From: a virus
Lineage: Duplodnaviria > Heunggongvirae > Uroviricota > Caudoviricetes
Virus record (IMG/VR): IMGVR_UViG_2875713109_000002
Strand: one strand, 5' to 3'
DNA length: 4,566 bases
In this document: positions 1 through 4,566 of the stretch, one piece after another
Layout of the letters: every line of letters begins with the position of its first letter
Position numbering within the stretch: position 1 is the stretch's first letter
The notes under the pieces: model-generated
What the model was told of the DNA's origin: nothing
Seen by the model: only the letters and a program-made list of their open reading frames with translations
The model's database searches: none
Position numbers and translations under genes: made by a program

Positions 1-60
1 AAATGAGGAAATTGGCCTGAAACAGGGCCAAAATCAGCCACGAAGAGACGATTTTGGGCT

Positions 61-76
61 GAAAATTGGAAAATTG
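61..76. repeat. Perfect tandem 8-mer GAAAATTG x2, with a related copy GAAATTGG at 8-15
   Basis: Read directly: GAAAATTG at 61-68 and again at 69-76. The surrounding segments 11-50 and 53-91 are an imperfect direct repeat (TTGGcCTGAAA... / TTGGgCTGAAA...; ...AGCCAC in both). Significance unknown. Confidence 0.3.
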
Positions 77-162
77 AGCCACAGGACGTCGATAAAGGAC
101 GGTTTGGGGCGTCATATCGGGAGCTGCGGACCACTTAATCGCAACTTCCCTAGAAGATACTT

Positions 163-188
163 ACACATTTTTCCTCTGAAAACTGTGT
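163..188. promoter_or_regulatory. Imperfect 10-bp inverted repeat upstream of the ATPase promoter (possible operator)
   Basis: ACACATTTTT (163-172) and AAAACTGTGT (179-188) are 9/10 complementary, with a 6-nt spacer. A second short palindrome, ACTGAA-TT-TTCAGT (248-261), abuts the TG of the extended -10. Confidence 0.2.
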
Positions 189-197
189 GTTACGTCA

Positions 198-270
198 TTG
201 ATGGATTGTGTTGGAATGGCTAATAATTTGGGTGATGTCATAGTTTTACTGAATTTTCAGTGATATAAAT
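198..270 (+). promoter_or_regulatory. Candidate sigma70 promoter region for the ATPase gene
   Basis: Two candidates read by eye: TTGATG (198-203), 18-nt spacer, AATAAT (222-227); and an extended -10, TGATATAAA (261-269). Both sit in the AT-rich leader upstream of the RBS AAGGA (326-330) and the ATG at 334/337. Not experimentally supported. Confidence 0.3.
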
Positions 271-333
271 CATGTAAAAATAAGGTGTTCTACGTAAGGT
301 TATTTTTCTATACACAGCTAGCATAAAGGATTA

Positions 334-1782
334 ATGATGTTTATTAAAAAACTGAAGATAGAAAATTTTAAAGGGTATCACGGGGAAGATAATGAGTTGG
401 AATTCAATATCCCTGATGGAGAAACGGAAGGTAGTGGACTTAATATATTTGTGGGTGAAAACAACGCCGGAAAATCCACTGTATTTGAAATTATAGATTT
501 TATAAAGGATGGAACCAAAAAGAACATTGAGGATCTTATATGCAAATCAGATCCGGCTAATATTGCTGAGAAGCTTTCAGCCGAGCTAACCTTCACTGGA
601 AACTTATCAGAAGTAATTGCCGCTCATGTACAAGCTAATAAAGTTGCAGCATTCACCTCGCATGTTTTTGAGGACGAGGGTGTTAATTATTTCAGAGTGA
701 AGAGGTGTAGTGAGGTAGGGGAGAAGAAAATATTATTTTGGAACGGAAATGAATTTGTTAACCCAAGTGGTATAGATGCCCCATTTAAGAAGTTTTATGA
801 TAATAACTTCATTTGGGCTGATACAAACCCAAGCAATGAAGCAAAGTTTGGCTCTACAACTATATGTGGTTCGCTTCTAAAAGAAATTGCTTTAGGCCAT
901 ATTGAAACGGATGAGTATAGAGCGTTTTCTGAGCAATACCATCGCGTATTCAATCACCCTGAATCAGAGTTGAGACAGAAAATATCATTAGTCGAAAATC
1001 AAGTTAGAGAGGTTTTCTCATCTCAATTTGGTATGGCAGATATTTCTTTCATTTTTGAAGAGTTGCAGGTAGAGAATTTCTTCAAAACTATTTCCATCAT
1101 GATTGATGATGGGGTGAATGTCCCAATGGGAGAAAAGGGGCATGGTATGCAAAGGGCACTAGCCCTATCATTACTTCAGGTGTACGCTGAGATAACGTGT
1201 AATGCGCATGGTGCGGGGATTAGTAAACCATTTTATCTTTTCATTGACGAACCTGAAATATGTCTTCATCCTTCAGGGCAGCAAAAGCTTTTAGAAGCTT
1301 TAATGATTATCTCCAAAAGTAGACAGGTTTTTGTTACAACGCACTCTCCTTTCCTTTTGTCCTCCCCTTACCTTAAAAATATCGGTCTGTTTGTTTTCAA
1401 AAAAGAGAATAATAAAAATGTTGTGGAAAGGGCTGATACTTCTCCATGGTTCCCTTGGTCTCCATCGTGGGTCGAGATTAATTTCAAAGCATACAATTTA
1501 GCAACCGTTGAATTGCATAATGAATTATATGGTTATTTGCAGGAGAAAAACTCCTGTCCAAGCGAAAAAACAATGGAGCAATGGCTAAATTCAAAGGGAA
1601 TTGCGTTTGATAAAGTATGGGTTAAAGAATTTAAAGGTGCGGCACAACCGCCAGCGGATACTACATTACAAACATTCATCCGTAATCATATACACCACCC
1701 AGAGAATGTTACAATGCAATCTCATCGCTATACACAACAAGAATTACTAACTTCAATCCAACAAATGGTTGGGCTTCTATAA
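334..1782 (+). CDS. ABC-type ATPase (AAA_15/AAA_21-like, OLD/GajA/PtuA/AriA clade) with uncharacterised C-terminal domain carrying a HEPN-like R-N-x3-H motif; candidate anti-phage defence protein
   Basis: 482-codon ORF with RBS AAGGA at 326-330 and tandem ATGs at 334 and 337; the second has the better spacing. Walker A GENNAGKST (aa 41-49, nt 454-480). Signature-like GEKGHGMQ (aa 266-273). Walker B FYLFIDEPE followed by LHP (aa 300-313, nt ~1231-1272). H-loop VFVTTHSP (aa 332-339). No Toprim-like E / DxD motifs after the ATPase core. C-terminal ~140 aa contain R450-N-H-I-H-H455 (nt 1681-1698). Codon usage is strongly AT-rich, unlike the neighbouring genes. Ends 7 nt before a terminator hairpin. 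Confidence 0.85.
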   Translation: MMFIKKLKIENFKGYHGEDNELEFNIPDGETEGSGLNIFVGENNAGKSTVFEIIDFIKDGTKKNIEDLICKSDPANIAEKLSAELTFTGNLSEVIAAHVQANKVAAFTSHVFEDEGVNYFRVKRCSEVGEKKILFWNGNEFVNPSGIDAPFKKFYDNNFIWADTNPSNEAKFGSTTICGSLLKEIALGHIETDEYRAFSEQYHRVFNHPESELRQKISLVENQVREVFSSQFGMADISFIFEELQVENFFKTISIMIDDGVNVPMGEKGHGMQRALALSLLQVYAEITCNAHGAGISKPFYLFIDEPEICLHPSGQQKLLEALMIISKSRQVFVTTHSPFLLSSPYLKNIGLFVFKKENNKNVVERADTSPWFPWSPSWVEINFKAYNLATVELHNELYGYLQEKNSCPSEKTMEQWLNSKGIAFDKVWVKEFKGAAQPPADTTLQTFIRNHIHHPENVTMQSHRYTQQELLTSIQQMVGLL

Positions 1783-1784
1783 AG

Positions 1785-1814
1785 AAAAAGGCGAGCCGTT
1801 TGGCTCGCCTTTTA
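1785..1814. terminator. Bidirectional rho-independent terminator shared by the convergent genes
   Basis: Perfect 8-bp GC-rich stem GGCGAGCC (1790-1797) / GGCTCGCC (1802-1809) with loop GTTT. Flanked by AAAAA (1785-1789) on the left and TTTT (1810-1813) on the right, so each strand's transcript ends in a U-run. It lies 7 nt after the ATPase stop and 8 nt after the stop of the minus-strand ORF. Confidence 0.7.
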
Positions 1815-1817
1815 ATA

Positions 1818-2009
1818 TTAATTTAATAACTTGCGCTTTTTAGATAATAGTACGCTTAAAGCATATTCAAATCCGTGTTGCGCCTCTAGACGGCATAGGG
1901 TGATATTACAGATCCCCAACTCCTTACACAGCGCCTTTCGATTAATTACTTCCGCCGCGCCTGATACATAGACTTGACCAGCGCCGGGGATATTGATTGA
2001 AACTTTCAT
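1818..2009 (-). CDS. Small helix-turn-helix protein (63 aa), possibly a truncated or remodelled phage gene
   Basis: ATG at 2009 preceded by GAGGT with about 6-nt spacing. The segment KALCKELGICNITLCRLEAQ fits a classic helix-turn-helix pattern (E-L-G-I-x3-T-L-x-R-L), resembling AlpA/excisionase-like or small-terminase N-terminal DNA-binding domains. The last ~15 codons fall in AT-rich DNA, whereas the 5' two-thirds have host-like GC. Confidence 0.5.
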   Translation of the reverse strand: MKVSINIPGAGQVYVSGAAEVINRKALCKELGICNITLCRLEAQHGFEYALSVLLSKKRKLLN

Positions 2010-2101
2010 GTGTTACCTCAGTGTAAAAGTAAAAATGAATATAACCGGAAGAGATAATCCCCAGCCGATACCCAAAGGGCGCGACCGGGGGGCATTTTGC
2101 A

Positions 2102-3121
2102 TTACTTCAGCTTGACGTTCAGCGTGTAGTTCGGGCGCAGGTTCAGAGGGATGAAGCTCGCCTCCTGGTGAATGGTCACCATGCCGTAACGGTCAGTCAT
2201 TACTTTCTGGTAGAACGGGCTGATCTCGCCTTTCGCGGCGATGTCCTGATTACGGGAAGCCGGGCCGTGTACCAGTTTGAACGGGTTACGGTCAGCGCCG
2301 TTAAACTTAGGAACGAACAGGCCGGAACCTTCTTCGATTTCGTAGCGGTCATCGTCCGCCAGAATGAAAGTAATGTTGCCAATGCTGAAGGAGTCATAAC
2401 CCGCAGTGTTAACCGGGATCAGAGCGCCTTTTGCAGCTTCCGCCACTTTGTTGGTAATAAGGCTGGTTACTTCCGGGTGGCTCGCCAGTACGTCATACAG
2501 ATCCGGGGAGCAGAAGCAGAAGAAGCGGTCCAGATAGGAGCGGCTCGTGCCGTACTCTTTAACCAACATGCGGCGAATCTTCGCAAGCTGTGCATACACG
2601 TTAGCGCCTGCTGAACCGTCCAGGTTGAAACTCAGCGGATCGGCACCCATCGCCGCGCGAAAGTCGATATCACCGTCGTCAGTCTTAGCCGCTTTCGCTT
2701 CCTGTTTGAACAGGGCGCGGGCCAGCGTACTTTCAACCGTTTCCAGGTGATGGTTACGCATACGGATAGCTTTAGACGCGATCACTTCAGAAATAGCCGC
2801 AACCTGATCCGGGTTAGCCGGGCTGATCAGACCTTGCCAATCAGCGGTTTTTACGTCCGCTTCGGTGGCGTAGTGTGGGAGCTCCTGGTCACGCAACAGA
2901 GGCTTATCCATTTTGATGGAGTTAACTTCGGTGCCGTAGCGGGCTACCTGTTCCAGTTCAGAGACTTGAGTCTCTACGATGTCCAGAACTTGAGCGTTTG
3001 GAGTGGTGGAGTTAACACCGGAGAAGATACCCAGATCAGAGATCAGGTAATTACCCGCTGGCACTTGTTTAAGTGCCGCTACGGTGTCCAGCTTTTCAAA
3101 CTGTTTAAAATCAATAGCCAT
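2102..3121 (-). CDS. Phage major capsid protein, probably lambda gpE-like family
   Basis: 339-aa ORF. On the minus strand the upstream gene's TAA stop is followed by AAGGAAA and then ATG at 3121, a tight operon junction. Size matches gpE (~340 aa). The C-terminal stretch (TIHQEASFIPLNLRPNYTLNVKL) resembles the gpE C-terminus as I recall it. GC-rich codon usage. Family assignment is from memory, not a search. Confidence 0.6.
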   Translation of the reverse strand: MAIDFKQFEKLDTVAALKQVPAGNYLISDLGIFSGVNSTTPNAQVLDIVETQVSELEQVARYGTEVNSIKMDKPLLRDQELPHYATEADVKTADWQGLISPANPDQVAAISEVIASKAIRMRNHHLETVESTLARALFKQEAKAAKTDDGDIDFRAAMGADPLSFNLDGSAGANVYAQLAKIRRMLVKEYGTSRSYLDRFFCFCSPDLYDVLASHPEVTSLITNKVAEAAKGALIPVNTAGYDSFSIGNITFILADDDRYEIEEGSGLFVPKFNGADRNPFKLVHGPASRNQDIAAKGEISPFYQKVMTDRYGMVTIHQEASFIPLNLRPNYTLNVKLK

Positions 3122-3133
3122 TGTGTGATTTCC

Positions 3134-3241
3134 TTATGCTTTGAAGTAATCGGCGTTGATAGCCAGGCGAATATCACCGGAGGCTGTCAGCGCTTCCAGT
3201 GCGGCTTTTTTGCTCGCGGCGTCTTTAGCACGTAGGGCAAA
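3134..3241 (-). pseudogene. 3' remnant of the head gene preceding the capsid gene (scaffold or decoration protein C-terminus), truncated at a breakpoint
   Basis: The last ~35 codons of minus ORF 3134..3616 (FALRAKDAASKKAALEALTASGDIRLAINADYFKA) look protein-like and end in TAA just before the capsid RBS. Everything upstream in that frame is Cys/Ser/Arg-rich junk lying antisense to a well-formed + strand protein, and no ATG is present in the plausible part. Confidence 0.45.
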
Positions 3242-4385
3242 ATCGGTAACCAACCTTACAGAAAAGGATCTGTTTGACCTGATGCAACAAGGGAAGCTGT
3301 TCTCTAAGGACATCCTCCCGGAAGTGGCGAAACAGATGAAAGCCGCAGCTCGTAACGGCGGCGCTCTGGATAAGGCTATGAAGTCCAACCGGGCAAGTTG
3401 GCAGCGCCTGCAAACCAGTATGCAGAACGCTATGAATATCTTCTTTACTTCTGGCTTTGGTAACTCACTAACCAGCGCTTTCGACGCTATCAGCGCCGCT
3501 GTTAACGGCTCTGGTGGGGCCTTTGAGATGTTCGGGCATATCGCCGGGAAAATCGTTGAGGGTGCCACAGATGCGTTTACAGAGTTGCACGACACTGTGA
3601 TCCTGACCTTCCGCATTATTGAGTATTACGCCGCTAAGATGGGGATCACTGGTGAGCAGCTTAAATCCTGGGGAGAAATGGCAGCATACGCCGCCGGGGT
3701 GGCTCTGTTCGCTGGCTCTATCTGGAAGTTGGGCGGGGCCTTTAAATGGTTGTTGACCATGCTCAACCCGCTAACCAAATTGCTGGGGGTCATGAAAGGG
3801 ATCGCCGCTATTGGTGGCATTGAATCCGCTACAACTGGCGGATCTGGTGGGGAAGGTAAAGACAAGCCAAACAAACCGGGCCGGGGTCCGAAAGTTGGCA
3901 AGGTAGGCGGCGCGGCGGCTCTCTCTGGCGGTCCTGTTGGCTGGGGCATTGCGATCGGTTCGGTAGGTGGGGATTATGCCTGGGATAAAGTCATGGACGC
4001 TAACGACGCCATGTATGGACAGGACACCACCGCCGGAGGCAATCTGAAGAAAGATAGCCCGCTGGGTAAACTGTGGGATTTCATCCACAGCCCAGACCTT
4101 CCGACTAATCCAGACTTTGCCAAACCAACAGATAAAACAGGGTGGGTAAGCTCTTACTCCAATCCGGGTTATGTTCCTCCTGCGCCGACGATTACAGCGC
4201 CACAGCTTAAAGTTGATATGGCAGGTAATCCACTGATGACGCCGCCAGCGTGGCTAAACCAGCCGCTTAACGTGAACGTCAATGTGAAAGTGCAGGATGG
4301 GCAGGTTAGGGATCTGGTCCGCTCTGAAGTTGAGACCAACAACCAGCAGGCTTTCAACATGCTGATGCAGGGCGGGCCGAACTAA
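3156..4385 (+). CDS. Phage tail tape-measure-like protein, C-terminal fragment (N-terminally truncated; plausible coding from about 3243)
   Basis: 409-codon ORF. From about codon 30 the sequence is protein-like, with long hydrophobic Ala/Gly-rich segments (AAYAAGVALFAGSIWKLGGAFKWLL, LLGVMKGIAAIGGI) and a Gly-rich linker (TTGGSGGEGKDKPNKPGRGPKVGKVGG) typical of tape-measure proteins. The first ~28 codons (MIARRISPEAVSASS...) have antisense-type composition and overlap the head-gene remnant. No convincing RBS for the internal ATG at 3282. At ~380 aa it is much shorter than typical tape-measure proteins. Confidence 0.5.
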   Translation: MIARRISPEAVSASSAAFLLAASLARRAKSVTNLTEKDLFDLMQQGKLFSKDILPEVAKQMKAAARNGGALDKAMKSNRASWQRLQTSMQNAMNIFFTSGFGNSLTSAFDAISAAVNGSGGAFEMFGHIAGKIVEGATDAFTELHDTVILTFRIIEYYAAKMGITGEQLKSWGEMAAYAAGVALFAGSIWKLGGAFKWLLTMLNPLTKLLGVMKGIAAIGGIESATTGGSGGEGKDKPNKPGRGPKVGKVGGAAALSGGPVGWGIAIGSVGGDYAWDKVMDANDAMYGQDTTAGGNLKKDSPLGKLWDFIHSPDLPTNPDFAKPTDKTGWVSSYSNPGYVPPAPTITAPQLKVDMAGNPLMTPPAWLNQPLNVNVNVKVQDGQVRDLVRSEVETNNQQAFNMLMQGGPN

Positions 4386-4466
4386 CCGCCCATACAAAAA
4401 AGGCTCCCCTAGTGGGATAATGCCGATCAGTTAAGGATCAGTTGACCGATCCAGTGGCTGTGTAAG

Positions 4467-4501
4467 AATCCGGAAACGCTCACTCGTTTCCGGATTTTTT
4501 T
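4467..4501 (+). terminator. Strong rho-independent terminator after the tape-measure-like ORF
   Basis: Perfect 12-bp stem AATCCGGAAACG (4467-4478) / CGTTTCCGGATT (4485-4496) with loop CTCACT, running into a T-run through 4501. The opposite strand has no T-run, so it acts on the + strand only. Confidence 0.8.
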
Positions 4502-4566
4502 ATGCACATTGGACAGGCCCTTGATTTGGTATCCCGTTACGATTCTCTGCGTAACCCACTGACTTC

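What the first reader, a model, noticed from the sequence alone, without database searches (positions are those of the whole stretch)
180..1860. AT-rich single-gene cassette embedded in a GC-rich phage morphogenesis region
From about 180 to 1860 the DNA is visibly AT-rich, with codons dominated by AAA/ATT/TTT/GAA, and by eye roughly one-third G+C. The flanking phage genes (2.0-4.4 kb) use GC-rich codons and are a little over half G+C. The cassette has its own promoter-like sequences, its own RBS and a terminator immediately after the stop, so it is a self-contained unit typical of a horizontally acquired moron or defence cargo in a prophage. The 3' end of the neighbouring 63-aa ORF also runs into the AT-rich DNA, suggesting the insertion remodelled that gene.
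Basis: partly seen in the sequence, partly recalled or inferred. Interest (0 to 1): 0.7.

Follow-up and report, generated by a model that had tools for sequence, protein, structure and literature searches.

The report
Defence-type ATPase–RNase gene in an island's cargo slot
The AT-rich stretch is a real, horizontally acquired single-gene cassette for a predicted phage-defence protein (an ATPase fused to a probable RNase domain), sitting in a swappable cargo slot just after the integrase of a decayed mobile element in E. coli; this is an ordinary arrangement for such genes.

Summary
Window 147-1809 is 37% G+C (third codon positions 33%), against 52-54% for the capsid and tape-measure genes.

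Related E. coli islands place the swappable segment at about 203-1786. Other strains carry different AT-rich cargo there: GmrSD, HNH, AIPR or unknown genes. The gene is in only 10 of 5,426 complete E. coli genomes.

It encodes a 481/482-aa protein. Residues 1-365 are an OLD/ABC-type ATPase. The Toprim nuclease of OLD is replaced by a 115-aa helical domain with an invariant R-N-x3-H motif and weak fold matches to HEPN RNases.

This fits the 'ERFG_01251' ABC-HEPN family predicted by Anantharaman et al. in 2013. Homologues sit alone in the P2 old/tin hotspot, in defence islands, and inside type I-C cas operons of Neisseria and Kingella.

The most likely function is an ATPase-gated abortive-infection RNase. 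No activity has been tested.

- The carrier is a 13-15 kb satellite-like element in the thiM TPP riboswitch, here decayed by ISEc68, IS4 and a 6-kb deletion.
- The terminator belongs to the conserved backbone junction.
- The 63-aa ORF is not remodelled.
- A private promoter is not demonstrated.

The parts
1..150 (+). End of ISEc68 (IS5-like), inserted in the 3' end of the island's integrase gene. This is not part of the cassette. The ORF 74-223 is an IS/integrase chimera.
   Evidence: 100% match to ISEc68 copies in 33 genomes. Window 1-146 has no match in the intact integrase of PSS-07.
147..223 (+). Last 25 codons and stop codon of the 452-aa tyrosine integrase, including the catalytic-Tyr region RRYLH.
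   Evidence: Identical to the PSS-07 integrase 3' end.
203..1786 (+). Variable cargo slot as defined by homology. In strain XJ34 it is replaced by 2,223 bp at 32.7% G+C carrying three unknown genes.
   Evidence: Homology between L001 and L003 stops at window ~202 and resumes at 1787. In strain H8 the cassette travels as 152-1809 at 95% identity.
224..333 (+). AT-rich (28% G+C) upstream region with an extended -10-like TGATATAAA (261-269) and the RBS AAGGA (326-330).
   Evidence: Read directly from the sequence. 98-99% conserved among three cassette variants whose coding regions are about 95% identical. The promoter scan shows no enrichment, so a promoter is inferred only.
334..1782 (+). ABC-HEPN gene (482 aa). 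The true start is probably the ATG at 337 (481 aa), because homologues begin MFIK.
   Evidence: ORF list. Pfam AAA_15 3.3e-30 and AAA_21 8.2e-19. PADLOC Old model 7.6e-46, covering only positions 1-352 of 578. Family alignment.
454..480 (+). Walker A / P-loop, G41-E-N-N-A-G-K47-S48-T.
   Evidence: G41, N43, N44, G46, K47 and S48 are invariant in 34 homologues.
1237..1251 (+). Walker B, L-F-I-D305-E306. The H-loop T-T-H337-S-P follows further downstream.
   Evidence: I304, D305, E306, P307, E308, H337, S338 and P339 are invariant.
1465..1779 (+). C-terminal helical domain (aa ~378-482), predicted to be a HEPN-type RNase.
1681..1698 (+). R450-N-H-I-H-H455, an Rx4H (RNxxxH) motif within the invariant block RNHIHHPEN.
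   Evidence: R450, H452, H454, H455, P456, E457 and N458 are invariant in 34 homologues. The motif is defined in PMC3710099.
1786..1813 (.). Bidirectional intrinsic-terminator hairpin between the convergent ABC-HEPN and 63-aa genes. It marks the right junction of the slot.
   Evidence: 12-bp stem on both strands. -21.5 kcal/mol, z = -5.85. Present in the cassette-less XJ34 and, as a variant, in H8.
1818..2009 (-). Conserved 63-aa backbone ORF of unknown function, downstream of the capsid gene.
   Evidence: Same length and 57 of 63 residues identical in XJ34, which lacks the cassette; the last four residues differ. 61 of 63 identical in SCU-316. No family hits.
2102..3121 (-). Major capsid protein (lambda E-type), part of the backbone.
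   Evidence: Pfam Phage_cap_E 5.8e-15. phrog_29.
3134..3252 (-). 3' remnant of a head-decoration (lambda D-like) gene, cut by the internal deletion. The junction shows 5-bp microhomology at 3248-3252.
   Evidence: Window 147-3252 and 3248-4417 map to L018 12001-15106 and 21098-22267, so 5,991 bp are missing. The full gene is L018 14988-15359, with a weak PF02924 hit.
3253..4385 (+). C-terminal part of a tape-measure protein (about aa 334-711 of the intact 711-aa protein). The ORF 3156-4385 is therefore chimeric.
   Evidence: phrog_5255 1.8e-55, matching profile positions 432-800 of 800. Intact gene in L018.
4414..4566 (+). Left end of IS4.

Best explanation
Window 334/337-1782 encodes a stand-alone ABC-HEPN protein. 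It has an OLD-like ABC ATPase in which the usual Toprim nuclease is replaced by a small HEPN-type domain carrying an invariant RNxxxH motif.

The gene is exchangeable, AT-rich cargo. It occupies the slot immediately downstream of the integrase of a small integrative element inserted in the thiM TPP riboswitch.

Proposed mechanism, inferred by analogy with PrrC/RloC and P2 OLD: the ATPase oligomer holds the HEPN domains apart or occluded. A phage-derived cue changes the nucleotide or oligomer state. Two HEPN domains then pair their Rx4H motifs into an active metal-independent RNase. tRNA or mRNA is cleaved, translation stops and the infection aborts.

What is shown: the compositional anomaly, the slot boundaries, the variable occupancy, the rarity of the gene, the domain architecture, the conserved motifs, the absence of a conserved partner gene, and the defence-type neighbourhoods of homologues.

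What is inferred: anti-phage function, RNase activity, the RNA target, the trigger and the gating mechanism.
For: Composition and boundaries:
-.

Variable slot:
- Six different cargo sets follow related integrases at the same rcnR-thiM site.
- All cargo is more AT-rich (33-43% G+C) than the structural genes (52-53%).

Rarity and transfer:
- The gene is in 10 of 5,426 complete E. coli genomes.
- Its 90%-identity cluster spans E. coli, Enterobacter, Citrobacter, Klebsiella, Pantoea and Atlantibacter.

ATPase domain:
- Pfam AAA_15 and AAA_21.
- The best PADLOC model is Old, covering the ATPase part only.
- P2 Old is 26% identical over aa 39-349.
- Foldseek of the full model hits SMC/Rad50 heads, PtuA, GajA, retron ATPases and OLD at E ~1e-12 to 1e-14.
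- The Walker A, Walker B and H-loop residues are invariant.

C-terminal domain:
- Confident model, pLDDT 89.
- R450-x4-H455 is invariant.
- The domain is always C-terminal to this ATPase: all ten checked of the best 150 among 809 representative proteins.

Context of homologues, none with a conserved partner gene:
- Between the P2 gpA and portal genes, the old/tin hotspot, in Serratia (hotspot as described in PMC9519451).
- Between cas3 and cas5 of type I-C operons in Kingella and Neisseria.
- In a defence island in Dickeya with DUF4238, HEPN_RiboL-PSP and a second AAA_15 protein.
- Next to methylases, an HNH protein and a UvrD helicase in Shewanella.

Literature:
- PMC3710099 describes an 'ERFG_01251' family of ABC ATPase fused to a classical HEPN with the Rx4-6H motif conserved.
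- It notes members embedded in CRISPR-Cas neighbourhoods in Neisseria and Kingella, and proposes a suicidal back-up RNase role.
- ABC ATPases gate HEPN tRNases in PrrC and RloC, and P2 OLD has been reported to be an abortive tRNase.
Against: - No experiment on any member was found. Searches for the family name returned only the 2013 paper.
- Foldseek against the PDB gave nothing, best E 0.22.
- Pfam and PDB sequence profiles gave nothing for the C-terminal domain.
- PADLOC has no dedicated model for the family.
- I could not retrieve the ERFG_01251 sequence to prove identity.
- The window's copy has V380 where at least 90% of the family has G.
- The carrier element is decayed, so expression in this strain is uncertain.
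- The alternative cargo in XJ34 has no recognisable defence domain.
Confidence: 0.68

Rival explanations
1. The gene is an addiction or stabilisation module. The HEPN toxin is restrained in cis by the ATPase and serves mainly to keep the island in the chromosome, or to act in inter-element competition. It would not be an anti-phage system.
Against: There is no separate antitoxin gene. The gene is absent from most related islands, which persist without it. Homologues sit in dedicated defence hotspots such as the P2 old/tin slot and cas operons.
Confidence: 0.1
2. The C-terminal domain is not a nuclease. It is a helical DNA- or protein-binding module, so the protein is an ATPase sensor or clamp that needs an effector encoded elsewhere, or that acts on DNA (an SMC/RecF-like role).
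Against: The R-N-x3-H motif plus PEN is invariant across Gammaproteobacteria, Neisseriaceae and Acinetobacter, which is more typical of a catalytic site than of a binding surface. No partner gene is conserved in seven contexts. Independent profile analysis in PMC3710099 classed the family as a classical HEPN.
Confidence: 0.12
3. The gene is a functional part of the carrier element's own life cycle, for example helper-phage interference or packaging by a satellite, rather than exchangeable cargo.
For: It lies directly after the integrase. In strain SCU-316 it has diverged in step with the backbone: 94.7% identity for the gene against 93% overall.
Against: It is replaced by unrelated genes in related elements. 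Its composition differs from the backbone. Homologues occur in unrelated contexts without this element.
Confidence: 0.04
4. The gene is a CRISPR-ancillary effector whose real function depends on a type I-C system. The E. coli copy would then be an orphan.
For: Homologues with 56-57% identity lie between cas3 and cas5 in two genera with different flanking genes. PMC3710099 noted this and compared the role to that of CARF-HEPN proteins.
Against: Most contexts examined have no cas genes: E. coli, Dickeya, Shewanella, Aeromonas, Acinetobacter and Serratia. Defence genes are known to embed in other immune operons without functional coupling (bioRxiv 10.1101/2024.01.29.577857).
Confidence: 0.05

Closest known systems
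ERFG_01251 family of ABC-HEPN proteins (Anantharaman, Makarova, Burroughs, Koonin & Aravind 2013, PMC3710099)
   Same: N-terminal ABC ATPase with a C-terminal classical (MNT-type) HEPN and a conserved Rx4-6H motif. The prototype is from E. coli. Members are embedded in CRISPR-Cas neighbourhoods in Neisseria and Kingella, which is what I found independently.
   Different: Nothing detectable. I could not fetch the prototype sequence to confirm identity. The family is a computational prediction with no tested member.
P2 Old (class 1 OLD nuclease)
   Same: It is the best-scoring ATPase relative: PADLOC Old 7.6e-46, and 26% identity over the ATPase. It is a single-gene, mobile-element-borne abortive system. 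A Serratia homologue occupies the P2 old/tin slot itself. OLD has been reported to be an ATPase-gated tRNase.
   Different: There is no Toprim domain. The last ~115 aa are a helical HEPN-like domain instead. The match covers only positions 1-352 of the 578-position Old model.
PrrC and RloC anticodon nucleases
   Same: The same logic and domain order: an ABC ATPase regulator followed by a C-terminal HEPN RNase in one polypeptide.
   Different: The ATPase lineage differs, with no Pfam AAA_13 hit. The HEPN subtype differs, classical rather than PrrC/RloC-type. There is no type Ic restriction-modification linkage, no coiled-coil or zinc hook, and the target is unknown.
PARIS (AriA/AriB), Gabija (GajA/GajB) and Septu (PtuA/PtuB)
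   Same: Related AAA_15/AAA_21 ABC ATPases. All are carried in hotspots of mobile elements.
   Different: Those are two-gene systems with Toprim, helicase or HNH partners. Here the effector is fused and no partner is conserved.
Integrase-adjacent defence hotspots of P4-like satellites and 'integrase-only' defence islands (PMC9122126, PMC10121019)
   Same: AT-rich, exchangeable defence cargo on a small integrative element, with diverse systems at the same position in different strains.
   Different: The integrase family and attachment site differ: the thiM TPP riboswitch rather than a tRNA gene. The backbone carries capsid, decoration and tape-measure genes and is not P4-like.

Membership tests
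OLD family nucleases | N-terminal ABC ATPase of the OLD/AAA_15 type | tested here: met
   PADLOC Old 7.6e-46 over aa 1-365. Pfam AAA_15 3.3e-30. tblastn to P2 old 3e-14.
OLD family nucleases | C-terminal Toprim nuclease domain | tested here: not met
   No Toprim or DUF4435 hit in Pfam or PADLOC. The Old model is matched only to position 352 of 578. The C-terminus is an all-helical ~115-aa domain.
HEPN superfamily | Conserved Rx4-6H motif with a polar residue after the R | tested here: met
   R450-N451-H-I-H-H455. R450 and H455 are invariant and N451 is conserved in at least 90% of 34 homologues from several orders.
HEPN superfamily | Helical-bundle fold similar to solved HEPN domains | tested here: inconclusive
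HEPN superfamily | Match to a curated HEPN sequence model | tested here: not met
   No Pfam family at E < 0.06 for the C-terminal 112 aa. The PDB profile search found nothing.
HEPN superfamily | Metal-independent endoribonuclease activity | not testable with these tools
   Needs biochemistry.
ERFG_01251 ABC-HEPN family (PMC3710099) | ABC ATPase fused to a C-terminal classical HEPN, with members inside CRISPR-Cas loci of Neisseria and Kingella | tested here: met
   Architecture. Homologues P0075 (Neisseria animaloris) and P0109 (Kingella oralis) lie between cas3 and cas5d. Description in the paper.
ERFG_01251 ABC-HEPN family (PMC3710099) | Sequence homology to the prototype gi 422781011 | not testable with these tools
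The supplement search was empty.
PrrC/RloC anticodon nucleases | PrrC/RloC-type ABC NTPase (Pfam AAA_13) | tested here: not met
   AAA_13 is absent from the Pfam hits at E <= 0.1.
PrrC/RloC anticodon nucleases | Embedding in a type Ic hsd restriction-modification locus (PrrC) | tested here: not met
   No hsd genes in the island.
PARIS / Gabija / Septu | Obligatory adjacent partner gene (AriB DUF4435, GajB helicase or PtuB HNH) | tested here: not met
   The neighbours are the integrase and the backbone 63-aa ORF. No partner is conserved across seven homologue contexts.
Mobile-element defence-hotspot cargo (moron-like) | Presence/absence polymorphism with alternative cargo at the same backbone position | tested here: met
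Mobile-element defence-hotspot cargo (moron-like) | Autonomous transcription unit with its own promoter and terminator | tested here: inconclusive
   The terminator is strong but shared with the backbone. Promoter-like sites are not above chance, and only a conserved extended -10-like element is seen.
Anti-phage defence system | Protection against phage infection | not testable with these tools
   No experimental report was found.

The most novel reading that the evidence does not exclude
The most novel readings that the evidence does not exclude are these.
(a) The ABC-HEPN protein senses DNA-processing intermediates of the kind made by Cas3 or RecBCD. That would explain both its recurrent embedding between cas3 and cas5 and its OLD-like ATPase. 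It would then act as a portable second-line RNase that can plug into CRISPR or work alone.
(b) Its carrier is an undescribed family of phage satellites. These would carry only integrase, a replication initiator, capsid, decoration and tape-measure genes. They would integrate inside the thiM TPP riboswitch, placing the integrase behind the native thiamine-controlled leader.
Probability: 0.15. Interest if true: 0.6.

Novelty: new member of a known kind. Interest (0 to 1): 0.33.

Why it matters
If confirmed, this would be another ABC-ATPase-gated nuclease system. It pairs an OLD-type sensor with a HEPN RNase in a single ~480-aa protein. It is absent from current defence-finder models: PADLOC has no dedicated model for it. 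It spreads between enterobacterial genera and recurs in the P2 old/tin hotspot and in type I-C cas operons.

It is a cheap, well-defined candidate for experimental validation, because it is one gene with clear catalytic residues to mutate. The rcnR-thiM slot is also a small reservoir of further candidates, for example the three unknown AT-rich genes of strain XJ34.

Conceptually it adds little. Both the family (predicted in 2013) and the hotspot principle are already established.

Tried and rejected
- Foldseek of the C-terminal model against the PDB gave no significant hit.
- The afdb50 library was unavailable.
- A profile of the C-terminal domain against PDB sequences found nothing.
- Pfam on the C-terminal 112 aa found nothing.
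- NCBIfam gave only sub-threshold ATPase hits.
- The profile search of 1.8 billion representatives found 809 relatives. All ten that I checked were fusions to the same ATPase or fragments of such fusions. So there is no bridge to stand-alone HEPN toxins and no alternative architecture.
- PADLOC and Pfam on the three XJ34 cargo proteins gave no hits, so 'the slot always holds defence genes' cannot be claimed.
- The promoter scan showed no enrichment.
- Rfam found nothing in the window.
- The phage database holds no close relative of the gene or the window beyond the IS4 end.
- Literature and supplement searches for ERFG_01251/ABC-HEPN returned only the 2013 paper and no sequence.
- A search for a published description of TPP-riboswitch integration found nothing relevant.
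- I rejected the ORF 74-223 as a gene because it is an IS/integrase chimera.
- I rejected the ORF 3156-4385 as an intact gene because it spans a deletion junction.
- I rejected 'intact prophage' as the description of the surroundings.
Full report
**1. Observation**

The compositional anomaly is real.
- In 200-nt windows G+C is 0.30-0.44 between 200 and 1900, and 0.47-0.60 between 2100 and 4400.
- The block 147-1809 is 37.3% G+C, and the 224-333 intergenic region is 28%.
- The ATPase ORF is 37.5% with GC3 33%. The capsid gene is 53% with GC3 62%, and the tape-measure fragment is 54% with GC3 59%.
- A two-breakpoint likelihood fit places the changes at 150 and 2045. The contrast between 203-1786 and 1787-4395 gives p = 2e-22.
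- The AT-rich block is 37% rather than one third G+C. By composition it extends about 200 nt further right than stated, covering the 63-aa ORF.

**2. Where the window comes from**

The window is E. coli chromosome, from an island between rcnR and thiM.
- Only window 147-4566 matches the best record, strain PSS-07.
- Window 1-146/150 is the end of an ISEc68 (IS5-like) element. It has inserted 77 nt before the stop codon of a 452-aa tyrosine integrase.
- The right end of the window, from about 4414, is IS4.
- Strains 90-1 and SCU-316 hold more complete elements. Comparison shows that the window also carries a 5,991-bp internal deletion. It fuses the 3' part of a lambda-D-like decoration gene to the middle of the tape-measure gene, with 5-bp microhomology at 3248-3252.
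- The ORFs 74-223 and 3156-4385 are therefore chimeras.

The intact element is 13-15 kb and is organised as follows:
- attL, integrase, then the cargo slot;
- on the minus strand, the 63-aa ORF, the capsid E gene and the decoration-like gene;
- an ORF-poor gap of about 2 kb;
- six small genes, including an O-like replication initiator, followed by a 711-aa tape-measure protein;
- a small tyrosine recombinase, then attR.

The attachment site lies inside the thiM TPP riboswitch aptamer. 'Phage morphogenesis region of a prophage' is therefore only loosely right. The carrier is a small, satellite-like element, and here it is a decayed one.

**3. Boundaries and variability of the cassette**

- Against strain XJ34, which has the same island but no ATPase gene, homology runs through the integrase to window ~202 and resumes at 1787.
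- In between, XJ34 has 2,223 bp at 32.7% G+C with three unknown genes.
- In strain H8 the cassette (152-1809, 95% identity) is followed by different DNA.
- Related integrases (80-87% identity) at the same site are followed by other cargo. ATCC 8739 has a GmrSD-domain protein. Strain 503440 has an HNH endonuclease. ECZP248 has HNH, several unknown genes and an AIPR protein. AREA_C483 has unknown genes and an OB-fold protein.
- All of this cargo is 33-43% G+C.
- The ATPase gene occurs in 10 of 5,426 complete E. coli genomes, whereas related integrases occur in 173.
- Its 90%-identity protein cluster spans six enterobacterial genera.

**4.

- The hairpin at 1786-1813 has a 12-bp stem, folds at -21.5 kcal/mol with z = -5.85, and scores as a terminator on both strands. 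It is present in the cassette-less XJ34 backbone and, as a variant, in H8. It is the slot's right junction and a shared bidirectional terminator for two convergent genes. It does not belong to the cassette alone.
- The 63-aa ORF lies wholly in conserved backbone. It is 63 aa with or without the cassette, and only its last four residues differ. It was not remodelled.
- Sigma-70-like hexamer pairs are not enriched. An extended -10-like TGATATAAA (261-269) and the whole 110-nt upstream region are nearly invariant among cassette variants. A promoter is plausible but unproven, and read-through from the integrase gene is possible.
- The likely start codon is the ATG at 337, because homologues begin MFIK and are 481 aa.

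**5. The protein**

ATPase domain (residues 1-365):
- It is an ABC-type ATPase of the OLD/AAA_15/AAA_21 group.
- The best PADLOC model is Old, but the match covers only profile positions 1-352 of 578.
- P2 Old is 26% identical over the ATPase.
- The full model (pLDDT 77) matches SMC/Rad50 heads, PtuA, GajA, retron ATPases and OLD.
- The Walker A, Walker B and H-loop residues are invariant.

C-terminal domain (last ~115 residues):
- It has no Pfam match, but it models confidently (pLDDT 89).
- It is helical and contains the invariant block R450-N-H-I-H-H455-P-E-N, an RNxxxH form of the HEPN Rx4-6H motif.
- Foldseek and sequence profiles find nothing.
- The HEPN assignment therefore rests on the motif, a weak fold signal and the literature.

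**6. Family and context**

- The family is about 480 aa long and conserved end to end in Gammaproteobacteria, Neisseriaceae and Acinetobacter.
- A profile of the C-terminal domain finds 809 representative proteins. The domain is always C-terminal, and in all ten that I checked it is fused to the same ATPase type.
- No partner gene is conserved across the contexts examined:
  - Serratia: between P2 gpA and portal fragments, the classical old/tin hotspot.
  - Kingella oralis and Neisseria animaloris: between cas3 and cas5d of type I-C operons with different flanks.
  - Dickeya: a defence island with DUF4238, HEPN_RiboL-PSP and another AAA_15 protein.
  - Shewanella: next to UvrD, an HNH protein and two methylases.
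  - Aeromonas and Acinetobacter: small insertions among housekeeping genes.
- Anantharaman et al. 2013 (PMC3710099) describe exactly this. Their 'ERFG_01251' family, with an E. coli prototype, fuses an ABC ATPase to a classical HEPN with a conserved Rx4-6H motif. Members are sporadically embedded in CRISPR-Cas neighbourhoods 'e.g. in Neisseria and Kingella', and the authors proposed a suicidal back-up RNase role.
- I could not obtain the prototype sequence. No later or experimental work on the family turned up.

**7. Mechanism**

The most likely mechanism is an ATPase-gated abortive-infection RNase. This is inferred from PrrC and RloC, where an ABC NTPase restrains a C-terminal HEPN anticodon nuclease. 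It also draws on P2 OLD, recently reported to be an ABC-gated tRNase that is activated by dissociation of its tetramer. The steps would be:
- the ABC oligomer keeps the HEPN domains inactive;
- a phage cue alters the ATP or oligomer state;
- paired HEPN domains form the composite Rx4H site;
- RNA cleavage stops translation.

None of these steps has been shown. The rivals are an addiction module, a non-catalytic C-terminal domain, a core function in the element's life cycle, and a CRISPR-dependent ancillary role. Each is less likely, for the reasons given under the rival explanations.

**8. Verdict**

It is wrong on the 63-aa gene, on who owns the terminator, and on the nature and state of the surrounding element.
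- The gene belongs to an already catalogued but untested ABC-HEPN family, and the hotspot arrangement is a known pattern.
- Interest is modest. It is a clean candidate for validation and not a surprise.

Noticed in passing
window 1-150: The end of an ISEc68 (IS5-like) element is inserted in the integrase gene 77 nt before its stop codon. The ORF 74-223 is an IS/integrase chimera. In strain 90-1 the same integrase is hit independently by IS911.
   Followed up: yes
window 3134-3252 and 3248-4417: There is a 5,991-bp deletion relative to strain 90-1 (L018 15107-21097), with 5-bp microhomology at the junction. It fuses the 3' end of a decoration-like gene to the middle of the tape-measure gene, so the 409-aa ORF 3156-4385 is chimeric.
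   Followed up: yes
L001 13556-13652 and 22665-22762 (outside the window): The island integrates inside the thiM TPP riboswitch aptamer. The attL copy scores 53.3 bits to RF00059, with its 3' P1 strand replaced, and lies 67 nt upstream of the integrase start on the same strand. The attR copy scores 75 bits and precedes thiM. The integrase may therefore sit behind the native thiamine-responsive leader. No published description was found.
   Followed up: partly
L018 9467-24320; L019 7719-19790: The intact carrier element is 13-15 kb. It has an integrase, the cargo slot, a lambda D/E-like decoration and capsid pair, an ORF-poor gap of about 2 kb, an O-like replication initiator, a 711-aa tape-measure protein and a small tyrosine recombinase. 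No portal, terminase or other tail genes were seen. It may be an undescribed phage-satellite family.
   Followed up: partly
window 1471-1473 (codon 380): The window's protein has Val at position 380, in SPSW-V-EI, where at least 90% of homologues have Gly, including the SCU-316 allele. The effect on function is unknown.
   Followed up: no
window 334-339: There are two in-frame ATG codons. Homologues start MFIK and are mostly 481 aa, and the AAGGA RBS is better spaced for the ATG at 337. The annotated 482-aa start is therefore probably one codon too long.
   Followed up: partly
L007, L008, L009, L012 and L013 at about 8001-9450: Homologues with 56-57% identity lie between cas3 and cas5d of type I-C CRISPR-Cas operons in Kingella oralis and Neisseria animaloris, with different chromosomal flanks. 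This was already noted in PMC3710099.
   Followed up: partly
L021 and L022 5765-9831: A Serratia marcescens homologue (63% identity) sits between truncated P2 gpA and portal genes. This is the P2 old/tin defence hotspot of a P2-like remnant.
   Followed up: partly
L003 12929-14772: The alternative cargo in strain XJ34 is three genes (244, 108 and 216 aa) at 33% G+C with no Pfam or PADLOC hits. They may be an uncharacterised system occupying the same slot.
   Followed up: partly
window 1818-2009 (- strand): The 63-aa ORF downstream of the capsid gene is conserved: 57 to 61 of 63 residues are identical across island variants that are 89-93% identical in DNA. It has no family match and is unannotated in several RefSeq records.
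   Followed up: partly

Follow-up and report, generated by a model that had tools for sequence, protein, structure and literature searches.

What does an ATPase of the OLD/GajA/PtuA/AriA type do when it carries no Toprim domain and has no partner gene? This question is raised by a coding sequence at 334..1782 (plus strand, from the list of open reading frames) of the window, by which we mean the whole 4,566-nt stretch of viral DNA analysed here. An earlier note, made from the sequence alone, described the 482-aa product as a stand-alone ABC ATPase followed by nothing but an extension, and concluded that it fits no described family. Our own analysis leads to a different picture of the C-terminal part. 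With a probability of roughly 0.6, we favor a stand-alone, single-polypeptide abortive-infection candidate in which an OLD-clade ABC ATPase is joined to a C-terminal, metal-independent RNase of the HEPN type.

The ATPase half is the firmest part of the picture. The gene probably starts at the second ATG (position 337); the homologues begin with MFIK. The OLD-type ABC ATPase domain spans aa 1-365 (334..1428, end approximate), as supported by Pfam, PADLOC, Foldseek and the identity to P2 Old. It contains the full motif set that the earlier note had read from the sequence: Walker A GENNAGKST (aa 41-49 with K47, nt 454-480), the signature-like GEKGHGMQ (aa 266-273, nt 1129-1152), Walker B LFIDEPEICLHP (aa 302-313 with D305/E306, nt 1237-1272) and the H-loop TTHSP (aa 335-339, nt 1336-1350), all on the plus strand. 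These four motifs are found at the residues proposed and are unchanged in 33/33 homologues of 56-78% identity. Pfam returns AAA_15 (3e-30) and AAA_21 (8e-19). The top PADLOC match is Old (7.6e-46), with an alignment limited to model positions 1-352 of 578, that is, to the ATPase part, and the identity to P2 Old is 26% across aa 39-349. A Foldseek search of the PDB with the full AF2 model retrieves retron-Eco8 OLD, GajA, PtuA, Thermus OLD and Rad50 (E 1e-13 to 1e-12); Rad50/SMC heads are also among its structural neighbors. The product is thus an ABC ATPase of the OLD/GajA/PtuA/AriA type.

The effectors of related systems were also searched for in this protein. At E<=0.1, Pfam gives zero matches to Toprim, OLD-like_TOPRIM, HNH or DUF4435. 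The lack of a Toprim domain, already proposed in the earlier note, is borne out by this result, by the end of the Old alignment at position 352 of 578 and by the helical nature of the C-terminus in the AF2 model. No AAA_13 match is found at the same Pfam threshold, PrrC and RloC are absent from the best PADLOC and NCBIfam matches, and the 482-aa model shows no long coiled-coil.

The protein belongs to a sizeable family. The exact protein is annotated in RefSeq as ‘ATP-dependent nuclease’ or ‘AAA family ATPase’. Homologues of full length (~477-505 aa) number more than 1000. Their hosts are Gamma- and Betaproteobacteria and include Enterobacterales, Aeromonas, Shewanella, Acinetobacter, Neisseria and Kingella. 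The GC content of the gene is 37.5% versus 53-54% in the adjacent capsid and tape-measure phage genes. Comparison of two E. coli alleles gives a dN/dS of 0.13 overall and 0.11 for the C-terminal part, and purifying selection on the gene is clear.

The genomic surroundings of the homologues vary widely. In Neisseria and Kingella (56-57% identity), the gene is located inside type I-C cas operons, and the order cas3, homologue, cas5d is seen in Kingella oralis, Neisseria and N. animaloris (seven loci). The Serratia homologue lies between P2 gpA and the portal gene, which corresponds to the P2 gpA-gpQ defence hotspot; old and tin occupy this hotspot in the reference genome of P2. In Dickeya, the gene is part of an island with DUF4238, which is a validated defence gene, a HEPN_RiboL-PSP protein and a second AAA_15 ATPase. 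The Shewanella copy is found in a defence island with UvrD, HNH and two C5 methylases, and the Aeromonas copy follows a gene that Pfam matches weakly to CoiA_N. A solitary homologue amid housekeeping genes (plsB/ubiA and gyrA/SDF-family transporter) is present in Morganella and Acinetobacter. No conserved partner gene emerges from this survey, in keeping with the earlier note, and the neighbors differ across every lineage sampled. Since no neighbor is common to the sampled lineages, a one-gene unit is well supported.

We next turn to the residues after the ATPase core. A profile of residues 346-482 was used as query against 1.84 billion cluster representatives (50%-identity clusters). It matched 844 clusters at E<=1e-3, and for 360 of these the E-value was 1e-10 or lower. 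In the matching proteins, of ~430-660 aa, the domain is placed at the C-terminus, and AAA_15/AAA_21 precedes it in all ten proteins checked with Pfam. What had been taken for an extension is instead a domain: aa ~372-482 (1447..1779, plus strand) are strongly conserved, contain an Rx4H motif and have a HEPN-like helical fold, and we predict this domain to be an RNase effector.

The predicted catalytic segment is R450-N-H-I-H454-H455-P-E-N458 (1681..1707, plus strand), an Rx4H motif in which the arginine is followed by a polar residue. It is invariant in the alignment of 33 homologues (56-78% identity). In the wider family, R-[N/H]-x-x-H-H (R450..H455) is present in 145/150 top cluster representatives, and short fragments of 82-150 aa are among the five representatives that lack it. 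A second conserved segment, E393-x-H395-x-E397-L-Y-G, opens the helix 392-405 (1510..1533, plus strand). Across 84 diverse sequences, conservation reaches 87% for E393, 96% for H395, 94% for E397, 100% for L398 and 92% for Y399. From its sequence, this segment is a candidate for the upstream acidic/His portion of the active site. In HEPN domains the upstream acidic residue often occurs as Ex3[KR]. Here E381, E393 and E397 are kept at 87-94%, and the E381-x3-K385 pattern is confined to the close family. The complete set of conserved polar residues among the 84 diverse members comprises E381, E393, H395, E397, R450, N/H451, H454, H455, E457, N458 and S474. The invariant H454, E457 and N458 are located outside the canonical HEPN motif and could mean metal binding.

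Between these two conserved segments, the family diverges. The lowest conservation is found at aa 404-444 (1543..1665, plus strand), a segment made of helix 411-420 and a beta-hairpin insert. Of the 22 amino-acid differences between the two E. coli alleles, 17 fall within aa 405-442, and the catalytic motifs are identical. This distribution fits a specificity-determining surface, as judged from the alignments.

The AF2 model of the C-terminal region is confident, with block-mean pLDDT values of 87-97. It comprises five helices (379-387, 392-405, 411-420, 445-454 and 468-481) and a beta-hairpin insert at 427-443. The AF2 models thus show the ~100-120-aa alpha-helical bundle with a helix 2-3 insert expected of a HEPN domain. 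The R450..H455 motif is located where the penultimate helix ends, and a loop and the last helix come after it, a layout shared with HepT (LRNIAVHDY). The catalytic HEPN signature has been defined as Rx4-6H with a polar residue (N/D/H) directly after the arginine (Anantharaman et al. 2013, PMC3710099), and R450-N-H-I-H-H455 displays both features. Taken together, the C-terminal domain can be assigned to HEPN with reasonable confidence.

A HEPN-like fold could nevertheless serve a purpose other than catalysis. In this alternative, the C-terminal domain would be a sensor, an RNA/DNA-binding module or an oligomerisation module, and the protein would act via ATP hydrolysis or via an unlinked effector, e.g. 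Cas3 in the cas-embedded copies. Some HEPN domains are indeed non-catalytic binders, such as MtlR (PMC3710099), the variable 404-444 segment resembles a recognition surface, and the gene adjoins cas3 in Neisseriaceae. However, non-catalytic HEPN domains typically lose Rx4-6H (PMC3710099), whereas the arginine and the histidine are retained here in 145/150 clusters alongside several further conserved polar residues. Moreover, the solitary copies amid housekeeping genes have no effector nearby. We regard a non-catalytic role as unlikely.

Profile and fold searches did not identify the domain by themselves. The earlier note had proposed profile searches with the full protein and with residues 346-482 separately, as well as a structure prediction followed by a fold search. 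Pfam and PADLOC recover the ATPase, but residues 346-482 match no model of either collection: 0 PADLOC families were matched by the C-terminal domain, and Pfam searches at E<=10 with this domain alone and with 40 diverse C-terminal domains produced scattered chance matches only. Likewise, AF2 returned a confident helical domain, but Foldseek found nothing significant in the PDB for the C-terminal model, the best hit being ribosomal protein S7 (E 0.41). In PDB sequence-profile searches with two family profiles, HEPN was absent and nothing significant was obtained. Comparison of the family profile with two HepT sequences and with a 24-sequence HepT profile (hhalign) gave probabilities of 0.1-0.7%. 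One hhalign run paired RNHIHH with HepT RNRLVH.

These negative HEPN searches, by sequence profile and by Foldseek, leave some room for another enzyme. The C-terminal domain would then be a metal-dependent DNA nuclease, and the protein would be functionally analogous to OLD/GajA but equipped with another DNase. The invariant H395, E397, H454, H455, E457 and N458 could plausibly form a metal site, the beta-hairpin and the helix after it (427-454) bear a loose resemblance to a beta-beta-alpha unit, and one of the two RefSeq names says nuclease. Against this stand the zero Pfam matches to HNH/His-Me families and the hairpin itself, which has no conserved histidine and is the least conserved stretch of the domain. 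The RefSeq name probably mirrors the OLD-like ATPase match only. On balance, a metal-dependent DNase appears decidedly improbable.

The E. coli locus provides further information on the extent of the unit. The window is E. coli chromosomal DNA, and its positions 147-4566 are 100% identical to strain PSS-07. Positions 1..146 are the end of an IS5-like ISEc68 element, as indicated by a 100% match to the ISEc68 transposase region; 107 such perfect matches are spread over 33 E. coli genomes, and the ten genomes carrying the ATPase gene align solely from position 147-152 onward. The 3′ end of a prophage tyrosine integrase gene follows at 147..223 (plus strand; RefSeq annotation of PSS-07, 90-1 and H8), the upstream part of which is cut off by ISEc68 in the source strain. 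In all E. coli loci examined, the integrase gene is followed after 110 nt by the ATPase-HEPN gene. The site is the left end of a prophage between rcnR and thiM, and the phage content downstream varies. The gene is rare in this species (10/5426 complete genomes).

According to the earlier note, a single gene lies between a promoter and a terminator. The downstream half of this claim holds. A bidirectional intrinsic terminator hairpin with a 12-bp GC-rich stem (7 GC pairs) and a T-run is located at 1786-1813, 4 nt past the stop codon. Beyond it, the next ORFs (1818..2009 and 2102..3121) run on the other strand, so that a co-oriented second gene is absent. The match to the divergent E. coli allele of strain H8 ends at 1809. 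The 63-aa ORF at 1818..2009 was considered as a partner or antitoxin and rejected, being on the opposite strand and missing from the H8-type allele locus. The promoter is less convincing. The upstream region (224..333, plus strand) is AT-rich by composition (28% GC) and its sequence contains an AAGGA ribosome-binding site at 326-330 (plus strand), but the promoter scan gave one weak sigma-70-like match (198-227), at chance level, as matches were no more numerous than in shuffles.

The surrounding prophage is clearly degraded: it is flanked by ISEc68 (left) and IS4 (right), and its tape-measure gene is truncated. Even so, it is hardly credible that an OLD or Gabija gene was stripped of its Toprim domain or partner as the prophage decayed between these two IS elements, since the ~480-aa full-length layout recurs in more than 1000 homologues of Gamma- and Betaproteobacteria, dN/dS is 0.13 overall, and the PADLOC Old match stops where the HEPN-like domain starts with no Toprim remnant. 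A truncated OLD gene was rejected for practical purposes, the layout being conserved family-wide.

For an OLD-clade ATPase fused to a HEPN RNase, the following sequence of events can be proposed. HEPN active sites form across a dimer, as in Cas13, Csm6, RNase L and HepT. The predicted active site would comprise R450, N451, H454 and H455, with E393, H395 and E397 on the adjacent helix. In the uninfected cell, the ATPase would keep the HEPN RNase off, by analogy with PrrC, RloC, P2 Old and PARIS. A phage-derived cue, possibly an anti-defence protein or aberrant DNA/replication intermediates, would alter the dimer or oligomer state that the ATPase heads adopt depending on nucleotide. Two HEPN domains may thereby be juxtaposed into a composite active site. 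Once activated, the enzyme would cut host RNA, and translation and phage production would stop. The likeliest targets would be tRNA anticodon loops; cleavage of rRNA or bulk mRNA would be less likely. Target RNA, trigger and mode of activation are all proposed here purely by analogy.

A more general scheme may be put forward, although we find it rather doubtful as a whole. The OLD-clade ATPase would be a portable sensor that retains its trigger logic, e.g. the sensing of RecBCD inhibition or aberrant replication intermediates, while its effector is exchanged: Toprim in P2 Old, HEPN in the present protein. In this scheme, the cas3-cas5d copies of Neisseriaceae would provide type I-C CRISPR-Cas with a built-in abortive fallback against inhibition of Cas3 or Cascade, and the hypervariable 404-444 segment would set the specificity for the RNA target or the trigger.

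If our preferred reading is true, E. coli possesses a compact one-gene defence system whose C-terminal domain has no model in PADLOC v2 (2023) or Pfam. It would be an experimentally tractable addition to the growing set of abortive systems that target tRNA or RNA. It could then be compared directly with P2 Old, in which a related sensor is coupled to a different effector, to ask what OLD-type ATPases sense. Type III CRISPR-Cas is accompanied by an accessory suicide RNase, Csm6, and the cas3-cas5d copies would provide a natural test for an accessory suicide RNase in type I-C CRISPR-Cas. In the searchable literature, we found no experiments on any member of the 334..1782 family and no experimental work on ABC-HEPN proteins beyond PrrC and RloC.

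How does the protein relate to known systems? HepT (type VII TA) and HepS are single-domain HEPN RNases that lack an ATPase; their control is exerted by MntA or through tail-tip sensing, and sequence-profile similarity to HepT is undetectable with hhalign. Identity with HepS, a lone HEPN domain without ATPase, was rejected. Gabija GajA, Septu PtuA and PARIS AriA share a related ABC ATPase fold and its motifs. However, these systems depend on a second protein. The UvrD-like GajB is absent from the window and from the E. coli loci (a UvrD gene is located upstream in Shewanella only), the HNH protein PtuB of Septu is neither adjacent here nor conserved among the homologues, and AriB of PARIS (DUF4435/Toprim) is neither adjacent nor fused.

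P2 Old, a Class 1 OLD nuclease, has the closest ATPase by profile. It is likewise a single, prophage-encoded protein, and the Serratia homologue occupies the gpA-gpQ hotspot that is home to P2 old and tin. The effector differs: in Old it is the Toprim domain, which a helical Rx4H domain replaces here. With regard to OLD Classes 1-4, the ABC ATPase is present and the Toprim domain is missing. P2 Old has been described as an abortive tRNase which is activated when RecBCD is compromised (2026 preprint).

The overall layout is that of PrrC and RloC: one polypeptide in which an N-terminal ABC-type NTPase regulates a C-terminal HEPN RNase, the latter being predicted in our case. In these anti-phage abortive-infection proteins, the NTPase gates a C-terminal HEPN anticodon nuclease, and RloC can be stand-alone (PMC3710099). 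There are also clear differences. The ATPase here is of the OLD/AAA_15 clade and has no AAA_13 match, the linkage of PrrC to type I (Ic) restriction-modification is absent among the E. coli neighbors, RloC has a long coiled-coil with a zinc hook whereas no long coiled-coil is present here, and the HEPN subfamily is distinct under the 2013 classification (PMC3710099). The protein is therefore outside OLD (no Toprim), outside Gabija, Septu and PARIS (no partner) and outside PrrC/RloC (no AAA_13 match).

Its kind is nonetheless already known, and the view that it fits no described family is not supported. PrrC and RloC are long-standing precedents of the layout, and the 2013 HEPN survey predicted further fusions of an ABC ATPase with a C-terminal HEPN domain, very probably including this family (Anantharaman, Makarova, Burroughs, Koonin & Aravind, PMC3710099). 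One of these groups, APECO1_4465, is found in prophages (PMC3710099). Another, ERFG_01251 (gi 422781011), joins the ABC domain to a HEPN of the ‘classical’ type closer to MNT-associated HEPNs; it has an E. coli prototype, occurs sporadically in CRISPR-Cas loci of Neisseria and Kingella, and was described computationally only (PMC3710099). The HEPN family of this group is also fused to ‘HEPN/Toprim-NTD1’ (PMC3710099), which is absent here. In all other respects compared, namely the ABC ATPase with a C-terminal HEPN, a member in E. coli and copies in the cas loci of Neisseria and Kingella, the two agree. Matched by the description of its architecture, its E. coli prototype and its embedding in CRISPR loci, the 334..1782 family is very probably the ERFG_01251 ABC-HEPN family.

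Comparison of alleles indicates that the ATPase gene of the window is a mosaic. When window positions 334-1782 (+) are set against the allele of E. coli strain H8 (locus L016, 9183-10631), the ATPase part is nearly identical, with a dS of 0.05 and two amino-acid changes. From about nucleotide 978 of the gene the divergence jumps, above all at nucleotides 1212-1449 (dS 0.83), and the amino-acid changes are concentrated at residues 405-442. The comparison suggests that the C-terminal domain was exchanged by recombination.

Within the ATPase part, an insert region (window 811-1230, residues ~160-300) is predicted by AF2 with low confidence (pLDDT 43-58). Even so, it includes a run of invariant residues, N158-F-I-W-A-D-T-x-P166...E169..F172-G173, and may be a conserved element that becomes ordered only in an oligomer or on ligand binding. 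Two in-frame ATG codons are found at the start of the gene (334-339). The second of them (337) has the better spacing from the AAGGA at 326-330. Homologues begin with MFIK, and many of the cluster members have 481 residues.

Downstream, a 63-residue ORF (1818..2009, minus strand; hypothetical protein WP_000868620.1) is convergent with the ATPase gene. It contains a helix-turn-helix-like stretch, ALCKELGICNITLCRLEAQ; family searches with this ORF returned no matches, and it is not present at the H8-type locus. On the left, window positions 1-146 are the end of the IS5-like element ISEc68 (100% identity), a multi-copy sequence also found on plasmids. This element breaks the integrase gene, which is intact in strains PSS-07 and H8. 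On the right, the end of an IS4 element (~4396-4566) starts shortly 3′ of the stop codon of the tape-measure ORF. Different insertion sequences, one on each side, therefore enclose the ATPase gene together with the prophage remnant.

Within the remnant, the match of the "tape measure" ORF at 3156..4385 to the tape-measure family profile phrog_5255 is confined to positions 432-800 of 800. The capsid gene and this ORF abut head-to-head (3122-3260), matches of other genomes to the window break at 3248-3254, and in strain 90-1 about 5 kb of phage genes separate the capsid gene from a full 2.1-kb tape-measure gene. Together, these observations point to the junction of an internal prophage deletion in this part of the window.

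In other lineages, the homologues have different neighbours. In four Neisseria type I-C cas operons (L006, L007, L008 and L021) the ABC-HEPN gene lies between cas3 and cas5d, and the interval from cas4 to cas1 holds further inserted genes, which encode a GmrSD-like protein in L008, an HNH_5 protein in L021, and proteins of 437 and 308 residues of no assigned family in L006 and L007. It seems that these operons are hotspots in which other defence genes become embedded. In Aeromonas (L009-L011), a 352-residue gene with a weak Pfam match to CoiA_N ends 60 nt upstream of the ABC-HEPN gene, and the two stay paired on a 3.5-kb contig. In Shewanella (L014-L015), a 923-residue UvrD helicase and a 97-residue ORF are located upstream. 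The ABC-HEPN gene may have lineage-specific partners in Aeromonas and Shewanella, and the UvrD-bearing Shewanella neighbourhood resembles Gabija.

Follow-up and report, generated by a model that had tools for sequence, protein, structure and literature searches.

An OLD-type ABC ATPase joined to a predicted HEPN-like domain: a candidate single-gene defence ribonuclease of Escherichia coli and its relatives

Among described phage defence systems, PrrC and RloC resemble the gene considered here in that an N-terminal ABC ATPase regulates a C-terminal HEPN tRNA nuclease within one polypeptide (PMC3710099). Their ATPase, however, is Rad50/SbcC-like (AAA_13 type) while that of the present gene is of the OLD/AAA_15 type, and their HEPN domain is a distinct, divergent version (PMC3710099). 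Additionally, PrrC belongs to a type Ic R-M operon that silences it, whereas the gene here is stand-alone; no hsd genes adjoin it, and no PrrC or RloC sequence match to the protein was found in Pfam, NCBIfam or PADLOC. The Old protein of phage P2 offers a different likeness, being a single-gene system with a homologous ATPase that carries a helical insert. Where Old has its Toprim domain, however, the protein here has, from about residue 367 onward, an unrelated domain of 115 aa. A 2026 preprint identifies P2 OLD as an abortive tRNase, the autoinhibited tetramer of which is destabilised upon sensing aberrant or origin ssDNA structures such that tRNA is cleaved.

Two further groups bear comparison. 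PARIS (AriA/AriB), Gabija (GajA), Septu (PtuA/PtuB) and HEC-01 to HEC-04 likewise combine related ABC ATPase sensors with a nuclease effector, and share with the gene here the theme of genes embedded within other defence systems; their effectors, however, are Toprim, HNH, NERD or PIN domains, none of them HEPN, and the present protein has no need for a second gene. The MNT-associated HEPN toxins (HI0074 / NTase_sub_bind; HepT / DUF86, e.g., SO_3166) have an MNT antitoxin partner, while none is present here; relative to HepT, the domain described below carries an additional helix and beta-meander as an insert, and is extended by HPEN where HepT has H-x-Y.

Finally, an ABC-HEPN family designated ERFG_01251 was predicted by comparative genomics (Anantharaman et al., 2013, Biol Direct 8:15; PMC3710099), in a paper that sets it apart from PrrC/RloC and notes that its HEPN domain is also fused to a 'HEPN/Toprim-NTD1' domain in some proteins. 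The family described here is very probably this one (prototype gi 422781011, from E. coli), a judgement drawn from four matching descriptors rather than from alignment: the architecture, the E. coli prototype, an MNT-type HEPN as putative nearest relative, and the embedding in CRISPR loci of Neisseria and Kingella. Specifically, an N-terminal ABC ATPase is fused to a C-terminal HEPN-like domain with a conserved Rx4-6H, and homologues lie within CRISPR-Cas loci of both genera. No experimental study of ABC-HEPN or OLD-HEPN proteins came up in literature searches, and Pfam, PADLOC v2 and NCBIfam hold no model for the effector domain of the family. What is reported here is no new kind of system; it is the rediscovery of a family already known as a 2013 computational prediction, for which a structural model, conservation statistics and genomic context are new.

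The gene and the island that carries it

The window analysed is a stretch of 4,566 nucleotides, and translation revealed a single long plus-strand ORF within it (334..1782), encoding a protein of 482 aa that RefSeq names 'ATP-dependent nuclease'. Copies of the gene that are 100% identical occur in E. coli PSS-07 and E. coli 1916D18. The gene and the features that directly follow it are:

334..1782, plus strand: whole gene, OLD-type ABC ATPase with C-terminal HEPN-like domain, 482 aa (ORF list)
1786..1813, plus strand: intrinsic-terminator-like hairpin with a 12-bp stem containing 7 GC pairs, beginning 4 nt past the stop codon
1818-2009, minus strand: 63-aa ORF lying between terminator and capsid gene, annotated in PSS-07 as a hypothetical protein (WP_000868620.1)

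Since the terminator-like hairpin begins so close to the stop codon, the gene looks monocistronic as read from the sequence. Its GC content of 0.375 differs from the 0.53-0.54 of the adjoining capsid and tape-measure genes; the gene is horizontally acquired and stand-alone. The 63-aa ORF has no match in Pfam, NCBIfam or PHROG, and no RNA features or tRNA were found in the window.

The phage-like segment past the ATPase gene is inverted between strains (16956-25871 in L001, E. coli 90-1, versus 13790-23116 in L002, E. coli H8). In the window (1818-3250) and in 90-1, the ATPase gene is immediately followed by the major capsid gene in minus-strand orientation, and in 90-1 a small tyrosine recombinase gene is found at the far edge of the segment. 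In H8, it is the small (~185-aa) tyrosine recombinase gene that directly follows the ATPase gene, and the capsid gene, here in plus-strand orientation, is located at the island's far end. This arrangement suggests that a segment of ~9-10 kb is invertible or rearranged. Further along the window, at ~3134-4385, a 409-aa ORF with a TTG start at 3156 represents a 5'-truncated tape-measure gene; it matches the PHROG tape-measure model at C-terminal positions 432-800 only, and RefSeq calls a 367-aa 'hypothetical protein' in this region. Identity to the 90-1-type island ends at window position ~3249-3254 and resumes inside a tape-measure gene elsewhere; the island is thus a decayed element that has undergone an internal deletion. 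The last part of the window (~4396-4566) is the start of IS4, 94-99% identical to the IS4 copies of lambda-type phage records and of thousands of E. coli genomes, and it is because of IS4 at the 3' end that 2,670 records match when the whole window is used. Positions 147-4566 are 100% identical to E. coli PSS-07, while for positions 1-146, which cover the 3' end of the integrase gene lying upstream, no complete E. coli genome offers a near-identical counterpart; the integrase allele of the source strain is therefore probably a different one or a recombinant.

An OLD-type ATPase followed by a distinct C-terminal domain

The N-terminal portion of the protein contains a complete series of ABC ATPase motifs:

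334..1431, plus strand: ABC ATPase module of OLD / AAA_15 type, residues 1-366, with a helical insert at ~160-300 and a terminal beta-hairpin at 351-366
454..477, plus strand: Walker A / P-loop GENNAGKS, residues 41-48 (sequence reading)
1138..1155, plus strand: ABC signature-like motif GHGMQR, residues 269-274 (sequence reading)
1234..1257, plus strand: Walker B and D-loop YLFIDEPE, residues 301-308 (sequence reading)
1336..1350, plus strand: H-loop TTHSP, residues 335-339 (sequence reading)

Across 59 homologues, the invariant residues are G41, N43, N44, G46 and K47 of Walker A; G269, G271, M272, Q273 and R274 of GHGMQR, which from general knowledge of ABC ATPases we take to be the ABC signature motif; I304, D305, E306, P307 and E308 of the Walker B/D-loop; and T336, H337, S338 and P339 of the H-loop. 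Pfam AAA_15 matches the N-terminal part at 3e-30, AAA_21 matches as well while AAA_13 does not, and the PADLOC models for AriA, GajA, PtuA and HEC-01A match the ATPase at 1e-14 to 1e-32. The PADLOC 'Old' model matches at 7.6e-46 but covers just the first 352 of its 578 positions. Similarly, BLASTP aligns residues 39-349 (311 residues) with phage P2 Old at 26% identity (E 1e-20), and the alignment ends at residue 349, where the Toprim domain of Old starts. While the N-terminal part agrees with the OLD family in being an ABC ATPase into which a dimerization region is inserted, no Toprim, DUF4435, HNH or other nuclease domain was found in the protein or the adjoining genes. OLD nucleases are by definition an ABC ATPase with a C-terminal (or adjacent-gene) Toprim (PMC10568477), and the protein is therefore only half an OLD; the 'ATP-dependent nuclease' and OLD-family names given to homologues rest on the ATPase half only.

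Beyond the ATPase, a distinct domain of 115 residues (368-482) begins near residue 368 (nt 1435). The earlier note had placed this domain at 1366-1782 (residues 345-482), a span whose C-terminal extent holds from about residue 368 but of which residues 351-366 still belong to the ATPase. The two sequence strings that it singled out are present, WFPWSPSW at 372-379 and HNELYGYL at 395-402. Its description of the region as His-rich is loose, as there are 5 His in 137 residues, of which four (H395, H452, H454 and H455) are family-invariant or nearly so. The features of the domain are:

1435..1779, plus strand: C-terminal HEPN-like domain
1450..1470, plus strand: linker/cap motif F-P-W-S-P-x-W, residues 373-379 (conservation)
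1507..1548, plus strand: helix 392-405, proposed HEPN helix-2, containing V-E-L-H-N-E-L-Y-G (DSSP of model)
1564..1662, plus strand: insert of helix 411-420 and beta-meander 427-443, between proposed helix-2 and helix-3 (DSSP)
1666..1695, plus strand: helix 445-454, proposed HEPN helix-3, LQTFIRNHIH (DSSP; H100-109 in the domain model)
1681..1707, plus strand: putative catalytic motif R450-N-H-I-H-H455-P-E-N458, an Rx4H with a family-specific HPEN extension
1735..1776, plus strand: last helix, 468-481, proposed HEPN helix-4 (DSSP)

An AlphaFold2 model of the domain, built from an 84-sequence alignment, is predicted with high confidence (pLDDT 93.3, pTM 0.85), and a model of the full-length protein gives the same secondary structure with pLDDT 90-97 across the C-terminal domain. 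Specifically, the beta-hairpin 351-366 that ends the ATPase is followed by the FPWSPxW linker, helices 379-387, 392-405 and 411-420, a small beta-meander (427-443), helix 445-454, a loop, and helix 468-481. R450 falls within the final turn of helix 445-454, and the loop that precedes helix 468-481 opens with H455.

As the earlier note had read them, residues 450-455 are R-N-H-I-H-H, encoded at window positions 1681-1698. Taken alone, the motif is only mildly unlikely by chance: in shuffles of the whole protein and of the C-terminal region, at least one R[NHK]x3H arose in 5.8% and 2.1% of cases, respectively, and the looser Rx4-6H in 66% and 28%. Conservation supplies the stronger evidence. Among 121 homologues down to 55% identity, R450, H454, H455, P456, E457 and N458 are invariant and position 451 is N in 119 and H in 2, such that FIRNHIHHPEN stays essentially invariant while nearby loop positions vary freely. 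The distant set, comprising the best 150 of 848 representatives of 50%-identity clusters detected with a domain-only profile (E<=1e-3), tells the same story: the motif R is kept in 148/148, the two His in 145/147 and 147/147, the residue after R is N in 112 and H in 31 of 147, and the HPEN extension is retained as P in 135, E in 139 and N in 136. Even a ~30%-identical homologue on an uncultured phage contig keeps YIRHQIHHPEN. Given this conservation across the family, RNHIHH is not a chance match, and the coincidence that the earlier note had allowed for is not borne out.

Several other positions of the domain are conserved. F373, W375, S376, P377 and W379 of the linker are invariant in the 121 homologues; the start of FPWSPxW often falls outside the match in the 150 distant representatives, but where it is aligned F, P, W, S and P are commonest, and the last W is present in 84/140. 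In helix 392-405, H395, N396, L398, Y399 and G400 are invariant and E397 is present in 120/121, with the H and E kept in 141/149 and 142/149 of the distant representatives, respectively; H395, N396 and E397 are candidates for a second conserved polar/acidic site. Residues W417, K427 and W429 are conserved in the insert, and L471 and S474 of the last helix are invariant in the 121 homologues.

These features fit published descriptions of HEPN domains (PMC3710099), in which a conserved acidic residue sits in helix-2, as E397 would in the helix proposed here, an insert may separate the two conserved helices, as the helix and beta-meander would here, and a polar residue (here N/H) directly follows the conserved R. 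The earlier note had expected the motif at a helix N-terminus, which is not the HEPN rule; in the model it lies at a helix end and loop start, the position described for HEPN Rx4-6H motifs (PMC3710099). The comparison with HEPN folds that had been proposed as a check was made with the predicted structure, and 8 of the 10 best matches in the fold search are HEPN or HEPN-fold proteins, as are ~24 of the 60 matches listed, many from unrelated families; AF0298, TTHA0636, YutE, Las1, Csx1, Csm6, MtlR and Cas13b are among the lower-ranked HEPN-type matches. A fold that is not HEPN-like would hardly account for such enrichment among matches to a model, and together with the conserved motif and its position in the model this enrichment supports the HEPN-like reading first advanced for this region.

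Sequence-level searches of the domain returned no similarity to an established HEPN family in Pfam, PDB sequences or DUF86. The domain alone gave nothing meaningful against Pfam, PADLOC, NCBIfam and PHROG, where the best hits (Slx4, DUF2027 and glutaredoxin-like, E 0.06-0.14) were treated as noise; hmmscan of 31 family members against Pfam found no HEPN-clan family at E<=10; and phmmer and hmmsearch against PDB sequences found no HEPN, the ribosomal proteins and Dom34 that appeared being chance-level matches. Foldseek of the domain against the PDB gave no match (best E 0.38). In hhalign, two versions of the domain alignment each reached a probability below 1% against HepT/DUF86 proteins gathered with a consensus-like seed, a profile-profile comparison that covered DUF86 only. 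The domain composition, the invariance of the motif, its position in a confident model and the enrichment of HEPN among fold matches are directly supported, and we consider it likely that residues 368-482 form a compact, divergent HEPN-fold domain in which R450-x4-H455 and N451 constitute the RNase site of a single-gene abortive-infection RNase.

A family distributed across mobile and defence loci

Proteins of ~480 aa belonging to this family occur in Gamma- and Betaproteobacteria, with 1101 matches in a 90%-clustered database and 848 detectable representatives of 50%-identity clusters (E<=1e-3, domain-only profile). A free-standing toxin version was sought and rejected, as the domain-only search of the 90%-clustered database gave only truncated gene calls, and short representatives that look 'stand-alone' are fragments in which the ATPase H-loop is still present. 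Similarly, odd-length representatives (340-664 aa) have no other kind of N-terminal domain, all being AAA_15/AAA_21, and no 'HEPN/Toprim-NTD1' fusions were seen among the best 150 of the 848 representatives. In two short representatives, P0290 and P0271, the domain is joined to unrelated N-terminal sequence, judged by eye to be PIN-like in one and GatC-like in the other; mis-assembly or gene-call run-through is a more probable origin for both than true fusion. Among 50,697 phage records, a single one, MT836961.1 (an uncultured phage from human faeces; L019 1918-3696), holds a homologue that includes the C-terminal domain, at ~30% identity and with the motifs YHDELYG and YIRHQIHHPEN. Its ORF has an extension of ~78 aa N-terminal to the ATPase start, which probably reflects a wrong start codon.

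The gene is rare in E. coli, being present in 10 of 5,426 complete genomes, and in all 10 it adjoins an integrase, as part of a decayed phage-like island that lies between rcnR and thiM. Elsewhere its surroundings vary. The Serratia marcescens homologue lies between gpA and portal remnants, in what is left of the P2 gpA-gpQ old/tin hotspot (hotspot: PMC9122126); that of Dickeya shares an island with CbtA, a DUF4238 gene and a HEPN_RiboL-PSP gene; that of Shewanella adjoins a UvrD-type helicase, an HNH gene and two methylases; and in Acinetobacter and one Neisseria the gene is a solo insertion between housekeeping genes. In Aeromonas veronii, a co-directional gene 60 nt upstream (4883-5941 in L010 and L011) encodes a 352-aa protein with weak CoiA_N / DUF7828 similarity and forms with the homologue a two-gene insertion adjoining cysS. 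This CoiA-like gene was not seen in the other contexts examined; it may represent a defence gene with no link to the homologue, or else a partner confined to this lineage, and being lineage-specific it was rejected as a conserved partner.

A recurrent position is found in Kingella oralis, several Neisseria and N. animaloris, where type I-C operons carry the gene in the same direction between cas3 and cas5d, with gaps of 38-95 nt on the cas3 side and 52-85 nt on the cas5d side. The homologues at this site in Kingella oralis (P0133), Neisseria (P0136) and N. animaloris (P0099) are full-length and 56-57% identical. In Neisseria, the type I-C operons with the ABC-HEPN gene also vary at a second slot, located around cas4 and ahead of cas1, and these cas operons therefore host two embedding sites. 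Cargo of the cas4 slot differs by strain and comprises a GmrSD-family protein, an HNH_5 protein and unannotated proteins of 437, 308 and 122 aa:

L013, 11549-12862: second variable slot
L014, 10880-11248 and 11958-12884: second variable slot
L015, 11567-13411: second variable slot
L024, 10590-11452: second variable slot

Across nine contexts, no conserved partner gene was found. The lack of a Toprim and of a conserved partner, as well as the defence or mobile-element contexts, are directly supported, and given varied contexts that have no conserved neighbour in common, the gene behaves as a stand-alone, mobile, defence-associated module.

Proposed mechanism, alternative readings and meaning

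The protein may be pictured as an ABC ATPase of OLD type on which a HEPN domain takes the place of the Toprim of P2 Old, the whole constituting a defence module that consists of one gene and moves horizontally. Sensing and switching would fall to the ATPase with its helical insert, which would keep the RNase inactive, a gating proposed because of the analogy with PrrC, RloC and P2 OLD. An infection cue would alter the nucleotide or oligomeric state, allowing two HEPN domains to pair their Rx4H motifs in a composite active site. The resulting site (R450-x4-H455 with N451, probably with a contribution from H395 or E397 of the preceding conserved helix) would be that of a metal-independent endoRNase leaving products with 2',3'-cyclic phosphate ends. 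Cleavage of cellular RNA, for which tRNA anticodon loops are the best-guess substrate, would stop translation, resulting in abortive infection or dormancy. RNase activity, substrate, dimer activation, trigger and defence phenotype are in each case what we infer from the composition, conservation and context of the gene.

Other readings of the C-terminal domain differ in how much of this picture they retain. It is quite unlikely that the fold is HEPN-like while the domain is no RNase, serving instead as a nucleic-acid- or ligand-binding sensor or regulatory module in the manner of MtlR or the non-catalytic HEPNs, with an output that is ATP-driven (DNA or protein clamping) or supplied by an unlinked effector such as Cas3 in type I-C loci. 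Against such a role stand the invariance of the full Rx4H with its polar residue and of a second H-N-E motif, the argument that domains which keep the motif are RNases (PMC3710099), and, for an unlinked effector, the fact that most contexts lack a conserved neighbour to supply one. A further proposal, also unlikely, is that the domain is not HEPN at all but a new small alpha/beta domain, either DNA-binding and lambda-repressor/POU-like or a metal-dependent nuclease or hydrolase, in which the Rx4H would be coincidental; in its metal-dependent form, the cluster of H395, E397, H452, H454, H455, E457 and N458 would bind metal. That RNHIHH might be a chance match in a His-rich stretch, devoid of functional meaning, gains some plausibility from shuffles in which the six-residue pattern arises in 2-6% and the loose Rx4-6H in 28-66%, but with the motif R kept in 148/148 distant representatives and flanking loop residues variable, this idea is refuted by conservation and is extremely improbable.

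A bolder extension of the RNase reading holds that an OLD-type sensor swapped its Toprim for a HEPN RNase while keeping the same tRNA-cleavage output as P2 OLD and PARIS, and that the Neisseriaceae copy is coupled to CRISPR interference. Such a copy could, for instance, serve as an abortive backstop if anti-CRISPRs block Cas3/Cascade or if Cas3-generated DNA intermediates accumulate. In this full form the proposal is rather unlikely; if true, the type I-C copy would represent a HEPN accessory of a type I CRISPR system, gated by an ATPase and independent of CARF.

If the main RNase prediction holds, the family would provide a compact single-gene abortive-infection system in which a sensor of the OLD/PARIS/Gabija type drives a HEPN RNase, besides the Toprim and HNH nucleases, and this would extend the recent finding of tRNA as the target of P2 OLD and PARIS.

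Though widespread (848 cluster representatives), the family escapes current defence-finding tools and is mis-described from its ATPase alone. Its position within type I-C operons of human-associated Neisseria and Kingella poses a tractable question, namely whether type I CRISPR systems have RNase backstops like those of types III and VI. It is the apparent Toprim-to-HEPN effector swap, together with the fixed type I-C cas position, that keeps this predicted system worth experiment.

Follow-up and report, generated by a model that had tools for sequence, protein, structure and literature searches.

Two truncated genes of opposite orientation, very probably joined by a single internal deletion in a satellite-like island

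Defective prophages and islands of enterobacterial chromosomes decay by deletion and by insertion of IS elements. In lambda-type morphogenesis operons, the genes for the capsid and the tape-measure protein (TMP) lie on one strand. Among phage satellites, PICIs have as their defining components an integrase, a regulator, a primase-replicase, a capsid-morphogenesis gene and TerS, and tail genes are a "forbidden" component in the SatelliteFinder PICI model (PMC10085698). Capsid genes of the PF03864 family occur in 356 published PICIs (PMC13230959). So far, a TMP has been described only in the satellites termed EPIPs, and PLE11 has been proposed to have a TMP-like protein; TMP carriage has been called exceptional among satellites (PMC12822802).

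The locus described here bears a scar that is, in itself, ordinary decay of a kind already known. As in other enterobacterial prophages and islands, the decay combines an internal, apparently illegitimate deletion of minimal overlap, which fused truncated genes, with later IS insertions and several independent deletion alleles at one locus; the one difference is that decay has here struck something other than an ordinary prophage. The window, meaning the whole stretch of 4,566 nucleotides that was analysed (IMG/VR record IMGVR_UViG_2875713109_000002), thus shows three independent lesions within about 4.5 kb, namely ISEc68, a 6-kb deletion and IS4 (Table 1). We are highly confident that a single internal deletion of 5,996 bp in a 13.6-kb satellite-like island explains the junction at which the remnants of two opposed genes meet.

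Table 1. Features of the window, in order of position.
Feature	Position	Strand	Remarks
ISEc68 end (IS5-like)	1..149	.	target CTAG at 150-153; interrupts 452-aa integrase gene
Integrase 3ʹ remnant	150..223	+	last ~24 codons and stop of 452-aa tyrosine integrase
482-aa cargo gene, intact	334..1782	+	P2 Old-like AAA ATPase ("ATP-dependent nuclease")
Bidirectional terminator hairpin	1786-1813		3ʹ of cargo gene
63-aa gene, conserved	1818..2009	-	after capsid gene in members where found
Major capsid protein gene, 339 aa, intact	2102..3121	-	Pfam Phage_cap_E
3ʹ stump of 123-aa gene	3134..3249	-	stop 3134-3136; codons 87-123 at 3137-3247; 2 nt of codon 86
Deletion junction	3248..3249	.	2-bp overlap AA common to both parental flanks; 5,996 bp gone
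3ʹ stump of tape-measure gene	3249..4385	+	codons 334-711 at 3249-4382; stop 4383-4385
TMP terminator hairpin, left half	4396..4416	+	holds IS4 target duplication
IS4 left end	4417..4566	+	inserted in TMP terminator hairpin

At the scar itself, the ORF list holds two chimeric frames that overlap, one of 160 aa on the minus strand (3134..3616) and one of 409 aa on the plus strand (3156..4385). When the whole window is compared by megablast with 5,426 complete E. coli genomes, the matches break in two at this point: one group of genomes matches 147-3249 and another 3248-4435, and the two pieces are joined in 1 of the 5,426, strain PSS-07. The reference for the junction is the island of E. coli 90-1 (L002), which lies between rcnR and thiM and has an intact centre. 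Pairwise BLAST places window 147-3249 on L002 12001-15103, with 3 mismatches in 3,103, and window 3248-4417 on L002 21098-22267, with 1 mismatch in 1,170. Both flanks are therefore 99.9% identical to L002 on the same strand, the two matches are offset by 5,996 bp, and L002 15104-21099 is missing from the window. In a base-by-base view, identity to the left flank is perfect up to A3249 and identity to the right flank is perfect from A3248; on either side, it falls to random within one to two bases of 3248-3250, and the junction holds no inserted bases (filler). Searches by tblastn with the parental proteins place both stumps as the alignment does. Codon 86/87 of the 123-aa gene is joined to codon 333/334 of the TMP gene.

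These endpoints agree closely with what an earlier note had read from the letters of the window. That note had two 5ʹ-truncated genes of opposite orientation meeting within a few bases and advised alignment to intact lambdoid prophages to locate the junction and the missing segments; L002, which is not lambdoid, supplies both. On the minus strand, it estimated about 35 authentic codons at 3134-3241, where codons 87-123 are now found at 3137-3247 with the stop at 3134-3136. On the plus strand, it placed protein-like sequence from about 3243, and authentic TMP codons begin at 3249. Its view that the other portion of each ORF is the antisense of the neighbouring gene is confirmed. The true immediate ancestor of the scarred copy is other than L002 as seen today, since IS911 sits in the integrase gene of strain 90-1.

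The minus-strand stump is what is left of the 123-aa gene, namely its final 37 codons and a TAA stop codon that overlaps the Shine-Dalgarno region of the capsid gene. Intact, the gene occupies L002 14988-15359 (minus strand), directly upstream of the capsid gene. It stands immediately upstream of the E-type capsid gene in all relatives, and lambda D and E have the same order. Against Pfam PF02924 (HDPD), the 123-aa protein reaches 20.5-22.7 bits in three copies scored singly, below the cut-off of 29.1. Ten of 16 homologues match HDPD at E<=0.01 (best 3.5e-5), with alignments shown as full-length. By its position and this weak profile match, the 123-aa gene is likely a head gene. The protein has no match in PHROGs, NCBIfam or a PDB sequence search, its family profile, which is shallow, shows no similarity to lambda gpD in hhalign, and an AlphaFold2 model (pLDDT 42.7) is unusable.

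The plus-strand stump derives from a protein of clearer identity. The parental TMP of 711 aa matches Pfam PF20155 (TMP_3) at 88 bits (cut-off 41; residues 200-396), TIGR02675 at 37.6 bits (cut-off 21.35; residues 277-355) and phrog_5255 at 1e-110, and the break falls inside the TMP_3/TIGR02675 domain. In the window copy, residues 1-333 are absent and positions 130-188 of 192 of the TMP_3 profile are left, at 18.1 bits against the cut-off of 41; the copy falls short of a complete TMP domain with an N-terminal half.

Long ORFs on both strands across the site, together with a 367-aa CDS annotated by PGAP, could be taken for two complete genes that overlap naturally. This reading has practically no probability, however, given the sizes of the two families. 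The short-gene family yields 140 hits, with complete members of 121-127 aa among the 120 listed, whereas the window keeps codons 87-123 only; intact TMPs of the family measure 704-718 aa; and the surplus part of each ORF is the antisense of the neighbouring gene. By the earlier note, a complete short gene and a complete protein family starting at 3156 would have spoken against its reading, and the same family sizes show that neither is present. The PGAP product, called a "hypothetical protein", starts from ATG 3282 within the TMP stump. On look-up, no exact record of the 409-aa chimeric ORF was found, and the 367-aa version is present. The ORFs over 3134-4385 should accordingly not be annotated as genes, and what PGAP gives as a 367-aa product is a remnant of the TMP.

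As an allele, the scar is real and inherited, and neither chance nor an assembly artefact. That PSS-07 alone among the complete genomes spans the junction might point to an assembly or scaffolding chimera, but the exact junction 32-mer is found in eight loci, comprising PSS-07 and seven further places in independent NCBI and ENA assemblies. These loci share an identical junction and differ in project, assembler, sample type and neighbouring lesions, which makes a chimera scarcely conceivable. The seven places come from an index in which the 367-aa product occurs in 127 assembly-collection blocks, the junction 32-mer being present in 7/7 of the places listed. Two carriers, L019 and L020, have the junction and no IS4 after the TMP stump; L020 additionally has IS1 beside the capsid gene, L023 has a shortened capsid gene and L024 has a cut integrase. 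Since the carriers of the junction differ in IS4 and in these other lesions, the deletion came first and the rest accumulated later. ISEc68 is not in PSS-07 and must therefore have struck the genome of the window later. The IS4 insertion is marked by a palindromic target duplication of 11 bp (CCCCTAGTGGG, 4406-4416).

Decay of the island is not confined to this allele. At least four other, different deletions or IS events affect it in other E. coli genomes, some of these deletions being IS-bounded, and the IS elements found across its copies are ISEc68, IS4, IS911, IS903B, IS1203 and IS1. The capsid gene is carried by 12 of the 5,426 complete E. coli genomes, three of which have an intact centre.

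A comparison with the intact island suggests how the scar arose. That island has a leftward block (the 123-aa gene, the capsid gene and the 63-aa gene) and a rightward block (regulators, a RepO-like HTH protein, the 188-aa and 124-aa proteins and the 711-aa TMP), the two diverging from a non-coding iteron region of about 2 kb, and the deletion would have taken this central region and the 5ʹ portions of the genes on either side of it. Missing from the window relative to L002 are the 5ʹ parts of both genes, a 2,020-bp stretch without an annotated gene and six small plus-strand genes with regulatory or replication roles, one of which encodes the RepO-like HTH protein. The promoter region upstream of the capsid gene was lost with the deletion, and no promoter-like site was found near the junction. 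From the observed endpoints, we infer that the cause was illegitimate (non-homologous) recombination, because the joint has a 2-bp overlap, no filler and no IS.

Alternatively, the deletion might have been made by an IS or a site-specific recombinase, such as the 188-aa tyrosine recombinase or an IS that was present only transiently. The island is full of IS, some of its other deletions are bounded by them, and the small tyrosine recombinase that it encodes gives weak FimB/FimE-type invertase hits. However, neither parental endpoint has an IS sequence, an inverted-repeat end or a repeated recognition sequence, and AA alone is common to the two, so that we consider this origin highly unlikely. 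By our arithmetic, about 16% of joins made at random would show an overlap of at least 2 bp; the AA thus says little about mechanism and counts neither for nor against microhomology-mediated repair. Within about 3238-3250, where the earlier note advised a search for microhomology, the two flanks share the AA at 3248-3249. Several successive steps, such as two nested deletions, would have given an identical scar, and the molecular mechanism of a deletion is not readable from one scar.

Following a single illegitimate deletion, the resulting element would be dead, as it would have no origin, no replication or regulatory genes and no promoter region for the capsid block. The two stumps and the orphaned capsid gene would presumably be non-functional, and the chimeric ORFs would be by-products of the join. 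The later lesions, namely IS4 within the terminator of the TMP gene, ISEc68 within the integrase gene of the window's genome and others in other carriers, would then have struck an allele that was already being inherited.

The earlier note had interpreted the junction as a head-gene remnant joined to an "inverted tape-measure fragment", by "deletion or inversion" in a decaying prophage. In the window, the capsid and TMP genes do lie on opposite strands, unlike those of lambda-type operons, which would suit an inversion with truncation that flipped the tape-measure fragment relative to the head genes. However, the parent and eight full-length relatives, which come from several genera and occupy at least four integration sites, all have divergent capsid (minus) and TMP (plus) blocks, and both flanks of the window align to L002 on the same strand. 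An inversion is thus very improbable. The nine full-length elements are L002, SCU-316 (L004), three Logan contigs (L006, L007 and L008), one locus of Pectobacterium odoriferum (L010) and three IMG/VR contigs (L011-L013), which carry the family without being proof of its packaging. Their capsids range from 90% down to 57% identity, and they differ in their recombinases and in their sites, which include the thiM riboswitch, a position beside a tRNA and one next to the trp leader. A further element, L005 (E. coli LR-29-1, tRNA-Gly), has the same layout, but its TMP position is taken by a 700-aa protein without a TMP domain. Divergence is the native arrangement in this conserved family of elements, and in none of the nine full-length elements does the TMP gene lie downstream on the capsid strand, as the inverted reading had assumed. 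What survives of that reading is the deletion and the decaying element; the inversion and the lambdoid prophage do not.

A lambdoid prophage as the parent is not supported, since the co-linear morphogenesis operon is absent both from the window and from the intact relatives. In a megablast search of window 2000-4450 against 50,697 phage records, only trivial hits of 37-55 nt were obtained, which leaves no lambdoid or other phage parent at the DNA level. At the protein level, the capsid is about 25% identical to the capsids of Pseudomonas myoviruses (Pakpunavirus, Otagovirus), and the TMP shares 28-37% identity with TMPs of the Vequintavirinae type (phiTE, PVP-SE1-like and Mydo-type myoviruses). 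The capsid protein also matches PF03864 (Phage_cap_E) at 55.6 bits (cut-off 22.9; residues 15-336 on profile positions 7-327/329) and phrog_29, "major head protein", at 6.7e-16. In BLASTP, the 124-aa protein shows no similarity to phiTE_227, the product of the gene upstream of the phiTE TMP gene.

With lambda D-E, the element shares the Phage_cap_E capsid, an HDPD match below threshold and a tightly coupled order of a D-like then an E-like gene. It differs in having no detectable pairwise similarity to gpD or gpE, the family profiles compared by hhalign being shallow, and in having a TMP that, in contrast to lambda H, lies on the opposite strand and is of the Vequintavirinae type. Moreover, it is without the other lambda-like morphogenesis genes: no terminase, portal, protease, scaffold, sheath, tube, baseplate, lysis or other tail genes were found in the parent or its intact relatives.

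The parent island is 13.6 kb long and encodes a 452-aa tyrosine integrase, an Old-like cargo protein, an E-like capsid, a D-like protein and a TMP. The cargo protein of the window matches the PADLOC Old profile at 7.6e-46 over profile positions 1-352 of 578 only, and its C-terminal 120 aa match none of the listed profiles; the 63-aa gene has no family match. The intact element of SCU-316 is bounded by sharp 70-nt direct repeats, 13,570 bp apart, of which the right one falls within the thiM TPP riboswitch. The rcnR/thiM site is occupied by the island in a minority of E. coli.

The closest known kind of element is the enterobacterial PICI, and the parent is best described as PICI-like and TMP-encoding rather than as an established PICI. 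It resembles EcCICFT073-type PICIs in size, in its site-specific integration flanked by direct repeats, in the terminal position of its integrase beside a defence-type cargo gene and in having a replication module of its own. EcCICFT073 likewise has a capsid-E-type gene beside a D-type gene (Phage_cap_E at 174 bits, HDPD at 63.5 bits). Unlike these PICIs, the parent encodes a 711-aa TMP and has its D-like gene ahead of the capsid gene, both on the other strand from the remaining genes; in hhalign, the family profiles, which are shallow, show no similarity to the EcCICFT073 capsid and decoration proteins. Of the components by which PICIs are recognized, the parent has an integrase with site-specific integration, of which the window keeps 24 integrase codons, and a capsid-E-type morphogenesis gene. 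Searches of Pfam, PHROGs and NCBIfam found no AlpA/Stl-type regulator, primase-replicase, TerS or Rpp in the parent, whose replication protein is RepO-like HTH, with iterons, in place of a primase-replicase. Nor is the parent free of tail genes, as PICIs are expected to be, since a TMP of 704-718 aa is a conserved core gene of the family.

EPIPs (Mycolicibacterium) and PLE11 (Vibrio cholerae), which have hosts unrelated to the parent's, can be likened to it by gene content: all are small, miss most tail genes and have a TMP or TMP-like gene, and EPIPs also carry a capsid gene. EPIPs differ in having TerS, head-tail adaptor, stopper and scaffold genes; in the parent, no such genes were detected.

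The gap of about 2 kb between the divergent blocks is non-coding in 10/10 members. Member-specific iterons lie in it together with AT-rich blocks and conserved hairpins, and it looks like an origin and control region; a search of the parental gap against Rfam returned no family. A conserved ORF hidden in the gap was considered and rejected, as matches in all frames on both strands reflect DNA-level conservation only. An invertible segment, an idea taken from the conserved small FimB/E-like recombinase, was likewise rejected, since consistent inverted repeats were lacking and no block was inverted from one member to another. A free circular episome, suggested by the many contigs of 13.0-14.5 kb, was discarded because L006 and L008 have no terminal overlap. 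L006 starts and ends in the att repeat, and assembly breaks at that repeat likely explain contigs of this size.

Among GTDB representative genomes, the capsid protein as query gave no hit and a capsid alignment scan found one locus, that of Pectobacterium odoriferum, so the family is rare among species representatives. Neither the thiM/rcnR island nor integration of this element into a riboswitch was found in the literature. It is possible, although we hold it somewhat improbable as a whole, that the window is the dead copy of an undescribed satellite family of Enterobacteriaceae, of about 13.6 kb and PICI-like, which would uniquely carry its own TMP, would have an iteron origin in the conserved gap of about 2 kb and, in its E. 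coli/Enterobacter branch, would integrate into the thiM aptamer, replacing the native upstream region of the operon.

The scar is minor in itself, and its value lies in the undamaged parent to which it leads, a compact, conserved element that is bounded by 70 nt of the thiM riboswitch, has a capsid gene and a TMP gene and lacks all others for the tail or for packaging. This family and its attachment site in the riboswitch go beyond the finding of the scar and merit a separate look. If the satellite reading is true, current finders would reject the family, tail genes being "forbidden". Furthermore, should the parent prove to be a satellite, the few reports on satellite TMPs would be extended to Enterobacteriaceae, and integration into a riboswitch would be exemplified as well.

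The intact element of E. coli SCU-316 (L004) spans 13,570 bp and is flanked at both ends by sharply defined copies of a 70-nt direct repeat. The repeat lies outside the window and corresponds to the 5ʹ portion of the TPP riboswitch aptamer of thiM. After integration, thiM is still preceded by an intact aptamer while everything upstream of that aptamer is replaced, and the native thiM upstream region is left at attL, where it faces the integrase. No description of the thiM TPP riboswitch as the integration site of this element turned up in literature searches. Among the matches listed in the homologue tables for the capsid and the 123-aa protein encoded directly upstream of it, many carrier contigs measure 13.0–14.5 kb. 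This size class does not argue for a free episome. One such contig from Logan (L006, 13,605 bp) has both of its ends within the att repeat; assembly breaks at the repeat therefore probably account for the size class.

Two of the genes kept in the window can be described further (see table). The 482-aa cargo protein matches the PADLOC Old profile (7.6e-46, profile positions 1–352 of 578), with further matches of AriA, GajA and PtuA type; its C-terminal ~120 aa matched none of the profiles listed. The cargo gene adjoins the integrase gene, a position that in satellites is a frequent place for defence genes. The 63-aa gene is present in nine of 10 relatives at identities as low as 41%, and its product gave no family match.

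Features of the window and of related elements (TMP, tape-measure protein)
Feature	Location	Strand	Remark
Cargo gene, 482 aa, intact	window 334-1782	+	P2 Old-like ATPase part
63-aa gene	window 1818-2009	-	conserved directly downstream of capsid gene
ISEc68 (IS5-like) end	window 1-153		adjoins CTAG target
IS4	window 4396-4566 region		inside loop of TMP terminator hairpin; 11-bp palindromic target duplication CCCCTAGTGGG
IS4 of strain ECL27977	L003 13138-14650	opposite to window's
70-nt direct repeats	L004 2661-2730 and 16231-16300		both ends of element
188-aa tyrosine recombinase	L002 (E. coli 90-1) 22305-22871	-	convergent with TMP gene
Conserved non-coding region	L002 15360-17379		between divergent capsid and TMP blocks; deleted in window
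700-aa protein in TMP gene position	L005 18054-20156		tRNA-Gly site of E. coli LR-29-1

Insertion sequences lie at both ends of the window. Of the 452-aa integrase gene, ISEc68 spares just the final 24 codons; strain PSS-07, which carries the same deletion junction, is without the ISEc68 insertion, and the window therefore stems from the genome of another carrier. IS4 occupies the identical site, with the identical duplication, in ECL27977 and is missing from some deletion carriers. Additionally, the same island at the rcnR–thiM site has decayed by at least four further independent routes in other E. coli genomes (L003, L014, L015 and L016): an integrase stub fused to codon ~161 of the TMP gene, a deletion bordered by IS1203 that left TMP codons 380–711, capsid codons 179–339 fused to the end of the gene for the 188-aa protein, and the RepO-like gene fused to an IS4 remnant.

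The 188-aa protein is a second recombinase, additional to the 452-aa integrase, with weak matches to Xer and to FimB/FimE-type invertases. It is conserved in L004, L008 and L010–L012. Members of the family are mosaics. Compared with L002, the Pectobacterium odoriferum element (L010) shows 93% identity in the 123-aa protein and 68% in the adjacent capsid, and an IMG/VR contig (L013) shows 91% in the 141-aa protein and 57% in the capsid. The related element of LR-29-1 has the same layout as the family, and its 700-aa protein has no TMP_3 or other Pfam match.

Non-coding stretches of 1.7–2.1 kb, equivalent to the region deleted in the window, lie in L004–L008 and L010–L013. The region contains no conserved ORF, Rfam match or invertible segment. 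It carries AT-rich blocks, iterons that differ from member to member and several conserved GC hairpins; in an alignment judged by eye, paired substitutions seem to be present in at least one of these hairpins. Conceivably the region might encode an RNA. It is probably an origin and control region.
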